The position numbers were made by a program, and so were the translations under genes. A model generated the notes under the pieces. The model had not been told where the DNA came from, did not search any database, and was given only the letters and a program-made list of their open reading frames with translations. Below are positions 1 through 64,000 of a stretch of 64,000 nt of DNA, piece by piece; within the stretch, counting starts at the first letter, position 1; each line of letters opens with the position of its first letter. This DNA is from an uncultured Candidatus Saccharibacteria bacterium (lineage in GTDB: Bacteria; Patescibacteriota; Minisyncoccia; Phycocordibacterales; UBA918), in the NCBI GenBank assembly GCA_964353135.1, contig CAYGTV010000001.1:18696-82695 (forward strand), given 5' to 3'.

Positions 1-374
1 ACTGGTATACAGAAGGTCCGATCAATCTAGGTATTTCTTTTGAAAATACAGGATCAGTACACCTAAATCCCTATGGTGAACTGACGGTGACTAACATCCT
101 TGGTGAACAAGTCGGTTATGTCGAGCTTGAACCCTGGTTTGTGTTACCAAAATCACTCCGAACCCGTGAAGTGGGGTGGGACCGTGAGTTTTTGTTTGGT
201 CGCTACACGGTTGAGGCAAATATTAATCGTGGGTATGACGATGTCATTGATACCGTCAAGACATCTTTTTGGGTGATTCCGTATCAGTTCATTGCTGGGG
301 TATTTGGAGTTCTATTTATTGGTTTCCTGCTAATCAGACTATTTTTCCGGACGTTTGAATTTAAACGAAAATAA
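1..374 (+). CDS. 3' end of a gene that begins upstream of the window; C-terminal TM helix plus basic tail (membrane-anchored hypothetical protein)
   Basis: The frame of ORF 87..374 stays open back to nt 3 with no stop, so the gene starts upstream. C-terminus is FIAGVFGVLFIGFLLIRLFF then a basic tail. It sits directly upstream of the DUF2341/LamG gene. Confidence 0.4.
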   Translation, partial: WYTEGPINLGISFENTGSVHLNPYGELTVTNILGEQVGYVELEPWFVLPKSLRTREVGWDREFLFGRYTVEANINRGYDDVIDTVKTSFWVIPYQFIAGVFGVLFIGFLLIRLFFRTFEFKRK

Positions 375-379
375 TAGAA

Positions 380-2182
380 ATGTGGCTCTTTCGAGACATC
401 GCTTATAGTTCTTTGGTTACCATGCTAGCTATTAGTTTGGTTGGTTTCTCGGCTTCAAGTTTTGCTCAAGTACGCAGTAGTTCAAACTACCAGTTAGAAA
501 GTGACAGTATTAACGTAGGTGGTGGCTTGTCTAACTCTTCAAACTTTAGTCTAGAGAGTACCGCCGGAGAAATTGCTACTGGTAGATCAACCGGCACCAA
601 CTTTTCTTTGCAAGCTGGGTATCAGCAACTTGATTCGGTTTTCATCAGTTTGGCATTTGTGGGCGATCAGGTGTGGCAAAAGGGGGTTGAGCTGACAATT
701 GATGCGGCTAACATTGATGAAACACTTACAGATTTTCCTGTTTACGTGGATTTAGCAGATCTGGGTTCGGAATTTTGGGCTGGCGTACAGTCAGACGGGC
801 GAGACATTCGAGTTACAAGTAGTGATGGTGTTACGGAGGTGCCGTATGAAATAGTGTCAATCAATGCGGTTGGAGAAGCAGGTGAGTTGTACTTCAAAGC
901 TCCGGTGATTAGCTCTAGTACTGATAGTACATTTTTTATCTATTATGATAACGAGGAAGCTATAAGCTACCTAGAAACAGATGAGTTTGGATCTGAAAAC
1001 GTATGGACCAATAATTTTGAGGCGGTATACCACTTGTCCGAAGACCCTTCTGCCACCGCACCGCAAATGAAAGATAGTACAAGTAACAATCGAGATTTGA
1101 CCTCTGAAGGCGCAATGACCTCTGGTGATCTAGTGTCTGGGCAATTGGGTGGTGCGATTGATTTTGATGGAAGTAATGATGCGCTAAGAAATTCTACTTG
1201 GGATTGGCTAGGTAATGAAGTGACTGTAACGTATTGGAACAATATTCTTTCTGGTGAAGTGGTCGAGAGTACACCTTTTGGGTTTACAGACGTTGGTAAT
1301 GTTCGTTTGTCGGCACACTCTCCTTGGACTGATAATAATTTATATTTTGATTATGGGACTTACACAACTGGGGGTCGACTTGCAACTAGTTACGCTGCTA
1401 AACTTAATAAGTGGTCGCATATCGCTCTTTCCTCAACGGGGTCAAATAATACCTTTACTGGAATCTATTTAGACGGAGCGCTCGCTTCTTCACGATTGTC
1501 TTCAGTTAAACCCAATGTGACATTGTCTAACTTTGATTTAGGTAATGGTGATTACCGTGGCCGAATTGATGAGTTTAGAGTGTCAGGAGTTTCTAGGTCG
1601 GCTGCCTGGATTTCTGCTGAGTATATCAATCAATTCACTTCAACTGCTTTCTATGCAACTACTTCAGTAGATACAGTTACCTTCGCGGTCGGTGGTGCTA
1701 ATGTTTTTATGACTCCTGATTTACCGGGACTAACTGGAGGAACTTCAAATGGGTCAACCACGTTTATCGTCACAACAGACAGTCCGACTGGATATCAAGT
1801 CACATTGCAGGCTTCAGATGCGCCAGCCATGCAGTCTCCAACCGGATCATCAATTGGAAATTACAACAACGGTGACATAGCAGGTTTTGCTTTTACTATC
1901 CCTACAGCTTCGGCTGTATTCGGGTTTAGCCCAGAAGGAGTCGATGTTGCTGATCAATTTTTAGACGATACAGTCACCTGTGGCGTTGGTTCGACAGATA
2001 CCCCAGGAGCCTGCTGGGCTGGAGTCTCGACTACCCCAATCACAATTGTCGAAGCTACTGCACCAAACCAGCCAACTGGCGCAACAACAACAATTCAATT
2101 TCAGGTAGGGTTAGCAAGCGGTGCTAATATAGAATCAGGTGTCTATACCGCGACTACTACCTTAACAGCACTGCCATTATGA
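380..2182 (+). CDS. secreted surface protein with DUF2341-like and LamG (concanavalin A-like lectin/glucanase) domains
   Basis: N-terminal signal/TM. The stretch VYVDLADLGSEFWAGVQSDGRDIRVTSSDGVTEVPYEIVS...FFIYYDN matches the DUF2341 pattern. GAIDFDGSNDAL... matches LamG_3. Stop overlaps the next start (ATGA). Confidence 0.6.
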   Translation: MWLFRDIAYSSLVTMLAISLVGFSASSFAQVRSSSNYQLESDSINVGGGLSNSSNFSLESTAGEIATGRSTGTNFSLQAGYQQLDSVFISLAFVGDQVWQKGVELTIDAANIDETLTDFPVYVDLADLGSEFWAGVQSDGRDIRVTSSDGVTEVPYEIVSINAVGEAGELYFKAPVISSSTDSTFFIYYDNEEAISYLETDEFGSENVWTNNFEAVYHLSEDPSATAPQMKDSTSNNRDLTSEGAMTSGDLVSGQLGGAIDFDGSNDALRNSTWDWLGNEVTVTYWNNILSGEVVESTPFGFTDVGNVRLSAHSPWTDNNLYFDYGTYTTGGRLATSYAAKLNKWSHIALSSTGSNNTFTGIYLDGALASSRLSSVKPNVTLSNFDLGNGDYRGRIDEFRVSGVSRSAAWISAEYINQFTSTAFYATTSVDTVTFAVGGANVFMTPDLPGLTGGTSNGSTTFIVTTDSPTGYQVTLQASDAPAMQSPTGSSIGNYNNGDIAGFAFTIPTASAVFGFSPEGVDVADQFLDDTVTCGVGSTDTPGACWAGVSTTPITIVEATAPNQPTGATTTIQFQVGLASGANIESGVYTATTTLTALPL

Positions 2183-3801
2183 TCCGATTCGGGCTTTTGT
2201 TTTTTGGGTGTTTGGTCTGTGTGCCTTTTTTCGTACAAGCCCAGGCAACCGAAGACTTTACCATACGTGTATTTGGTGCAATTGATAACCAGTCACCAAG
2301 CACCACCACCATCCAGTTGATTGTGCCGGTAACCTTCTCACAAATTGACCTTTCGTGGGCTGCATCGACTGACAACTTTAATGTCTTTGGGTATGTTGTC
2401 TCTCGTGATGGTATACCAATTGCGACTACTACCTCACTTTTTTATAGTGACACCGGATTGATGGCCTCGACCACCTACAGCTACTCAGTGGTTGCGTTTG
2501 ATGGTGTACCAAACTACTCAAGTTCATCAGCTCCGGCAGCTACCACTACACCCGATATCCCGGTGGTTATACCGCCGGCATCAGCGACGTCATCAGCAGT
2601 AGAGAACGGTACAGCTGCTAGGGTGGTGCTTGATTCGCTTGTGGTTGATGCTGGTACTGTCTCTGCAAACGTAACACTCCAGACTAGACGTCCAGCGCGG
2701 ATTGAAATCAGAATTGGAGAAACGTCCTCTTATGAGATCGGGTATGTGTCTGGTGCTAGATTTGCTCGTGACCACACGATTCCGATAAGTGACCTGCGTC
2801 CAAATACTACGTATTATTACGAAGTATACGGATACACTCCGTCAGGAGCCCAAACTTTTCTGCGTCGTGGTTCGTTTACGACCATGAGTGACACACTACT
2901 TAGTCCACCAGCAAACGTTTTATATTTTTCCGCAAATGCTGAGGGTTCGGACGCGATTTTACAATGGCAGCTCCCAAATACTATGCCTGAAAACGGTCGA
3001 GTGAGAATTGTGCGTAGTCATTATGGATATCCAACGTTTATAAATGACGGGTTCGTTGTTTATGAAGGAGTTGGCCAGCAGGCTCGAGATATAGGTGTTC
3101 TTGGTCAATATAGTCGTGTGTATTATACGGCTTTTGTTATCGATCCTAACGGACGGGTTTCATCGGGTGCGATTGCTTTGGTGTCAGTACAACCAAACCA
3201 GGATTCATCAGACAGTTCAACCGGGCCGCTTGTGCAGCCTAACTTTGGAGCTGGTGAGCAGTCTGGTCAGGACGACAATAGCAGTACCACAGTTAGTGAA
3301 GTCATTAGTCTAAACATGCCCAAGGAGTCTGACATAACCATCATGCAATTAGACGATCTGTTTACAATGGCTAGTGATACGATACCGTTGAGTAGTAATG
3401 CCGTATTTACTATTGCAGTTTCTGCCGATGTGATAGAGGGTGACTTTAAAACTATCGTTGCCACACTTGCTGATCCTCGTGGTTCGCAAAAGACCTTCTC
3501 GTTCCTGCTGCGATTAAACTCTGACAAGACGAGCTATGAGGCTACAATTGCTTCAGTACAAGTGAGCGGGGTGTCTAATTTTATGGTTGAGATTTACGAC
3601 TATGATTCGCTGGTCGTGGCACGGTACATGACAGAGATCGTATTTACTGCCAGCGAAACAGTTTCCAGTTCAACACTAGAACTGTTGTGGTGGCGCATAG
3701 CAACGGCAGCTTGGTATGCAGCTCTGCTTATTCCGTTTTTGTTTTTGCTTTTGCTGTGGTTTGTGTACCGTCGCCGGGAGCAACAAGAAGTGACAAGATG
3801 A
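2179..3801 (+). CDS. fibronectin type III repeat surface protein with C-terminal TM anchor
   Basis: Signal peptide; FN3-like repeat LSWAASTDNFNVFGYVVSRDG...YSYSVVAFD; C-terminal hydrophobic segment followed by YRRREQQ. Confidence 0.55.
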   Translation: MIRFGLLFFGCLVCVPFFVQAQATEDFTIRVFGAIDNQSPSTTTIQLIVPVTFSQIDLSWAASTDNFNVFGYVVSRDGIPIATTTSLFYSDTGLMASTTYSYSVVAFDGVPNYSSSSAPAATTTPDIPVVIPPASATSSAVENGTAARVVLDSLVVDAGTVSANVTLQTRRPARIEIRIGETSSYEIGYVSGARFARDHTIPISDLRPNTTYYYEVYGYTPSGAQTFLRRGSFTTMSDTLLSPPANVLYFSANAEGSDAILQWQLPNTMPENGRVRIVRSHYGYPTFINDGFVVYEGVGQQARDIGVLGQYSRVYYTAFVIDPNGRVSSGAIALVSVQPNQDSSDSSTGPLVQPNFGAGEQSGQDDNSSTTVSEVISLNMPKESDITIMQLDDLFTMASDTIPLSSNAVFTIAVSADVIEGDFKTIVATLADPRGSQKTFSFLLRLNSDKTSYEATIASVQVSGVSNFMVEIYDYDSLVVARYMTEIVFTASETVSSSTLELLWWRIATAAWYAALLIPFLFLLLLWFVYRRREQQEVTR

Positions 3802-3874
3802 GGATAAAAACAGCGTGAGATTATCAATGCCTTGTATACTAGGGTCAGGTATTTAACTAATGAATTGATCATCT

Positions 3875-4903
3875 ATGAAACGTGTAGCAATTAATGGATT
3901 TGGAAGAATTGGACGAACGTTCCTACGTACGGCTTTTGGGCATAAGGATTTTGAAGTAGTAGCAATCAATGATCTAGGAAGTTTAGAAAATCTTGCCTAC
4001 CTACTTAAGTACGACTCTGTGTATGGACGGGCACCTTTTTCTGTCGAGGTAGTAGATGGAAAGCTAATGGTGCAGGGGAAAGAGATTGCGTTCACACAAG
4101 AGCGAGAACCAGAAAAACTTCCATGGGGTGCAATGAATGTAGATATCGTTGTTGAGTCAACTGGATTTTATACAACCTACGAGGGTTCAAAGAAGCACCT
4201 CACTGCTGGCGCAAAGCGAGTGGTTATTTCTGCACCAGCAAAAGATGATCCTGCTGCAGCCGGTGTACAAGGAGCAACCGTACTGATGGGGGTGAATGAC
4301 GACCAGCTTAAAACCTGTCAGATTTCTTCTAACGCATCATGTACTACAAATGCAACCAGTCCATTGATTGCGATCTTGAAAGAAGCAATTGGAATCGAGA
4401 AAGCAATTTTGAACACTGTTCACGCGTACACATCAACCCAATCTTTGGTTGATGGTCCAGGTAAAAAAGACATGCGTTCTGGACGAGCTGCAGCCCTCAA
4501 TATCATCCCTGCTAGTACCGGGGCGGCAATTGCTACAACCAAAGCTCACCCTGAACTAGACGGAAAGTTTGACGGTATCGCAATGCGGGTCCCAGTTCCG
4601 GTCGGTTCAATTGTAGACGTGACGTTTATCGCTAAGCGAGATACAACAGTAGAAGAAATCAATGCTGCTTTTACCAAAGCAGCTGCTGACCCACGATGGA
4701 AGAACATCTTTGCTGCTACCGACGAACCGATTGTATCTTCTGACATTATTGGATCACGAGTCGGTTCAATTGCTGACTTGTCATTCACTCGTGTGGTGGG
4801 TGGAAACTTGGTCAAGGTGCTTGGGTGGTATGACAACGAAACTAGCTACACACAAACGTTGGTAGAACATGTCGCTGCGTCTGCTCGACACATGCAATCA
4901 TAA
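3875..4903 (+). CDS. gap: glyceraldehyde-3-phosphate dehydrogenase
   Basis: N-terminus MKRVAINGFGRIGR (NAD-binding); the active-site ASCTTN motif is present; 342 aa. Confidence 0.9.
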   Translation: MKRVAINGFGRIGRTFLRTAFGHKDFEVVAINDLGSLENLAYLLKYDSVYGRAPFSVEVVDGKLMVQGKEIAFTQEREPEKLPWGAMNVDIVVESTGFYTTYEGSKKHLTAGAKRVVISAPAKDDPAAAGVQGATVLMGVNDDQLKTCQISSNASCTTNATSPLIAILKEAIGIEKAILNTVHAYTSTQSLVDGPGKKDMRSGRAAALNIIPASTGAAIATTKAHPELDGKFDGIAMRVPVPVGSIVDVTFIAKRDTTVEEINAAFTKAAADPRWKNIFAATDEPIVSSDIIGSRVGSIADLSFTRVVGGNLVKVLGWYDNETSYTQTLVEHVAASARHMQS

Positions 4904-5364
4904 TGAATATTCATCTCGCTACAGATCACGCTGGCTACACACACAAAAATGCGGTGGCTGATTGGTTACAATCAGAGGGGTATGTGGTAGTAGATCATGG
5001 TGCAGCCGTGTATGACGGAGAAGATGATTATCCCGACTTTATTGCGCGAGCCGCAATGGCTATTTCCAGAAATCCAAATGATCGGGCGATAATTTTCGGT
5101 GGTTCTGGGCAAGGAGAGGCGATGCTGGCCAATCGCTTTCCCGCTGTGCGGGCGACTGTGCTGTACAGTGATGATGCAGAAATTGTTGAACTGAGTAGGG
5201 CACATAACGATGCTAATGTGCTATCGATTGGAGCGCGGTTTCTTTCGGTTGACGCTACCAAAAAGCATATTTGGAACTGGCTGCACTCAGAGCGATCAAA
5301 CGTAGAGCGACACAATCGCCGGATAGAAAAAGTGGCAGCTATCACTAAGAACATTCACACATGA
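4903..5364 (+). CDS. rpiB: ribose-5-phosphate isomerase B (RpiB/LacAB family)
   Basis: 153 aa starting MNIHLATDHAGY, typical of RpiB. Start overlaps the gap stop. Confidence 0.8.
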   Translation: MNIHLATDHAGYTHKNAVADWLQSEGYVVVDHGAAVYDGEDDYPDFIARAAMAISRNPNDRAIIFGGSGQGEAMLANRFPAVRATVLYSDDAEIVELSRAHNDANVLSIGARFLSVDATKKHIWNWLHSERSNVERHNRRIEKVAAITKNIHT

Positions 5365-6008
5365 TTTCTATCGTTCCAGCAATCATTCCAACCTCGAAAG
5401 AAAATCTTTTAGAAGGTTTTGAGAAAGTAGCTTTTTCACCTGAAGTGCACGTTGATGTTATAGATGGAAAGTTTACCCCATCGTCGTCTTGGCCGTGTAA
5501 CCCAACCGGCGATCCGGTTTCAGTAAAAGATGCGGCCGATACGTTTACGCTTGAGGTTGATCTCATGATTGAAAATCCACTACTAGCAGCAGTTGATTGG
5601 GTGACTGCTGGGGCTGATATGCTTGTCTTCCATGTTGAGACGATTGGACTAGAGAATTTTAAAAACTTTGCTGAGTATACTCACATCACACTCAGTATTG
5701 CTTGTCACGGTAATACCCCGATCGACACGTTGCTTACATATGCAGAGTACGCTGACGGGGTGCAGCTGATGGGTATAAAACAAATCGGATCTCAGGGTCA
5801 GCCTTTTAACAAGGATGTGCTGGAACAAATTGCGGCTGTTAAAAAAGCGTATCCAAATAAGCCCGTTACAGTTGACGGTAGTGTTAATCCTGAGACGGTC
5901 AAACAGATCGTTGAAGCAGGAGCTGACCGTGTAATCGTTGGTTCTGCTATCATCTTGCAAGATGATCCGTACCTCGCCTACGAAGAACTGTGTGGACTTA
6001 TTAAATAA
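5361..6008 (+). CDS. rpe: ribulose-phosphate 3-epimerase
   Basis: 215 aa; the HVDVIDGKF motif corresponds to the Rpe metal-binding H-x-D...DG motif. Start overlaps the rpiB stop. Confidence 0.7.
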   Translation: MISIVPAIIPTSKENLLEGFEKVAFSPEVHVDVIDGKFTPSSSWPCNPTGDPVSVKDAADTFTLEVDLMIENPLLAAVDWVTAGADMLVFHVETIGLENFKNFAEYTHITLSIACHGNTPIDTLLTYAEYADGVQLMGIKQIGSQGQPFNKDVLEQIAAVKKAYPNKPVTVDGSVNPETVKQIVEAGADRVIVGSAIILQDDPYLAYEELCGLIK

Positions 6009-6034
6009 TTAGCCTTGGTGGTCGGCCAGACCCT

Positions 6035-6949
6035 TTGTATACTATAGTCACTATGCAGTACCTCTCATCAGACCAAATTACTACCCTTGAAAAGCAGGCG
6101 AACGAGATTCGCCAGAGTATTATTGAAATGCTCACTGAAGCAGGTAGTGGTCATACAGCTGGCCCTCTAGGTATGGCTGATGTGTTTACCCTGCTTTATT
6201 TTGCCCTCTTGAAACATGATCCCAAAAACCCCGACTGGGAAGATCGAGATCGACTAATCCTGTCTAACGGACATATCTGTCCAGTTCTGTATGCCACAAT
6301 GGCTCACGCCGGGTATTTCCCAGTTGAAGAACTACTGACACTTCGTAAATTTGGTTCTAGGTTGCAAGGCCATCCTCATCGTGAATCACTCCCGGGGCTA
6401 GAAAATAGTTCAGGACCACTAGGTTCCGGACTGTCTCAAGCGGTTGGAATGGCAATCGCTGATCGGATGGACAATCCGTATACCAGTAAATTTGTCTACT
6501 GCTTGACTGGTGATGGTGAACTACAAGAGGGTCAGATTTGGGAAGCTGCCATGCTGGCTGGAAAAGAAAAACTACACAACCTGATTGTGATTGTTGATCG
6601 CAACGGATTCCAAATCGACGGCTACACTCAAGACGTCATGCCAATGGAACCACTGGCTGAAAAGTGGGAGAGCTTTGGGTTCGATGTGCAAGAAGTCGAC
6701 GGTCATAGTATGCGAGCACTGAACGACGCTATTGGGAAAGCTCAAGCAGTTTACAGTCAGCCTTCAGTTATTATTGCTCACACAATCGGTGGTAAAGGGG
6801 TGGACGTGTTTGAGCGTGATTTCAGATGGCACGGTAATCCTCCAGGCAAAGGGCCAGAAGATCGAGTGCCGAAAAGCGAACAATCAAAGGTCGCGCTGGA
6901 GAAACTCCGGACGTTGGCTGGAACTATTGATAAAGATAATCACGCATAG
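6035..6949 (+). CDS. tkt: transketolase, N-terminal (TPP-binding) subunit
   Basis: 304 aa; GSGHTAGPLGMADV and GDGELQEGQIWEA are the TPP-binding motifs of the transketolase N-terminus; split-gene arrangement. Confidence 0.85.
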   Translation: MYTIVTMQYLSSDQITTLEKQANEIRQSIIEMLTEAGSGHTAGPLGMADVFTLLYFALLKHDPKNPDWEDRDRLILSNGHICPVLYATMAHAGYFPVEELLTLRKFGSRLQGHPHRESLPGLENSSGPLGSGLSQAVGMAIADRMDNPYTSKFVYCLTGDGELQEGQIWEAAMLAGKEKLHNLIVIVDRNGFQIDGYTQDVMPMEPLAEKWESFGFDVQEVDGHSMRALNDAIGKAQAVYSQPSVIIAHTIGGKGVDVFERDFRWHGNPPGKGPEDRVPKSEQSKVALEKLRTLAGTIDKDNHA

Positions 6950-6952
6950 CCT

Positions 6953-7942
6953 ATGTTTACAGACAATATTTCAGACGCAGTCAAAAACGGAGGGGAAGTC
7001 GAGAGTGTTGCGACTCGAAACGGCTTTGGTGAAGGTTTGCTAGAGGCCGGGAAGCGAGACACAAACGTTGTAGCTCTTTGCTGCGACCTGACCGAGTCAA
7101 CCAAAACTCATTTGTTTGCTGAGGAGTTTCCAGAACGGTTTGTCCAAATTGGAGTAGCCGAGCAGAACCTAGCGTCAGTTGGCTCAGGTATGGCGGCAAT
7201 GGGCAAGATCCCTTTTATCACATCATACGCAATGTTTTCCCCGGGACGTAACTGGGAGCAAATTCGGACGACAATTGCATATAACAATGTGAACGTGAAA
7301 ATTGTCGGTTCACACGCCGGAGTGTCAGTGGGTCCAGACGGAGCTACTCACCAAGCGATCGAAGATATGGCAATCATGCGAGCAATCCCAAACATGGTAG
7401 TAATCGCACCGGCAGATGTTCATGAGGCACGTAAGGTTACTCTGGCAGCTGCTCAGTATGAGGGGCCAGTCTACTTCCGTTTAGGGCGATCTGGAACACC
7501 GGTGGTTACCACCGAAGAAACACCATTTGAAATTGGGAAAGCTCAACTCATGTTCACTCGTGACGAGTCACTGGAGAAAAAAGTGGGGATCGTTTCGACT
7601 GGGTCACTTTTATACAACTCATTGATGGCAGCCCACGAACTACAGACTGCTGGAATTGGAGCATCAGTGCTGCACATGGCGACCATTAAACCACTAGACA
7701 CCGAAGCACTAGCGGCCTTTGCAGCCGAGCACAACGCGATTGTGACCGTAGAAGAACACCAGATCAACGGTGGACTAGGAAGTGCAGTGGCTGAATTTCT
7801 GTCAGAAACCAACCCAACCAAAATGGCCCGCATCGGTATCCAAGACCAGTTTGGTCAGTCAGGTGAACCAGACGAGCTAATTGCACATTATGGGATGGAT
7901 GTCCCAAGTATCGTCGCAGCAGCAAAGAAACTGGTAGTGTAA
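6953..7942 (+). CDS. tkt: transketolase, C-terminal (pyrimidine-binding) subunit
   Basis: 329 aa, immediately downstream of the N-terminal subunit; the pyrimidine-binding domain and C-terminal domain are recognisable. Confidence 0.85.
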   Translation: MFTDNISDAVKNGGEVESVATRNGFGEGLLEAGKRDTNVVALCCDLTESTKTHLFAEEFPERFVQIGVAEQNLASVGSGMAAMGKIPFITSYAMFSPGRNWEQIRTTIAYNNVNVKIVGSHAGVSVGPDGATHQAIEDMAIMRAIPNMVVIAPADVHEARKVTLAAAQYEGPVYFRLGRSGTPVVTTEETPFEIGKAQLMFTRDESLEKKVGIVSTGSLLYNSLMAAHELQTAGIGASVLHMATIKPLDTEALAAFAAEHNAIVTVEEHQINGGLGSAVAEFLSETNPTKMARIGIQDQFGQSGEPDELIAHYGMDVPSIVAAAKKLVV

Positions 7943-8182
7943 AAGAAAACGCCCCTCTAAGGAGCGCTCAAGCCAGCAAGAACAGTTATAGTAGGTGGTA
8001 ACGCTCACCGCTAAGCGAAGGATTTTTTCACGTTTGATTCCAGTGAAAAATTGCTTACAAAAACCCCTGGACATATCTGGTCGGCATCGCGGACCCGGAC
8101 TTCGTAAACTCGCACGGCTCTCATCCATATTGCGCTGGTCACAATACTTCTAAGAACGGAGCGAATTAACTAAACAGTATCA

Positions 8183-8216
8183 CAAAACAAAACCACCGAA
8201 AGGTGGATTTGTTTTT
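8183..8216. terminator. bidirectional hairpin between convergent tkt and pfkB genes
   Basis: aaaacaaaaccacc gaaa ggtggatttgttttt. Confidence 0.5.
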
Positions 8217-8233
8217 ACTTGTCCCTAGTCTAG

Positions 8234-9235
8234 TTAAACTTTACTCGGCATATAGTCGTCTGGTCGGTTATCTAGGTGTTTCATCAGCTCCTCTAGTGGT
8301 AGTAGTCCAGCTTGTGCACCAACATGTTGCACCACGTTCATAGAGTTAATTGGACCCCATGAGAGTGCTTCGGCTGGGTCTTTCCCTAGGATAATGGCAG
8401 AAGTAAAGGTTGACGAGAACGCGTCACCAGCACCAGTCCGGTCAACTGGAGCAGCTGGATCCGGGTACATTGGCATATGCCACGCTTGGTCATCAGCATC
8501 CACGGTAAACGCTCCATTTGGTCCGTCGGTTACTACCGGAATAGTTGGTCCTAATTCTCGCATCATTCGTACTAACGTCGGTGTGTCTTGTTCGGTGGTC
8601 TTGAGAATTTCCTGAGCCTCTTCTTTGTTGCAGAAAAAAATCTCGGTGTTTTGATACACATCAGCCAACGCTTCGTGACCTAATTTGATTTGGAAGGTCC
8701 CTGGCTGAAAGGCTAGCTTGGTTTCATTACTTTTTACATACTGCGCGATCTCGTGGTGATAGTCGATCCCATGTTCACCAACCGATGAGAAGTAAAAGAA
8801 TTTAGGTGGCACTGGGAAGTCCGGCAGCGCATACGGGTACGTTTCGTGGTTAATAAGAATGGTTCGCTCTGGTCCGTATCGTAGTACGTAGTGATAGTTA
8901 GTTTTCTTATCTTCATGGATTTTTACAAAATCAGTGTGGATACCTTCATCCCTGAGCGCTTGGAGACATTCCTTACCAAATTTATCGTTACCGATGTGGG
9001 TGACCAGTCCCGTTTCTAGACCGAGTCGGTGGGCTGAACAAGCCGCGTTTGGACTGTTTCCAACTGCTGGTACCACTACTACGTCGTCATAGGGTAGTTT
9101 GCTACCAAATGGCATCTGCAGAGTCTTACGGCCTGTGTCTTGGTCAATCGACACGTCAGCTTGGTCAATATTAAGTTGAATAAATGCATCAATGAGTATG
9201 TCGCCGATAGCGACGAAATCGTATTGTTGTGACAT
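8234..9235 (-). CDS. PfkB-family carbohydrate kinase (ribokinase/phosphofructokinase-like)
   Basis: PfkB signature TGAGDAFSSTFTSAIILG near the C-terminus. Start moved to the MSQQYDFVAIGD ATG at 9235; the ORF-track extension to 9298 looks spurious. Confidence 0.7.
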   Translation of the reverse strand: MSQQYDFVAIGDILIDAFIQLNIDQADVSIDQDTGRKTLQMPFGSKLPYDDVVVVPAVGNSPNAACSAHRLGLETGLVTHIGNDKFGKECLQALRDEGIHTDFVKIHEDKKTNYHYVLRYGPERTILINHETYPYALPDFPVPPKFFYFSSVGEHGIDYHHEIAQYVKSNETKLAFQPGTFQIKLGHEALADVYQNTEIFFCNKEEAQEILKTTEQDTPTLVRMMRELGPTIPVVTDGPNGAFTVDADDQAWHMPMYPDPAAPVDRTGAGDAFSSTFTSAIILGKDPAEALSWGPINSMNVVQHVGAQAGLLPLEELMKHLDNRPDDYMPSKV

Positions 9236-9303
9236 ATGTCCATATTGTAACAGCCGCCGGGTTTGGTTTGGTATGATGTATACATATAAAGTAAACAATC
9301 ACT

Positions 9304-10170
9304 ATGAAGTCACTACGGGAAGTCATCGCAGACGCAGAAGCACAAAAAGTAGCAGTTGGACACTTTAATGTGTCTGACTCTAGTCAGTTATGGGGAATAT
9401 TTAACGCTGCCCGAGCGCTCGATCTGCCAGTAGTGATCGGAGCCTCAGAAGGTGAGCGCGATTTCATCGGGGTGCGAGCATTGGTCGCAATGGTGAAAGC
9501 AATCCGAGAAGAGTTTGATTATCCAATCTACACCAACGCCGACCACACGTATTCATTTGATCGCGTGAAAGAAGCGATTGATGCTGGGTTTGATGCAGTT
9601 ATCTATGACGGAAACAAAGTGTCTCACGAAGAAAACCTCGAGATCACCAAACAGTGTGTCGAATATGCCCGCGCCCAAGACCGAGACGTTTTAGTTGAAG
9701 CAGAACTAGGGAATATCGGTATGTCTTCAAAGTTACTGGATGGAATCCCAGAAGGCGCCGAGATCACCGATGACATGCTGACACTGCCAGAAGAGCTAGC
9801 TGAATTTGTAGCGCACACCGGGGTTGATCTGATTGCACCAGCGGTAGGGAACCTGCACGGTATGATGAAGCATGGTAATAATCCTCGACTCAACATCGAG
9901 CGAATCGCACAGTTGCGCGCGGCTGGTGGAGTACCAATGGTGCTGCACGGCGGATCAGGGATCACTGATGAAGATTTTGTATCAGCAATCCAAGCTGGAA
10001 TTGGAATGGTGCACATCAACACCGAAATCAGAAAAGCGTACCGAGACGGTATTGCAGCATATATTGCAGAGAATCCTGACGAGATCGCTCCGTACCGTTA
10101 CATCCAAGCCGGTCGTGATGCACTGCAAGCGGTAGTAGATGGTCGTATGCGATTGTTTAATAGCAAGTAG
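9304..10170 (+). CDS. fba: class II fructose-bisphosphate aldolase
   Basis: 288 aa; N-terminus MKSLREVIADAEAQKVAVGHFNV and GSG-rich metal-binding region typical of FbaA/tagatose-bisphosphate aldolase. Divergent from pfkB. Confidence 0.85.
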   Translation: MKSLREVIADAEAQKVAVGHFNVSDSSQLWGIFNAARALDLPVVIGASEGERDFIGVRALVAMVKAIREEFDYPIYTNADHTYSFDRVKEAIDAGFDAVIYDGNKVSHEENLEITKQCVEYARAQDRDVLVEAELGNIGMSSKLLDGIPEGAEITDDMLTLPEELAEFVAHTGVDLIAPAVGNLHGMMKHGNNPRLNIERIAQLRAAGGVPMVLHGGSGITDEDFVSAIQAGIGMVHINTEIRKAYRDGIAAYIAENPDEIAPYRYIQAGRDALQAVVDGRMRLFNSK

Positions 10171-10343
10171 CAGCTGAATACTTGCAGAAGTGAAGAAATA
10201 GCGGTTTTCAAATTGAGAGCGTCGGCGGGGATACAGTGCCTATAGAGGTTTGTGAACGTCGGAGCCTGTGAACAATTTGGGAACCGCTATTTCTGTCTTT
10301 GGGTCTGGATATTTTCAGCGTTTGTGCTACAGTAACCGGCATT

Positions 10344-10994
10344 ATGACAACACAAGTAGCAGTAACAGCGCGCGCAGAAGGTACAAACCGTGCAGCGCTA
10401 CCAGCAGGACACATTCCTGCGGTGGTATATGGTCCAAAACAAGACCCAATTTCAATCTCTGTAGAAGAGAAAACTTTTGATAAAATTCGAAAAGAAGCAG
10501 GTGAATCAACCATTCTTGAACTGACTGGGCTAGCAGAGCCGATCGAGGTTCTTATTAAGGATATTGATTTTTCTCCTACTCGAATTGAAATGACACACGT
10601 CGACTTTTTTGCGATCGAGCGAGGAAAAGACATGACAACCCACGTTGCAATTGAACTAGTAGGTGAAGCTCCGGCAGAAAAAAACCACATTGGTTCTATC
10701 ACGAAAGTAATGCAAGAAATCACAGTAACGTGTCGGCCAAGTGTACTACCGTCACACATTGATGTAGATATCTCAGTACTAGTTGCAGCTGATTCTAAGA
10801 TCACTGTGGCTGACCTACCGGCACTCGAAGGAGTGATTTATGACGCTGAACCAGGTGAAACAGTAGTTGTAGTGAGTGTGGCTGACGAAGAAGTCGATGA
10901 AGATTCTGAGGATGTGGATATGGCTGCAATCCCGGTTGAAGGGGGAGACAAAGGAGAAACTGAGGAAGAAAAGAAAGAAGAGGCAGCAGGCTAG
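10344..10994 (+). CDS. rplY: ribosomal protein L25/general stress protein Ctc with acidic C-terminal tail
   Basis: MTTQVAVTARAEGTNRAALPAGHIPAVVYG is an L25 N-terminus. The C-terminus is Glu/Asp-rich. Start chosen at the ATG at 10344; the track ORF begins earlier at 10299. Confidence 0.8.
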   Translation: MTTQVAVTARAEGTNRAALPAGHIPAVVYGPKQDPISISVEEKTFDKIRKEAGESTILELTGLAEPIEVLIKDIDFSPTRIEMTHVDFFAIERGKDMTTHVAIELVGEAPAEKNHIGSITKVMQEITVTCRPSVLPSHIDVDISVLVAADSKITVADLPALEGVIYDAEPGETVVVVSVADEEVDEDSEDVDMAAIPVEGGDKGETEEEKKEEAAG

Positions 10995-11013
10995 TCTAAC
11001 TACAAACCACAAA

Positions 11014-11056
11014 AAGACCGACAATCCACTTGGGCATTTGTCGGTCTTTTTGTTAT
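11014..11056 (+). terminator. rho-independent terminator after rplY
   Basis: aaaaagaccgacaa tccacttgggcat ttgtcggtcttttt. Confidence 0.65.
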
Positions 11057-11065
11057 ACTTGTAGC

Positions 11066-12424
11066 ATGAAGCGCATAGCTGTATTTTTCCTAGTAGTTAT
11101 TTTTCTTGTGCCTCAGACCAGCGTCCTTGCTGAATCAGACGCCGAGAGGCGAGAAAGAATTGAAAACGAATTACAAAACGTTGAGCGACAGATTTTGACG
11201 CAACAGCGCATTGTGGAAGACAAACAGGTTGAGCGTCGATCACTAGAGCGAGACATGGCAATCATTGAAAGCGAGATTACTCAGGCCCAGCTTGGCATCC
11301 AGGCGCGCAACGCAGCCATTGAACAGCTCTCTGATCAGATCGGAGAAAAAGAAGTCGTGCTCGATGTGCTAGAAGAAAAATTGGGTAAGCAACAGGATTC
11401 ATTAGCAGACCTGGTGCGTAAATCTGCCTTGATCGAAGATTATTCATTAGTAGAGGTGATGCTCAGTAGACGAAGTTTCTCTGACTTTTTTACCGACGTA
11501 GCTACGTTTGAAACACTCAAAGATTCGCTAAATGAATCCCTTGATGTGCTGCATGGTATTCGTCGAGATACAATCGACCAGCGTGAGCAGTTATCTGGCA
11601 AGCAGGAAACAGAGGCAGAGATGCGTCGCATCCAAGAACTAGAGAAGCAAAGGATCGAACAAAAAGAGCGTGAAAAAGAACAGGTGCTTACAATCACAAA
11701 AGGCGAAGAGGCTGAGTATCAGGCGCTGCTGAACTCGCAAAAGAAAACTGCAGCGCAACTACGTAGTCAACTCTTTGACCTCCTTGGTGGTGGTGGAGGT
11801 ATTCCGTTTGGACAGGCTGTAGAGCTGGCACAATATGCCCAGCGGGTGACGGGAGTCGAGGCGGCACTCATCCTCGCGATTTTGGAACAAGAGTCTAACC
11901 TGGGAACCAACCTCGGTAGTTGTCTGTTCACCGACAGTACGTCAGCTCGGCCCGTGATGCACCCGACTCGTGACGAACCAGTGTTCTTGGCAATTGCTGA
12001 AATTCTTGGTTTTGATCCAACCACCAGAACTGTGTCATGTCCGATCGTGCAAAATGGTAGTCGAGTTGGGTGGGGTGGGGCGATGGGTCCATCACAATTT
12101 ATCCCGTCTACCTGGGCGGCATACGGTGGGATTGTAAGTGATGGCGCTGGCGGCTTTGTCTACGATCGTAGTTCTGACGCCATTCGGGCCATCAATGGTG
12201 GAGACATCGCCAACCCGTTTAATAATCGTGATGCGTTTATCGCAACGGCGCTACTGATGCGGGACAACGGTGCTCGGGGAACCTATGACAGTGATCGTAC
12301 CGCAGCTTTACGTTACTACGCCGGGTGGGGTGGTGCCAGTAACCCAGCCAATGCATTCTATGGAAACCAAGTAATGCAACGAAAAGCTCGGCTAGCTGAC
12401 GAAATCCAAATCTTGGCAAACTAG
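11066..12424 (+). CDS. secreted coiled-coil protein with C-terminal lytic transglycosylase (SLT-like) domain
   Basis: Signal peptide MKRIAVFFLVVIFLVPQTSVLA, about 200 aa of coiled coil, then ALILAILEQESNLG, which resembles the SLT E-S catalytic motif. Confidence 0.55.
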   Translation: MKRIAVFFLVVIFLVPQTSVLAESDAERRERIENELQNVERQILTQQRIVEDKQVERRSLERDMAIIESEITQAQLGIQARNAAIEQLSDQIGEKEVVLDVLEEKLGKQQDSLADLVRKSALIEDYSLVEVMLSRRSFSDFFTDVATFETLKDSLNESLDVLHGIRRDTIDQREQLSGKQETEAEMRRIQELEKQRIEQKEREKEQVLTITKGEEAEYQALLNSQKKTAAQLRSQLFDLLGGGGGIPFGQAVELAQYAQRVTGVEAALILAILEQESNLGTNLGSCLFTDSTSARPVMHPTRDEPVFLAIAEILGFDPTTRTVSCPIVQNGSRVGWGGAMGPSQFIPSTWAAYGGIVSDGAGGFVYDRSSDAIRAINGGDIANPFNNRDAFIATALLMRDNGARGTYDSDRTAALRYYAGWGGASNPANAFYGNQVMQRKARLADEIQILAN

Positions 12425-12525
12425 TATCTATTGCCAAATTAGCTTTATTTGCTATAGTTGCGGCACCACGGATTAGGTGTGATCGTTTATTATATTCCTT
12501 TGATCACGCCGAAGTATAAAAACAT

Positions 12526-12789
12526 ATGAAAAAAGATATTCACCCAGAAAACTACCGACAGGTAATCTTCCACGATAACTCATCAAACGAGCGAATTTTA
12601 ATCGGTTCAACTATTGAAACAGATAAAACCGATAAGTGGACAGATGGAAACGAATACCCGCTAGTACAGGTTGATGTAACCAGCGCATCACACCCGTTTT
12701 ACACTGGACAAGAAAAATCACTCGACACCGCAGGACGGGTTGATCGGTTTAAGCAGCGGATGGCAAAAGCTGGAAAAAACAAGGCTTAG
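12526..12789 (+). CDS. rpmE: ribosomal protein L31
   Basis: 87 aa beginning [10 protein letters not shown]. Confidence 0.85.
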
Positions 12790-12797
12790 CTACTTCA

Positions 12798-12836
12798 AAA
12801 CCGCAGCGGGCACCAGCGTGTCCGCTGCGGTTTTGT
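12798..12836 (+). terminator. rho-independent terminator after rpmE
   Basis: aaaaccgcagcgg gcaccagcgtgt ccgctgcggtttt. Confidence 0.65.
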
Positions 12837-12855
12837 GTATACTAAACAAATCATT

Positions 12856-13842
12856 ATGGACTACGATCAAGACAAACTTCAAGAATTCAAGGAAAATCAA
12901 AAAACGCAATTTCTCGCGTCGCAGTTTGAGAGTGAGTTGGTGAAATTAACTGACGCCCAAGAGTTGGCCGATAGTGATCCTGAAATGGCAGAATTAGCCA
13001 AAGAAGAAATCGAGCAGCTGACAAAGCAGCTGCAGGATCAGTTTGATGAAATGGACCGGATTGTCGAAGCAAACAAAGAAGAGGAGAAGAAACCATATGG
13101 TGTTATGCTCGAAGTACGGGCTGGGGCAGGAGGTGACGAGGCGTCACTGTTTGCAGCCGAGCTGGCCGGCATGTATTTAAAATACGCTGAGGTCCAAGGC
13201 TGGCCAACCATCCGCAACAACGTGTCAGCTACCGAAGCTGGTGGGTACAAAGAAGCCTCTTTTGAAATTATGGGTAGCGAAGTCTACGACCACCTGCGAT
13301 ACGAAACCGGTGTGCATCGAGTACAGCGAATCCCAGCAACTGAAAAGCAGGGCCGCATCCACACCTCGACCGCATCAGTGGCTATCCTGCCGATGCGTAA
13401 AAAACCAACCATTCAAATCAACCTGGCTGATATTGATACTGAGTTTTCGAGGGCAGGTGGAGCTGGCGGGCAAAACGTCAACAAGGTGGAAACTGCGGTG
13501 CGGCTCGTGCACCGTCCAACTGGGATTGATGTGCGCAGTGAAAATGACCGCTCACAGCTCAAAAACCGTATCAAAGCGATGGAGCTACTCACCGCCAAAC
13601 TAGAAGCTATATTTGAAGAAGAACAAGCTGCCAAACACGCAGCGGTACGTAAAAACCAAATCGGAACGGGAGACCGAAGTGAAAAAATCCGAACGTACAA
13701 CTTCCCACAAAACCGTATCACCGACCACCGCATCAAAGAGTCATGGCACACGGTCGAGGCAACTCTTGGTGGAAACCTCGGTCCGATCGTAGAAGCGATG
13801 CAGGCTGCTGCAAAAGCGGGTGACGAAGCTGTTGCAGAGTAA
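12856..13842 (+). CDS. prfA: peptide chain release factor 1
   Basis: GGQ motif ([14 protein letters not shown]) and PAT tripeptide (RF1-type). Start set to the ATG at 12856, since the track start at 12835 is a GTG inside the L31 terminator T-run. Confidence 0.9.
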
Positions 13843-14121
13843 CCTTATATGTAGTATTGTAGCCGCACTTTGCAGGTAGAACTGCAAGTCTCCAAGCACC
13901 GTAGCTGTCTGTGGCTCGTGTGGCAGGGAGTAGGGAGGGTCTAAGTATCCAAATCCCGCTCAGTCACCTCGATGGATCCACGTATTCTAGCTTTATCAAT
14001 CTAACCGGCAGCTTGGTGAGAATTAAGACAAAATGGACGCATTTACACTGGTTTCCATTTTGACAAAATTCTATGCTAACAACCCTTTTACGCGCTAGCG
14101 TAAATACAATTAATTTAATTT

Positions 14122-14862
14122 ATGTCAGACAAAAACTTAGTCAGCCGACTATTTGAAGCCGGCGCACACTTTGGCTTTAAAAAAGCTCGACGTCATCCAA
14201 CAGTGACACCATTCCTATACACTACCAAAGAAGGTAGTGATGTTATTGACCTTGCAAAAACTAGTGAAGCACTAGTAGCAGCCAAAGAAATGCTAAAAGA
14301 AGCAGGATCAATGGGCAAGACTGTTCTGTTTGTTGGAACCAAAGATGAGGTTGCAAAAATCGTTAAAAAAGCAGCTGAGAAAGTAGAAGCACCATACGTT
14401 ACCAACCGATGGATTGGTGGAATGCTAACAAACTGGTCAGAAATCAAAAAACGAATCAATCGTCTAGAGACACTAACCAACGAAAAAACAACTGGTGAGT
14501 TAGATCGTAAGTACACCAAGAAAGAGCGGGTAGTTATCGGACGAGAAGCAGCTAAACTAGAATTCAACTTCTTTGGAATTTCAAAAATGGCAAAAATGCC
14601 TGACCTAATGGTAGTAGTAGACCCGCGTCATGATCACATCGCGGTAGCCGAAGCAGTTGAGAAAAACGTACCGGTTATGGCCGTGATGAGTACCGATGGT
14701 GACGCAAGTATGATTGCGTACCCAGTCGTGGCAAACGATGCGTTGCAATCAAGTGTATCGCTAATTGTTGATGAACTAGTTGCAGCTTATGCAGAAGGGA
14801 AATCAGCTTTTGTACCAAAAGAAACTGCCCCAGCCGGCAACACCCGACGTCGAACTGCCTAG
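14122..14862 (+). CDS. rpsB: ribosomal protein S2
   Basis: MSDKNLVSRLFEAGAHFGFKKARRHP is a canonical S2 N-terminus; 246 aa. Confidence 0.9.
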   Translation: MSDKNLVSRLFEAGAHFGFKKARRHPTVTPFLYTTKEGSDVIDLAKTSEALVAAKEMLKEAGSMGKTVLFVGTKDEVAKIVKKAAEKVEAPYVTNRWIGGMLTNWSEIKKRINRLETLTNEKTTGELDRKYTKKERVVIGREAAKLEFNFFGISKMAKMPDLMVVVDPRHDHIAVAEAVEKNVPVMAVMSTDGDASMIAYPVVANDALQSSVSLIVDELVAAYAEGKSAFVPKETAPAGNTRRRTA

Positions 14863-14914
14863 ATAACTCTGGTATAATCGACCCGACTTACACACAAACT
14901 AATTGCTATTTGCT

Positions 14915-15499
14915 ATGGAAATTAACCCAACCCTACTAAAAGAACTACGAGACAAAACAGGCATCTCTGTGATGCAGTGCAAAAAGGCGCTTGAAGAAGC
15001 AGAAGGTGACATGGATAAAGCAGTCATCATTCTTAAAAAAAGGCGGGCAGAAGCAGCAGACAAGAAGTCTGATCGAGAGCTTGGCGCTGGTGCCGTTGGG
15101 GTATATGTACATAATACCAACGAAGTAGCTGCTATGGTATTGCTTGCCTGCGAAACGGACTTTGTTTCTAAGAATGAAGAGTTTATTGCGTTAGCAAAAG
15201 ACATTGCTATGCATGTTGCAGCCAGTGATCCAAAGTTCATCTCTAAAGATGAGCTCCCAGCCGATGCTACCGAAAAAGCGAAAGAAGTATTTGCGCCTGA
15301 ACTAGAAGGGAAACCAGAAGAGATGAAAGAAAAAATTATGGAAGGGAAACTGGCTTCATACTTTAAGGATCAGATCCTACTAGAGCAAGACTTCATCAAA
15401 AATCCAGAGCACACAATCGGTGAAATGGTAACTGGAGCGATTCAGAAGTTTGGTGAAAACGTATCTATCGCACAGATCTCTCGAGTGTCTGTAAAATAA
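14915..15499 (+). CDS. tsf: elongation factor Ts (short form)
   Basis: MEINPTLLKELRDKTGISVMQCKKALEEAEGDMDKA is the UBA-like N-terminus of EF-Ts. It directly follows rpsB. ATG at 14915; the track start at 14903 is TTG. Confidence 0.85.
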   Translation: MEINPTLLKELRDKTGISVMQCKKALEEAEGDMDKAVIILKKRRAEAADKKSDRELGAGAVGVYVHNTNEVAAMVLLACETDFVSKNEEFIALAKDIAMHVAASDPKFISKDELPADATEKAKEVFAPELEGKPEEMKEKIMEGKLASYFKDQILLEQDFIKNPEHTIGEMVTGAIQKFGENVSIAQISRVSVK

Positions 15500-15503
15500 C
15501 GTC

Positions 15504-15899
15504 ATGCTACTGATCCCGGTCAGTGTATTTGCCTCAGCTGCAGTTCTATTGACTGTGGCTTTGGTAGTCGTGAGTCGCGAGCAGCGGCGCAACGATCGAC
15601 TATTTTTAGGTCGACTGCGAAACTGGCTAGATCGGGTGTGCGAATCTACAGCAAGAAGTGCAAGGGGGTTTGTTCATGTGATCGCGATTTCAGTGATGTA
15701 TCTAGTTCATCATTTTCGCTCAGCCTTGTCCAAGGCTATTGCGCCCCGACCACGGCGCCCAAAAAAGCAGCCTGATCGATTGCAGTTTGAAAAAACTGAC
15801 AACCACCTTAGCTCAATGCACGAACATAAAAGTGATACCGCACTCACTCCAGCCCAAAAGAAAAAACTGCGCAACCAGAAACTAGAAGAAAGATTATAG
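15504..15899 (+). CDS. hypothetical small membrane protein with basic C-terminus
   Basis: N-terminal hydrophobic helix followed by an Arg/Lys-rich tail; no recognisable domain. Confidence 0.35.
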   Translation: MLLIPVSVFASAAVLLTVALVVVSREQRRNDRLFLGRLRNWLDRVCESTARSARGFVHVIAISVMYLVHHFRSALSKAIAPRPRRPKKQPDRLQFEKTDNHLSSMHEHKSDTALTPAQKKKLRNQKLEERL

Positions 15900-15924
15900 G
15901 CGCCCACGCGTCATAAAAATAACT

Positions 15925-17700
15925 ATGCAAACAGAAAACTACTCTGGAGATATTCCACGTACGCCGCTGCGGTTTATTGCGTACTTATCCAAGCCTTCAA
16001 AATGGTGGGCTATTACTTCGTTTGTAACTGCCGTTGCGGCTCAGTTGCTTGAAGTAGTAGCGCTATACGTTGTTGCTCGGTTTGTTGATGCATTTTCTGT
16101 CGCACAAGGAGTTACTGCGCAGCTAGATGCTTTCTACTATTGGGGTCTTGTCTTTTTGGGTGTGATTGTTGTCGAGCGAGCCCTATGGAGAGTTTCTGGT
16201 TTTACAGGAATCAAGTGGTTAGTTGAGATGAATGCCAATGGCTATAACACTTTATTTGAATATACTGTTTCGCATAGTCATAATTATTTTGCGAGTCGTT
16301 TTGCCGGTTCAATTTCAAACAAGGTTTCAAATGCGGTTGATGGTGCAACACGTCTGTTGGAGCGGCTGCTATGGGGGATGATTCCGCAGATCATTTCTCT
16401 GGTAATTGGTATCTATGTTTTCTTTACTGTTCATTGGTTAATGGGGGTTGGCTTTTTAACCTTCCTGGTGTTGGTGTTTATATTCAATGTTAAATTTACT
16501 TTGTGGCGTCGACCATACGTGGTTGATTATTCTCGTTCATCATCAAAAATGCGAGGAGAAGGGGTTGATCTGATGTCAAACATTTCCGCTGTTCGACAAT
16601 ATGCACACCGCGATAACGAACTAAGTCGTATCGCACTAGCAATTGAAGAGAGGGCTAGAAAAGATAAAAAGCAGTGGTTTCTGGGTGACTGGTTGATGGT
16701 GATCAACACGGTCTTTGGTCTGCTTGTCACAGCTGCAATTTTATACGGTACGTATGTAATGGTTGGGCAAAATGCAATAACGACAGGAACAGTAGTTCTG
16801 ATCCTAACGATTCTTGGGCGGGTTGGCTACGCCTTTACCCATATAGGCAACATGCTCAATAACTTTATTCGCTTATATGGTGAATCTGAAGAAGGCCTTG
16901 ATAGTATTTTGGTCGATCATGAAATTGTTGATACGTCTAATGCTAAACAGTTGGTGGCTGGTGGGGGAGCGATCGAATTTAGTGACACCTCGTTCTCGTA
17001 TGAAAAGAAGACTATCTTTGATGCCCTCAACATTAAAATCGAGCCCGGGCAGAGAATCGGGTTAGTGGGCCCCTCTGGTGCTGGGAAGTCGACACTAGTG
17101 TCACTGCTGCTTCGACAGCATGATATTGATGCAGGGGCGATTTTGATCGATGGCCAAAACATCGCTGAGGTGACTCAGGATTCACTGCGACAAAGCATTG
17201 CTCTAGTTCCACAAGAACCGATGCTGTTCCATCGCACCATTCGGGAAAACATCATGTATGGGAAACCAGACGCAACTGATGAAGAGATGGTGCAAGCAGC
17301 AGAACGTGCGCAAGCACGAGAATTTATCGAAGTCCTACCAAAAGGGTACGACACGCTGGTGGGAGAGCGGGGAGTGAAGCTCTCTGGTGGGCAAAAACAA
17401 CGAGTAGCGATTGCGCGAGCAATGTTAAAAGAAGCTCCTATTCTGGTGCTTGATGAGGCGACTAGTGCGCTTGATAGTGAAAGTGAGGTAGCGATCCAAA
17501 AAGCCTTAGAAACACTCATGGAAGGCAAGACAGTGATTGCGGTCGCACACCGATTGTCGACACTGCGCAAGATGGATCGTATCTTGGTAATCGACAATGG
17601 TCAGATTGTCGAAGACGGCACACATGACTCGCTCGCTGATGCTGGTGGCATGTATTCTAAACTGTGGGCGCACCAGGCTGGGGGATTTCTGCAGGAGTAG
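15925..17700 (+). CDS. ABC transporter, fused permease/ATP-binding protein (MsbA-like exporter)
   Basis: Six TM helices in the N-terminal half; Walker A GPSGAGKST; signature LSGGQKQRVAIARA; Walker B ILVLDEATSALD. Confidence 0.85.
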   Translation: MQTENYSGDIPRTPLRFIAYLSKPSKWWAITSFVTAVAAQLLEVVALYVVARFVDAFSVAQGVTAQLDAFYYWGLVFLGVIVVERALWRVSGFTGIKWLVEMNANGYNTLFEYTVSHSHNYFASRFAGSISNKVSNAVDGATRLLERLLWGMIPQIISLVIGIYVFFTVHWLMGVGFLTFLVLVFIFNVKFTLWRRPYVVDYSRSSSKMRGEGVDLMSNISAVRQYAHRDNELSRIALAIEERARKDKKQWFLGDWLMVINTVFGLLVTAAILYGTYVMVGQNAITTGTVVLILTILGRVGYAFTHIGNMLNNFIRLYGESEEGLDSILVDHEIVDTSNAKQLVAGGGAIEFSDTSFSYEKKTIFDALNIKIEPGQRIGLVGPSGAGKSTLVSLLLRQHDIDAGAILIDGQNIAEVTQDSLRQSIALVPQEPMLFHRTIRENIMYGKPDATDEEMVQAAERAQAREFIEVLPKGYDTLVGERGVKLSGGQKQRVAIARAMLKEAPILVLDEATSALDSESEVAIQKALETLMEGKTVIAVAHRLSTLRKMDRILVIDNGQIVEDGTHDSLADAGGMYSKLWAHQAGGFLQE

Positions 17701-17774
17701 GTTCCAGCACCTGTATGCAAAGCATACACAGTGGCCTCACTCGATAATAAACACGCTTGATCACAGATCAAGCT

Positions 17775-17836
17775 AAACTAAAAGAAAAACTGCCAGAATT
17801 ACACTTATGTAATTCTGGCAGTTTTTCTTTTAGTTT
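17775..17836. terminator. 29-bp perfect inverted repeat (4-nt loop) between the convergent ABC exporter gene and tRNA-Thr; bidirectional terminator
   Basis: aaactaaaagaaaaactgccagaattaca ctta tgtaattctggcagtttttcttttagttt; A-run on the 5' side and T-run on the 3' side. Confidence 0.6.
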
Positions 17837-17871
17837 CTCGCCATTGGCTCGATTTACTATCCTCGTATCGG

Positions 17872-17944
17872 AGCCACCTGTCAGGCTCGAACTGACGACC
17901 TACGCGTTACAAATGCGTTGCTCTACCAACTGAGCTAAGGTGGC
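17872..17944 (-). tRNA. tRNA-Thr (anticodon UGU)
   Basis: The reverse complement folds as a cloverleaf: 7-bp acceptor GCCACCT/AGGTGGC, D-arm GCTC..GAGC, anticodon loop TTTGTAA, T-arm GTCAG TTCGAGC CTGAC, discriminator U; no encoded CCA. Confidence 0.8.
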
Positions 17945-18122
17945 GTATTAAACTGTATATTCTCTTCAGATCTTGTAAGCTTCTACCAACTGCAGCTGCC
18001 GGTGGCGCATTTCTGGTACGCGCCATTATGACCAAAAACAGCAAAAAATGCAACTGGGTACATTGAATTGCGGGTAAAACCCTTTATTTTCTAGCAAAAC
18101 AACGCTATACTCGACATTACTC

Positions 18123-19676
18123 ATGAGCGAAGACTCTCATCTATTGCCATATGCTCGTCGTGCTGATTTTAAAGTCGCTCGGGCAACTGAACTAACGGGT
18201 CGCGACCGTCGGTTTTATCGGTTCCTAGAAATTGTCCCTGGGGTGGCTGCCTGGGGGACATTGATCGGGATAGTGTGGGCATCGATCTATGCGTCCTTTT
18301 TTGCGGCGTACTTCATCATTGCCTTTGCTATCTATTGGGTTTTGAAAACCATCTTTCTGTCCTACCACGTACGGTATAACTGGAAACGCCTCAAACATCA
18401 CATGGAATTGGACTGGGGTGTATTGGTTTCTCGATTTGAATATGATGAATATCATCACTTAGTGATCTTTCCATTTTATGAAGAGCCTTATGAAGTGCTC
18501 GAGGGTGCCATGAAAGGTTTAATAGAAGCCAACTATGATCCGCAAAAACTGATTGTTGTCCTGGCAGCAGAGGGTCGAGTCGGTGCATCAGCTATAGAAA
18601 AAGCAGATCGAATCGCAGCCGAGTTTGGTTCCAAATTTGGAAACTTCCTAGTATCGGTGCATCCCCAAGACACCCCTGGAGAGATCGCTGGAAAAGGTTC
18701 AAATGTGCATTATGCTTTACATCAGGTACATAACAAAGTAATTGCCCCACAACACATCTCACATAAAAACATCCTTGTATCTATTTTTGATGTCGATACA
18801 GTCATTTACCCAGATTACTTCAACTGTCTAATTTGGCATTTTATGACCGCCGAGAATCCATACAAAAGTGCGTTCCAGCCAGTACCGTTGTTCACAAACA
18901 ACCTATGGGAAGCTTCTGCCGTATCGCGTGTGATGGCGATGTCTAGTACATTTTGGCAAATGATCATGCAAGAGCGACCAGACAAAGCCGCAACGTTCTC
19001 GTCGCACTCAGTTAGTTACCAGGCACTGTATGAGATCGGGTATGGCCAAGCCAACGTAGTGAGTGAGGACTCGCGCATCTACTGGAACCTACTTTTGGCC
19101 AACGATGGGTATTTTGACGTGGTGTCACTGTCGTACCCGATTGCGATGGATGCAACCACAGCAGCAAGCACGTGGGGAACAATTAAAAATATCTATAAGC
19201 AGCATCGTCGCTGGACGTACGGGGTAGAGAACTGGTGCTACTTGGTGTATCACTTCTCTAAACACAAGGCGATCCCGTTGCGACGTCGCTGGTCCATCGC
19301 TCTACAGCAAGGGGAAGGGTATTGGTCACTAGTAACCAACCCAATCATGCTGTTTATTTTGGGCTGGACGCCGATTTTCCTCGGGTCACGAGAATTCCAT
19401 GAAACCGTACTATCGTACGAGTTACCAATCATGGTTCGTAACCTACTGACTGTAGCCATGCTCGGTTTAGTTTTTTCTTCAATTATTTCACTGTCACTTA
19501 CTCCGCCGCGGCCTGAGGGATACAGCCGGTTCCGCTACGTCGTAATGGCGCTGCAGTGGATTATGGTTCCAATCACGATGATTGTGTTTAGTGCGATCCC
19601 TGGGCTCGATGCCCAGACTCGCTTGATGCTCGGTCGATATATGGGATTTTGGGTCACACCTAAACGGTTACAATAG
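18123..19676 (+). CDS. processive family-2 glycosyltransferase (membrane-embedded polysaccharide synthase-like)
   Basis: N- and C-terminal TM segments flank a GT2 core with the D,D,D motifs (FDVDT) and the QxxRW motif (QHRRW) typical of cellulose/chitin/hyaluronan-type synthases. Confidence 0.7.
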   Translation: MSEDSHLLPYARRADFKVARATELTGRDRRFYRFLEIVPGVAAWGTLIGIVWASIYASFFAAYFIIAFAIYWVLKTIFLSYHVRYNWKRLKHHMELDWGVLVSRFEYDEYHHLVIFPFYEEPYEVLEGAMKGLIEANYDPQKLIVVLAAEGRVGASAIEKADRIAAEFGSKFGNFLVSVHPQDTPGEIAGKGSNVHYALHQVHNKVIAPQHISHKNILVSIFDVDTVIYPDYFNCLIWHFMTAENPYKSAFQPVPLFTNNLWEASAVSRVMAMSSTFWQMIMQERPDKAATFSSHSVSYQALYEIGYGQANVVSEDSRIYWNLLLANDGYFDVVSLSYPIAMDATTAASTWGTIKNIYKQHRRWTYGVENWCYLVYHFSKHKAIPLRRRWSIALQQGEGYWSLVTNPIMLFILGWTPIFLGSREFHETVLSYELPIMVRNLLTVAMLGLVFSSIISLSLTPPRPEGYSRFRYVVMALQWIMVPITMIVFSAIPGLDAQTRLMLGRYMGFWVTPKRLQ

Positions 19677-19685
19677 TAAATACAT

Positions 19686-20849
19686 ATGCCACAAGAACCA
19701 CAAATCTCAGGAATGTCAGCACGCCGAAGAATGGTATTTTTCTGGGGACTGGTTATGGTGTTTTTGTTCGCACTACCGGTAATGATTTTTTACACGACGG
19801 GTTATCGCCTGACGTTTGAAGAAGATGCTGCAACTATGGTGGTAACTACTGGTGGGGTGTACGTATCTACTCAGAGTACTGACGTAGAAGTGTTTTTGGA
19901 CGAAGAGCAGATTGAACGGCCACGTTTGTTTAGGAGCGCGTATTACATTCAAAACATTGATGCTGGCTTGCGCCGGGTAGTGGTGCAAGGAGAGGGACTG
20001 CAGACATGGGTAAAAGAAATCCCGGTTGACTCGCGGATTGTAACAGAAGCAGCAGCATTTAATTTGCCTGCAACGCCCCAACTTCGACCCGTGACAGAAT
20101 TCCAAACAGTGACCGGCGAAGCGGTATTTTTTGCAAGCTCTACTCCAACTAGACTGTTTGCAAACGCGACCTCTACGCAGGATTTTATTGTCTCTACAAC
20201 GAGTCGTACTACAGGGTATGTGTTAAATCCAGAACATGAATTTGTAGTTAGTCTGTTTGGCACAAGCACCGCGACGTCAACCTCGATTTTTGCTGACTTT
20301 TTACGTGATATGGATCGGTTTAGGTTTGTAACTCCCGAGGAAGAAGTATCCACGACCTCTACCACCACCCCAGAAATAATTGAACGAAACAACATCCAGT
20401 TAGTTGCTCGTGGGTTAGAGCTGTTTGCTGTTTGGCGGGGTGAACCCAATGATGTCCCGTATTATTTCTGTGTCAGTAGTTCAACTCTTGCTAGTACTAG
20501 TGAACGGTATGGTGAGCACGTTGCAGACGCGATTTTTTCACAACTTGGAACCACTACGGCAACCTCAACTTTGGTGACAGTTGACGATCGAATGTGCCGA
20601 ACTGAAATCAAATTGGATCGGCTTCGCCAAGATGTGTACTTGTACGATTTCTTCCCAGGTTCGTCTGACTTGGTGCTGCTACAGCTAGAAAATGGTTTGT
20701 ACGTGACGGAAATCGACGACCGGTCATGGCAAAACTCGCAACTGTTGTACCCGGGCACAAACTTTAGAACGATTATTGAAAACGGCTTGATCTATATTGA
20801 GCAAGGTAACGACTACTTTGAAATTATCCCTGAAATTGAAGCAAATTAA
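19686..20849 (+). CDS. membrane-anchored hypothetical protein with PEGA-like beta domain
   Basis: N-terminal TM; GGVYVSTQSTDVEVFLDEEQ...GLRRVVVQGEGLQTWVKEIPV resembles the PEGA domain pattern; starts 10 nt after the GT2 gene. Confidence 0.45.
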   Translation: MPQEPQISGMSARRRMVFFWGLVMVFLFALPVMIFYTTGYRLTFEEDAATMVVTTGGVYVSTQSTDVEVFLDEEQIERPRLFRSAYYIQNIDAGLRRVVVQGEGLQTWVKEIPVDSRIVTEAAAFNLPATPQLRPVTEFQTVTGEAVFFASSTPTRLFANATSTQDFIVSTTSRTTGYVLNPEHEFVVSLFGTSTATSTSIFADFLRDMDRFRFVTPEEEVSTTSTTTPEIIERNNIQLVARGLELFAVWRGEPNDVPYYFCVSSSTLASTSERYGEHVADAIFSQLGTTTATSTLVTVDDRMCRTEIKLDRLRQDVYLYDFFPGSSDLVLLQLENGLYVTEIDDRSWQNSQLLYPGTNFRTIIENGLIYIEQGNDYFEIIPEIEAN

Positions 20850-20854
20850 GCATA

Positions 20855-21595
20855 GTGCTAGACTACAAATCTATGAACAACCAACCTGGACACCAACATC
20901 CACTTACTCAAATGATTGACGAAATCAATCATATTTTTGCCGAGATCGGTTTTGTGTTTGCTGAAGGTCCAGAAGCGGAAACCGAGCACTACAATTTCGA
21001 TCAGTTAAATGTACCCAAAGACCATCCGTCGCGCGATATGCAGGATACGTTTTGGTTCAAAGATGCAGACGTGGCAGAACCAACTGTGCTGCGTACCCAT
21101 ACCAGTCCGGTTCAAGCTCGATATATGGAGAAACATGGCGCACCATGCAAAATTATCGTTCCTGGAAAAGTGTTTAGAAACGAAACAACTGACGCCACTC
21201 ACGAAGCGCAGTTTTACCAGTTAGAGGGATTACATATCGACAAAGGAATTCACCTTGGTCATCTAAAAGGCACTCTTGAATATTTCTTTTCAAAATTCTT
21301 TAGTGGGAAAACCGAAGTACGTTTTAGGCCGAGTTTCTTCCCGTTTGTTGAGCCTGGAGTAGAGGTCGATATGCGACTGCTCGAAGGTGACAGTAAACTA
21401 GCTGGAAAATGGATCGAAGTGATGGGGGCTGGGATGGTGCACCCAAACGTACTAACAGCAGCTGGTGTAAATCCTGATGAATTCTCTGGCTACGCATTTG
21501 GCATGGGTATCGATCGGCTCGGTGTGATGAAATACGGAGTAGAAGATGTACGAGATTTTTATACAGGAGACCTTCGGTTCGTTAATCAATTTTAA
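20855..21595 (+). CDS. pheS: phenylalanyl-tRNA synthetase alpha subunit (catalytic core only, short form)
   Basis: Class II motifs including FRPSFFPFVEPGVEVD and GMGIDRL; only 246 aa, so the usual N-terminal extension is missing. The track start is GTG; an in-frame ATG follows at 20873. Confidence 0.85.
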   Translation: MLDYKSMNNQPGHQHPLTQMIDEINHIFAEIGFVFAEGPEAETEHYNFDQLNVPKDHPSRDMQDTFWFKDADVAEPTVLRTHTSPVQARYMEKHGAPCKIIVPGKVFRNETTDATHEAQFYQLEGLHIDKGIHLGHLKGTLEYFFSKFFSGKTEVRFRPSFFPFVEPGVEVDMRLLEGDSKLAGKWIEVMGAGMVHPNVLTAAGVNPDEFSGYAFGMGIDRLGVMKYGVEDVRDFYTGDLRFVNQF

Positions 21596-21597
21596 TT

Positions 21598-22245
21598 ATG
21601 ATCGTTATTACAGGAGCGAGCGATGGTTTAGGTATAGAAGTAGCAAAACTATATAAAGAAGCAGGGAAACAGGTAGTTAATTTGTCACGTCGAGAATGTG
21701 AGTACGCAGACGTTAATATCTGTGGATCTTTGAGTGAAGGAGACGGGATTATCTCAGCAGCAAAACAGGTCTTGCAGTTAGACGGAAAACTTGAGGCAAT
21801 TGTGAATTGTATTGGTGTATTTTCTAAGCAAGGCTTTGGAAATCTCGAAGAAGACGAAATCAAAAGACTTATGTCTACCAACGTCAAAGCACCAATGCTG
21901 CTCATTTCTGAATTGATGGAACGTGTTCTCACGGATGAGACCGACATTGTGAATGTGTTATCTACAGCAGCAGTTGATGCAAAAGCAAATGAGCCTCTCT
22001 ATTCTGCATCCAAGTGGGCAGCTCGAGGAATGACTGATAGTTTGCAGAAAAAACTATGGAACACAAAGTCACGAGTAGTGAGTTTTAGTCCAGGAGGAAT
22101 GTCAACCGATTTTTTTGAAAAAGTAAACGTCGAAATCCCTAGAGATGATTTTATGGATCCGGCAGAAATAGCAAAAGCAATCAAATTCACGTTAGATTTA
22201 CCAAAAAATATTGAGGTAAGTAATATTGTGTTAAATAGGAAATAA
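21598..22245 (+). CDS. short-chain dehydrogenase/reductase (SDR) family protein
   Basis: TGASDGLG (TGxxxGxG cofactor motif) and YSASK (YxxxK catalytic motif); 215 aa; wedged between pheS and pheT with 2-nt gaps on both sides. Confidence 0.7.
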   Translation: MIVITGASDGLGIEVAKLYKEAGKQVVNLSRRECEYADVNICGSLSEGDGIISAAKQVLQLDGKLEAIVNCIGVFSKQGFGNLEEDEIKRLMSTNVKAPMLLISELMERVLTDETDIVNVLSTAAVDAKANEPLYSASKWAARGMTDSLQKKLWNTKSRVVSFSPGGMSTDFFEKVNVEIPRDDFMDPAEIAKAIKFTLDLPKNIEVSNIVLNRK

Positions 22246-22247
22246 AT

Positions 22248-24200
22248 ATGATCGTAAACTACAACTGGCTCAAAGAATACGTGGGAGAAAAACTTCCTGA
22301 ACCGTCAAAGGTGGAAGAGCTTTTAACTGAGCATGCGTTTGAAATCGAAGGAGTAGAAGAGGTCGCTGGTGAAACGGTAATCGATGTCGATGTGCTACCA
22401 AACCGTTCGTCTGACTGTTTGTGTCACCGGGGGATTGCTCGAGAGCTCGCTACTATCCTAGATATACAGCTTGAAAAAGATCCGTTAGCAACCGAACCGC
22501 AATTAGCAGAGACTGATAAAATCAGTGTAAACATCGCAGATACAGAAGCCTGTCCACGCTTTAGTGCTTCACTAGTTACAGGGATCAAAGTTGGTGAATC
22601 ACCAGAGTGGCTGAAAGTTCGCCTGGAATCACTTGGGCAACGCAGCATCAACAATATCGTCGATGCAACCAACTACGTCATGTATGCAGTAGGGCAGCCA
22701 TTGCATGCCTATGACGCAGACCTCTTTCCACAGGTAGACGGCACATGGCAGTTTGGTGTGCGGTATGGAAATGAAGGGGAGGTGGTAGAAATCCTTCCCG
22801 AAGGAGGAAGTATAGAACCTCGGCAGGTTATGTGTACAGGGACAGAGCTACTCATCGTTGATGAATCGAGCAACACACCAATTGGGCTCGCTGGCGTAAA
22901 GGGTGGGCAGTTTGCCGGTGTGCATGCAGGTACGACTAACATCATCATCGAAGCGGCTCACTTCCACCCAACTATCACAAGAAAAACAGCTCGCCGGCTG
23001 GGGATCGTTATCGATGCTTCTAAGCGATTTGAAAATGAATGCGCGCGGGAACTGCCACCGTACGCCCAGTTTGAAATCATCAAACTCATCAAACAAATCG
23101 CTGGTGGAGAATATCAGGGGACAATTGATGTCTATGCAGAAGAAAAAAAGAATCCTGCTGTTGACCTGAGAGTGTCAAAAACCAATGCGCTCCTTGGGCT
23201 TGAATTAACCCAAGCTCAAATTAAAGATATTATTTTGCGAACAGGCAGCACGGTAGAAGAAAAAAAACCAGGAACACTTGCATGTACTGGTCCCTGGGAA
23301 CGAACCGACCTGTTGATCGAAGAAGACTTTATTGAAGAAGTGGGTCGTCTGTATGGACTATCTAACATCATTTCGATCGTGCCTGGTACAGACACTGTGC
23401 CAGCAGTAAATCCGCGACAGCACTACTCAGAAAAGATTCGACAGACACTGCTTGGTCTAGGGTTTTCTGAAGTCATCACCTCGTCTTTTCAGAAAAAAGA
23501 TAAAATCCAACTGCGTAACGCTCTTGCTAGTGATAAGTCGTACATCCGCAGCACTCTGGCAAAAAACATGCACCAAGTCCTGGATGCAAACTTCTCACAC
23601 ACGGACCTATTAGGTATTCGTTCAGTCCAAGCATTTGAAATTGGAACTGTGTTTGAAAAGACTGAAAGTGGAGTAGGAGAACATTTGTCACTCGCGATTG
23701 GAGTACGACAAAAAGGGGGAGGCTATACTCCAAAAGACGACGCACCACTTCAGGCAGCTATAGCAGAACTGCAAGAAACACTCGGAGCAGATACTCCAGC
23801 TAACTGGAGTATCGAGAAGGGAGTAGCCGAAGTCAGCTTGTCTGAAGTAATTGATTCACTCCCAGTTCCTGAATCATATGAAGCGCAGGTAGAGCGAGTA
23901 GCTTCTACCTACAGTCCTGTCTCACCTTATCCAGCCATGGCTCGCGACATCGCACTTTGGGTTTCAAATTCTCCGGGGGAGGATTTGAAAAATGATGTGT
24001 TGCAGACTTTAGAAAGTGCTGCTGGTGACCTATGTGTCCGCATTGATCTATTTGATGAATTCACCAAAGACGGCCGAACTTCGTATGCCTTCCGACTAGT
24101 GTTCCAAGCATCTGACCGTACGTTAACTGACACCGAGGTGGGAGAAGTAATGGAAGAAATAAACAGTGTAGTGCGAGATAATAAATGGGAAGTCAGATAG
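22248..24200 (+). CDS. pheT: phenylalanyl-tRNA synthetase beta subunit (short form)
   Basis: N-terminus MIVNYNWLKEYV matches the PheT start; B3/4 and B5 regions are recognisable; 650 aa, about 150 aa shorter than typical bacterial PheT. Confidence 0.85.
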   Translation: MIVNYNWLKEYVGEKLPEPSKVEELLTEHAFEIEGVEEVAGETVIDVDVLPNRSSDCLCHRGIARELATILDIQLEKDPLATEPQLAETDKISVNIADTEACPRFSASLVTGIKVGESPEWLKVRLESLGQRSINNIVDATNYVMYAVGQPLHAYDADLFPQVDGTWQFGVRYGNEGEVVEILPEGGSIEPRQVMCTGTELLIVDESSNTPIGLAGVKGGQFAGVHAGTTNIIIEAAHFHPTITRKTARRLGIVIDASKRFENECARELPPYAQFEIIKLIKQIAGGEYQGTIDVYAEEKKNPAVDLRVSKTNALLGLELTQAQIKDIILRTGSTVEEKKPGTLACTGPWERTDLLIEEDFIEEVGRLYGLSNIISIVPGTDTVPAVNPRQHYSEKIRQTLLGLGFSEVITSSFQKKDKIQLRNALASDKSYIRSTLAKNMHQVLDANFSHTDLLGIRSVQAFEIGTVFEKTESGVGEHLSLAIGVRQKGGGYTPKDDAPLQAAIAELQETLGADTPANWSIEKGVAEVSLSEVIDSLPVPESYEAQVERVASTYSPVSPYPAMARDIALWVSNSPGEDLKNDVLQTLESAAGDLCVRIDLFDEFTKDGRTSYAFRLVFQASDRTLTDTEVGEVMEEINSVVRDNKWEVR

Positions 24201-24367
24201 TCAAAAGGTCTAGTAATTCTGTCTGGGCTTAAAGCCAGAATTGAGACATAAATTCAGAATAGTCGTTCACTCCTTTCTTCATTTAAAACGACGCTCACTG
24301 ATGAGACAGTGAACGCCGTGATGGAACAGGTGAATAGTGCAGCAGAAGAACGTGGTTGGGAGGTGCT

Positions 24368-24610
24368 CTAACTCATAGTGGTAATAAGAAGTGATTCTTC
24401 CTTTGTCACAAGTTGCACAGCACAGCCTTTCCATAGCCAGTCCAGAGCTATTGTTTGGAGGTTCAAAGGATCGTCTGGCTTTAGCTCGTCAGGAGTAACA
24501 TCTGCACGACTTAAATTAGCAAACAATACTAATTTTAGTCGATCGACGTCAGCTTCTGTCTGAAAAACCGCTAACAAATATTTTCCTTCTGCATTGATTG
24601 TATTCGTCAT
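24368..24610 (-). CDS. hypothetical small protein (80 aa)
   Basis: Clean ORF with an AAGGAAGG ribosome-binding site 9 nt upstream of the ATG on the minus strand; no recognisable domain. Confidence 0.35.
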   Translation of the reverse strand: MTNTINAEGKYLLAVFQTEADVDRLKLVLFANLSRADVTPDELKPDDPLNLQTIALDWLWKGCAVQLVTKEESLLITTMS

Positions 24611-24725
24611 CAGAATCTACCTTCCTTTATGGGTCGCTTTTCTCAAAATACTACAGTTTTCAACACTGCACAAGTCCGAATTAATGTTATAATAGCTGCA
24701 TTATTTAGCTTATTCACTATTCCGC

Positions 24726-26810
24726 ATGCCAGAGAAAAAACCAGCCAAAAAGAAAGAAAAAGGATATGACGCGTCGTCCATCTCGGTCCTTGAAGGACTA
24801 GAGCCAGTACGAAAGCGTCCTGGTATGTATATCGGGACCACTGGCCCTGAGGGACTACACCACATGATCTGGGAAATCTTCGACAACTCGCGCGATGAGG
24901 CGATGGGTGGGTTTGCTGATCGAGTAGAGGTAACGCTGCTTCCAGATAACTACATCCGGGTAGTCGACAACGGTCGGGGGATCCCGGTTGATATTCACAA
25001 ACAAACCAAAGTCTCGGCACTTGAAACAATCATGTGTACCCTGCATGCCGGAGGAAAGTTTGGTGGTGACGATTCAGGCTACAAGGTTTCTGGGGGTCTT
25101 CACGGTGTGGGTATTTCGGTGGTAAACGCATTGTCGACTCATACACGGGTAGACGTGCACAAGGATGGTGATCACTACGTCCAGGAATACAACATCGGTA
25201 TCGCTAAAGCCCGGGTGAAAAAACTTGGTAAAACTAAACACAACGGAACGATTGTGATGTTCCAAGCTGACCCGACTATTTTCCCGGAAATTAAATTTGA
25301 ATGGAAGAAAATCGTCAACCACTTGCGGCAGCAGGCGTACTTAGTAAAAGGGATGCGGATGAGCGTGATTGATGCACGTGAGAGTGACGCTAAATTAGAT
25401 GCAAAATCACTCGAGGACACCATTTACCTAGGTGATAGTCATTTGTCTGTACCGCACCAAACCTTCTACTTTGAAGGTGGTCTACGGTCGCTAGTGGCTT
25501 TCAATAACTCATACCAAAAGCCAGTCCATAAAAATATTTTCTACGTAGAAAAAAATGACGTGTCACCAGAAGTGCTGACAGTTGAAGTCGCGCTGCAGTA
25601 TGTGGACGACATATCTCCTCGTATCACTGCGTTTGCCAACAACATCTACAACCCAGAACACGGAACCCATATCACTGGTTTTAAAACTGCGTTGACCCGA
25701 ACCCTCAATAACTACGCCAAGAAAGGAAACTTTTTCTCAGTCAAAGATAAAGATGCCGGTTTTACTGGAGACGACGTACTAGAAGGAATTACTGCCGTGG
25801 TTTCGGTTAAAATGCCTGAGATCCAATTCGAGGGCCAGACAAAGGCTAAACTCGGTTCAGTCGAGGCGCGAGGAGCAACCGAAAGTGTGTTTGCAGAAGC
25901 TTTTGCTGCGTTTCTAGAAGAAAACCCAGACGACGCCAAAGCGATGATCAACAAGGTGATCCTTGCGGTAAAAGCACGAAAAGCAGCCAAAGCAGCCAAA
26001 GATTCTGTACTGCGTAAGGGTGCCCTTGAAGGGATGTCGCTACCAGGAAAACTGGCCGACTGTCAGAGTAAAAAAGCAGAAGATAGTGAACTGTTTATCG
26101 TAGAGGGAGACTCAGCTGGAGGATCAGCGAAAATGGGTCGTGACCGAAAGACTCAAGCGATTTTGCCATTGCGAGGAAAAATTCTCAACGTTGAACGAGC
26201 ACGAATCGACAAGATGCTCGCGAGTGAACAGATCAAAAACCTCGTGATTGCGCTGGGAACCGCTATCGGTGATGTGTTTGATGTATCTAAACTGCGATAC
26301 CACAAAATCATCATCGCCACTGACGCGGACGTCGACGGGGCACACATCCGGACCCTACTTTTGACGCTTTTCTTCCGCTACTTCCGACAGCTGATTGATG
26401 AAGGGTACGTATACATCGCGATGCCGCCGCTATACAAAATCCAAAAAGGAAAGGAAACTCGTTATGCTTACACCGAAGATGAAAAATTTGCAGTCCTAAA
26501 AGATATGGGAGAAGAAGTGACTGATGAAATCGACGAGAGTTCCGATGAGGAAGGGGAGGATGATGATGCAGAGGTGGTTGCCAAAAAAGGTGGAAAGGCT
26601 CGTATTCAGCGGTACAAAGGTCTGGGAGAAATGAACGCCGAGGAGCTTGGTGAAACAACCATGAACATCAACAACCGAATCCTCAAGCAAGTAACGATCG
26701 ATGACGCGCTGGCAGCTGACAAGGTGTTTGATATCTTGATGGGGACAGATGTACCGTCGCGAAAATCCTTTATTCAGAACAACGCCAAAACAGCAAATCT
26801 GGATATTTAA
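24726..26810 (+). CDS. gyrB: DNA gyrase subunit B
   Basis: GHKL ATPase N-terminus (LEGLEPVRKRPGMYIG), Toprim domain (EGDSAGGSAK), and an acidic insertion DEIDESSDEEGEDDDAE near the C-terminus. Confidence 0.9.
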   Translation: MPEKKPAKKKEKGYDASSISVLEGLEPVRKRPGMYIGTTGPEGLHHMIWEIFDNSRDEAMGGFADRVEVTLLPDNYIRVVDNGRGIPVDIHKQTKVSALETIMCTLHAGGKFGGDDSGYKVSGGLHGVGISVVNALSTHTRVDVHKDGDHYVQEYNIGIAKARVKKLGKTKHNGTIVMFQADPTIFPEIKFEWKKIVNHLRQQAYLVKGMRMSVIDARESDAKLDAKSLEDTIYLGDSHLSVPHQTFYFEGGLRSLVAFNNSYQKPVHKNIFYVEKNDVSPEVLTVEVALQYVDDISPRITAFANNIYNPEHGTHITGFKTALTRTLNNYAKKGNFFSVKDKDAGFTGDDVLEGITAVVSVKMPEIQFEGQTKAKLGSVEARGATESVFAEAFAAFLEENPDDAKAMINKVILAVKARKAAKAAKDSVLRKGALEGMSLPGKLADCQSKKAEDSELFIVEGDSAGGSAKMGRDRKTQAILPLRGKILNVERARIDKMLASEQIKNLVIALGTAIGDVFDVSKLRYHKIIIATDADVDGAHIRTLLLTLFFRYFRQLIDEGYVYIAMPPLYKIQKGKETRYAYTEDEKFAVLKDMGEEVTDEIDESSDEEGEDDDAEVVAKKGGKARIQRYKGLGEMNAEELGETTMNINNRILKQVTIDDALAADKVFDILMGTDVPSRKSFIQNNAKTANLDI

Positions 26811-26828
26811 AAGCTGTACTTTGTTGGA

Positions 26829-26895
26829 CTGCGAAAAAAGCCGCTCACTGGACACTTGTCCCATTCGCGGCTTTTTGCATGCCCGCCGCATACAG
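26829..26895. repeat. structured terminator-like repeat element, copy 1 (downstream of gyrB)
   Basis: About 88% identical over 66 nt to 61775..61838. Outer stem AAAAAGCCGC/GCGGCTTTTT encloses inner hairpin GGACActtGTCC. Flanked by a perfect 20-bp inverted repeat at 26792..26811 and 26899..26918. Confidence 0.7.
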
Positions 26896-26940
26896 TAATT
26901 TAAATATCCAGATTTGCTATCAGGACTTCAAAATACAAAC

Positions 26941-26968
26941 AAAGACCGCGTCTTGGGACGCGGTCTTT
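26941..26968 (-). terminator. rho-independent terminator of the minus-strand surface-protein gene
   Basis: aaagaccgcgtc ttgg gacgcggtcttt hairpin just past the stop at 26986, followed by a T-rich run on the minus strand. Confidence 0.6.
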
Positions 26969-26985
26969 GTTTAAAGAGTTAGTTG

Positions 26986-28050
26986 CTAGTTAGCAAATGT
27001 CACTCGTTGTTCGAATGCATCGTTTCGACTGTTTCGGTCGGTTGATTCGTCAACAGAAACTTCAAATGTATGAGAAGCGTCAGATCCGGCTGCAAAGCCA
27101 ATCGTGAGTACTGCTCGTTCATTTGGTTTTAGTGGGACTTGGACTGGTGAGTTGTACGTACCACCATTTGGAAGTGACACCTCAAATGTCCAGTTGCTAG
27201 AAGTCTTGGTCCCAAAGTTCTTGACTGAGAATTGGATTGCTCCACCTTCGTTAGCCTCTACTGTGCCTGGGACAAACCGGTTGCTTACTATATCACCAAC
27301 AGCGATAAACGAAGTCGATAGGTCTGTGACACCATTTGGGTCAGAAGTAGGGATTTCGTATACAAATTCCTGTTCAAACACTGGTGTGCTTGGCGTTGGT
27401 GTAACTGGAGTGATCACCGCTGGTGTCTCTGGTTCTGGTACGGCTGGCACTTCAGGTTCTACTACTACTTCGTTGGTGAGTTCACCTGAGTCAGTATTAA
27501 ATACAAATCCATTTACTTCCTCGTTGATGATAGTTACCACGTCTGAACCCATTGCTCGTGGTTCGGTGTCGTTTGTTGATAGAAATCCAACACTATATGT
27601 GACGTCAGTGTATCGATTTTTTTCAGATTCAATAGCTACAGTGAGTGATGTTACATCACCGACATTGTAATTTGTGTCACACGCTAGCTGTCGTTCAACA
27701 GTTCCTTCAATTTGGTTGACAGCAACTCCATCAATACAGTCATAGGCAAACACGTATGATCCCCTGGCGTTGGCTGATTCCCATTCAATATCAAGCGCTT
27801 CACCTGTTTTCATGAGTGACGTGTTGCTAGTGACAATAATTGGTTCCATCACGTCATCCTCAACCATTGTTTCAGATGCCTGATCGACTCCTTCTGCAAG
27901 CGAAGCGAGTGATGTCAGGGCGTTAGGGAATAATTGAACTAGTTGAATTGAAAGCCAAGCTAGCAGTAGTACGATAGCGACGAATCCTGCAACAGCAAAT
28001 GTATTGAGGATCGACACTTTCTTTTGTGGTGATACGTTATTTGTTTCCAT
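26986..28050 (-). CDS. membrane-anchored extracellular hypothetical protein (Pro/Thr-rich linker)
   Basis: N-terminal signal anchor; PEVPAVPEPETPAVITPVTPTPSTP linker; beta-rich C-terminal domains; divergent from the sortase gene. Confidence 0.5.
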   Translation of the reverse strand: METNNVSPQKKVSILNTFAVAGFVAIVLLLAWLSIQLVQLFPNALTSLASLAEGVDQASETMVEDDVMEPIIVTSNTSLMKTGEALDIEWESANARGSYVFAYDCIDGVAVNQIEGTVERQLACDTNYNVGDVTSLTVAIESEKNRYTDVTYSVGFLSTNDTEPRAMGSDVVTIINEEVNGFVFNTDSGELTNEVVVEPEVPAVPEPETPAVITPVTPTPSTPVFEQEFVYEIPTSDPNGVTDLSTSFIAVGDIVSNRFVPGTVEANEGGAIQFSVKNFGTKTSSNWTFEVSLPNGGTYNSPVQVPLKPNERAVLTIGFAAGSDASHTFEVSVDESTDRNSRNDAFEQRVTFAN

Positions 28051-28149
28051 AGTTGACGTATAGTAGCATAGATTACACGAATGTCAACATTAAAATGTCG
28101 CTTTGTCTAGGTTGGTCATTGACGGGTAAATCTGTAGGGAAGATAAACA

Positions 28150-28178
28150 TTGACAATTACAATAAATAGTGCTACTAT
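28150..28178 (+). promoter_or_regulatory. sigma70-like promoter of the sortase gene (TTGACA-17-TACTAT), implying a leaderless or very short-leader mRNA
   Basis: TTGACA at 28150-28155, a 17-nt spacer, TACTAT at 28173-28178; the first in-frame ATG of the sortase lies at 28189. Confidence 0.45.
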
Positions 28179-28188
28179 CCTATGCATT

Positions 28189-28884
28189 ATGCATTTTTCT
28201 GACACTGTAAAAGCCATCTGGGCTAATAAAATAAGCTTCTTTGGAGTATTCTTCATTATTTTTACCGTTCTATACACGGTACTTTTCCTAGTTGATTTTC
28301 TCCCAGAGGCACCCGAAGCTAGGCCAGCTACAACCGAAGTAACTGAAGTTGCTTCGGCTGTAGACGTTGCGCCAGTGGTAATCCAGACACCAGCGGTTGC
28401 AGAGTCAGAATTGGTAGCTGAAACAGTCGTTAGTGCATCAGCACCTGATATGCCAATTAGTATTTATATTGAACGACTCGACAAGACAATCGATGTGTTG
28501 AACCCACAATCACGATCAATTGCTGATCTCGATAACGCTCTATTGTCAGGAGTGGTGCGACACCCAGACTCTGCGACACCTAATATTGATGGAAATGTAC
28601 TGATCTTAGGACACTCTAGTTATTTGCCAAATGTTCTCAACAAGAACTTTCAGGCTTTTAACGGCGTTCAAAACCTAGAATGGGGTGATACGATCACGAT
28701 AACTTCAGAAAATGCAGTGTATACCTACCGGGTAGAGCGGGTATATGAAGCACGAGCGAGTGAAATCACCGTTCCAATTGCTGGCGACGCAAAACTACTT
28801 ACTCTAGCGACCTGTGATAGTTTTGGAAGTGTAGATGACCGTCACATCGTAGAAGCCAAGCAAATTAGCGTTGAATTGCTGTAA
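28189..28884 (+). CDS. sortase family transpeptidase
   Basis: N-terminal TM anchor; catalytic His in LILGHSSY; TLxTC-type Cys motif LTLATCDSF; conserved Arg 10 residues downstream (VDDRH). Confidence 0.75.
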   Translation: MHFSDTVKAIWANKISFFGVFFIIFTVLYTVLFLVDFLPEAPEARPATTEVTEVASAVDVAPVVIQTPAVAESELVAETVVSASAPDMPISIYIERLDKTIDVLNPQSRSIADLDNALLSGVVRHPDSATPNIDGNVLILGHSSYLPNVLNKNFQAFNGVQNLEWGDTITITSENAVYTYRVERVYEARASEITVPIAGDAKLLTLATCDSFGSVDDRHIVEAKQISVELL

Positions 28885-28920
28885 AAGCGACATTTTACCT
28901 ACATATATTAGAATACAAAA

Positions 28921-28950
28921 GAAAGCACTTGACAAGAGTGCTTTCTTTTG
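28921..28950 (+). terminator. terminator hairpin after the sortase gene, overlapping the next promoter
   Basis: gaaagcact tgacaag agtgctttc followed by ttttg; the 7-nt loop contains the -35 hexamer TTGACA of the downstream promoter. Confidence 0.5.
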
Positions 28951-28957
28951 CTATAGT
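28929..28957 (+). promoter_or_regulatory. consensus sigma70 promoter (TTGACA-17-TATAGT) driving the small lipoprotein gene
   Basis: TTGACA at 28929-28934, a 17-nt spacer, TATAGT at 28952-28957; the downstream gene has an AGGAG ribosome-binding site 7 nt before its ATG. Confidence 0.5.
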
Positions 28958-29022
28958 ACTAGACATAAAGAAACCAAGATCCTTAGGGCAAAGTGCTCAG
29001 ATCTTCAAACAGGAGACGCAAA

Positions 29023-29400
29023 ATGCGTATTACGACAATTTTGGCAGCAGCTGCTGTATCACTCTCTGCTTGTGCATCGTTTGATGGTTCTCGAGGCATC
29101 ACTGCTGCCTACGTCGAAGGTGATCGGGTCATTGTCGAAACGGTCTCCGGACGTATTGGCGATTTTCCAAAATATCGGATGTGCACATGGGCGCACATCA
29201 ACATCGATCAGGAGGAGAGTTACCGGCTTCGCGCTAACCGCGATTCGACCGAACGGAGTATCCTTGGGGTCACAATCGAGGGTCTCGATTGTCCGTTTGT
29301 CAAACCACGCGAAGGTTCGGGCGGCGGCGGTGTCCGGCAGACAGACTTCGTTGAAGACACAAATCCGACCAATGACCAACCATCACGTGGTCAGCAGTAG
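29023..29400 (+). CDS. small putative lipoprotein (Cys-containing, secreted)
   Basis: MRITTILAAAAVSLSAC is a signal peptide with a lipobox-like LSAC; strong promoter and ribosome-binding site; lies in a local GC-rich stretch (about 60% versus about 45% background). Confidence 0.5.
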   Translation: MRITTILAAAAVSLSACASFDGSRGITAAYVEGDRVIVETVSGRIGDFPKYRMCTWAHINIDQEESYRLRANRDSTERSILGVTIEGLDCPFVKPREGSGGGGVRQTDFVEDTNPTNDQPSRGQQ

Positions 29401-29534
29401 TAAGAATACAACCCCTCCAGCAAAACATCGCTGGTGGGGTTGACTTTTTATATTATGTGTGCTAATCTTGTAGAAATCAAGTACAGGACCAAAGAGACCT
29501 TTGACTTCAAATTTTCACAGCCTTGGAGGGCATC

Positions 29535-30065
29535 ATGGAAAAAATCTATACATTACTGGCAGGTGCTTTCCTTACGGTAATCACTTGTGTCGCCGCCGCC
29601 GCGCCGACAACAGTTGAGGCTCAAACAGCCCCAACCACAACTTCTGAATGTGTTTCAGTCGTTGTCGATCTCTACTGCCAAAAAGCTCATGATGGTCTGT
29701 TTATTGGAGACCGGGAGGTAGAAACCGTTCAAATCACGGTTTGTGCACTTCCCGAACACTGGGCCGCAATCCAACGCCAAGACCCCAACGATTCATGGTG
29801 GGGAGAGGCGCTAGCGGACACAGGCCGCCCTGATCTGCGATGGCTCAAGATCCGAGCAATCAAGGAGCAGTGTCGCATTCGTCATGCACCAATCGGTGCA
29901 CGAGTCGGTACGAGATACCTCTGCCCACCAACAGTCGAGGGTTGGTATTGGACAGAGGTTGTGACTGGACCTGGGACATACTTCATGTCTATTCCGGTAT
30001 CAGACACCACTCCAAATCCAGCCAACCCAGACCCGGATGAGAACGTCCCAGCTCTCATTGGTTAA
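29535..30065 (+). CDS. small secreted Cys-containing hypothetical protein
   Basis: MEKIYTLLAGAFLTVITCVAAAAPTTVEAQ signal peptide; GGAGG ribosome-binding site 7 nt upstream of the ATG at 29535 (the track start at 29523 is TTG); same GC-rich patch. Confidence 0.5.
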   Translation: MEKIYTLLAGAFLTVITCVAAAAPTTVEAQTAPTTTSECVSVVVDLYCQKAHDGLFIGDREVETVQITVCALPEHWAAIQRQDPNDSWWGEALADTGRPDLRWLKIRAIKEQCRIRHAPIGARVGTRYLCPPTVEGWYWTEVVTGPGTYFMSIPVSDTTPNPANPDPDENVPALIG

Positions 30066-30199
30066 GTGAAAAGTAGATCGGCTGTAAAGGCCGATCTACA
30101 TGAATCAAACTGGATTCAGACGAGTTGTTACGACAACTCTTTTAATCCGATTTTATTCGGTGCAGACAAATTTAGAAACAAATTACTTACAATATATTT

Positions 30200-33100
30200 A
30201 TGAAAACAATCTCACAATCATTTATTTTCGCTGGAATCGTACTTGCACTACTTGCTGGTGTATTTGCTTTTTCTGCAATGACTGCTGATGCCTATGGTTC
30301 AAGTTGTGGATCATGTGATGCACCTGACACAGGTGGAGGAAGTATCGGTGGTGGAGGCGGTGGATCTACTCCACCTTCTGTTACACCCCCAGTTTGTGAT
30401 ATCGATGTAGATCTAGACGTTGTAGCAGTTGGAGAATTTTACACCATTGACTGGAATGTTATTTCAGCATCTCCAGTTAACGTATACATCAACGGTGACC
30501 ATGTAGAAAAGACAGGGGAAGCAACTTATGATTTTCTTGCCTCAACACCAGAACTAGAATTTTTCAATCTAACAGCAGAAAATGCTGGAGGTACATGTTC
30601 TGATCGAGTTGAGATTAGAAAAAAAGTAGTCGAAGAAAAGAAATGTGAACTTGAAATCACAAAATCTGTCGACAAGCACTCAGCTACACCTGGAGAAGAA
30701 CTAACGTACGAGATCAAAGTTGAAAACATTGGTACAGCTGACTGTACTGGAGGAGGGGTTAAGATCGAAGACGTTCTAGACACTAACTTTGAGTACGTAA
30801 GTAATACCTACACCAGTAACCTGACAGAAGGCTACGGATCTGCACCCGTTTATACAGCCTCTACCCGAACAATTCGATTCAATGGAAACACTCTTACTCC
30901 AGGTGAATCAGGAACTATCGTACTATTTGGAAAAGTGGCGACACCACACACATGTGGAGACTTTGAAGTAAAAAACCAAGCTTTTGCCACGGCTTTCGAA
31001 CTAGATAACTTTAATGACTGGGTATACAGTAATGTCGTAAAGACTAACGTTGACTACGATTGTGAAGTGCCTGCGCCACTATGTACGTCATTTACAGCTA
31101 CACCTGGAACTCTTCCAGCAGCTGGTGGAACAGTGGTTCTTGATTGGGACCTACTAAACGTAGCGACTGCTGTAATCGACAACGGAGTTGGAGAAGTGCT
31201 TGCTAATGTTGGATCAAATTATGGTTCAGTTTCTGGGTCACAAACAACGGTCGTAACACAATCAACTACATTTACCTTAACGGCAACAGATGTGGACGGA
31301 GACAAAACTACCTGTAAAGCGCCAGTAACTGTACCAACAGACAATCCTACACCACCACAATGTCCACTAGTCGCAAAAGACGGTCGAACAATTGTAAATT
31401 TCTCAGGAATGAAACTGCGAACTGACCGAACTGCTAACGATGCAGTAACAGCAATCCAATCAGCCGCATTCCCAGTTGGGGAGTATGACATCACGCTTGT
31501 TTCTTGGGACGGATACACCAATCGTGTAAACGCTTCACAGCCAAACGAACAGTGGAAACTAGAGTTCATGAACGGTTCAGCAGTGATTGCTGGATCAGGA
31601 ATCATCGGTGATCTAGCTGATAACGTGATCGAAGCAACAAAGATTGAGCAGGTGAACACGGATTTCACGTTAGCAACTGCAGCGACCGGCGTACGAGCAA
31701 TCCACCCATTCTACCCAGCGTCATCACCAAACAGTCTGTACCCAATTTGTGCAGCAATTGATGAAAAACCGAAAGAAGTAGTGCCACCATCATGTGATAT
31801 GTTCACCGCTACACCGGCGACTATCACAGTTGGAGGAACAGCTACCCTTGCATGGGAATCAACCAACGCTGTCCAAGCATTCATCAACAACGCAATCGGC
31901 GCAGTGGATGTAGACGGAACTATCGAAGTGTCACCATTAGCTGATACAACCTACGTCCTAACACTGATCGGTGCAGAAGATAATACTGTTAACTGTAACG
32001 TACCGGTGAAAGTTGTAGATGAGCCAGTCATGGAATGTGTCGCATTTACTGCGAGCCCATCAGCTCTACCAGTAGGAGGTGGAAACACAACTCTTGCGTG
32101 GGAAGTAATCAACGCAGTATCGGTATCAATCGATAACGGTATTGGCGCGGTTGCACTAACTGATACGCGGGTTGCAGCAGTAACAGAGTCAACGACCTAC
32201 ACCCTCACAGCAACTGATGCTGATGGTGATACAGTTTCATGTATCGCGCCAGTGGCTGTAGCTGATCCGGGAGTGTTTACGTGTGAAGACAACGTCTCAT
32301 TCTCTGCAAGTGATACATCTATCACTCGAGGACAAAGTTCAACTCTTAATTGGGATGTAACAGATGCTGATTCAGTATCTATCTCAGGAATTAGTGCTAC
32401 TACCTTTACTGGTTCACAATCAGTATCACCATCAAGTGACACTACCTATACACTGACAGCAACAAAATCAGGCTTTGAAACTATCTCATGTCCAGTAAAG
32501 ATCAACGTATCTACTGGCGGTGGGGGAGGTGGTACACCAACACCACGTTGTGAACTAGAGATTTCTGACACTCGGATCAACGCTGGAGACGAAATCACAC
32601 TAACGTGGGATTCAACTAACGCTCGAGAACTGACCCTAACTGATAACTTTGGCAACACCCTCGTTACGACAGAAGATAAACTAAGTCGTGATAAAGATGA
32701 TTTGTTTGAAGGAAGTATTGATTTGAACCCAACTCGAAACACAACGTATACACTCCTAGTTGAGCGAGGTTCACGAGATCGAGAATGTGAAGTTAAAGTT
32801 GAAATGGATGATGACGTTGTGCTACTACAGGTTCGAGACCAAGCTCCACTAGTGTCAGGTATCTCGCTAACGCAAGTGCCGTACACCGGATTTGAAGCGG
32901 GACCAATCATGACAGTACTGTTCTACATGCTACTTATCACGTGGGCGCTATACATCACCTATGTACTGGTGATGCCAAAAGCACAGCTTGCAATGGTTCC
33001 AGTAAAGAACAGTTCACTGCGAACTAACGAAGACCTCATGCAACATGCAGAGCAAATTCGACCAGATGTGTTTGCCGCCGTATCAGCCGCACCAGTTGTG

Positions 33101-33703
33101 GAGGTACCAGCTAATCTACCGGTTGCGACTACTCATGTAGCGATGCCAGTAGTTGCCGAAATTCCAGACACAAACACAATTGAAAACCAGGCACATGCAT
33201 TGCAAGCACTTATTTCAAGTGATGCGGCGCGAACTATTGCTGCTATGACTAACGAGTCAAACCAAGCAGAAGTGCTACGGAAAATTGTAAATGATGCGAA
33301 GGGACAATTCCCACTAGAAGACGGATGGGTTGTAATCAACCAATCGCGTCTAGCACAAATCACAGATACTACTACTACAACAGTGTCTCCGTCACCAACA
33401 GGTGCTGGTTCACTAGCGGAAGCTATCGTGACTGGTAACGTTGTTGCAGCGTACAATCTAGTTGGCACTCGACCAATGATCGCGCTAGCAGATGCCGCTG
33501 CTGACCTTGATGCAGTGTACCGAATTAAAAAAGGTGCAGACGCAACAGTTTCAGACATGCTTGCTACAGAAACAGAAAATCTTTCAGAAGGAAAGATCGC
33601 AGAAATGATTGCTGCCCTAACTGGAGCCCTCGACGGAACCTACACCGACGAAAGCTCAGCTGTGAAAATGGCTATCATGAAAGCGGTACAGATTGCTGGA
33701 TAA
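30200..33703 (+). CDS. giant cell-surface protein: signal peptide, DUF11-like domain, at least 6 Cys-bracketed Ig-like repeats, VPYTG sorting-like motif plus TM, then a ~230-aa C-terminal extension
   Basis: Signal peptide; KSVDKHSATPGEELTYEIKVENIGTADCTGGGVKIEDVLDTNFEYVSNTYT resembles DUF11/TIGR01451; repeats of the form C..F.A.P......G...L.W...NA....I.NG.G.V......TTY.LTAT...G....C.APV.V; SLTQVPYTGFEAGP followed by a TM helix at about aa 900. Confidence 0.7.
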   Translation: MKTISQSFIFAGIVLALLAGVFAFSAMTADAYGSSCGSCDAPDTGGGSIGGGGGGSTPPSVTPPVCDIDVDLDVVAVGEFYTIDWNVISASPVNVYINGDHVEKTGEATYDFLASTPELEFFNLTAENAGGTCSDRVEIRKKVVEEKKCELEITKSVDKHSATPGEELTYEIKVENIGTADCTGGGVKIEDVLDTNFEYVSNTYTSNLTEGYGSAPVYTASTRTIRFNGNTLTPGESGTIVLFGKVATPHTCGDFEVKNQAFATAFELDNFNDWVYSNVVKTNVDYDCEVPAPLCTSFTATPGTLPAAGGTVVLDWDLLNVATAVIDNGVGEVLANVGSNYGSVSGSQTTVVTQSTTFTLTATDVDGDKTTCKAPVTVPTDNPTPPQCPLVAKDGRTIVNFSGMKLRTDRTANDAVTAIQSAAFPVGEYDITLVSWDGYTNRVNASQPNEQWKLEFMNGSAVIAGSGIIGDLADNVIEATKIEQVNTDFTLATAATGVRAIHPFYPASSPNSLYPICAAIDEKPKEVVPPSCDMFTATPATITVGGTATLAWESTNAVQAFINNAIGAVDVDGTIEVSPLADTTYVLTLIGAEDNTVNCNVPVKVVDEPVMECVAFTASPSALPVGGGNTTLAWEVINAVSVSIDNGIGAVALTDTRVAAVTESTTYTLTATDADGDTVSCIAPVAVADPGVFTCEDNVSFSASDTSITRGQSSTLNWDVTDADSVSISGISATTFTGSQSVSPSSDTTYTLTATKSGFETISCPVKINVSTGGGGGGTPTPRCELEISDTRINAGDEITLTWDSTNARELTLTDNFGNTLVTTEDKLSRDKDDLFEGSIDLNPTRNTTYTLLVERGSRDRECEVKVEMDDDVVLLQVRDQAPLVSGISLTQVPYTGFEAGPIMTVLFYMLLITWALYITYVLVMPKAQLAMVPVKNSSLRTNEDLMQHAEQIRPDVFAAVSAAPVVEVPANLPVATTHVAMPVVAEIPDTNTIENQAHALQALISSDAARTIAAMTNESNQAEVLRKIVNDAKGQFPLEDGWVVINQSRLAQITDTTTTTVSPSPTGAGSLAEAIVTGNVVAAYNLVGTRPMIALADAAADLDAVYRIKKGADATVSDMLATETENLSEGKIAEMIAALTGALDGTYTDESSAVKMAIMKAVQIAG

Positions 33704-33726
33704 TATAATCTAGTAATTGTATAAAC

Positions 33727-33758
33727 AAAAAGCCGGTGCCTTAGGGCACCGGCTTTTT
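33727..33758 (+). terminator. rho-independent terminator after the 1167-aa surface protein gene
   Basis: aaaaagccggtgcc ttag ggcaccggcttttt, a perfect 14-bp stem with an A-run before and a T-run after. Confidence 0.7.
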
Positions 33759-33819
33759 GTTTTAGGCTTATTAAATTATCACGCTGACAGAAAACTCAAT
33801 GCGTATTATGATGTAAGTA

Positions 33820-35607
33820 ATGCGGGCAATCTTATTACTCTTTTTTGTATTTGCGACCTTTGGAGGTTTCTTGATGCAACCACAAACAGCAATGGCTGCA
33901 CCGGCAATATGTGATTTTTTCTATGTCACTCCCCAGGTAGTAGCTCCGGGTGATCCAATTACTTTGAATTGGGAGACTACTGATGCCACATCGGTATTTA
34001 TTGATAATGGCGTGGGTGCGGTTGCGGTCGACGGGACAACGGGTGTAAACGCACCTGGCGCTGTGGGCGAACAGGTATACGAAATGACGCTTACCTATAC
34101 TGCATATGGTGTAGAACGAGTCACTTCGTGTGCAGCTTCGGTGCAAGTGGTGGCTGCGATTACTCCAACCACACCAGTTTGTGATTTTTTCTATGCGTCG
34201 CCTGCAAACGGTAACCCTAGCCAACCATCAACAGTATTTTGGGAGACTACCAACGCAACACAAGTAGAGCTCAACACTGCTGGGATACAACCACTTGATG
34301 GTTCTTTTGGGGTAGATTTTGACTCGGTAGCAGGTTATTTTGCTAGTGGTCTTGATATCAGTAACTTTGATGGAGTGTCTACCACAACAGCGTTTTGTAA
34401 CGCCGAGCTCAACATCTTCTCGCCGACCGCTTTACGTTTTGCACCGTCAGTCGCGACGGTCGCACCAGGCGGAGATTTTGATCTAGAGTGGGATGTTTTT
34501 GGTACCAGCGTGATCACAATTTTTGATGACGACGGTGCAGAAATTTATTTTGAATTTTTTCCAACTAGTAACGATGCTGACAGCCTATCACTAACTGCTC
34601 CAGTTGCGACCGGTACGTATTCATACGTACTACAAATGTATGAACAATTGTCTGAGGGTGATGCGTATGTGTATGCAACCAGTACTGTAACTGTAGGTAC
34701 AGTAGCTCCTTCTCTTCCAATCTGCAACGCATTTACGGCCACCCCAGCTACGTTTGTAGGGAGTGGTACGACGACGTTAAATTGGGATATAGGCAATACT
34801 GAAACCGTTAACATTGATAATGGTCTGGGGCTGGTCGACTTTACAACCATTGGGCCTTCGAATTTGGTTGGTAGTCTCGACGTATTTGTGTCTGCCAATA
34901 CAACCTTTGAACTCACTGCAACTAACCCAGATGGTTCAACGTTATGTTCTGCAGCTGTGTCGGTGACGGATCCTGAACCACAATCGTCAAGTGGAGGATC
35001 ATCTGGTACAAAAGTACCTCAGCCACAGTGTGTGTTTTTTAAAGCTTCTGCTGATGATGTGATTGAAGGGGCTGCAGTTACACTTTCCTTTGAGACTAAA
35101 AATGCTGACTTAGTTACTATTTACGAAGGAAAAGTGTCTGACAATAAGATTGTATACAAGGTGGCACCAGGAGCTAGTAAGGCCGGAGCAGCTGCGGTAA
35201 CTGTCTCCAAGGACTCGACGTTCACATTGGTAGCTGAAAAAGGTCGCCGGTCAGACGAGTGCTCAACCTCGGTTGCTGCCCTTGATCCGTTTGCGTTTGG
35301 AGGAGCAGGTAGAAACGAAGCAGGAATATTACTGACCGAAGTTCCCGAAACTGGATATGAAATGTCATTCGCTACCAAAATAATGCTGTATGTCATGCTA
35401 GCCAGCGGGACGCTGTTCGTACTGTTTATGGTGATGCACGTGGGGCGCCTGGGAATATTTGCTACGCAGTCTACCGTGAAATATGGTCGGTTCACCCCCA
35501 TTTCTGCCGCCGCTGACCACGCTCTGCGTGTGCATCGGACACGTTCGTTGTTGGTGATAGCAGCCTTGGTGGTTTGTGTCGTGTTGCTGGGGATTCAACT
35601 GCTGTAG
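33820..35607 (+). CDS. cell-surface protein with about 5 Cys-bracketed Ig-like repeats and a C-terminal VPETG sorting-like signal plus TM
   Basis: Signal peptide; repeats CDFFYVTPQVVAPGDPITLNWETTDATSVFIDNGVGAV... paralogous to those of the upstream giant protein; LLTEVPETGYE followed by a TM helix and basic HVGRLG. Confidence 0.7.
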   Translation: MRAILLLFFVFATFGGFLMQPQTAMAAPAICDFFYVTPQVVAPGDPITLNWETTDATSVFIDNGVGAVAVDGTTGVNAPGAVGEQVYEMTLTYTAYGVERVTSCAASVQVVAAITPTTPVCDFFYASPANGNPSQPSTVFWETTNATQVELNTAGIQPLDGSFGVDFDSVAGYFASGLDISNFDGVSTTTAFCNAELNIFSPTALRFAPSVATVAPGGDFDLEWDVFGTSVITIFDDDGAEIYFEFFPTSNDADSLSLTAPVATGTYSYVLQMYEQLSEGDAYVYATSTVTVGTVAPSLPICNAFTATPATFVGSGTTTLNWDIGNTETVNIDNGLGLVDFTTIGPSNLVGSLDVFVSANTTFELTATNPDGSTLCSAAVSVTDPEPQSSSGGSSGTKVPQPQCVFFKASADDVIEGAAVTLSFETKNADLVTIYEGKVSDNKIVYKVAPGASKAGAAAVTVSKDSTFTLVAEKGRRSDECSTSVAALDPFAFGGAGRNEAGILLTEVPETGYEMSFATKIMLYVMLASGTLFVLFMVMHVGRLGIFATQSTVKYGRFTPISAAADHALRVHRTRSLLVIAALVVCVVLLGIQLL

Positions 35608-35610
35608 TAT

Positions 35611-35654
35611 AAAACAAACCAGCCGGCGCCCTTGGGCGCCGGCTGGTTTGTTTT
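35611..35654. terminator. bidirectional terminator between the convergent surface-protein gene and thrS
   Basis: aaacaaaccagccggcgccc ttg ggcgccggctggtttgtttt: a long GC-rich stem flanked by an A-run and a T-run. Confidence 0.7.
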
Positions 35655-35676
35655 ATGTGTACACCTCTCCACTTTT

Positions 35677-37428
35677 TTATACGTTTGTCTCCTCAGTTAA
35701 TTTCATTAGGAAATCTTCGATACTCATGGCTACTGATTCACCAGTGTCACGGGACTCAACCGTAACGGTGTTGGCTTCGATGTCTTTGTCACCGATGATA
35801 ACAAAGTAGGGGAGTCGGTCCTTTTTAGCATTACGTACCTTTTTGCCCATAGAGTCATTACTAGTGTCGATCTCTGATCGGAAGCCAGCTGCCTCGAGTT
35901 TATCATGGACTCCTTGTGCATACTCGTTGTGCGCTTCAGCTACGGGGATGACCGCCACCTGTCCTGGCGAGAGCCAGAGTGGGAAGTTGCCAGCAAAGTG
36001 CTCGATCATGATGGCCATAAACCGTTCGAGTGATCCGGCAATAGCACGGTGGATCATGACAGGTGTTTGTTTGTTACCTTCGTGATCTACGTACTCGAGC
36101 CCAAATCGTCCTGGCATCACAAAATCAAGCTGCGCAGTGGCTAGTTGACGTTCCCGTCCAATGGCGTCATAGAACATGAAATCGAGCTTAGGTCCATAGA
36201 AAGCTGCTTCACCCTCAACTCGTTTGTATGGCAGTTCTAGTCGCTTGGCGACATCTTCTAGCATTGCTTCGGCTTTCTCCCAGCCTGCTCGGTCACCAAG
36301 GTAACCCTCTGGATCAGTTGGATCACTCACTGATAGTGACACCCAGAATTTACCCTCTTCGTACATACCTAGTGTTTGGTAGAACTCTTTGATCACGTTC
36401 ACGATCGCCTCGACTTCTTGGTCGATTTGGTCAAACGTGCAAAACGCATGGCCGTCGTCTTGAGTGATGCTTCGCACTCGACCAAGCCCAATCAGCTCAC
36501 CAGCCTGCTCGTCCCGGTACACCATAGTAGTTTCTGCATACCGAATTGGTAGCTCTTTGTATGAGCGAGGTCGACTGTCAAAGATCTGGGTGTGGTGCGG
36601 GCAGTTCATCGGCTTCATGACAAACTCAGCATCACTTTTGCCTTTCACCTTAAACAACTCATCGCCAAACTTTTCCCAGTGACCTGATTTTTTGTACAGG
36701 TCACTTTTTGTTATGTGTGGAATGGTCACTTTTTGATAGCCGTACTTGGCCTGGATCTGCATGATTTTATCTACGACGAGGTCGCGCATGAGGGTGCCTT
36801 TGGGGGTGAACAGGGGAAGTCCAGCGCCTACCAATTCAGAGAACGTAAACAGATCTAACTCCTTGCCAATTTTTCTATGATCACGCTCTTTGGCTTGTCG
36901 CATTTGTTCTTCGTACGCTGCCAGTTCTTCTTTGGTGTCAAACGCTAGTCCGTAGATTCGGGTGAGCATCGGGTTTTTTTCGTCACCACGCCAGTACGCA
37001 CCAGCGATCTTGTCTAGCTTAAATGCATCCATGGTGATCTCTTCTTTTGGATTTTCGACGTGTCCACCTCGGCACAGGTCGGTAAAGTCGCCGCAGGTAT
37101 ACAGCGTGATAGTTTCTCCCTTACTTTCAATTTCGTCGATTAATTCTAGTTTAAATTCATTACCAGCAAATCGTTCTCGAGCAACACTAGCTGATACTTC
37201 CTCGTGGGTAAATTCAGTCCACTTGTTGACCAGCTTCTTCATTCCTTTCTGAATGGATTTCAGGTCTTCTTCTTTTGGTGATTCTCCAGCAGAAAAATCG
37301 ATGTCGTAGTAGAAACCATTATCAATCGCTGGTCCCAGAGTTAGTTTGGCGTGCGGGTACTGCTCAACAACCGCCGCAGCGAGCAGGTGGGCTAGGGTGT
37401 GTCGTTTGTGTTCGAGGTGTTCGTTCAT
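35677..37428 (-). CDS. thrS: threonyl-tRNA synthetase (lacks N-terminal TGS domain)
   Basis: Begins at the N2 editing domain (HTLAHLLAAAV, H-x-x-x-H); class II core and C-terminal anticodon-binding domain. Start chosen at MNEHLEH (37428); the track ORF extends to 37542 without homology support. Confidence 0.9.
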   Translation of the reverse strand: MNEHLEHKRHTLAHLLAAAVVEQYPHAKLTLGPAIDNGFYYDIDFSAGESPKEEDLKSIQKGMKKLVNKWTEFTHEEVSASVARERFAGNEFKLELIDEIESKGETITLYTCGDFTDLCRGGHVENPKEEITMDAFKLDKIAGAYWRGDEKNPMLTRIYGLAFDTKEELAAYEEQMRQAKERDHRKIGKELDLFTFSELVGAGLPLFTPKGTLMRDLVVDKIMQIQAKYGYQKVTIPHITKSDLYKKSGHWEKFGDELFKVKGKSDAEFVMKPMNCPHHTQIFDSRPRSYKELPIRYAETTMVYRDEQAGELIGLGRVRSITQDDGHAFCTFDQIDQEVEAIVNVIKEFYQTLGMYEEGKFWVSLSVSDPTDPEGYLGDRAGWEKAEAMLEDVAKRLELPYKRVEGEAAFYGPKLDFMFYDAIGRERQLATAQLDFVMPGRFGLEYVDHEGNKQTPVMIHRAIAGSLERFMAIMIEHFAGNFPLWLSPGQVAVIPVAEAHNEYAQGVHDKLEAAGFRSEIDTSNDSMGKKVRNAKKDRLPYFVIIGDKDIEANTVTVESRDTGESVAMSIEDFLMKLTEETNV

Positions 37429-37870
37429 AAGTATAGTTTCTAAGGAATTTTCTGGCGAATTAAAATAGGGAAACATCTGCGCGCGACCAATTTTCAAGAA
37501 GCGAATGCGGCTATGAAAATGGAAGTACTCCTGTGGTGACAATGCTCGGAGCGAAGCCGTTGAGTCTTTTTAGTTCACCAGAAGATTACGTACGTCCTTA
37601 TGAATTACATTACTGCTCTCAGCGGCTTCGCCTACGGTAGCCGGCTGCAGATGCTTCGATCAGCAATGTAATTCAACGGACTAAATTGATAAAAGAAAAA
37701 TCGCCCAAGTGAATATACGAAAAATCGTAGACTCACTCGGACGATCAAAAAGTTCCATCGCGGTTCCACCGAGCTTCGGGCAGGTATACCTGCACCGCAC
37801 TTCATTAACAGGTTAGGGGAGTGTTCCCGCGCAGCTGATGATTGGTAGTCATCACAATCCCTGTCTAGCT

Positions 37871-37899
37871 ATCGTACAGCCGATATAGATTTTTGGCAA
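37871..37899 (-). promoter_or_regulatory. candidate sigma70 promoter for the thrS leader (TTGCCA-17-TACGAT on the minus strand)
   Basis: On the minus strand: ttgcca aaaatctatatcggctg tacgat, immediately downstream of the terminator of the preceding minus-strand gene. It implies a ~400-nt leader. Confidence 0.35.
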
Positions 37900-37902
37900 A
37901 TG

Positions 37903-37937
37903 AAAACCGCGCCGGAAACCGGCGCGGATAGCTTTTT
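37903..37937 (-). terminator. terminator of the dnaE-150aa transcription unit
   Basis: ccgcgccgg aaa ccggcgcgg stem-loop; T-rich runs on both strands (gctttttgg on plus, ttttcatttg on minus). Confidence 0.6.
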
Positions 37938-37941
37938 GGTT

Positions 37942-38394
37942 TCAGTATATGATCAACGATGACATTCGCTCTTCACTGATCAATGCGGACCACCCTTGCA
38001 AAAGTCTAAGCGCCTGTTTTTCCTGTTCTTCTGTCTGCATAGCCTGGCAAGCTTCGAGGTTGTCAATTTGGCTACCTACCCAAACAAATGCACCAACTTT
38101 AAACTGACCAAGGTCAGATGTCTCAAACCAATTAGTCTTAAACTGCTGTGAGAAATGAGCCCAGATCACTATTTCTGTAGGATAGGCTCCACTTGATGGT
38201 TTCCAAGCGTAAAGTTCTGCTTTGAGTTTAGCAAGACTGTCGATGCAGGCCTGTAGTGGATCACCACTGTAGTGATCAGTGTACCCAAGGATTTGGCTTT
38301 GGGCGCCCACTGGTGCGGACACTACATCTTCGTGTTGCGGTAGCAGGCAGAAAGGTCTTGAGTGAATTAGTAAGTCTCGATCTTGATTGGACAT
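37942..38394 (-). CDS. hypothetical protein (150 aa) co-transcribed downstream of dnaE
   Basis: The ORF starts 34 nt after the dnaE stop on the same strand and is followed by a terminator; no recognisable domain. Confidence 0.45.
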   Translation of the reverse strand: MSNQDRDLLIHSRPFCLLPQHEDVVSAPVGAQSQILGYTDHYSGDPLQACIDSLAKLKAELYAWKPSSGAYPTEIVIWAHFSQQFKTNWFETSDLGQFKVGAFVWVGSQIDNLEACQAMQTEEQEKQALRLLQGWSALISEERMSSLIIY

Positions 38395-38427
38395 TACGTC
38401 CTCCTTTGTGACTGTTCTAGCTTAAAA

Positions 38428-41400
38428 TTACGCTCTAATAGTCTGCGTGTCAACCGACTCAACAAATTCCGGCTCTGGCCCCAACCGTTTCATTCGGTCT
38501 ACCAAAATACTTGGTTCGTCGTTGCGGATGTTGAGCTTGCCTTTGACGGCAACACAGGTGCCTGGGACGAGCATTTCGCGGTGAGCTTCGAAACACTCAG
38601 GGAAGGTGACCATTTCCATCGACTCGTCCTTGGTCGCCAGCTGTACAAACGCCATTTTGTCGCCTTTTTTAGTGATCAACTCACGAACCGCCTGGATCAT
38701 ACCGGCCGTTACAACTGGGATACCTTGTCGACCATCAGCTTTTACCGTCGAGAGAGGTGAGCGTTTTTTGATTTCATCGGTAAAAGCATCAAGCGGGTGA
38801 CCAGACACGTATACTCCAAGTAGGTCTTTTTCCCAGATCAATTTTTGCTCTTTGCTGATGTCTGTCGCTGGGTACAGGGTCAGTCCGCCGACTTCCGTCA
38901 TCGCTCCAAATAGTGAGTCTTGATTGGCTGCTTTGCCAGCCACTTGTTCTTTGTTGTAGGACAGGAGTACCTCTAGGTTGCCGTACAGCGTGTCACGGGT
39001 TTCAAACCGATCAAACGCTCCGGTGCAGATCAGGGCTTCCATTGATTTTTTATTGAGAGCTCGATCATGAATCCGTTCCAGGAAATTTTGCATGGATGTA
39101 AACGGTCCGTTAGCTTTTCGATCATCAATGATTGTTTGTGCGATCCCCGCACCAAAGTTTTTGATAGTAGTTAAACCAAACCGAATGGTTTGGGTACCTG
39201 GTACCACGGAAAAGTCAGCGAATGATTCGTTGATGTCTGGCGGTAGTACGTCGATACCCATTCGTTCACATTCATGGATCGAGTCGTAAATCCGGTCGGT
39301 ATCACCCGAGTCAGCCGTGAGTACCGCTGACATGTATTCGACGGGAAAGTTCGCCTTCATATAAGCAGTCTGGTAGGCAACTCGACCGTATGACGCCGCG
39401 TGGGCCTTGTTAAATCCGTACGCAGCAAATGGTTCGATCAGTTTCCATAACTGTTCAGCTTTTTGTTCGGTCATGCCGTTGTCGATCAATCCTTGGAAGA
39501 GTTTATCTTTCTCGGCGGCCATTACTTCGGGAATTTTCTTTCCCATCGCTTTACGCAATTTGTCAGCCTCAAGCCAGCTGTAGCCAGCTAGCTTAATCGC
39601 CGTCATCATCACGTCATCCTGGTAGGTGATCACCCCGTATGATCGATCAATGATTTCTTCCAGACGTGGGTCGAGGTATGTCACTAAACTAGGGTTGTGT
39701 TTTCGTTCAATATATTGAGGGATCATTTCCATCGGACCAGGGCGGTATAGGGCCACCATCGCGTTGATGTCGTGAATGGTGGTTGGTTTCAGTTGTTTCA
39801 GGAACGACGTCATTCCGGTACCGTTCAATTGGAATAGTCCCATCGTTTCACCCCGAGCCAGCATCTCAAACGTCTTTTGGTCATCGAGGGGAATGTTTTC
39901 AATATCGACGTCGACGTTACGAATTTTCTTTACTCGCTTTACTGCATCAGCCAAAATCGCCAGGTTTTTAATCCCCAGGAAGTCGAATTTAAGGAGACCA
40001 ACTCCGTCTTCACCCACACTATGCATTTCGTACTGGGTGACGTATTTACCAGTTTTCGAGTCGGGCTGGATTGGGACATATTGGTTGAGTGGAACAGGAG
40101 AGATAACCACCCCCGCGGCATGAACCCCAATGTGTCGGACACGACCCTCGATTTGTTTGGCAAGGTCAATCACTTCGCGCGACTCAGCGTCTTTTTTGTA
40201 TAACTCAGCCAATTCTTTTTCTTCTACCAGCGCGCGCTCAATGGTCATCGGGAACCCCTGGGCGCCCAGGGGGATTAGTTTCGAGATCCGGTCACCAGTA
40301 CTGTACGGGTGACCAAGGGCGCGCGCCACGTCACGTACCGCCGCTTTGGCGGCCATGGTTCCAAAGGTACCGATCTGGGCTACTTTGTCTTCACCATATT
40401 TTTGTTTGGCGTATTCGATAATTTCATCACGTCGATTATCGGCAAAGTCCATGTCGATGTCAGGGGCAGACGGACGCTCAGGGTTAAGGAATCGTTCAAA
40501 GGGAAGTTTGTATTCGAGCGGGTTTACGTTCGTGATCCCCAGCACGTAGGTCGTAAATGATCCCGCCACCGAACCACGAATAGTGGTGAGGATTCCTCGT
40601 TCACGCGCCTCGCGCAGCAGGTCACCTACCACGAGAAAGTACTTGGCGTAGCCCTTCATCTTGATCACATCCAGCTCGTAGTCGAGACGGGTTTTTACCT
40701 TCTCATCAGTAATGTCGAGTCCGCGCCACTTCACTCCAGCGTACGCGGTGATTTGTAGCTCTTCGTCCGGCTCGCGCCCGCTTTCGATTATAAAATCAGG
40801 AAATACCCAAGCATCCATCCCGAGGGTGATTTCGACGTTACACTGGTTGGCAATTTTGACAGTATTAGAAAGCGCTTCTGGAGTGTCTTTGAACCACTCT
40901 TTCATGTCGGCTTGGGTTTTGAAAGAGAAGTCTTCGGCTCCATCGTGATCAGACGATGTATCAACCACACCGCCACTTTGAATCTTGATCATTGTCTCTC
41001 GAGCGATGCGATCCTCTGGCTTCATATAGTAAATATCGTGCGCGGCGACCAGTGGAGTTTTTGTTTCAGCTGCCAATTCTTTGATCAGCTTCTGGTTACT
41101 CATGTGACCAAAAATCTCTGGGTGGTGACTGATTTCAAGGTAGCAATCCGCGCCGAACGTTTTCTTGTACCAATCAAGCCGCTCCGCTGCGCGTTCTGGT
41201 AGCGAGTCTTTGAGGGCTTGGGCAACTTCGCCGGCAAACGAGGGGATGATGCAGATGAGGTCTTCTTTGTTTTTCTCCAGCAGTTCATCATCAATCCGGG
41301 GTTTGTAGTAGAAGCCTTCGGTGTTTGACTTGGTGACCAGCTCAATCAGGTTTTGGTAACCCTTAAACGTTTTAGCCAGCAAAACCAGTCGTGACCGTGG

Positions 41401-41673
41401 TCGGTCAGTAGGGTTTTCCTTATCAAAGCGGGTGCGAGGGGAGAGGTACGCATCTAGGCCGATAATTGGTTTGATACCTTCTTTTTGACAGGCCTGGTAG
41501 AAATCAATCGCACCATAGAGCGCCCCGGCGTCGGTGATCGCCAGCGCATCCTGACCATCTGCCGCAGCCGCTGCAGTCAACTCTTTTGGCCTTGGTACCG
41601 CCTGCAGTAGGGAATACATACTATGTGTATGCAAATGTACGAACTCAGCATTTAGTTTGGACGATTCAGACAT
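38428..41673 (-). CDS. dnaE: DNA polymerase III alpha subunit
   Basis: N-terminal PHP domain (HLHTHSMYSLLQAV), the polymerase core and a C-terminal OB-fold; 1081 aa. Confidence 0.9.
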   Translation of the reverse strand: MSESSKLNAEFVHLHTHSMYSLLQAVPRPKELTAAAAADGQDALAITDAGALYGAIDFYQACQKEGIKPIIGLDAYLSPRTRFDKENPTDRPRSRLVLLAKTFKGYQNLIELVTKSNTEGFYYKPRIDDELLEKNKEDLICIIPSFAGEVAQALKDSLPERAAERLDWYKKTFGADCYLEISHHPEIFGHMSNQKLIKELAAETKTPLVAAHDIYYMKPEDRIARETMIKIQSGGVVDTSSDHDGAEDFSFKTQADMKEWFKDTPEALSNTVKIANQCNVEITLGMDAWVFPDFIIESGREPDEELQITAYAGVKWRGLDITDEKVKTRLDYELDVIKMKGYAKYFLVVGDLLREARERGILTTIRGSVAGSFTTYVLGITNVNPLEYKLPFERFLNPERPSAPDIDMDFADNRRDEIIEYAKQKYGEDKVAQIGTFGTMAAKAAVRDVARALGHPYSTGDRISKLIPLGAQGFPMTIERALVEEKELAELYKKDAESREVIDLAKQIEGRVRHIGVHAAGVVISPVPLNQYVPIQPDSKTGKYVTQYEMHSVGEDGVGLLKFDFLGIKNLAILADAVKRVKKIRNVDVDIENIPLDDQKTFEMLARGETMGLFQLNGTGMTSFLKQLKPTTIHDINAMVALYRPGPMEMIPQYIERKHNPSLVTYLDPRLEEIIDRSYGVITYQDDVMMTAIKLAGYSWLEADKLRKAMGKKIPEVMAAEKDKLFQGLIDNGMTEQKAEQLWKLIEPFAAYGFNKAHAASYGRVAYQTAYMKANFPVEYMSAVLTADSGDTDRIYDSIHECERMGIDVLPPDINESFADFSVVPGTQTIRFGLTTIKNFGAGIAQTIIDDRKANGPFTSMQNFLERIHDRALNKKSMEALICTGAFDRFETRDTLYGNLEVLLSYNKEQVAGKAANQDSLFGAMTEVGGLTLYPATDISKEQKLIWEKDLLGVYVSGHPLDAFTDEIKKRSPLSTVKADGRQGIPVVTAGMIQAVRELITKKGDKMAFVQLATKDESMEMVTFPECFEAHREMLVPGTCVAVKGKLNIRNDEPSILVDRMKRLGPEPEFVESVDTQTIRA

Positions 41674-41734
41674 TGCGTACAGTATAACAAATGTGGCGCC
41701 GACCCCCTACAACAGGGTTCGGCGCCAATGATGA

Positions 41735-42058
41735 TTATTCTTGAGCGAGCAACGCCTGGTTTCCGTTAGCCCAAACATTTAGATTTTGTCCTTTTTGCAT
41801 GTTGATCCGCAAGGTCACGGTTCCATCAACGTTGATGTAAAGGCGGTTTGGCGTGCACTCAACTGTGACCGAACCTTCTGATGTGTTTTGCCACATGATG
41901 TGGTTCATCGCTAGATCTTCAAGTTGTTCAAGTACAATCAGACCTGGCTGATCGTTATAGTGGATAGTGATTTCACCAGGTGAGCAACTAGAACGATTCT
42001 CCTGAGCTCCAGCTATCGATGGTGTAACGAGAACAAGCAGTAACAATAGTGTCCGCAT
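41735..42058 (-). CDS. small secreted hypothetical protein
   Basis: Signal peptide MRTLLLLLVLVTPSIAGAQE; 107 aa; no recognisable domain. Confidence 0.4.
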   Translation of the reverse strand: MRTLLLLLVLVTPSIAGAQENRSSCSPGEITIHYNDQPGLIVLEQLEDLAMNHIMWQNTSEGSVTVECTPNRLYINVDGTVTLRINMQKGQNLNVWANGNQALLAQE

Positions 42059-42106
42059 GAATGTGCTCCATTTCGTTGATGGTACAATGCATCATACTTT
42101 TTTCTT

Positions 42107-42700
42107 ATGAAATGTAAATGGATAGTTGGGGTGGATGAGGCGGGGCGGGGGCCGCTGGCAGGGCCAGTGACGGTTGGGTTGGTTAAAATTCCGGTTGATT
42201 TTGATTGGGAACTGGTTCCGGGTGTGCGTGACTCGAAAAAAATTAGCGAGAAAAAGCGCGAGGTTATATATAAACGAGTGATTGAATTGCACGTGCAGAA
42301 AAAATTGTCGTATGTCGTGAAATCAGTCTCAGCCAAATCAATTGATAATAAAGGAATCTCTCCTGCTATACGGCGTTCGATTGCTGCTGGAATTGAGGAT
42401 CTAGAGTGTGATCCAAATGACACATATATAAAACTAGACGGTTCACTCAAAGCCCCAGCTAATTACGCTCAAGAAACTATCATCAAAGGTGACGACAAGG
42501 AAATGGTGATTGGACTGGCGTCGATTATGGCCAAGGTCACTCGAGACAGATATATGGTAGAACAAGCCGCACTCTACCCAAAATACGGCCTAGCCAAGCA
42601 TAAAGGCTATGGCACCAAAGCGCACCGCGAAGCCATCGCAAAGCACGGATTTACACCTATCCACCGCCAGAGCTATTGTAAAAACATTGTTTTGTTGTAG
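42107..42700 (+). CDS. rnhB: ribonuclease HII
   Basis: VGVDEAGRGPLAGPV is the active-site motif; 197 aa. Confidence 0.85.
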   Translation: MKCKWIVGVDEAGRGPLAGPVTVGLVKIPVDFDWELVPGVRDSKKISEKKREVIYKRVIELHVQKKLSYVVKSVSAKSIDNKGISPAIRRSIAAGIEDLECDPNDTYIKLDGSLKAPANYAQETIIKGDDKEMVIGLASIMAKVTRDRYMVEQAALYPKYGLAKHKGYGTKAHREAIAKHGFTPIHRQSYCKNIVLL

Positions 42701-42777
42701 AGTAAAGATTCCTCAAGGAACAAATCAGGACTTCAACCTAACCCATAAATGAAATATCGGGACAAAAGGATACCTGA

Positions 42778-42969
42778 ATGACCAACGAGGGAAAAGAAAC
42801 GGATGAATGTGGTCCATGCACATTCAAAACAACAGGCTCTTGCTCTGAACTACATCAGCCTCCTGAGAAAGGTACGTGTTGTCTGGAAAGAAGACGAATC
42901 CAAGTACGTCTAGTTACCGACGCTCGAAAAGCGGTTCAGAAAAGTAAGCAAAAACAGTCCGTGGCGTAA
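42778..42969 (+). CDS. possible small Cys-rich protein (63 aa)
   Basis: AAGGA ribosome-binding site 9 nt upstream; CGPC...SC...CC cysteines; an intrinsic terminator lies about 60 nt downstream (43029..43058). It could instead be a non-coding transcript. Confidence 0.25.
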   Translation: MTNEGKETDECGPCTFKTTGSCSELHQPPEKGTCCLERRRIQVRLVTDARKAVQKSKQKQSVA

Positions 42970-43028
42970 GCTTGCAAGGCGGATTGAGTTCATTATAGTG
43001 GTCATTATATGACTGCGTCACTAGTTTT

Positions 43029-43058
43029 GGCCGGATCTCGCAAGAGACCGGCCTTTTT
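43029..43058 (+). terminator. rho-independent terminator downstream of rnhB/small ORF
   Basis: ggccggatctc gcaa gagaccggcc followed by ttttt. Confidence 0.6.
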
Positions 43059-43116
43059 ACTTGCACCCTCCGAGCACTGCCATTTTATTGTCGTACTTCA
43101 TACTCTGTAAAAAGGG

Positions 43117-43144
43117 TTGCCTTTTTCATATGATTTGCTATAGT
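43117..43144 (+). promoter_or_regulatory. sigma70-like promoter of rpmF (TTGCCT-16-TATAGT)
   Basis: TTGCCT at 43117-43122, a 16-nt spacer, TATAGT at 43139-43144; the ATG follows at 43169. Confidence 0.45.
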
Positions 43145-43168
43145 TCTGCCCACTAATACAAATTATCT

Positions 43169-43555
43169 ATGGTAGTACGAATGCGTCACACGCGGGCTCA
43201 CACCGCAAATCGTCGATCTCATCACGCGCTAAGCGCGCCGACTTTAGCAGTGTGTGGTAACTGTGGTTCACACCACCGACCGCATCACATGTGTCAAGAA
43301 TGTGGTTTTTACAAAGGTCGAATGGTGATTGACATGAAAGCAAAGTCAGACAAACGAACAGCTCGGATGACTGCTAAAAAAGAAGCCATCAAAGGACAGC
43401 AAGCAGACGCTGAACAAGAAGATATGCCAGAAGCAATTGCTCCAGATTCAGGAGTAACTCCAGACAAAGTAGCAGGTGACAAAATGAAAACAGTTGCCGC
43501 CCCATCTGTAGCAGCTGAAAAAACAGCTTCTCCTCGAAAACATCAAGGATCATAA
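43169..43555 (+). CDS. rpmF: ribosomal protein L32 with ~70-aa Lys/Ala/Glu-rich C-terminal extension
   Basis: RRSHHALSAPTLAVCGNCG...CQECGFYKGR is the L32 zinc-ribbon core (about the first 55 aa); the remainder is a low-complexity tail. Confidence 0.7.
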   Translation: MVVRMRHTRAHTANRRSHHALSAPTLAVCGNCGSHHRPHHMCQECGFYKGRMVIDMKAKSDKRTARMTAKKEAIKGQQADAEQEDMPEAIAPDSGVTPDKVAGDKMKTVAAPSVAAEKTASPRKHQGS

Positions 43556-43643
43556 TCCACAAAAACACCGTCAGCTGACGGTGTTTTTGTCTGAGGACTC
43601 TGGTACAGTAGTAGACAGTAATAGTTAAGTACATTTCGTAGAT

Positions 43644-44555
43644 ATGGCCAACCGACATTTATCCCGTAGCATCGTTCTTCAGTCACTCTTTGAGTGGGAT
43701 TTAAATGCGCTTGAGAAGAAAGCCGTGCACGAAGTGCTTGACCGAAACGTTGCAGAATTCGCACCTAATAAAACCGACACTCCATTTATGGCAAAGTTGC
43801 TCGATGGTGTGATGTCAAAGCAGTCTGAATTGGATCTGGTGATCGAAAAGGCTGCTCCAGAATGGCCAATTGATCGAATTTCTCCTGTCGATCGAAATAT
43901 CCTCAGACTTGGTCTATACGAACTACTCTTTGCAGATCGCAAGGAGGTCCCAGCAAAAGTAGCAATCAACGAAGCAATTGAACTCGCTAAACAATTTGGC
44001 GGTGACAATAGTAGTCGGTTTGTTAACGGTGTACTAGGTGCGGTGTACAAAGAAATTGGTGAACCAGGCAAAGATGAACAAGGTGCAAAGCGTAAAAAGC
44101 AAGTTGCCTTTGAAGACATGCCCATTCAGCGACTGGCCGGTGCGGTAGTGTACGCCCAACACGAAGGACAGATGTATCTGGCTTTAGTACACGACATTTT
44201 TGGACACTGGACCCTATCAAAAGGAAAAATTGAAGATGGCGAGACGGTCGAGGCTGGTGCAGCACGTGAACTCAAAGAAGAAATTGGGCTTGATATAACA
44301 ATCGAAGCTGAGCTAGGTAATAATGAATACGTTGCTAGCAATCCAGAGTTAGGCAAGGTTCGCAAGCAAGTGCACTATTTCCTAGCAAAAGCAGAGTATC
44401 GGGAACTAGTGCTGGAACAAAAAGGTGGACTAGATGATGCCAAGTGGTTTAAAGTAGCCGAAATCCTTGACCTTAACTTTTATGAGGATATTCTGCCGAT
44501 TGTTACCAAGGCCATTACTATGCTCGTCGGTCGAGGAACACAAGAAATGAAATAA
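43644..44555 (+). CDS. nusB: NusB transcription antitermination factor fused to a C-terminal Nudix hydrolase domain
   Basis: aa 1-140 are NusB-like (ILRLGLYELLF...AINEAIELAKQFGGDNSSRFVNGVLGAV); aa ~155-300 carry a Nudix box GKIEDGETVEAGAARELKEEIGL (GX5EX7REUXEEXGU). Confidence 0.75.
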   Translation: MANRHLSRSIVLQSLFEWDLNALEKKAVHEVLDRNVAEFAPNKTDTPFMAKLLDGVMSKQSELDLVIEKAAPEWPIDRISPVDRNILRLGLYELLFADRKEVPAKVAINEAIELAKQFGGDNSSRFVNGVLGAVYKEIGEPGKDEQGAKRKKQVAFEDMPIQRLAGAVVYAQHEGQMYLALVHDIFGHWTLSKGKIEDGETVEAGAARELKEEIGLDITIEAELGNNEYVASNPELGKVRKQVHYFLAKAEYRELVLEQKGGLDDAKWFKVAEILDLNFYEDILPIVTKAITMLVGRGTQEMK

Positions 44556-44704
44556 CTTCTTCGTTGTACGGCGTATTTTTTCATTCACCGTACCTCTGGA
44601 CGACTCATTCAAAAATACCAATACGCCCCGAATTTAAATTCATTCATTGCGTCCCTAAAGCCAAAGCTAGTAAAAGAATATTAATTTGATACTGTATACA
44701 CAAC

Positions 44705-45415
44705 ATGGCAGATTACGAACCAAACACAGATTTACATAAACTACAGACAATCCTTGGGACGCAATTCAACGACCTAGATTTGTTGCGGTCAGCTGTTACC
44801 CATCGATCGTATTTAAACGAACACAAGGAAGCCACCTGGGAGCATAACGAGCGTCTAGAATTCCTAGGTGATGCAGTGCTAGAGCTGGTGGTGACCGATT
44901 TTTTGTTCAAGAAGTACACCGATAAACCAGAAGGTGAGCTAACTGCAGTGCGGGCTGCTCTAGTGAACACGGTTTCGCTGTCAGCAGCGTCAGAGGCACT
45001 TGGGGTCAATGAATTCCTAATGATGAGTAAAGGGGAAGCGAAAGACATGGGTCGGGCGCGACAGTATATTCTCGCGAATACGTTTGAGGCCTGCATCGGA
45101 GCGATGTACATGGATCAAGGGTACGACGCTGCCCAGCAGTTCATAGCGACCCATCTCTTTCCAAAGACTGATGAAATAGTTGCCAAAAGACTATGGCAAG
45201 ACCCCAAGTCACGGTTTCAAGAGTTGGCCCAAGAGCACCACAGTGTGACACCGACATATGAGACGGTTGCACAAGAGGGTCCTGATCATGATCGTATATT
45301 TACCGTTGGGGTATTTCTACGCAAAGAGCAGGTTGCCGCTGGGACTGGCCGCTCCAAACAAGAGGCCGAGCAAGCCGCCGCCCTAGCTGCTATGACCGTC
45401 AAAGGTTGGGACTAG
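44705..45415 (+). CDS. rnc: ribonuclease III
   Basis: RNase III signature ERLEFLGDAVLELVVTDFLF; C-terminal dsRBD. Confidence 0.9.
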   Translation: MADYEPNTDLHKLQTILGTQFNDLDLLRSAVTHRSYLNEHKEATWEHNERLEFLGDAVLELVVTDFLFKKYTDKPEGELTAVRAALVNTVSLSAASEALGVNEFLMMSKGEAKDMGRARQYILANTFEACIGAMYMDQGYDAAQQFIATHLFPKTDEIVAKRLWQDPKSRFQELAQEHHSVTPTYETVAQEGPDHDRIFTVGVFLRKEQVAAGTGRSKQEAEQAAALAAMTVKGWD

Positions 45416-45435
45416 CGACATGCTAAAATAAAAGC

Positions 45436-45876
45436 ATGTATAGCAAACGTCTAGGTTTTACATTGATTGAGATTCTCGTTGTTATTTCAATTTTGGCAAT
45501 ACTCCTGTCCATCGTTGCTTTTTCTGGTTCTGAAGCGCGCTCTACTGCCAATGCAACGGTGGCTGATCAGGATGTTCAGCAAATTGGACTAGCGATGCAG
45601 CTGTATCTAGAAGCTAACAATGACCTCCCTCCAGATGCTACTTGGAGTGATGCTGTTGATGCGCTGTACCCGACCTATTTATCAAAGCGCATCGATGTCG
45701 ATCGGTGGGGAAATGCCTTTGAGTACCAAAACAACTATGGTGGCGGGATTTCCAGTCGGGGGTCCCTGGTTTGTAGTTCTGGTCCTGATGGAACATTTGA
45801 TACTACTGACACTGATCTAGCTGTATACGAAGCTGGCGGGGATGATATCTGCCGATTTATTTTTGATGAAGATTAG
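45436..45876 (+). CDS. type IV pilin / pseudopilin (prepilin-type N-terminal cleavage/methylation domain)
   Basis: MYSKRLG|FTLIEILVVISILAILLSIV is a class III signal peptide with the G/F cleavage site and Glu+5. Confidence 0.7.
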   Translation: MYSKRLGFTLIEILVVISILAILLSIVAFSGSEARSTANATVADQDVQQIGLAMQLYLEANNDLPPDATWSDAVDALYPTYLSKRIDVDRWGNAFEYQNNYGGGISSRGSLVCSSGPDGTFDTTDTDLAVYEAGGDDICRFIFDED

Positions 45877-46615
45877 TATGTTCCTACGCTCATCCAAAAG
45901 AGGTTTTACAATAATTGAATTGCTAGTGACAGTTTCTTTGTTGGTTATTTTGCTCAGCATTGCAATTGCAAGTTTTGGTCCAGCAAGAGAGAAATCACGA
46001 GATACCCAACGGCAGACAGACTTACGAACGATCGAAGCAGCGTTGGCTCTGTATAAAAATAAATATGGTGTATATCCAGAAGGTTGCAATGGTCCGACTA
46101 CCAGTGCAACTCCCGTGTGGTCAGGTCAATTGGGGTCTGATTATGAATGTACGTCTGGAGGACGTCAGTTTATCATTGGTCTTGCTCCAGAGTTTTTACC
46201 GAAATTGCCAATCGACCCTAAACTGAATGGTACTGATTCTGGTTATGTGTATGCGGTAAACAGCGAGCGATCGGTATACAAAGTCATGGCTCTAAATACC
46301 GTTGAAACTGAGGTGGTTGGTTACGGTGATGAGTTTTTCCGTTGTGGACAAGAGTTTAATCCTGTCTTGGTATCAACTGATAGTAGTGTCGGTGCATCCT
46401 ACAATGATCCTGAAATATGCGAACGAGTTCCACCGACCCTTCCAGGTGGATATAATCCAGGAGGTTACACCGCTCCGACTGTGTGTACTGGTGTTGATGG
46501 TTATGGTGCCACGTATGCCGTATCTGCCGGATTTTCTAATGATGCCAGGGGTCTCTCTGGTGTTAATGCTAATAAGGGTCGTGAATACGACACTGAAAAC
46601 GTACGGTGTCGGTAA
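45866..46615 (+). CDS. type IV pilin-like protein
   Basis: MKISMFLRSSKRG|FTIIELLVTVSLLVILLSIAIA prepilin signal. Start uncertain: ATGs at 45866 and 45878; the track ORF begins at 45842. Confidence 0.65.
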   Translation: MKISMFLRSSKRGFTIIELLVTVSLLVILLSIAIASFGPAREKSRDTQRQTDLRTIEAALALYKNKYGVYPEGCNGPTTSATPVWSGQLGSDYECTSGGRQFIIGLAPEFLPKLPIDPKLNGTDSGYVYAVNSERSVYKVMALNTVETEVVGYGDEFFRCGQEFNPVLVSTDSSVGASYNDPEICERVPPTLPGGYNPGGYTAPTVCTGVDGYGATYAVSAGFSNDARGLSGVNANKGREYDTENVRCR

Positions 46616-46664
46616 GGGATAACTGTTTTAACCCGTTCAGCTACAGTGCTATCATGAGTATATT

Positions 46665-47258
46665 ATGCAACGGCTAAGAGGCTTTACTCTGATTGAAATT
46701 CTCGTCACAATTTCGATTATTGCGATTTTGGCTAGTATTATCTATGTTAGTTTTGGGGAGGCTCGGGTTAATGCCCGCAACAAAGCTATGACAGTTGAGT
46801 TGAAAGAAATCCAGCTGCAGCTCGAGACCTACCGGGCTCAAAATAATTCTTATCCATTGCCAGAACCTGGCTGTGGTAGCGCAACTGGGGGTCAGCTAGT
46901 GGCACGTAGTAATGGTTCTGGTAGTTGGTGTTCAAATAACTACTTCAACACCAGTGCAGCCCGACAAACTCCGTTATTTGTACCTGAATTTGTCACCAAA
47001 ATACCAAAGAACGCTGATTCTGCAAATTCGGACTGTGTGATTGAGTACCGCACCGACAGCGCAGCTACTTGGTATAAACTAACTGCGATTAACTGCCTTG
47101 CTGGTGTAGATAGTAGTACTGGGATTGACCCGGGAGAGCCGCTGTCACGCTGCTCCTCATCTTGTCCTGAGGGGTCGTCAGGTGATACTTGTTATCCAGA
47201 TGATCCAGAATACTATCAGTCATTTGCGGTCTACAGCCTCGGCGGTCAGTGTGAATAG
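46665..47258 (+). CDS. type IV pilin-like protein
   Basis: MQRLRG|FTLIEILVTISIIAILASIIYV prepilin signal; C-terminal Cys pairs. Confidence 0.7.
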   Translation: MQRLRGFTLIEILVTISIIAILASIIYVSFGEARVNARNKAMTVELKEIQLQLETYRAQNNSYPLPEPGCGSATGGQLVARSNGSGSWCSNNYFNTSAARQTPLFVPEFVTKIPKNADSANSDCVIEYRTDSAATWYKLTAINCLAGVDSSTGIDPGEPLSRCSSSCPEGSSGDTCYPDDPEYYQSFAVYSLGGQCE

Positions 47259-47260
47259 GT

Positions 47261-49504
47261 ATGTATTTAAAAGAACTCACAATCAACGGTTTTAAGTCGT
47301 TCGCTAAAAAAAGCGAGCTAGAATTCTCATCCCCGATCACTGCTATCGTTGGACCTAATGGTTCGGGAAAAAGTAACGTCGCTGAATCATTTCGGTTTGT
47401 GCTGGGTGAACAGTCGGTCAAGTCACTGCGGGGTAAAAAGGGTGAGGACCTCATTTGGGGTGGTTCAGAGAGCAGCGCTCGTGGCAATAGGGCAAGTGTC
47501 TCGATTGTGTTTGATAACAGTAGCCGAGCATTTGCGCTGGATTATGACGAGATCACCATCGAACGCATCGTGCATCGCGACGGTCAAAATGAATATAAAT
47601 TGAACGGAACAGCTGTTCGACTTAAAGATATTCACGAATTGTTGGCTGAAGCGCACATTGGATCGACTGGTCATCACATTATTTCTCAAGGTGAAGCTGA
47701 TCGAGTGATTTCAGCTGGCACCAAAGAACGTCGGGAAATGATCGAAGATGCACTCGGACTCAAGGTGTACCAAATCAAGAAAGCTGACGCGGCGCGTAAG
47801 CTGCAAAAGACCCAAGAAAACATTACTCAAGTTGCGTCACTGCGTCGTGAAGCCGCCCCTCATTTAAAATATTTAAAAAAGCAGGTCGAGCGAGCTGAGC
47901 GCTCTTTAGCAGTACAAACGGAATTAAAAAATGTATACGCCGAGTATCTGAAACGAGAAGATCTATATCTCGCTCAGCGATATGACGAGTTGATCACTAA
48001 CCTACGAGTGCCCAAATCAGAGTTGCAGACCGTGACAGAGAGTATTGCAAAACTCAAAGTTGAACTGGCTGAACTAACACAGGTCCAAGATACTACAGCT
48101 CGTGACGCAGCCGATCAAACCCTGCAGCAAGTACGAACAGAGAGGGTTGCTGCTGAGCGTGCCTTAAGCACCTTAGAGGGTCAAATTGCTCTGCTAGAGC
48201 GACGGATTGCCCAGTCTCAGCAACCAGCGGCAGAAGCGCCACAACTCATCCCTCGGGCGAAACTGCAGGCCCTGGTTGCGAGTATTAAAGCTTCAGCTGA
48301 AAAAGCCCTCAATCGTCAGGATGCTAGTACTGTAGAGCGGACATTGCGTGACGTAATTAGTCAGTTGACTCAATTTATCGATCGTGAAGAAGTATTCAAG
48401 GTTGATACAAGTGCGGCTGACCAGGCAGAGATGCAGTCAGTTTTGAAACAAATCCCAGCAGCCAGAGAAGAACTCGAGCAGGTACAGCAAAGGGAGGTCG
48501 AAGCAAGTGCGGCTTTGGCTGCCGCTCGTCAGGACTTAGAGCAGCAATCTAACCAGCATCACGAGTCGGAACGAACCTTGTTTTCACAACTGGGAAGAGA
48601 GCGTGAATTGCAACAAGAGGTTCGTTCGATTGAGACTGAATTACAAGTGATTGAACGTGATCGTGACGAATTTAAACGCGAATTACAAGAAGCCGTTACG
48701 CTGCTCGGTCGTGGAGCCTCAGACTATTTGTCATACGTAGTAAAAAACGAAGCTGGAGAACCTCAACCTGATGAGGAGATTATGTCAGAGGACCGGCAAG
48801 TACAGCGCGAACGTAGACGTAACCTAGAGCGACTCAAAATTCGTTTGGAGGAACTTGGTGTAGGAGCGACCGATGACCTGTTAAAAGAATACAAAGAAGC
48901 GCAAGAACGAGATGAATTCTTGGCCAAAGAAACCGCAGACCTTGAATCTTCGGTAGAGAACCTTAACTCTTTGGTGGCAGATATGGACGCTCAACTACAC
49001 GAGCAGTTTGTAGCTGGTATTGAAAAAATCGCTACCGAGTTTAACCGGTTTTTCACACTTATGTTCGGTGGAGGTGAAGCGAAACTAGAGCGTGTAAAAC
49101 TTAAACAGACTAGTGAAGATGACGAGGAAGCCGACCAGTCGCTTATCGAAGAGGGGGTTGATCTACACGTAGCGCTACCTAATAAACGCGTGAAAGGATT
49201 GCAGATGTTGTCAGGCGGGGAGCGAGCACTGACTTCAATTGCGCTTATTTTTGCGATGAGTCAGGTAAATCCTCCTCCGTTTATTATTCTTGACGAGACT
49301 GATGCGGCGCTCGATGAGGCTAACAGTCGTCGCTATGGTGACATGATTGAAGCGTTAGCGCAGAAATCTCAGCTGGTACTCATTACTCATAACCGTGAGA
49401 CCATGAGTCGAGCCGGAATCCTCTATGGAATTACGATGGGAAGTGACGGAATTTCAAAAGTGCTGTCGGTTAAGTTCGATGAAGCAGCTGCAAATGCGAA
49501 GTAA
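47261..49504 (+). CDS. smc: SMC-family chromosome segregation ATPase (short, hinge not recognisable)
   Basis: N-terminal Walker A GPNGSGKSN; QGEADRVISAGTKERREMIEDALG matches the SMC N-head motif; C-terminal LSGGERALTSIALIFAM...ILDETDAALD signature/Walker B; about 450 aa of coiled coil between; only 747 aa. Confidence 0.75.
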   Translation: MYLKELTINGFKSFAKKSELEFSSPITAIVGPNGSGKSNVAESFRFVLGEQSVKSLRGKKGEDLIWGGSESSARGNRASVSIVFDNSSRAFALDYDEITIERIVHRDGQNEYKLNGTAVRLKDIHELLAEAHIGSTGHHIISQGEADRVISAGTKERREMIEDALGLKVYQIKKADAARKLQKTQENITQVASLRREAAPHLKYLKKQVERAERSLAVQTELKNVYAEYLKREDLYLAQRYDELITNLRVPKSELQTVTESIAKLKVELAELTQVQDTTARDAADQTLQQVRTERVAAERALSTLEGQIALLERRIAQSQQPAAEAPQLIPRAKLQALVASIKASAEKALNRQDASTVERTLRDVISQLTQFIDREEVFKVDTSAADQAEMQSVLKQIPAAREELEQVQQREVEASAALAAARQDLEQQSNQHHESERTLFSQLGRERELQQEVRSIETELQVIERDRDEFKRELQEAVTLLGRGASDYLSYVVKNEAGEPQPDEEIMSEDRQVQRERRRNLERLKIRLEELGVGATDDLLKEYKEAQERDEFLAKETADLESSVENLNSLVADMDAQLHEQFVAGIEKIATEFNRFFTLMFGGGEAKLERVKLKQTSEDDEEADQSLIEEGVDLHVALPNKRVKGLQMLSGGERALTSIALIFAMSQVNPPPFIILDETDAALDEANSRRYGDMIEALAQKSQLVLITHNRETMSRAGILYGITMGSDGISKVLSVKFDEAAANAK

Positions 49505-49756
49505 CTTTTTGTTTTATCTAGCAGTTACAGTATTTCGGGTGTAACAAAAAGTGAGGTGATAATCGTGGCAGCTAATTCTAAAGTCCAGGTTGATAGTGGA
49601 GGTGATAATCCTCGATTCTCAGTTTTGGGTCAAAGCAGGCTTCTTCGTAGTCGTCTACCCAAAGAGGTAGACAAACAGCCAGAAGACAGTGGTGTGTCAC
49701 AGACTGTCTCTGTCAGGAAAAACAACACTGACTTGTGGCTAGAGTTATAGCAAACA

Positions 49757-49784
49757 GGCGCGCAAGGAAATCTCCTTGCGCGCC
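49757..49784. terminator. bidirectional hairpin between convergent smc and rnr
   Basis: ggcgcgcaagga aatc tccttgcgcgcc, a perfect 12-bp stem. Confidence 0.55.
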
Positions 49785-49803
49785 TAAATCGTTTCGATAG
49801 TAA

Positions 49804-51738
49804 CTACTGAACCATCTCAAAATCCAACTGTCTCTCTTCTGCATCAGCTCGAACTAGTTTTACCTTTACTACGTCACCGAGTCGGTATACCTTGCCGGTC
49901 TTCTGGCCTTTGATGTGGTATTTCTTGGCGATGTGTTCAAAGAAATCTCCCTTGAGACTAGAAAGTTTCACCATCCCTTCACAGAGGGCTTCTTGCTCTT
50001 GGACATAGATACCCCAATCAGCTACCCCAGTAATGATGCCTTCAAACTCATCCCCAATCTTGTTCATCATGTATTCAACTTGCTTGAATTTGATTGAGTC
50101 ACGCTCAGCTTTTGTAGCTTCATTTTCTTTTTCCGAAGAGTGTAGACATGTCGTTTCAAGCGCTCCCAGTGCCTGCGGTCCGATGTTGACGCCGTCTAGG
50201 TGCTTTCGTAGTAGTCGGTGAGCTAGTAAGTCAGGATACCGCCGAATAGGCGAGGTGAAGTGTGAGTAGTACTTAAACGCTAGTCCAAAGTGACCGATAT
50301 TGCGGGTAGAGTAGATCGCCTTGGCCATACTCCGGATAGCAGCAGTTTTGATCAGGTTTTCTTCGGGTTTGCCTTCAACTGCGTGCATCAGTTGGTTGAT
50401 GGCTTTGGCCCCAACCATTCCTTTGTCGGTTTCAAAGTCGTACCCAAGAGCACGGACAAATGTCGCCAGTTCTTCAATCCTGTCTGGGTTTGGGTTGTCG
50501 TGGATTCGGTACACAAACGCCAGTTCTTTGTCGAGTTTCTTTCCTAGGTCGTTCACGTGTTTTGACACTTCACGGTTGGCGAGCAACATAAAGTCCTCGA
50601 TCATCATCATAGTTTCAGTTCGATCTTTTTTGTAGGCTCGGATTGGTGCTCCCCGTTCATCTAGTTCGAATTTAACTTCTGGTTGTTCAAAGGCAATTGC
50701 TCCGTCTTTGTATCGTTGGGTTCGTAGTTTTCGCCCGAGCGTCATCATGGTTGTTAGTTCGTCAAAATATTCACCAGCACCATCATCAAGGATTTTCTGG
50801 GCGTCTTGGTAACTAAACCGTTTGTCAGAGTGGATCACGGTTTGTCCGTACCACTCATCTACAACTTCTGCCTCTGGAGTCAATTCAAAAATCGCTGAAA
50901 AGGCCAATCGGTCTTCGTTTGGACGAAGTGAACACAGGTCGTTACTAAGGATCTCAGGCAACATCGGAATCACTCGGTCTACTAGGTAGATCGAAGTTGC
51001 TCGCTCTTTTGCTTCTTTGTCGAGGATTTCTCCCTCGACCACATAGTGCGATACGTCCGCAATGTGAATTCCAATAGAGACGTTTCCATTTGGCAAAGTT
51101 TCTATCGATAGAGCATCGTCAAAGTCTTTGGCATCATGCGGGTCAATGGTCATTGTTGTAACTCCTCGGACATCGCGTCGTTTTGGATCAGCTAGAGCGT
51201 CAGCAAAAATCTGGTCCTGGCGGTCGTACAGATCCTGGGCAGCTTCTTGGACAGCAGTAGGGAAATCAGTACCAAAACCACCAGAACGAATAATCGCCTG
51301 CATTTCAGTTTCATGGTCTCCGGCTCGTCCTAGTGTCTCGACAATTTTTCCAATCGGGTCGGTGTGCGGGCTGGTCCAGCTTTCGATCTCGACTGCGACT
51401 TTCATGTCCATATCGTTTACGTCAGTGTCAGGAAGCAGGGGACGGATGTGGATTCGGTGGTTATCAGGTGCAAGGTATCGCATTGGCTGGCCATCGACTT
51501 CTTTTTCTTTTACAACTCCGATCAGCTCGCGGTGCGCTTGGTGAATTACTTTCACAACTTTTCCACCCGCTCGTCGTCCAAGTACTGGTGGATTGATTTC
51601 TAATTCAACCATGTCACCATCAAGTGCAAACCCTAAATCTTCCTTGTTAACAATCAGGTCCTCTTCGTAGTCGTCATGCTTTACAAATCCGGTACCTTTC
51701 CCTCGGACAAGAATCTGTCCCTCAATAGTTGTAGTCAT
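49804..51738 (-). CDS. rnr: ribonuclease R / VacB (RNB-family 3'-5' exoribonuclease)
   Basis: N-terminal cold-shock/OB region, central RNB catalytic domain, C-terminal S1 domain; 644 aa. Confidence 0.85.
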   Translation of the reverse strand: MTTTIEGQILVRGKGTGFVKHDDYEEDLIVNKEDLGFALDGDMVELEINPPVLGRRAGGKVVKVIHQAHRELIGVVKEKEVDGQPMRYLAPDNHRIHIRPLLPDTDVNDMDMKVAVEIESWTSPHTDPIGKIVETLGRAGDHETEMQAIIRSGGFGTDFPTAVQEAAQDLYDRQDQIFADALADPKRRDVRGVTTMTIDPHDAKDFDDALSIETLPNGNVSIGIHIADVSHYVVEGEILDKEAKERATSIYLVDRVIPMLPEILSNDLCSLRPNEDRLAFSAIFELTPEAEVVDEWYGQTVIHSDKRFSYQDAQKILDDGAGEYFDELTTMMTLGRKLRTQRYKDGAIAFEQPEVKFELDERGAPIRAYKKDRTETMMMIEDFMLLANREVSKHVNDLGKKLDKELAFVYRIHDNPNPDRIEELATFVRALGYDFETDKGMVGAKAINQLMHAVEGKPEENLIKTAAIRSMAKAIYSTRNIGHFGLAFKYYSHFTSPIRRYPDLLAHRLLRKHLDGVNIGPQALGALETTCLHSSEKENEATKAERDSIKFKQVEYMMNKIGDEFEGIITGVADWGIYVQEQEALCEGMVKLSSLKGDFFEHIAKKYHIKGQKTGKVYRLGDVVKVKLVRADAEERQLDFEMVQ

Positions 51739-51921
51739 AGATGAGCGAAGTATAACAGGTAAGCCTTGTTTTTCCAGCTTTCTTTTTCTATTGACCTTTC
51801 TACATATTCTTGCATGAATAAACGGGTGTAGCGATTATTATGAATTTAGTTCCAAATTTACTTATTTCCTAAAGTAAATTTCTGGAACATGTCGTATTGC
51901 ATTACATTGGTGATTTAGCTA

Positions 51922-51949
51922 TTGACGTGTCTTATTTATCTGATAAGAT
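51922..51949 (+). promoter_or_regulatory. sigma70-like promoter of the rpsP operon (TTGACG-16-TGaTAAGAT extended -10)
   Basis: TTGACG at 51922-51927, a 16-nt spacer, TAAGAT at 51944-51949 preceded by TG; the first ATG of rpsP is at 51959, implying a very short leader. Confidence 0.45.
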
Positions 51950-51958
51950 TCGCGCACT

Positions 51959-52411
51959 ATGTTAATGATGCGTTTACAACGAGTTGGTCGAAAGAACGAC
52001 CCTGCCTACCGTATTGTCGTTACAGACAAGCGGACTGGTGTGAAGAGCGACAAGCATGTCGATCGAATTGGCTCATACAACCCAAAACTGGGTACTATTA
52101 TTCTAGATAAAGATAAAGCCAAACAATGGCTGTCTCAAGGTGTTCAGGCGTCTGGAACTATGCACAATATTCTTGTGTCTGAAGGTGTGATTGATGCTAA
52201 AAAGATCAACGTTCTACCAAAGAAATCTCCAATTATCGACGAAGAAGCGATCAAAAAAGCTGAGGAAGAAGCAGCCGCAAAAGCAGCCGCTGAAGCCGAA
52301 GCAGAAACTCCAGCCGAAGAGGCTGCAACAGAGTCAGCAGAGGAAACTCCAGCCGAAGAACCAGCCCCAGAAGCTGAAACACAAGCAGCTGAGGAAGAGG
52401 TAAAGGCGTAA
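51959..52411 (+). CDS. rpsP: ribosomal protein S16 with Ala/Glu/Pro-rich C-terminal extension
   Basis: MRLQRVGRKNDPAYRIVVTDKRTGVKSDKHVDRIGSYNP is the S16 core, followed by a ~70-aa low-complexity acidic tail. Start uncertain among ATGs at 51959, 51965 and 51968. Confidence 0.8.
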   Translation: MLMMRLQRVGRKNDPAYRIVVTDKRTGVKSDKHVDRIGSYNPKLGTIILDKDKAKQWLSQGVQASGTMHNILVSEGVIDAKKINVLPKKSPIIDEEAIKKAEEEAAAKAAAEAEAETPAEEAATESAEETPAEEPAPEAETQAAEEEVKA

Positions 52412-52521
52412 CCTACGCATCATCTTGTGCACCGACCGTACGTTGACTCGTGCGGTCGTGTTGCGTATTATTTTAGTAGCCAGCACATATTTTGTGTAAA
52501 GCTTATACATAACGATAAGAA

Positions 52522-52887
52522 ATGAATATGGATCAGCACGAAGATAAGCAATTTCTAGAAACGGTAGTAAAATCACTGGTAGATTACCCTGAATCAGTCA
52601 AAATCAATCGAACTGTCGACGAGATGGGTGTTTTGCTCACGCTCGACGTACACGCGGACGATATGGGTAAAATCATTGGTCGCAGCGGAAACACCGCTAA
52701 AGCCATCCGAACTCTCTTACGAGTAGTAGGGATGAAGCACGACGCCCGAGTCAATCTCAAAATCAACGAACCAGAAGGAGGACGACAAATGGACGAAGAA
52801 ACCGCACAAGTGATGCAAGAAGATAATGGTGGTTCAGCAGACGTTGAAAAAAGCCTCGATGATGCCATTGCTGACCTCAAAATCTAG
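52522..52887 (+). CDS. KH-domain RNA-binding protein (KhpA/YlqC-like, UPF0109)
   Basis: VDYPESVKINRTVDEMGVLLTLDVHADDMGKIIGRSGNTAKAIRTLLRVVG is a KH fold with the GxxG loop; conserved position after rpsP; extended C-terminus. Confidence 0.75.
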   Translation: MNMDQHEDKQFLETVVKSLVDYPESVKINRTVDEMGVLLTLDVHADDMGKIIGRSGNTAKAIRTLLRVVGMKHDARVNLKINEPEGGRQMDEETAQVMQEDNGGSADVEKSLDDAIADLKI

Positions 52888-53029
52888 CCAGAAAAGTAAA
52901 ATCGACGAACTTCTTTGTCAGCTAATCGTAAAATAGTCTTCACCGTACACTTGTACGACTCAAACTATTTTTCTCAGCTTCCTCGAGTTTCATTCAATTA
53001 TACTTCTCTGGAAATGTAGAGATATATAC

Positions 53030-53065
53030 AAAACAAGCGCGACCCTTCGGGTCGGGCTTGTTTTG
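53030..53065 (+). terminator. rho-independent terminator after the KH-protein gene
   Basis: caagcgcgaccc ttcg ggtcgggcttg followed by ttttg. Confidence 0.55.
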
Positions 53066-53080
53066 TGCTAGAGTTTCAGT

Positions 53081-53347
53081 ATGAAAAAGGTCGCCATCAT
53101 CCTCAATACAATTGTTTTTTGCTTCTTTATTTTTATTGTTTTAAATGAAGGTTCAGGATTTGATTACCTCTGGGAATTTGTAATGTTTCTGATCGTTATC
53201 ACTTCGCCTTTGCTCAATAACTATCTATTGATTTCATATAAAGAACACACTTCCAAAAATAATAAGGGATATATCGCTACATATATTGAACGAAAGAAAC
53301 TTGAGGAAGAAAAAAAGATCGCAGACCTCAAAAAAGACATTCCATGA
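53081..53347 (+). CDS. hypothetical small membrane protein
   Basis: Two predicted TM helices; 88 aa; its stop overlaps the trmD start (ATGA). Confidence 0.4.
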   Translation: MKKVAIILNTIVFCFFIFIVLNEGSGFDYLWEFVMFLIVITSPLLNNYLLISYKEHTSKNNKGYIATYIERKKLEEEKKIADLKKDIP

Positions 53348-54021
53348 ACTTCCACGTCATCACATTATTCCCAGACATCTGTAAAGCGTATACTGACGCG
53401 AGTGTTTTAGGCCGGGCGCAGAAGACTGACAAAGGGAAAGGGGCCAAGGTGCGTGGGAAGAAGATCGATGTTAGTTACTACAACCCACGAGACTTTGCGA
53501 ACAACAAACACAAAAAGGTGGATGATAAACCATATGGTGGTGGTCCAGGGATGGTGATGGCTGCAGAGCCAGTCCTCAAAGCCTGGCAAAAAGCAGTGGG
53601 GAGGAAGAAGGACCAAAAGAAGGTGAAGACACTTATTATGTCTCCTCGTGGGACAGTATTTACCCAAGAGTTGGCGAAACAGTACGCTAAAAAATACGAT
53701 CACTTAGTGCTGATTTCAGGACGGTATGAAGGAATCGATGCTCGGGTAAAAACAGCGCTCAAAGCAGAGGAGGTAAGCGTGGGTGACTACATCCTCACCG
53801 GGGGCGAACTACCAGCTCTTACAATCATCGACAGTGTCTCACGCCAGGTGCCTGGCGTGCTTGGTGACATCGATTCGCTCGAAGATGACCGAAACACAAT
53901 CGGTGAATGCTACACACGCCCAGAAACAATTGAATTTAAGAAAAAGAAATATAAGGTTCCTGAGGTTTTTTTAGGAGGGAACCATGCTGAAATTGAACGT
54001 TGGCGTTCTGGGGAGAAATAA
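53344..54021 (+). CDS. trmD: tRNA (guanine37-N1)-methyltransferase
   Basis: MNFHVITLFPDI N-terminus; VDDKPYGGGPGMVM SAM-binding loop; 225 aa with a Lys-rich insertion. Confidence 0.85.
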   Translation: MNFHVITLFPDICKAYTDASVLGRAQKTDKGKGAKVRGKKIDVSYYNPRDFANNKHKKVDDKPYGGGPGMVMAAEPVLKAWQKAVGRKKDQKKVKTLIMSPRGTVFTQELAKQYAKKYDHLVLISGRYEGIDARVKTALKAEEVSVGDYILTGGELPALTIIDSVSRQVPGVLGDIDSLEDDRNTIGECYTRPETIEFKKKKYKVPEVFLGGNHAEIERWRSGEK

Positions 54022-54035
54022 TCAGACAGTAGAAA

Positions 54036-54060
54036 GAGCGACCTAGCGGGTCGCCCTTTG
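54036..54060. terminator. hairpin between convergent trmD and the 121-aa gene
   Basis: gcgacc tagc gggtcgc followed by cctttg on the plus strand. Confidence 0.4.
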
Positions 54061-54080
54061 TTCTGTGTGTCAATCAAAAC

Positions 54081-54446
54081 TTAGCTCTCGATACCACACT
54101 CTACTGAGAAAAACTCTTCAAGTGTGTCGTAATGCTTAACGTTTTTATGTTCAACAGCAGTTAGTGAACCTTCTAGAGGTCCAACATAGAAAAGCTTCTT
54201 ACCAAGACCGAAAGCAATTCCAAATTCTGCCCAAGCGCCTTTTTGGACATCTCCAGGCTCTGAATACAGCAAAAGTCCTTCAGACCCTTGTATATCTCTC
54301 AGGATATTGTCCCAGTGTCCAGTCTGATCAGTCAAACGACCTTGATCAAATTTATCTAACCAGCTTGAGGTCACCTCAACGCCCCGACTCTTCCAGTCCA
54401 TCCAGATGGGCGCATGTTTGCTTTTTGATGCACAGTATACTTTCAT
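54081..54446 (-). CDS. hypothetical protein, possibly nucleoside 2-deoxyribosyltransferase-like fold
   Basis: 121 aa. KVYCASKS...LLLYSEPGDVQKGAWAEFGIAFGLGKKLFYVG loosely matches the NDT-family pattern D.G...E.G.A.A.GK.V; low confidence. Confidence 0.35.
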   Translation of the reverse strand: MKVYCASKSKHAPIWMDWKSRGVEVTSSWLDKFDQGRLTDQTGHWDNILRDIQGSEGLLLYSEPGDVQKGAWAEFGIAFGLGKKLFYVGPLEGSLTAVEHKNVKHYDTLEEFFSVECGIES

Positions 54447-54500
54447 ATTATTTCCCTAATTTAACTGTTTCAAAATTTACACTATCACTATTTTTTAAGC

Positions 54501-54528
54501 TTGCAAACATTTTGATATGCCGTATACT
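54501..54528 (+). promoter_or_regulatory. sigma70-like promoter upstream of rpoB (TTGCAA-16-TATACT), giving a ~300-nt leader
   Basis: TTGCAA at 54501-54506, a 16-nt spacer, TATACT at 54523-54528; the leader contains a weak GCGC/GCGC hairpin with a T-run and a GC-rich structured segment before the rpoB ATG. Confidence 0.4.
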
Positions 54529-54837
54529 GCTGTCCACATACGCAGTGATGCATTCTCGGATGAGTTGTGATTGGGAGATGTTCAAAGCGGAGGTATATTC
54601 ACACGTCAGTGATGTTTTTATTATTCCGATAGAACAGAATAAACTATACGTAAGCGCCTCAAGCGCCGATTTTTGTTTGTCTGTTTTGTCTTTATTTCAT
54701 TCATAAATTGGATGGAGGTGCGCTGGTTGCTGTATCCGGAGCGAGGGAGACGTGTCGAGCACACGGTGACCGAGCGACTGATGCAACACCAGTGCAGATC
54801 CGCCGATTTTGGAGGAAATAATTAAGTCGCACTATAT

Positions 54838-57800
54838 ATGGAACAACGAGAAGAAATGTCTGTAGGACACATGCCCCAAAAGCGATTTGAGAAAGCGCAC
54901 GCTCCTCGAATCCCGCTGCCAGACCTCATTGAACCACAACGTGAATCATTCACGTGGTTTGTAGAAACTGCCCTCAAGGAAATTTTCAAAGAATTTTCTC
55001 CAATTGCAGACTACTCTGAAAAGAAATTTGAATTGGCCTTTAAAAAGTATGAATTGGGTGAGCCAAAATACACACCAGATTTTGCCAAAGCCAACAAGCG
55101 AACCTACGAAGCACCACTACGTGCGACAGTAGTTTTGAAAAACAAAACGTTTGAATCAGAGAAAGAACAAGAAATCTTTATGGCGGATGTGCCAGTGATG
55201 ACAAACAACGGTACGTTTATCATCAACGGTGTAGAGCGTGTAATCGTGCCGCAACTCGCGCGATCATACGGTATCTTTTTCACCGCCGCTGACGTCAAAG
55301 GAAAAACTATGTTTGGTGCGAAGATCATCCCGGCTCGTGGAGCCTGGGTTGAAATCGAATCAGAAGCTGGTGGTATCATTGTTGTTAAAATCGACCGTAA
55401 GAAGAAGTTCCCAATCACTTCACTTTTGCGAGTCCTTGGTGTCGAAAAAGATGCTGACATGATCAAACTCGTAAAAGGGGTTGATCGTGGGGAGGAATAC
55501 ATCAAAGCAACTCTAGAGAAAGATCCCGCAAAAACCACTGACGATGCGTACATCGAAATCTATAAACGATTACGTGACGGTGACCTTGCAACTGTAGACA
55601 ACGCGCGAGAGTTCGTAAAATCTATTTTTGCACCAGAGCGATACGACCTGTCTGAAATCGGACGGCATCACTTTAACGAACGAAACGGCCTGCCAACTGA
55701 TGCAAAAGCAACTGCACAGCGAACCGTGTCTATCGATGACATGCGACTGATCCTCGAGCACATCATCAAGTCAAACCACGACATTAATGCGACACCAGAC
55801 GATATCGACCACCTCGGGTTCCGTCGAGTGCGGTACTTTGGAGAAATGTTGCAACAGCGGGTACGAGTTGGTATGACTCGAATGAAGCGAAACATTCAGG
55901 ACCGAATGTCGACTATCGAGGCAGAAACATCACTCCCGATGCAAATCGTAAACCCGCGCCCACTGCAGGCTGCAATCAAGGAATTCTACACAACTAACCA
56001 GTTGTCACAATTCTCACAACAGCAAAACATTTTGGCTGAAGTTGAACATTTGCGGACACTATCAGCGCTTGGACCTGGTGGACTAACTCGGGAACGAGCT
56101 GGGTTTGAAGTGCGTGACGTTCACCCGTCTCACTACGGACGATTGTGTCCAATCCATACTCCAGAAGGGCCAAACATTGGTCTGATTTTGCGACTCTCAA
56201 TGTACTCTCGAGTGAACCGATTTGGGATCATTGAAACGCCGTACATGAAAGTGGTCAAAGGAAAACTGACTGACGAAGTTACCTACATGAACGCTCACGA
56301 AGAAGAGCACTACACAATTGCACACTCAGCAATCGAGGTAGACGATAAAGGAAAAATCAAACCTGACTTTGTTGAAGCTCGAACAAAAGGCGAGCCGCGC
56401 TTAGTTGCGCGAGACGAGGTGCAGTACATCGACATTGCAACCAACCAGCCATTCTCAGTAGCAACATCAATGATTCCGTTTTTGAACCATGACGACGCGA
56501 ACCGTACGTTGATGGGATCAAACATGCAGAAGCAGTCGACACCGTGTATCATTCAAGAAGCACCGATTGTGGCGACTGGAGTAGAGGGAATGTCAGCGCG
56601 TGACGTTGGACGAGTTATCTACGCACATGACGCAGGGGAAGTGGTTGAGGCAGATGCGCAACAAGTAGTTATTAAAGAAAAGAACGGCAAAACTCGAGCG
56701 TATCCACTCTCACAACTACAGCGAACCAACGACTTTTCAGCCTTTCAACATCGACCGGCAGTGTCAGTGGGCACAAAAGTAAAACGAGGCGACCTACTTG
56801 CAGATACAACTTCAACTGACAACGGTCAGATTGCGGTTGGGCAAAACGCGATGGTGGCATTTATGTCATGGAACGGAGCAAACTACGAGGATGCGATCAT
56901 CATTTCTGAGCGATTGGTGAAAAAGAGTAAGTTCTCTTCAATCCACCTCGACGAACTCGAAGTAGCGGTGCGAGATACAAAATTAGGGCCAGAAGTCACA
57001 ACTCCTGACATTCCTAATGTGTCAGAACTGAAACTACGAAACCTGGACGAAACTGGAGTAATTCGAGTTGGAGCAGAGGTGCGACCAGGTGATATTCTGG
57101 TTGGAAAGGTAACTCCAAAGGGAGAAACCCAGCTAACTCCAGAAGAACGATTGCTACGATCGATCTTTGGTGAAAAAGCCAAAGACGTGAAAGACACATC
57201 TTTGCGGCTTGAAGCAGGGAAGCGTGGTCGCGTAATCGGAGTAAAGATCTTTACTCGGGAAAACGGAGACAACCTCGAAAGTGGTGTGATCAAAAAAATT
57301 CTCATTACTGTGGCTCAGGTACGAAACGTATCAGTTGGTGACAAGCTAGCTGGACGTCACGGTAACAAGGGTGTTATCTCTCGAATTCTGCCAGAAGAAG
57401 ATATGCCATACACAGCTGACGGAACTCCGGTCGACGTCCTGCTGACACCACTTGGAGTACCATCACGTATGAACCTCGGACAGATTCTAGAGCTTCACCT
57501 AGGGATGGCTGCAAATACGCTTGGATACCAGGCGATCGTGCCACCGTTTGCTGGAGCAGACGAGAACGATATTAAGGCCGAATTGAAAGCTGCAGGTCTA
57601 CCAGAAGACGGCAAGATCCAGCTACGAGACGGTCTAACTGGAGAAGAATTTGCCGAACGAACAGCGGTTGGATTCATGTATATCCTCAAACTTCACCACA
57701 TGGTAGAAGACAAGATCCACATGCGATCTATCGGACCATACTCTCTTATCACACAGCAGCCACTGGGAGGAAAGGCTCAGATCGGTGGACAGCGGTTTGG

Positions 57801-58056
57801 AGAAATGGAAGTGTGGGCACTCCTGGGATATGGAGCAGCCTATACACTACGAGAAATGCTCACTATCAAATCTGACGATATCATCGGGCGATCAGCGGCA
57901 TTTGACGCTATTGTGCGAGGAGAGAAGATCAGTCACCCCCATACACCAGCCGCGTTTAACGTTCTGTTGAACCAGCTGCGAGGATTGGCGCTTGATGTGA
58001 GACTAGAAAAAGATGAACGACCACGACGAAATTACCAGGAAGCTGAATCAGCTTAA
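54838..58056 (+). CDS. rpoB: DNA-directed RNA polymerase beta subunit (short form)
   Basis: Conserved RpoB blocks throughout, for example [14 protein letters not shown] and [20 protein letters not shown]; 1072 aa. Start uncertain among in-frame ATGs at 54838, 54856 and 54871. Confidence 0.9.
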   Translation: [1072 protein letters not shown]

Positions 58057-58067
58057 TTAGTTTGCTT

Positions 58068-61000
58068 ATGTCTGAAGAATCAACATTCAAAAAAACTGAG
58101 TTCAAGAAGCCGCCGATGATCCCAACAAACTACACCAGTGTTGGACTAAAATTAGCTGATCCAGAGACTATCCTAGAGTGGTCATGGGGAGAAGTTACCA
58201 AACCAGAAACTATCAACTATCGAACCCAACGTCCTGAAAAGCACGGTTTGTTTGATGAACGAATTTTTGGTCCTGTAGAAGACTACGAATGTAGTTGTAA
58301 AAAGTACCGAGGAATCCGTTACAAAGGAATCATTTGTGAAAAATGTGGAGTTGAAATCACTCGAGCAATCGTACGACGTGATCGAATGGGACACATTGAT
58401 CTGTGTGTACCAGTATCACACATCTGGTTCCTGCGTGGAGTTCCTTCACGAATTGCTATGATCCTTGGGATTACTGCATCATCAGTAGAAAAGGTAATTT
58501 ATTTTGCCGGCTACATCATCACAAAAGTAAGTGAGGCTGACCGAGCGCGTATTTTATCTGAACTAGACACCGAATTTAAAACCAAGCTGAAAGCGCTACA
58601 AAACGAAGAAGCACGTGAAGCCCTCAAAGTGCGGGCAGACGAGACTGCAAAGGAGATTAAATCAATCCAGCAGGGAACTGTTTTGGATGAAGCAACATTC
58701 CATAAATTCTCAATCAAGTACTCGACTTTGTTTGAAGCACGAATTGGTGCCGAAGCAATTTACGATCTGTTTAAAGAAATCGATCTAACCGTATTGGTAC
58801 AAGAACTAGAAGAGCGATACACCAAGGCTGGAGCAATGGAACGACTAAAAATCGACAAGCGGCTAACCTTGATCCGAGGGATGCTGCACGCGGGCGTTCG
58901 ACCAGAGTGGCTGTTCCTAACCCGACTCCCGGTGGTACCACCAGCGATTCGACCGATGGTTGCACTGGAAGGTGGGCGACATGCGTCATCTGACCTCAAC
59001 GATCTCTACCGTCGAGTAATCAACCGAAACAACCGTTTGAAAAAGCTGATCGACATCATGGCACCTGACGTGATCCTACGAAACGAAAAACGAATCATGC
59101 AGGAGGCTGTCGATGCATTGATCGACAACTCTATCCGACATGGTGGCGGTGCGTACTCAGCCATGAGTCAGGCACAACGCCGACCACTCAAGTCACTATC
59201 TGACTACCTAAAAAGTAAGCAAGGATACTTCCGACAGAACCTGCTTGGAAAGCGAGTGGACTACTCTGGACGATCAGTGATTGTTATTGGTCCTGATCTA
59301 GCGCTTGACCAAGCTGGTCTACCAAAACACATGGCGCTGGAACTGTTTAGACCATTTGTGATTGCGCAACTACTGAAGCAAGAGTTGGCCTACAACATCC
59401 GTGGAGCAGGACGTCTGATCGAAGACGGAGTGCCAGAAGTGTGGGCAATCCTTGAGGACATCATCAAGCATAAATATGTGATGCTTAACCGTGCACCGAC
59501 CCTTCACCGTCAGGGTATCCAGGCGTTCCGTCCGGTTCTTATTGAAGGTAATGCGATCCAAGTTCATCCACTCGTGTGTAAGGCTTTTAACGCCGACTTC
59601 GACGGAGACCAGATGGCGGTCCACGTGCCACTGTCTGACGAGGCGCAGTTGGAGGCAAAGATGATCATCTCTGCCAACAACAACATCCTCAAGCCAGGGT
59701 CTAGTGAACCAGTTGTATCAGAAGGACTCATGGACATCGCCCTTGGAGCGTTTTGGATGACGCGAATGGTTGATGGGGCAAAGGGAGAAGGTAAAGCCTT
59801 TTCTTCACCAAACGACGCCATCAACGCGTACGACTATGACGTTATTGATCTGCGAGCCAAAGTAAAAGTGCTAGCTACCGATACACCTAAATATGCCCAG
59901 TACGAAGGAGGCATCTTTGAAACAACCGTTGGTCGGCTATTGTTCAACGCAGTACTACCAAGTGACCATGATTTTGTAAATGAACAATTAGGTCAACGTG
60001 AACTATTCCAAATCATCATTGACTTGATTGATGAACAAGGAACAGAGATCGTTCCAAAAATGGTCGACAAGATCAAAAAGAACGGGTTCAAGTTCGCTAC
60101 AAAATCAGGAACTACCTGGGGAATTGACGAGGTGGTCATCCCGGCAGAAAAAGCAGCTTTGGTAGCCGAAGGACGAGAGAAAGAGCGAGAAGTGCTCGAG
60201 CACTACAACGAAGGACTTCTTTCACGAGAAGAGCGAAAACGGCAGATTACTGCAATCTGGCATGTTACCAAAGACGCCATTGAAAAGAAGATCGAAGAGC
60301 AAATGGAAGTCGATGGTTCAGCGTACACGATGTGGAAATCAGGAGCTCGAGGATCAATCCGACAGATCTCGCAGATGACTGGTATGAAGGGTCTTATTCT
60401 AAACACTCGAGGTGAAACGATTGAAGCTCCGGTTATTTCTTCTTTCAAAGAAGGTCTTTCACCGATGGAGTACTTCAACACGACTCACGGTTCACGAAAA
60501 GGTCTTGCTGACACTGCACTCCAGACTGCAAAGGCTGGGTACCTAACCCGACGACTCTTCGTGGTAGCGCAAGATGCGATTGTGACTGAGGCTAACTGTA
60601 AAACGAAAGCGGGAACACTGATCAGTCGAATTTCAGCTTCTGGAATCGAGATTGCATTCAGTAAAGCGATCAAGGGACGAATCCTAGCAGCAGACGCAGT
60701 CGATTCAAAAGGAAATGTGATCTTTAAAAAGGGTCACCTGATGACAAGGCGGGATGCTATCGCAGTTGAAGAAACAACCTGTGAATCAGTAGAGGTGCGA
60801 TCACCAATGACCTGTGCGACACTCCGAGGAGTGTGTCAGCAGTGTTATGGAACTGACCTCACAAAGAATGAGCTGGTAGACATCGGAGAAGCCGTTGGAA
60901 CAATTGCCGCTCAAGCGATTGGTGAGCCAGGAACGCAGCTAACGATGAACACCAAGCACAAGGCTGGTACAGCAACTGCTGAAGGTGACGTAGCACAGGG

Positions 61001-61754
61001 TCTTCCTCGAGTAGAAGAAGTGTTCGAAAAACGACAGCCAAAGATTCCAGCGGTTATCGCCAAGTACAACGGTCTCGTTACAGAAATTCGAACCGAAGGA
61101 CGAGAGCGGACAATTGTGGTTGCGCCTGACATGACTGCAGAAAAAGCTCCATCTAAAAAGGATTCGACTGAATACACTGTTGACTATCGTCGACAGGAGA
61201 CAGTATCAAAGGGTGATACGGTCAAACGAGGTCAGCTACTAACAGACGGTTCAGCTCTACTGCCGGAACTCTTCAAGTTCGCTGGACAAGAAGCAACTCA
61301 GGACTACATCATTTCTGAAGTGAACAAGATTTACGAACTGCAAGGTGTGACAATCTCACGAAAGCACATCGAGCTGATCGTAAAACAAATGATGTCACGA
61401 AAGAAAATCACGCACCGAGGTGACTCACGATTTACTCCAGGAGAAGTGGTGGAAGAGTGGGTAATCGAGGAAGAAAACACCAAACTAAAAGCAGAAGGAA
61501 AGGATATTGCTAAAGGTGAGCGACTCATTATGGGTATCACTGAAACATCACTATCACGAAAATCATTCCTTTCTGCAGCGTCATTCCAAAATACCACCCG
61601 AGTGCTTATCAACGCAGCCGTTCGCGGAAGTGAAGATAACCTCGCCGGTTTGATGGAAAACGTGATCATCGGAAAACTAATCCCAGCCGGATCAGGATTC
61701 AAAGGGTCAAAGAAATACGACATGATCAAAGAGCTACAAGCGAATCAGGACTAA
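58068..61754 (+). CDS. rpoC: DNA-directed RNA polymerase beta' subunit
   Basis: Zinc-binding N-terminus [23 protein letters not shown]; catalytic NADFDGD motif; 1230 aa. ATG at 58068; the track start at 58062 is TTG. Confidence 0.9.
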
Positions 61755-61774
61755 TACCACCTACTTCGTTATGC

Positions 61775-61838
61775 TACGCAAAAAGCCGCTCACTGGGCAT
61801 TCGCCCCATTCGCGGCTTTTTGCTTGCCCTCCTTACAG
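61775..61838. repeat. structured terminator-like repeat element, copy 2 (downstream of rpoC)
   Basis: Outer stem AAAAAGCCGC/GCGGCTTTTT with inner hairpin GGGCattcGCCC; paralogous to 26829..26895 with compensatory inner-stem changes. Confidence 0.7.
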
Positions 61839-62058
61839 GAGCTGTACATCTTTTGGCTTTTTTGTTCGCAAGCTCCAAAATATCTCAAAAGGTCTTGCGA
61901 AAGTCTCCCAGACTTTCTCACCTCGTATCTGACATCATCCTGATTCACTTGTTTCCAGGAGCTTATTTAGATAAAACACCCTGGCAGCTATTTTGGATAC
62001 GCTGCAGCGATAATGCTCTGAGCGAGGACTCGGATTCAAATAGCCGCCAGAGTGTGCG

Positions 62059-63159
62059 CTACAGGCTCGCTTTTACACTCATCACTCGGTTATACGCCTC
62101 AAATACTCGTTCGCGTGATAACTCGCCAGTCTCTACCGCCTTGATTACAGCAGCTACTGTGCTGCTGGCATTTTCTGGCTCGGCTGCGAGCATGATCATG
62201 TCTGCACCGGCTTGGAGCGCCAGGACAGCCGCTTCCTCATAGCTCCAGCGGTCACTGATGGCTTGCATGGCAAGGTCGTCTGTAATGATGATTCCATCGT
62301 AACCGATGCGATCGCGTAGGTCAGTCAGAACAATTGGTGACACAGTAGCAGGGAAGTCAGGGTCGAGTGCTGGTACCAAAACATGAGCCGTCATCAGCAT
62401 TTTTGTGTCACCTAGTGCGATTAGGTCAGTAAACTGTTGGGTATGCAAAATGTATTCCTTGGTTGTCATATCAAGACGAGGAAGGGCGAGGTGTGAATCA
62501 TCGCTGGTGTCAGGGTGACCAGGAAAGTGTTTAGGGACGGCGACCACACCATTTTCCAGATAACCGCGTACCATCGCATCTGCTAGCGGTGCAATCATCT
62601 CAGGGTCTCGAAAGACTCGTGGATACATAAAAGAATCAGACGACACGCTACTATCCAATACCGGCGCATAGTTAGCATTGATACCGAGCATTTGTAGAGC
62701 AGTTGCTCGCTCACTTGCTACATCATACGCTGTAGCTTTGTCGGTAATGCTTCGCTGAGCTGTCTGAATGTGGGCACTGCCACGCAATCTCGATACCACC
62801 CCACCTTCCTGATCAATACTGATGAGCAATGGAGTTTCTGCTGTAGCTTGCCAGTTCCTGGTCCAGTCAGCTACTACTGATTCACTCCCAGGCGCTGACA
62901 TAATAATCACACTCCCTAGCTGCAAATCGCGCACCCGGGCTGCAGTAGTGCTCGCTTCCATGTTTGCCCAGTGTCCAACTGCAAATAATTGTCCCACCTG
63001 GGTTTCTAGTGGAATGGATTCATATTCAGGGGCAACAGCCTGTTGAACAAGCTCTGGAATCAGATTGTGGTGTTCTGTCTCAAAATTAAAATAAAGCAAT
63101 ATTCCGAGGGTTCCGATGAATAGAGCAATGATAGCGAGGATTTTTGTAAACATGTCCAT
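62059..63159 (-). CDS. glycoside hydrolase family 3 protein (NagZ-like beta-N-acetylhexosaminidase), membrane-anchored
   Basis: N-terminal TM; the KHFPGHP motif matches the GH3 KHFPGHG motif; GH3 N-terminal catalytic domain. Confidence 0.75.
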   Translation of the reverse strand: MDMFTKILAIIALFIGTLGILLYFNFETEHHNLIPELVQQAVAPEYESIPLETQVGQLFAVGHWANMEASTTAARVRDLQLGSVIIMSAPGSESVVADWTRNWQATAETPLLISIDQEGGVVSRLRGSAHIQTAQRSITDKATAYDVASERATALQMLGINANYAPVLDSSVSSDSFMYPRVFRDPEMIAPLADAMVRGYLENGVVAVPKHFPGHPDTSDDSHLALPRLDMTTKEYILHTQQFTDLIALGDTKMLMTAHVLVPALDPDFPATVSPIVLTDLRDRIGYDGIIITDDLAMQAISDRWSYEEAAVLALQAGADMIMLAAEPENASSTVAAVIKAVETGELSRERVFEAYNRVMSVKASL

Positions 63160-63341
63160 GTAATTGTATCAAAAATACCACCCGTGGGTGGCAGTGACAC
63201 ATTCTCTATGCGTCAAGGATGAGCGTCAGACTAAACTTACAAACCTGACGTGTGAGTTGTTGAATTGATTCAATTCTACCCTAATCATACCTAAAGCTGG
63301 CTTTCGCATCAAACTGAATATTCGCGTATACTGTTATCAAT

Positions 63342-64000
63342 ATGTCAGACGCGGTTCAGCAAATCAAAGATAAACTCAGTATTGTCGACATTATCTCACC
63401 GTATGTCGAGTTGCATAAAGCGGGGAAAAACTACAAAGGCCGCTCGCCATTTTCAGCCGAAAAAACTCCATCTTTTTATGTTTCTCCAGACCGAGGGATG
63501 TACTACTGTTTCTCTACCTCTCAGGGTGGCGACATGTTTAACTTTGTCCAGGTTATGGAAGGAGTTGATTTTCGTGAGGCGCTCAAAATTCTAGCTGACA
63601 AAGCTGGGGTGGAGCTAGTGAAAGAAGATCCAAAGAAACGAACTGAGCGTGATCACTGGTATGCAGCGCTAGATGAAGCAACCACGTTTTACCAAGCTGA
63701 GCTAGAAAAAGAACCAGAAGCATATGAGTACCTCAAAAATCGTGGGGTCACTGCGCAGACGGTTGCAGCATGGAGAATCGGCTACGCACCAGGTCCACCA
63801 AAAGGTGGTTGGCGTGAAGTGAAAGAAGCCCTGGAGCCAAAAGGGTACACGTCAGAAGAATTGCTTACCGTTGGTCTCGTTAAAAAAACTGAAGGTGGAA
63901 AAGAACCGTTTGATGTATTCCGTGATCGGATCGTATTCCCGATGGCTGACAGTAGTGGAAAAGTGGTGGCGTTTTCTGGACGGATTTTGCACCCAAATGA
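63342..64000 (+). CDS. dnaG: DNA primase (5' part; continues beyond the window)
   Basis: MSDAVQQIKDKLSIVDIISPYVEL...GRSPFSAEKTPSFYVS is the zinc-finger CHC2 region; the TOPRIM domain begins before the window ends. Confidence 0.8.
   Translation, partial: MSDAVQQIKDKLSIVDIISPYVELHKAGKNYKGRSPFSAEKTPSFYVSPDRGMYYCFSTSQGGDMFNFVQVMEGVDFREALKILADKAGVELVKEDPKKRTERDHWYAALDEATTFYQAELEKEPEAYEYLKNRGVTAQTVAAWRIGYAPGPPKGGWREVKEALEPKGYTSEELLTVGLVKKTEGGKEPFDVFRDRIVFPMADSSGKVVAFSGRILHPN

Follow-up and report, generated by a model that had tools for sequence, protein, structure and literature searches.

A probable thrS T-box riboswitch with an ultrashort-type Stem I and its own terminator in the candidate phyla radiation

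Positions 37866-37691 on the minus strand of the window, the whole 64,000-nt stretch of DNA analysed here from an uncultured Candidatus Saccharibacteria bacterium (contig CAYGTV010000001.1), very probably encode a T-box riboswitch which, judging from sequence and modelled structure, would control thrS by transcription attenuation. It combines an ultrashort-type Stem I, which has until now been described only in translational switches of Actinobacteria, with a terminator of its own, and its host belongs to the candidate phyla radiation. All elements of the attenuator lie within 176 nt of the predicted transcription start. Its core is the 12-mer GGTGGAACCGCG (37770-37759, minus strand), which the original prediction had located at plus-strand 37759-37770 and proposed as the core of a T-box. 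Both statements hold, since the 12-mer is the single exact match in the window, where 0.02 are expected by chance, and it sits in the antiterminator within a conserved and covarying context. A one-mismatch version of the motif at 175-186, in coding-looking sequence, and a palindromic GGTGGTACCACC at 58931 were both taken as chance occurrences.

The gene-free interval is bounded by the stop of a 150-aa ORF (37942) and by the thrS ATG (37428), in agreement with the gene-free region of about 510 nt claimed before. The thrS product lacks a TGS domain, and no Shine-Dalgarno sequence precedes the AUG. The ThrRS proteins of relatives align from residue 1, corresponding to the ATG at 37428, which rules out a TTG start at 37542. 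A 57-aa ORF within the leader (37632-37805) was also discarded, because no Pfam family matches it and it overlaps the structured RNA. An intrinsic terminator closes the upstream gene, indicating that such terminators are in use by the organism. The start of the leader at a TTGCCA/TACGAT promoter, as originally proposed, fits the sequence at 37899-37871, and most of 31 related leaders show a similar promoter, TTGACA-16/17-TAnGAT, ending 4-7 nt before the element. The coordinates of all features are collected in Table 1.

Table 1. Features of the thrS leader and associated genes in the window.
Feature	Position	Strand	Remarks
tRNA-Thr(UGU) gene	17870..17944	-	discriminator U73; CCA not encoded
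thrS CDS	35677..37428	-	583 aa; ThrRS according to Pfam
Module R	37450..37583	+	homologous core antisense to thrS; hairpin ends 21 nt before AUG
Module F	37594..37681	-	15-bp outer stem; conserved core with tandem G.A pairs; outside the T-box
Intrinsic terminator	37691..37746	-	21 bp + U-run; hairpin 37746-37699, U-run UUUUUCUUUU 37700-37691
Antiterminator	37735..37774	-	contains the 12-mer; Rfam alignment posterior probability near 1
Helix A2	37761-37741	-	GCGAU...AUCGU
T-box bulge	37768-37762	-	UGGAACC, 7 nt, between A1 and A2
Helix A1	37774-37769 with 37740-37735	-	5/6 pairs compensatory
Purine string and Stem III	37777..37802	-	AAGUG (RRRNG), then Stem III (37797-37777); 8/8 Stem III pairs compensatory
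Decoding module	37808..37864	-	P0 closes a multi-helix junction: GAUUG, Stem I, hairpin IIb, CUAA
Helix P0	37864-37860 with 37812-37808	-	5/5 pairs compensatory; 96% of cells paired
Conserved CUAA	37816-37813	-	directly after hairpin IIb
Hairpin IIb	37817..37828	-	GGGA-ACAC-UCCC; Rfam model aligns hairpin + CCUAA to Stem IIA/F-box CCGUUA
Stem I	37836..37854	-	6-bp hairpin, 7-nt loop CUACCAA; 6/6 pairs compensatory
Specifier	37846-37844	-	ACC (Thr), then A; in the terminal loop of Stem I
Promoter of the thrS leader	37871..37899	-	sigma-70 type, TTGCCA-17-TACGAT
Intrinsic terminator of the upstream 150-aa ORF	37907..37927	-	9 G-C pairs, 3-nt loop, then TTTTCATTTG

Within the decoding module, the GAUUG and YUAA segments are invariant or nearly so among relatives. 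An alternative register for P0, AGAUU/AAUCU, was rejected: it is broken in the window and in locus L015, which keep the CAGG/CCUG register by double changes, and the divergent members also covary in the CAGG/CCUG register instead. In the loop of Stem I, A21, C22 and C23 are invariant over 28 aligned leaders, the ACC being followed by a purine. Most relatives carry two hairpins (IIa and IIb) at the site where the window has IIb, and a conserved YCCUAA comes after these one or two variable hairpins, a region that Rfam aligns to Stem IIA plus the F-box. Neither a Stem II S-turn motif nor the pairing of a IIA/B pseudoknot could be demonstrated in the element; the 3' flank pairs with the 5' end, forming P0.

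Stem III has as its apex the palindrome CAGGTATACCTG, which had been correctly pointed out before. Its flanks, AAGUG-[Stem III]-AA, are conserved, with A66, G67, G69, A91 and A92 invariant in 24 sequences, and RRRNG and AA flanks around Stem III are a T-box feature (PMC7778990). The antiterminator reads GCUCGG-UGGAACC-GCGAU...AUCGU-CCGAGU, with helices A1 and A2 95-96% paired in the alignment of relatives. The 5' strand of the terminator reuses the 3' strands of A2 and A1, and terminator and antiterminator are thus mutually exclusive; in the window their fold energies are -56.2 and -42.4 kcal/mol, respectively. Folding the leader in search of such competing helices, as had been advised, therefore finds them, the terminator at 37746-37691 overlapping the 3' strands of A2 and A1.

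The original prediction had seen no convincing Stem I and no terminator/antiterminator pair, which was wrong, as both were found and are conserved in relatives. The topology was also said not to fit a T-box, whereas a specifier hairpin, Stem III with its purines, an antiterminator and an overlapping terminator are all present and covary. The motif does lie far from the start codon (about 330 nt, against about 300 nt as first estimated), but this does not argue against a T-box, since the distance results from the insertion of two hairpin modules, which the closest relative does not have. A GCGGT...ACCGC closing helix, claimed as part of the structured surroundings, occurs only in the minimum-free-energy fold of the window; relatives have GCUG, GCCG or GUCG there, and the GCGGU/ACCGC helix was dropped from the element because its sequence is not conserved.

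Conservation was evaluated in 80 related Patescibacteria loci, with hosts labelled Paceibacterota, Parcubacteria or other Patescibacteria. In 31 of the 80, the exact motif precedes thrS by 68-481 nt on the sense strand, and in about 34 the leader layout lies just upstream of the gene, so aligning the thrS upstream regions of relatives, the comparison proposed at the outset, gives a conserved 12-mer and a covarying structure. ThrRS identity among aligned loci is 59-88%, indicating that they are not near-identical copies. In 599 kb, a model built from 24 leaders gave 34 matches with E < 0.001; each lies immediately upstream of thrS, and ten are in sequences outside the training set of the model. 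Against the window, the same model gave a single match of 110 bits, also with filters off.

All five helices of the element covary. In the MAFFT alignment of the 24 leaders, base pairing holds in 95.1% of cells, and compensatory changes occur in 19 of 30 pairs, a level reached by none of 500 shuffles, while slid controls gave 32-42% pairing. The model-based alignment of 36 sequences raised these values to 95.9% and 26 of 30. A strong terminator hairpin with a U-run is present in every full-length relative examined (27/27; -25 to -41 kcal/mol), its 5' strand reusing the 3' strands of A2 and A1, with about 15-30 predicted pairs as read off the folds. L015 alone has no terminator; it may sequester the start region, but the z-score of that fold is only -0.4. 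About 45 of the 80 related thrS loci show no such leader and L004 has lost the antiterminator half; therefore, the element is dispensable in some lineages.

Rfam at gathering thresholds reported only tRNAs in the window and 20 related loci, and no gathering-level RF00230 match was obtained in L001-L020, 19 of which have the leader. The Rfam search that had been recommended does produce a T-box alignment in the window, at 24.7 bits, but falls short of the RF00230 gathering score of 93, and the signal is visible in E-value mode only. The low score is explained by the absence of a long Stem I: 90 Stem I positions are deleted in the RF00230 alignment, while the discriminator half aligns with posterior probability near 1. 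No K-turn, AG bulge or distal-loop motif was found in the element, and neither the sequence nor the length of the hairpins between Stem I and CUAA is constant.

The element shares with the canonical transcriptional T-box the putative sensing of uncharged tRNA via a specifier codon and UGGN:NCCA pairing, the 7-nt antiterminator bulge, Stem III with RRRNG/AA flanks, a mutually exclusive intrinsic terminator, an aminoacyl-tRNA synthetase gene as the regulated gene and a specifier ending in C. It differs in lacking the long Stem I, and with it the K-turn, the S-turned internal specifier loop, the AG bulge and the distal-loop elbow platform. Here, a 7-nt loop at the tip of the hairpin displays the specifier, P0 joins the 5' end to a segment past hairpin IIb so that the junction encloses Stem I and one or two hairpins, and the element occurs in Patescibacteria. 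Compared with the glyQS T-box, the minimal natural transcriptional one, it is likewise compact and acts, as predicted, on transcription, but the reduction is the reverse: glyQS keeps the long Stem I and loses Stem II and IIA/B, whereas here the extra hairpins are kept.

The closest likeness in Stem I is to ultrashort T-boxes. Sherwood, Grundy and Henkin reportedly described ultrashort-Stem-I translational ileS T-boxes of Actinobacteria in 2015. Ultrashort Stem I (US), or class II, T-boxes are described as translational ileS switches of Actinobacteria (bioRxiv 10.1101/2023.02.28.530422; PMC7583486). By the definition in the preprint (bioRxiv 10.1101/2023.02.28.530422), the element agrees with them in having a short Stem I whose terminal loop holds the specifier, in the absence of the elbow platform, and in having extra elements between Stem I and Stem III. 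As described there, US T-boxes use a Shine-Dalgarno sequestrator, all lie upstream of ileS and respond to tRNA-Ile, whereas the present element has an intrinsic terminator, thrS and ACC, occurs also with an aspS-type gene in L044 and belongs to a different superphylum. The TBDB class II model was searched only in Actinobacteria and among class I matches with truncated Stem I (PMC7778990), and the literature search found no paper on a T-box in Patescibacteria, CPR or Parcubacteria.

Regarding specificity, the A of UGGA had been proposed to pair with U73 of the tRNA-Thr encoded in the window. The bases match, the variable base of UGGN being A and the window's tRNA-Thr(UGU) having U73, but this tRNA has the anticodon UGU and the ACC specifier needs the GGU isoacceptor. 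The window has no tRNA-Thr(GGU), and a tRNA scan of 60 related loci did not find one either; the existence and discriminator base of this cognate tRNA are assumed. A second T-box, built in the same way, precedes an Asp/Asn/Lys-type synthetase gene in L044; its loop triplet is GAC, followed by A, and its bulge is UGGC. Since tRNA-Asp has G73 as its discriminator, triplet and bulge base change together with the regulated gene.

With the sequence and structure elements, their mutual exclusivity, covariation and a location exclusively upstream of thrS in hand, the following mechanism is proposed. Transcription would start a few bases past the TACGAT -10 box, and the first 60 nt or so would fold into the junction closed by P0, whose first arm, the 6-bp hairpin, would show ACC in an anticodon-loop-like C-U-ACC-A-A. 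The anticodon of tRNA-Thr(GGU) would pair with ACC and, if the tRNA is uncharged, its 3' UCCA would pair with UGGA in the 7-nt bulge, the antiterminator being stacked on Stem III and the flanking purines. The antiterminator would thus be stabilised and RNA polymerase would read through into thrS. With charged or absent tRNA, the terminator, predicted to be about 14 kcal/mol more stable, would form and transcription would stop at the U-run (37700-37691). We infer that a tRNA binds, that it is the GGU isoacceptor, and that the switch can do without the elbow contact normally made by a long Stem I. Transcriptional T-boxes generally depend on such a long Stem I as a platform for the tRNA elbow (PMC7583486, section 6.2), and efficient co-transcriptional sensing is not assured because this platform is absent here.

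The rest of the leader, about 260 nt between the attenuator and thrS, consists of two unrelated, strand-specific hairpin modules. These include the near-perfect 14-bp stem noted earlier at 37602-37674, which exists (15 bp in the fold, 37675-37661 with 37615-37601), but whose loop with ACC is not part of the sensor, as it belongs to module F. The match of module R in nhmmer covers 37466-37570 on the plus strand (E = 7e-6). Rfam gave no match to the modules at E <= 10 in the window leader or at E <= 5 in the L003 spacer. Among the known classes considered, namely hammerhead, twister, pistol and hairpin ribozymes, integron attC sites, SRP RNA and K-turns, none fits the modules. A metagenome scan with a module 20-mer returned 10 loci, two of them in the same thrS-leader context. 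The others seem to be chance matches within sequence that looks coding or is unrelated, among them L082-L084, where the 20-mer falls within the 5' part of an ORF and the sequence around it seems foreign to the clade.

The modules (37681-37594 and 37583-37450) might take part in thrS regulation, as a second switch, a site for RNase III processing or stabilisation, or a hairpin insulating the ribosome-binding region. In the data set they occur only in thrS 5' UTRs, their core helices covary, and in the window and six relatives 15-21 nt separate the start codon from the end of the module nearest to it. However, each of the 15 modules gives its better fold on the strand that carries its own core in forward orientation, which for seven is the strand antisense to thrS; genomes differ in how many copies they have, in what order and in which orientation; L001, L009, L013, L014 and L016 have no modules; and no Rfam family matches. 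A regulatory role is therefore considered rather unlikely. As for the T-box itself, the element could be thought of as an ordinary canonical one, a divergent RF00230 member whose long Stem I was overlooked, given its canonical discriminator half and the typical regulated gene and codon. The promoter, ending 4-7 nt before P0, and the upstream terminator about 40 nt further up are so close that a Stem I of about 90 nt would not fit in, which, together with the Stem I deletions in the Rfam alignment and the failure to find the K-turn, AG bulge and distal loop, makes this very improbable.

Chance, an sRNA and a ThrRS operator mimic had also been left open, but the conserved part of the leader is fully explained by T-box elements. 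This counts against an autoregulatory operator as in E. coli thrS, where hairpins mimicking the anticodon arm of tRNA-Thr would block translation. The two systems share the gene and a long structured leader; the E. coli operator senses a protein, ThrRS bound to anticodon-arm mimics, whereas here the predicted ligand is tRNA, and the leader has the T-box bulge and terminator absent in E. coli but no conserved anticodon-like loop. In the window the apex of module F reads ...ACCGUA..., and in L002 ...ACUGUA..., sequences that do contain the Thr anticodons CGU and UGU, while other copies have CCCGAAGGG, CCCAUCAGG or a 60-nt insertion there, indicating that such a loop is not conserved. Since the modules also occur in either orientation and are missing from the closest relative, an operator is extremely unlikely. 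A last reading takes the 12-mer for a coincidence or for the functionless remains of a former switch, and can point to the sub-threshold Rfam score and the loss of the 3' half in L004. Against 0.02 expected chance matches, the motif recurs in 31 of 80 loci, five helices covary and the terminator is kept in 27 of 27 full-length members, so this idea is hardly credible.

Beyond the thrS T-box of the window, we tentatively suggest that Patescibacteria may have a T-box class of their own, with the specifier on an anticodon-stem-loop-like hairpin (C-U-NNN-A-A) in a junction closed by a 5'/3' helix, which would terminate transcription without elbow contact and serve several synthetase genes (thrS and the aspS-type gene in L044); the hairpin modules could, in addition, be an undescribed small mobile or structured-RNA family. 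Rfam-based annotation misses the whole family of the element. T-box use in the candidate phyla radiation is probably under-counted, because Rfam misses the family and the TBDB class II search was limited (PMC7778990).

If such a class exists, the long Stem I platform is not required for kinetic, transcription-level tRNA sensing. Reviews hold that transcriptional T-boxes need the long Stem I gripping the elbow and that ultrashort variants occur only among translational ileS switches of Actinobacteria (PMC7583486; bioRxiv 10.1101/2023.02.28.530422). A conserved and covarying T-box that has only a hairpin as Stem I and is coupled to a terminator would be a natural exception to this, and with its roughly 175 nt it would give mechanistic studies and engineering a minimal scaffold. 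As predicted from its sequence and model, the element would imply that these bacteria, which have reduced genomes and are largely uncultivated, control one or more aminoacyl-tRNA synthetases by direct tRNA-charging feedback.

At gathering thresholds, Rfam reported no T-box in the window. In E-value mode (651 nt searched), the T-box model RF00230 matched 37895-37734 with E = 0.0019, in line with the T-box likeness that the original prediction had suspected, yet the score of 24.7 bits is below the gathering score of 93. In the alignment, the antiterminator was placed at a posterior probability near 1 while 90 Stem I model positions collapsed to 25 nt, indicating that the leader is T-box-like in its discriminator half and has no canonical Stem I.

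The interval separating a 150-aa ORF (stop at 37942) from the thrS ATG (37428, minus strand) contains no credible genes, and a 57-aa ORF within the leader had no Pfam match. The ThrRS identity of the downstream gene was confirmed by its Pfam domains (tRNA_SAD, class II core and HGTP anticodon-binding domain). The TGS domain was absent from the window protein in the Pfam search; in this ThrRS and those of relatives, the N-terminus begins straight at the HxxxH region of the editing domain (MNEHLEHKRHTLAHLL), with no TGS domain ahead of it. No Shine-Dalgarno sequence precedes the thrS AUG in the window. The proposed promoter, TTGCCA-17-TACGAT at 37899-37871, was recovered by a consensus scan, and a TTGACA-16/17-TAnGAT promoter is visible in most of 31 leaders, ending 4-7 nt 5' of the element. 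In the window, helix P0 follows the terminator of the upstream gene (37927-37907) at a distance of only about 40 nt; with the promoter in between, there is no space for a long Stem I.

The predicted 12-mer GGTGGAACCGCG is present on the thrS strand at 37770-37759 and nothing else in the window matches GGTGGNACCGCG exactly, against an expectation of 0.02 matches. The original prediction saw no convincing Stem I or terminator/antiterminator pair; instead, all T-box parts were located within 176 nt after the promoter. The palindrome noted earlier is real and forms the apex of Stem III. The discriminator half shows the 5'-RRRNG-Stem III-AA-3' signature described for T-boxes (PMC7778990). Terminator and antiterminator overlap, because AUCGUCCGAGU serves both as the 5' strand of the former and as the closing strand of the latter. 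The minimum-free-energy fold of the leader chooses the terminator (z-score -4.9 versus shuffles). When the helices further upstream are kept the same, the terminator conformer has -56.2 kcal/mol against -42.4 kcal/mol for the antiterminator conformer, as is usual for T-boxes, whose antiterminator wins only with the help of tRNA.

Positions of the thrS leader elements and associated features in the window
Feature	Position	Strand	Remark
thrS	35677-37428	-	ThrRS coding sequence
Helix P0	ACAGG 37864-37860 with CCUGU 37812-37808	-	pairing
Conserved GAUUG	5' of Stem I	-	sequence conservation
Stem I, 6-bp hairpin UGAUGA-CUACCAA-UCAUCA	37854-37836	-	Thr codon ACC at loop positions 3-5, then A
Hairpin IIb, then conserved CUAA	between Stem I and P0 3' strand	-	fold and conservation
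Purine string AAGUG, Stem III, AA	Stem III 37797-37777	-	
Antiterminator GCUCGG [UGGAACC] GCGAU ... AUCGU CCGAGU	37774-37735	-	
Terminator, 21-bp hairpin, then UUUUUCUUUU	hairpin 37746-37699	-	
Module F	37681-37594	-	holds the stem of the original prediction
Module R	37583-37450		homologous core on the strand opposite to thrS (+)
tRNA-Thr(UGU)	17870-17944	-	only tRNA gene of the window; discriminator U

A ThrRS protein scan with one genome per species yielded 80 loci (best identity 88%), all from Patescibacteria (CPR) and most labelled Paceibacterota or Parcubacteria. The 12-mer was kept exactly in 31 of them, on the sense strand and 68-481 nt upstream of thrS, with A at the variable position in every case, and these 31 leaders share the complete layout from P0 to the terminator. 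When 24 leaders were aligned with MAFFT, 95.1% of cells were paired over the 30 pairs of five helices (P0, Stem I, Stem III, A1 and A2), and 19 pairs changed on both sides. None of 500 shuffles equalled any of these measures, and pairing fell to 32-42% when the 3' partner was shifted by 1-3 columns. The covariance model built from this alignment gave 34 matches at E < 0.001 in the 599 kb of the window and the 80 loci. Every match lies on the sense strand right in front of thrS, 10 of them in sequences outside the training set, and the window holds a single match (110 bits; unchanged with all filters off). For 36 sequences aligned to the model, the figures were 95.9% paired cells and 26 of 30 compensatory pairs, among them all five of P0; since that alignment is fitted to the structure, the MAFFT result carries less bias. 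A terminator hairpin with a fold energy between -25 and -41 kcal/mol and a U-run behind it occurs in 27 of 27 full-length members. In each of them, the antiterminator 3' strand forms the lower stem of this hairpin, and the upper stems show no sequence relationship from one genome to another.

Per-sequence folds of the decoding half place one or two hairpins (IIa, IIb), variable in sequence and length, between Stem I and CUAA; P0 encloses these together with Stem I, giving a three- or four-way junction. Even the most divergent members keep GAUUG on the 5' side of Stem I and YUAA ahead of the P0 3' strand. The Rfam model aligns hairpin IIb and CCUAA with Stem IIA and the F-box CCGUUA, which is suggestive, but no more, of homology. 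An S-turn and a IIA/B pseudoknot were looked for in the decoding half, and neither was demonstrable.

Some leaders depart from this layout. The family member at L015 (2925-3005) lacks the terminator and U-run; in their place, the helix GAAUGAAC/GUUCAUUC shares bases with the 3' strand of the antiterminator and runs up to the AUG, beside GGGAAG. This may be a variant of the T-box that acts on translation, although its fold z-score is only -0.4. Three loci labelled Moraniibacteriota (L035, ~2798; L038, 1252-1355; L052, 2726-2844) carry a divergent thrS leader with AGUGGAACCGYC, and for L038 and L052, the predicted folds have the 3' strand of the terminator pairing back over Stem III and A1. The leader of L004 (2821-2954) keeps P0, the Stem I ACC hairpin, IIa/IIb and CUAA, has lost the T-box sequence and antiterminator, and looks like a decaying copy.

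With regard to specificity, loop bases A21, C22 and C23 are invariant in 28 aligned leaders and are followed by a purine. The loop consensus, C/U-U/C-ACC-A-A, would in our reading resemble a tRNA anticodon loop in size and flanking residues. As proposed, the bulge UGGA fits U73 of the window tRNA-Thr, yet that tRNA has anticodon UGU, while ACC calls for GGU; scans of the window and of 60 loci found no tRNA-Thr(GGU). The gene for tRNA-Thr(UGU) ends in ...GGUGGC-U-CCG and encodes no 3' CCA, which must thus be added post-transcriptionally.

The T-box motif is 88 nt from the start codon in L001, the closest relative, versus about 330 nt in the window, and the extra sequence consists of modules F and R. 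The 14-bp stem of the original prediction exists, but it has 15 bp in the fold and is part of module F. At L006 (roughly 2810-2990), a short ORF of roughly 60 aa by eye, hydrophobic-looking, replaces the modules between terminator and thrS. An nhmmer profile of the module core, searched against the 64-kb window and 90 loci, gave significant matches in thrS 5'UTRs (two each in the window, L002, L075 and L086/L087; others in L003, L007, L010 and L043) and none elsewhere, and no Rfam family matches the modules.

The modules may be small palindromic elements that are mobile, RNAs in their own right or hairpins with a stabilising role. Their outer stems (10-25 bp) pair almost perfectly, and those of different genomes have unrelated sequences. 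The core exists in two variants, and the modules vary in copy number, order and orientation among genomes. The conserved core comprises a tandem G.A pair, an AAC/GUU helix covarying to AGC/GCU and a GCAG...GA internal loop, with compensatory change in 14 of 18 consensus pairs and an apex tolerating insertions of up to ~60 nt. All 15 modules, eight of them sense and seven antisense to thrS, fold better by 2-18 kcal/mol on the strand that carries their core in forward orientation. The module closest to the AUG stops 15-21 nt upstream of it. We conclude that the modules are strand-specific structured insertions in the 5'UTR, outside the tRNA sensor.

Intermediate or ultrashort Stem I variants mark translational T-boxes, mostly of Actinobacteria (PMC7583486), and the ultrashort class is translational, has its specifier in the terminal loop and regulates ileS in all members (10.1101/2023.02.28.530422, a preprint co-authored by Tina Henkin). 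TBDB restricted the search with its class II model to Actinobacteria and to class I hits whose Stem I is truncated (PMC7778990). The thrS leader has the features that define the T-box mechanism, falls outside canonical class I in structure and score, and differs from the ultrashort class in three of four criteria, namely expression platform, regulated gene and taxon. It was therefore filed as a novel variant: a thrS T-box of Patescibacteria that terminates transcription and has a Stem I of the ultrashort type. A full-text search of incomplete coverage found no paper joining T-boxes with Patescibacteria, CPR or Parcubacteria; an earlier description may exist. The leader is very probably a tRNA-Thr-sensing transcription attenuator; that it stands for a mechanistically distinct CPR-wide class is a more tentative and somewhat doubtful proposal. 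Following the established T-box mechanism, uncharged tRNA-Thr would bind ACC and UGGA and, once bound, would stabilise the antiterminator, allowing readthrough into thrS. Sensing might, with some uncertainty, be co-transcriptional and proceed without contact to the tRNA elbow.

No further T-box was detected in the 64 kb window despite the presence of pheT (PheRS beta chain, 22248-24200, plus strand), so T-box control is not general to synthetase genes here. In one related locus, L044, a second T-box leader (4848-5099; RF00230, 35.2 bits) lies downstream of thrS and ahead of a class II Asp/Asn/Lys-type synthetase, with a UGGC bulge, its own terminator and the hairpin CCAG-CUGACA-CUGG as Stem I. 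GAC is an Asp codon, and tRNA-Asp carries G73 as its discriminator; read this way, both the loop triplet and the bulge base would switch with the regulated gene, which lends independent support to the proposed specificity. The L044 leader suggests that these bacteria use the short-Stem-I transcriptional build on at least two synthetase genes.

What the first reader, a model, noticed from the sequence alone, without database searches (positions are those of the whole stretch)
47261..49504. SMC-type ATPase of only 747 aa with no recognisable hinge or zinc hook
The head domains are unambiguous SMC: Walker A; the QGEADRVISAGTKERREMIEDALG N-head motif; and the C-terminal LSGGERALT signature/Walker B with ILDETDAALD. 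However, the central ~450 aa are continuous predicted coiled coil. There are no Gly-rich hinge motifs and no CxxC hook, and the protein is ~400 aa shorter than canonical SMC. I see no scpA/scpB partners nearby. It directly follows three pilin genes.
Basis: partly seen in the sequence, partly recalled or inferred. Interest (0 to 1): 0.5.

Follow-up and report, generated by a model that had tools for sequence, protein, structure and literature searches.

The report
Hinge-less, half-length bacterial SMC protein
This gene encodes the candidate-phyla-radiation (CPR) version of the chromosome-organising protein SMC, with the normal ATPase head but half-length arms and a tiny two-helix cap in place of the hinge (a Rad50-like zinc hook in sister lineages), so it is a natural test of what the hinge and long arms are for.

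Summary
ORF 47261-49504 (+) encodes a 747-aa protein with a complete, bona fide bacterial Smc head. It scores 544 bits on TIGR02168 and matches the B. subtilis Smc head at E 6e-90, against only 38-65 bits for RecN and Rad50. It has no Pfam hinge, no cysteine, and arms of about 150 residues.

It is not an artefact. Hundreds of protein clusters from Paceibacteria and Uhrbacteria (CPR), down to 31% identity, keep the same 700-810-aa architecture with almost indel-free arms. The gene sits where canonical smc sits, downstream of rnc.

About 440-480 canonical residues (the hinge plus the distal half of each arm) are replaced by about 60 residues. AlphaFold2 predicts these with pLDDT 93 as two short helices whose hydrophobic stripes are conserved.

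In a Vogelbacteria-type subfamily at the same locus, a single C-P-x-C-G-Q motif replaces the cap. Its closest solved relative is the Rad50 zinc hook. Arm lengths are identical in both types.

Best reading: a minimised condensin Smc that dimerises at the apex. Dimerisation and ScpAB partnership are inferred and were not tested. The pilin linkage is lineage-specific.

I found no published description. I rate it a new variant of a known kind.

The parts
47261..49504 (+). Short hinge-less smc gene (747 aa plus stop codon).
   Evidence: ORF list. SMC_N spans residues 2-732. TIGR02168 scores 544 bits. Best PDB match is the B. subtilis Smc head 5xg3, E 6e-90.
47261..47761 (+). N-terminal half of the ABC-type head (aa 1-167). 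It carries Walker A GPNGSGKS (aa 31-38, nt 47351-47374), the arginine finger R57, the Q-loop Q143, and the head DNA-binding residues K60, R120 and K122.
   Evidence: Gap-free alignment to B. subtilis Smc residues 1-213. These positions are invariant or basic in alignment A1. K60/R120/K122 is the '3A-hd' DNA-binding patch of B. subtilis Smc (bioRxiv 10.1101/495820).
47762..48217 (+). N-terminal arm helix (aa 168-319), with the conserved neck (aa 166-240) and the (G)RLEG motif (aa 303-307) near its end.
   Evidence: AF2 helices H168-272 and H279-319. Heptad pattern. The segment 166-307 has a median length of 143-144 residues in 279 relatives.
48218..48409 (+). Apex module that replaces the hinge (aa 320-383). 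It consists of a Pro-rich linker, I330-P331, helix A (332-352), helix B (355-378) and a linker.
   Evidence: AF2 of aa 285-425 with 35 diverse sequences gives mean pLDDT 93 and four helices. Hydrophobic stripes are conserved in 142 members. No hinge homology was found. No NCBIfam hit.
48410..48730 (+). C-terminal arm helix (aa 384-490).
   Evidence: AF2 helix H384-490. Query residues 333-738 map to TIGR02168 profile positions 805-1180. The segment 391-483 has a median length of 93 residues in both apex types.
48731..48868 (+). Joint-like interruption of the C-arm (aa 491-536), ending in the conserved RLEELG-G motif.
   Evidence: AF2 shows non-helical and short-helix segments at 491-536. Residues 518-560 align with the B. 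subtilis Smc head-proximal construct 5xg3. E530, G533 and G535 are invariant.
48869..49504 (+). C-terminal neck helix (aa 537-602) and C-terminal half of the head (aa 603-747) plus the stop codon. It carries the signature LSGGE (aa 650-654, nt 49208-49222), Walker B FIILDE (aa 674-679, nt 49280-49297), the D-loop TDAALD and the H-loop ITH (aa 708-710).
   Evidence: Residues 646-720 are 95-100% conserved in A1.
44705..45415 (+). rnc (RNase III), the ancestral upstream neighbour of smc.
   Evidence: Translation. Homologues in L001 and L003 carry Ribonuclease_3 and dsrm domains. rnc lies upstream on the same strand in 16 of 23 short-smc loci. An rnc homologue is present in 43 of the 57 remaining loci (L030-L086, mostly canonical smc); in most of these it lies 54-300 nt upstream of smc.
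45436..47258 (+). Three tandem type IV pilin-like genes inserted between rnc and smc (45436-45876, 45842-46615, 46665-47258).
   Evidence: N_methyl motif in all three, T2SSG in the first. The same insertion occurs only in the closest relatives W, L001, L003 and L007. The stop of the last pilin gene lies 2 nt before the smc ATG.
49755..49786 (.). G+C-rich 14-bp-stem hairpin between the convergent smc and rnr genes. It is terminator-like.
   Evidence: Terminator scan: 14 pairs, 9 of them G-C, followed by a T-rich tail on the minus strand. This is a consensus match only.

Best explanation
This is the Paceibacteria (CPR/Patescibacteria) orthologue of the bacterial condensin subunit Smc in a minimised architecture.

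Shown:
- The head is a complete Smc ABC-ATPase and keeps the head DNA-binding patch, the neck and the joint.
- Each arm is cut to about 150 residues, roughly 22 nm on a standard 0.15 nm/residue rise and less than half the canonical length.
- The hinge and the distal half-arms (about 440-480 canonical residues) are replaced by a module of about 60 residues. That module forms two short amphipathic helices capping the end of the antiparallel coiled coil.

Inferred:
- Two protomers are joined at this apex cap. In the Vogelbacteria-type sister subfamily they would be joined by inter-protomer zinc coordination through a single CxxC hook.
- ATP engages the two heads.
- The resulting small ring or rod acts on the roughly 1-Mb chromosome like Smc-ScpAB, clamping DNA on the engaged heads and organising or segregating the chromosome. 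It probably works with a kleisin bound to the strongly conserved neck and cap.

The pilin genes upstream are a lineage-specific insertion into the ancestral rnc-smc pair and are probably just co-transcribed.
For: Identity as Smc:
- TIGR02168 SMC_prok_B gives E 7e-163 and 544 bits. Query residues 2-325 match profile positions 1-320 and residues 333-738 match 805-1180.
- The best solved relatives are B. subtilis and other prokaryotic Smc heads, at E 6e-90.
- hhalign against seven canonical SMCs gives probability 100%, with one gap of about 440 residues over the hinge.
- All ATPase motifs are present and invariant, and K60/R120/K122 are conserved.

Real and under selection:
- More than 120 clusters at 63-100% identity are all 742-761 aa long.
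- All 150 best representatives of 50%-identity clusters are 585-782 aa long, and 147 of them are at least 690 aa.
- A further 120 Uhrbacteria-type clusters include 117 of at least 700 aa, spanning 729-812 aa.
- GTDB genomes carry the short form down to 31% identity.
- The arm segments are nearly indel-free.

Positional orthology:
- rnc lies upstream in 16 of 23 short-smc loci.
- The same arrangement holds for canonical smc in most of the 43 comparison loci that carry rnc.

No hinge: with positive controls.

Apex module:
- AF2 gives pLDDT 93.
- The hydrophobic pattern is conserved in 142 members.

Apex as the dimerisation site (comparative inference):
- 45 of 279 relatives carry exactly one CxxC, placed exactly at the turn, with consensus C-P-[YV]-C-G-Q.
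- A profile of this region finds the P. furiosus Rad50 zinc hook (1l8d, 6zff) as the two best of 177,635 PDB sequences.
- N-arm, C-arm and neck lengths are identical in the cap and hook types. Only the apex differs, at 80 versus 48 residues.
- A hook-type gene lies in the same smc-rnr-rpsP-trmD-rpoB locus.
Against: - Dimerisation through the cap was not tested, because no multimer prediction was available. The cap could simply close a monomeric hairpin.
- The score is just below NCBI's equivalog cut-off for SMC (544 against 567 bits).
- The presence of ScpA and ScpB in these genomes could not be checked. None is in the window or in 1.45 Mb of fetched loci.
- I could not search whole genomes for a second, full-length SMC.
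- The similarity to the Rad50 hook is weak (E 0.004; Pfam Rad50_zn_hook E 0.006, below threshold).
- The first full-length AF2 model has low confidence in the head (mean pLDDT 73).
Confidence: 0.7

Rival explanations
1. The heads and arms are as described, but the cap is only an intramolecular closure. The protein has no constitutive apex dimerisation. It dimerises only through ATP-engaged heads, possibly with a kleisin, and so behaves more like an ABC, RecF or RecN-type clamp with a lever arm than like a ring.
Against: Sister proteins put a single CxxC at the same place. One CxxC can bind zinc only with a second protomer, as in Rad50. The hydrophobic stripes on helices A and B are three positions wide in places (338/339, 361/362, 372/373). 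Arm length is tightly fixed, which is expected if two arms must co-align.
Confidence: 0.2
2. It is a specialised SMC-like paralogue, for example a Rad50/RecN-like DNA-repair tether or a defence ATPase, and not the housekeeping condensin. A canonical SMC or another condensin would then be encoded elsewhere in these genomes.
For: It scores below the SMC equivalog cut-off. Hook-bearing relatives resemble Rad50 at the apex. PADLOC gives hits to mad3 (204 bits) and LmuB (65 bits).
Against: The SMC model outscores every repair or defence model by more than 300 bits. The gene occupies the canonical rnc-smc position amid housekeeping genes such as rpmF, nusB, rnr, rpsP, trmD and rpoB. No nuclease (Mre11/SbcD, LmuA) or methylase partner lies nearby. 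Among the loci kept from the genome scan, every full-length match whose record title names a CPR lineage is the short form.
Confidence: 0.08
3. It is an artefact: an assembly deletion, a pseudogene, or a mis-called ORF of a normal smc.
For: None beyond the unusual length.
Against: There are hundreds of independent clusters from NCBI, JGI, ENA and Logan assemblies. They share the same length, have intact heads and show almost no indels. The hydrophobic pattern of the replacement module is conserved.
Confidence: 0.01

Closest known systems
Canonical bacterial Smc (Smc-ScpAB condensin; TIGR02168; B. subtilis Smc, PDB 5xg3/3zgx)
   Same: The head sequence matches over residues 1-213 without a gap. 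All ATPase motifs, the head DNA-binding residues K60/R120/K122, the neck, the joint and the genomic position downstream of rnc are shared.
   Different: There is no hinge domain. The arms are about 150 residues instead of about 330-350. About 440-480 residues are replaced by a two-helix cap of about 60 residues. The score is below the equivalog cut-off. ScpAB partnership is unverified.
Short-armed SMCs of about 980 aa (loci L084 and L031 from 'Bacilli' and 'Clostridium' MAGs)
   Same: They are naturally shortened bacterial SMCs found downstream of rnc.
   Different: They still carry a clear SMC_hinge domain (E 4e-24 and 9e-31). The query has none and is a further 230 aa shorter.
Rad50/SbcC
   Same: Both have an ABC-type head, an antiparallel coiled coil and no globular hinge. 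The Vogelbacteria-type sister subfamily has a single CxxC at the apex, and its profile best matches the P. furiosus Rad50 zinc hook.
   Different: The query itself has no cysteine. The head is Smc-type and not Rad50-type (65 against 544 bits). No Mre11/SbcD-like gene lies nearby.
Archaea-specific SMC-related proteins (ASRP: ClsN/coalescin, Sph1/Sph2)
   Same: These are short SMC-related proteins in which a zinc hook replaces the hinge, and ClsN organises chromosome compartments (PMC9389158). This is the closest described analogue of an SMC-like chromosome organiser without a hinge.
   Different: That family is described as archaea-specific. The query scores 52 bits against a cut-off of 300. 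The query family derives directly from bacterial Smc, and most of its members use a helical cap and not a hook.
RecN
   Same: Both have a short coiled coil and no hinge domain. RecN dimerises through the coiled-coil ends (general knowledge, not tested here).
   Different: TIGR00634 gives only 38 bits against a cut-off of 408. The head family, the length and the genomic context all differ.
Engineered 'mini-Smc' and arm-length variants of B. subtilis Smc (Buermann et al. 2017, recalled from memory, not read here)
   Same: They embody the idea that Smc tolerates shortened arms only at particular lengths. The near-invariant arm length found here fits such a constraint.
   Different: Those constructs keep the hinge. 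This is a natural protein without one.

Membership tests
Bacterial Smc (condensin, TIGR02168 / Pfam SMC_N + SMC_hinge) | ABC-type head with Walker A, Q-loop, signature LSGGE, Walker B, D-loop and H-loop, with Smc-specific head sequence. | tested here: met
   Motifs at residues 31, 143, 650, 674-685 and 708. SMC_N E 2e-67. Best PDB hits are prokaryotic Smc heads, E 6e-90.
Bacterial Smc (condensin, TIGR02168 / Pfam SMC_N + SMC_hinge) | Whole-protein score above NCBI's equivalog cut-off for chromosome segregation protein SMC. | tested here: not met
   544.1 bits against a cut-off of 567.35, in two stretches. The shortfall is explained by the missing profile positions 321-804.
Bacterial Smc (condensin, TIGR02168 / Pfam SMC_N + SMC_hinge) | Globular hinge dimerisation domain (PF06470) in the middle of the protein. 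| tested here: not met
   No hit at E<=1 for the query. No hit at E<=10 for 35 apex segments. No hit at E<=0.1 for six distant short forms, while four control SMCs score E 1e-24 to 1e-33. There is no structural match to a hinge fold.
Bacterial Smc (condensin, TIGR02168 / Pfam SMC_N + SMC_hinge) | Long antiparallel coiled-coil arms of about 330-350 residues per strand. | tested here: not met
   The N-arm spans aa 168-319. The C-arm spans aa 384-602 including the joint.
Bacterial Smc (condensin, TIGR02168 / Pfam SMC_N + SMC_hinge) | Conserved head-proximal neck and joint, and the head DNA-binding patch. | tested here: met
   Residues 518-742 align with the B. subtilis head-proximal construct. 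Neck conservation is 0.82-0.98 in A1. K60, R120 and K122 are conserved.
Bacterial Smc (condensin, TIGR02168 / Pfam SMC_N + SMC_hinge) | Kleisin ScpA and kite ScpB partners encoded in the genome. | not testable with these tools
   None in the window. No tblastn hit with Pfam-validated ScpA/ScpB queries in 1.45 Mb of loci. scpAB is normally unlinked to smc, and whole genomes could not be read.
Bacterial Smc (condensin, TIGR02168 / Pfam SMC_N + SMC_hinge) | Conserved gene position downstream of rnc. | tested here: met
   rnc lies upstream on the same strand in 16 of 23 short-smc loci. 43 of the 57 comparison loci (mostly canonical smc) carry rnc, in most of them directly upstream of smc.
Rad50/SbcC | Zinc hook (CxxC) at the coiled-coil apex. 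| tested here: not met
   The query has 0 Cys. The feature is met only in the sister subfamily (45 of 279), with weak similarity to the Rad50 hook (E 0.004).
Rad50/SbcC | Rad50-type head by HMM, and a neighbouring Mre11/SbcD nuclease. | tested here: not met
   The best Rad50 model gives 65 bits against a cut-off of 700. No nuclease partner appears in the neighbourhoods.
RecN | Match to the RecN equivalog model. | tested here: not met
   TIGR00634 gives 38 bits against a cut-off of 408.
Archaea-specific SMC-related proteins (ASRP/ClsN) | Match to the ASRP model, with a zinc hook. | tested here: not met
   NF045487 gives 52 bits against a cut-off of 300. There is no Cys. The host is bacterial.
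Defence SMC-like ATPases (Lamassu LmuB, MADS mad3, Gabija GajA, etc.) | Best match to a defence model, and a defence-island context with effector partners. | tested here: not met
   mad3 scores 204 bits and LmuB 65 bits, both far below SMC at 544 bits. The neighbours are housekeeping genes.

The most novel reading that the evidence does not exclude
A large part of the CPR (Paceibacteria and Uhrbacteria) has dispensed with the supposedly universal SMC hinge and with more than half of the arm. The sole chromosomal SMC is a roughly 22-nm mini-condensin closed by a 60-residue helical cap, and that cap has been exchanged in some lineages for a Rad50-type zinc hook. If this protein still organises or loop-extrudes DNA, then hinge-DNA contacts, hinge opening and long flexible arms are not required for SMC function.
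Probability: 0.4. Interest if true: 0.8.

Novelty: new variant of a known kind. Interest (0 to 1): 0.62.

Why it matters
The hinge and the roughly 50-nm arms are treated as defining, universal parts of SMC proteins. Several models of DNA entrapment and loop extrusion give them active roles. Here a bona fide Smc orthologue is conserved across a major bacterial radiation, lacks the hinge, has arms of fixed and much shorter length, and carries interchangeable apex modules (helical cap or zinc hook). This provides a natural minimal system for asking which parts are essential. It also links the SMC and Rad50 architectures through what looks like a module swap. Practically, it explains why annotation pipelines call these proteins only 'AAA family ATPase' (score 544 against a cut-off of 567 bits). 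That naming could lead gene-content surveys to score CPR genomes as lacking SMC.

Tried and rejected
- RecN, SbcC/Rad50, ASRP and defence-ATPase membership: rejected by HMM scores.
- Assembly artefact: rejected.
- Functional link to the pilin genes: not supported. The insertion occurs only in the window and three close relatives among 23 loci.
- ScpA/ScpB search: candidate ORF pairs in the window turned out to be a sortase plus unknown ORFs, S2 plus EF-Ts, and PheS plus an SDR. A motif scan and tblastn of Pfam-validated ScpA/ScpB queries against all fetched loci found nothing. This is uninformative, because scpAB is normally unlinked and whole genomes could not be read.
- The exact window protein is not on record in the contig index, so I could not walk along its own genome.
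- Literature searches for a hinge-less or hook-bearing SMC in CPR found nothing relevant. The only precedent found for an SMC-like protein with a zinc hook is the archaeal ASRP family.
- A neighbour-joining tree timed out. A crude UPGMA on head identity splits the hook-bearing proteins into six clusters, which is not reliable enough to count origins.
- The afdb50 fold library was unavailable.
- The full-length AF2 model had a poorly resolved head, so I used it only for secondary structure.
Full report
**The observation**

The ORF at 47261-49504 (+) is real and encodes 747 aa. The protein has no cysteine, and its only Gly-Gly runs lie in the head. Pfam finds SMC_N spanning residues 2-732 (E 2e-67) and no SMC_hinge. 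The gene follows three pilin-like genes that carry the N_methyl motif, and its ATG lies 2 nt after the stop of the last one.

**Which family the head belongs to**

NCBIfam places the protein in bacterial SMC:
- TIGR02168 gives E 7e-163 and 544 bits, just under the equivalog cut-off of 567.
- Rad50 models reach 65 bits (cut-off 700).
- ASRP reaches 52 bits (cut-off 300).
- RecN reaches 38 bits (cut-off 408).

The best solved relatives are prokaryotic Smc heads. B. subtilis 5xg3 matches at E 6e-90, and residues 1-213 align without a gap. Defence-system models score far lower, with mad3 at 204 bits and LmuB at 65 bits. The B. subtilis head DNA-binding residues K60, R120 and K122 (bioRxiv 10.1101/495820) are conserved.

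**What is missing**

Scanned in halves, query residues 2-325 match TIGR02168 profile positions 1-320, and residues 333-738 match positions 805-1180. The apex segment alone matches nothing. A profile-profile alignment of 44 family members against seven canonical SMCs (1178-1204 aa, fetched) gives probability 100%. It shows one huge gap: canonical residues of about 315-755 have no counterpart. The hinge plus the distal half of both arms is therefore replaced by about 60 residues.

As a control, the Pfam hinge model detects hinges at E 1e-24 to 1e-33 in two canonical SMCs and in two naturally short-armed SMCs of about 980 aa. It detects nothing at E<=0.1 in six distant short forms.

**Not an artefact**

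- The 120 closest clusters (63-100% identity; Paceibacteria, Nomurabacteria, Kaiserbacteria) are all 742-761 aa long.
- The 150 best representatives of 50%-identity clusters are 585-782 aa long, and 147 of them are at least 690 aa, at 40-59% identity.
- A GTDB scan found short forms of 726-810 aa down to 31% identity, including Azambacteria and Uhrbacteria.
- A search seeded with the Uhrbacteria protein returned another 120 hinge-less clusters. The 117 of at least 700 aa span 729-812 aa.
- The arms carry almost no indels. Across 279 proteins the N-arm segment 166-307 has a 5-95% range of 140-147 residues, and the C-arm segment 391-483 has a range of 89-100.

**Orthology by position**

The local gene order is dnaE | rnhB rpmF nusB-nudix rnc (pilins) smc | rnr, then rpsP, KH, trmD and rpoB. 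It recurs in relatives. In 23 short-smc loci, rnc lies upstream on the same strand in 16, often directly adjacent, and rnr lies downstream in 14. Among the 57 remaining loci from the same scan (L030-L086, mostly canonical smc), 43 carry an rnc homologue, and in most of these it sits 54-300 nt upstream of smc. The short gene therefore occupies the ancestral smc slot. The pilin genes between rnc and smc occur only in the window and three close relatives, so they are a lineage-specific insertion.

**How the arms close in this protein**

The full-length AF2 model has mean pLDDT 73 and a poorly resolved head. It gives helices 168-272, 279-319, 332-352, 355-375 and 384-490, a broken 'joint' at 491-536, and helix 537-602.

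A second model covered residues 285-425 and was built from 35 diverse sequences. It has mean pLDDT 93 and four helices, equivalent to residues 286-320, 332-352, 355-378 and 383-424.

Sequence in this region is only about 20% identical across the family, but the hydrophobic pattern is conserved in 142 members:
- I330 (98% hydrophobic).
- 335/338/339/342/346 on helix A.
- 355/358/362/365/369/372/373 on helix B.

**The hook-bearing sisters**

Six of the 150 representatives, and 41 of the 120 nearest relatives of one of them (P0156, Candidatus Vogelbacteria), carry exactly one CxxC. It always lies at the coiled-coil turn, with consensus C-P-[YV]-C-G-Q-x-[IVL], and there is no other CxxC anywhere in those proteins.

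A profile of this region retrieves the P. furiosus Rad50 zinc hook (1l8d, E 0.004; then 6zff) as the two best of 177,635 PDB sequences, with the CPxCG aligned. Pfam Rad50_zn_hook is hit weakly, below threshold.

P0156 lies in the same smc-rnr-rpsP-KH-trmD-rpoB-rpoC locus. Arm, joint and neck lengths are identical in the cap and hook types, and only the apex differs, at a median of 80 versus 48 residues. A single CxxC can coordinate zinc only together with a second protomer. This is the strongest, though indirect, evidence that the apex of this family is a dimerisation site and that cap and hook are interchangeable solutions.

**Mechanism**

Shown: an intact Smc ATPase head with its DNA-binding patch, neck and joint; short arms of fixed length; a folded helical cap in place of the hinge.

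Inferred: homodimerisation through the cap; ATP-driven head engagement that clamps DNA; and a chromosome-organising role like that of Smc-ScpAB in genomes of about 1 Mb. A kleisin probably binds the unusually conserved neck (conservation 0.82-0.98 in A1).

Not established:
- Whether ScpA and ScpB exist in these genomes. None is in the window or in the fetched loci, which is uninformative.
- Whether a second SMC exists elsewhere in these genomes.
- Whether the cap really dimerises.

**Comparison with known systems, and novelty**

The protein works like, and descends from, bacterial Smc. It fails three defining features of that family: the hinge, the long arms and the equivalog score. It is not Rad50/SbcC, RecN, ASRP/ClsN or a defence ATPase by HMM.

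The nearest described analogue in architecture is the archaeal ASRP/ClsN family, where a zinc hook replaces the hinge (PMC9389158). Full-text searches found no description of a hinge-less or hook-bearing SMC in the CPR. Databases name these proteins 'AAA family ATPase' or 'chromosome segregation ATPase'. I therefore rate it a new variant of a known kind, of moderate to high interest to SMC specialists.

Noticed in passing
Relatives P0152, P0156, P0182, P0185, P0192, P0204 and P0271-P0305 etc.; loci L005 (10001-12142) and L006 (987-3095): A subfamily of the short SMCs (Candidatus Vogelbacteria and others, 663-771 aa) has a single C-P-x-C-G-Q motif exactly at the coiled-coil apex. Its best PDB match is the Rad50 zinc hook. 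This amounts to a bona fide Smc head carrying a Rad50-like hook.
   Followed up: yes
window 43644-44555 (+): A NusB-NUDIX fusion protein of 303 aa. The same fusion (PF01029 plus PF00293) is conserved in the related loci L001-L004.
   Followed up: partly
window 43169-43555 (+) and 51959-52411 (+): Ribosomal proteins L32 (128 aa) and S16 (150 aa) carry long, low-complexity, Ala/Glu/Lys-rich C-terminal extensions compared with the usual lengths of about 60 and 85 aa. The extension lengths vary between relatives (L32 is 95-144 aa in L001 and L003).
   Followed up: no
window 45436-47258 (+): Three tandem type IV pilin-like genes are inserted between rnc and smc. The second ORF (as listed from its first ATG) overlaps the first by 35 nt, and the last ends 2 nt before the smc start. 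The third gives a weak hit to the DNA-binding minor pilin ComP_DUS (E 0.0045, below cut-off).
   Followed up: partly
window 26986-33703: A cell-surface gene cluster. It contains a CARDB-domain protein (26986-28050, minus strand), a sortase (28150-28884), two unknown ORFs of 190 and 180 aa, and a 1167-aa DUF11-repeat protein (30200-33703).
   Followed up: no
window 49755-49786: A strong palindromic hairpin (14-bp stem, 9 G-C pairs) lies between the convergent smc and rnr genes. It may act as a bidirectional terminator.
   Followed up: no
locus L070 (contig JAUYPG010000007.1, titled Nanoarchaeota archaeon): An SMC-like ORF (30% identical to the query, cut off by the contig end) sits 194 nt downstream of an rnc that is 49% identical to the window's rnc. 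The arrangement looks bacterial and CPR-like, so the contig may be mis-binned.
   Followed up: no
loci L084 (10001-12931) and L031 (10001-12946): SMCs of about 980 aa from 'Bacilli' and 'Clostridium' MAGs keep a clear hinge but have arms about 100 residues shorter per strand than canonical SMCs. They represent an intermediate degree of arm shortening.
   Followed up: partly
query residues 303-307, nt 48167-48181; alignments A2 and A3: A (G)RLEG motif with a near-invariant glycine lies inside the N-arm about 22-25 residues before the apex. It is shared by the cap-type and hook-type proteins. Its role (a kink or a partner contact) is unexplained.
   Followed up: no
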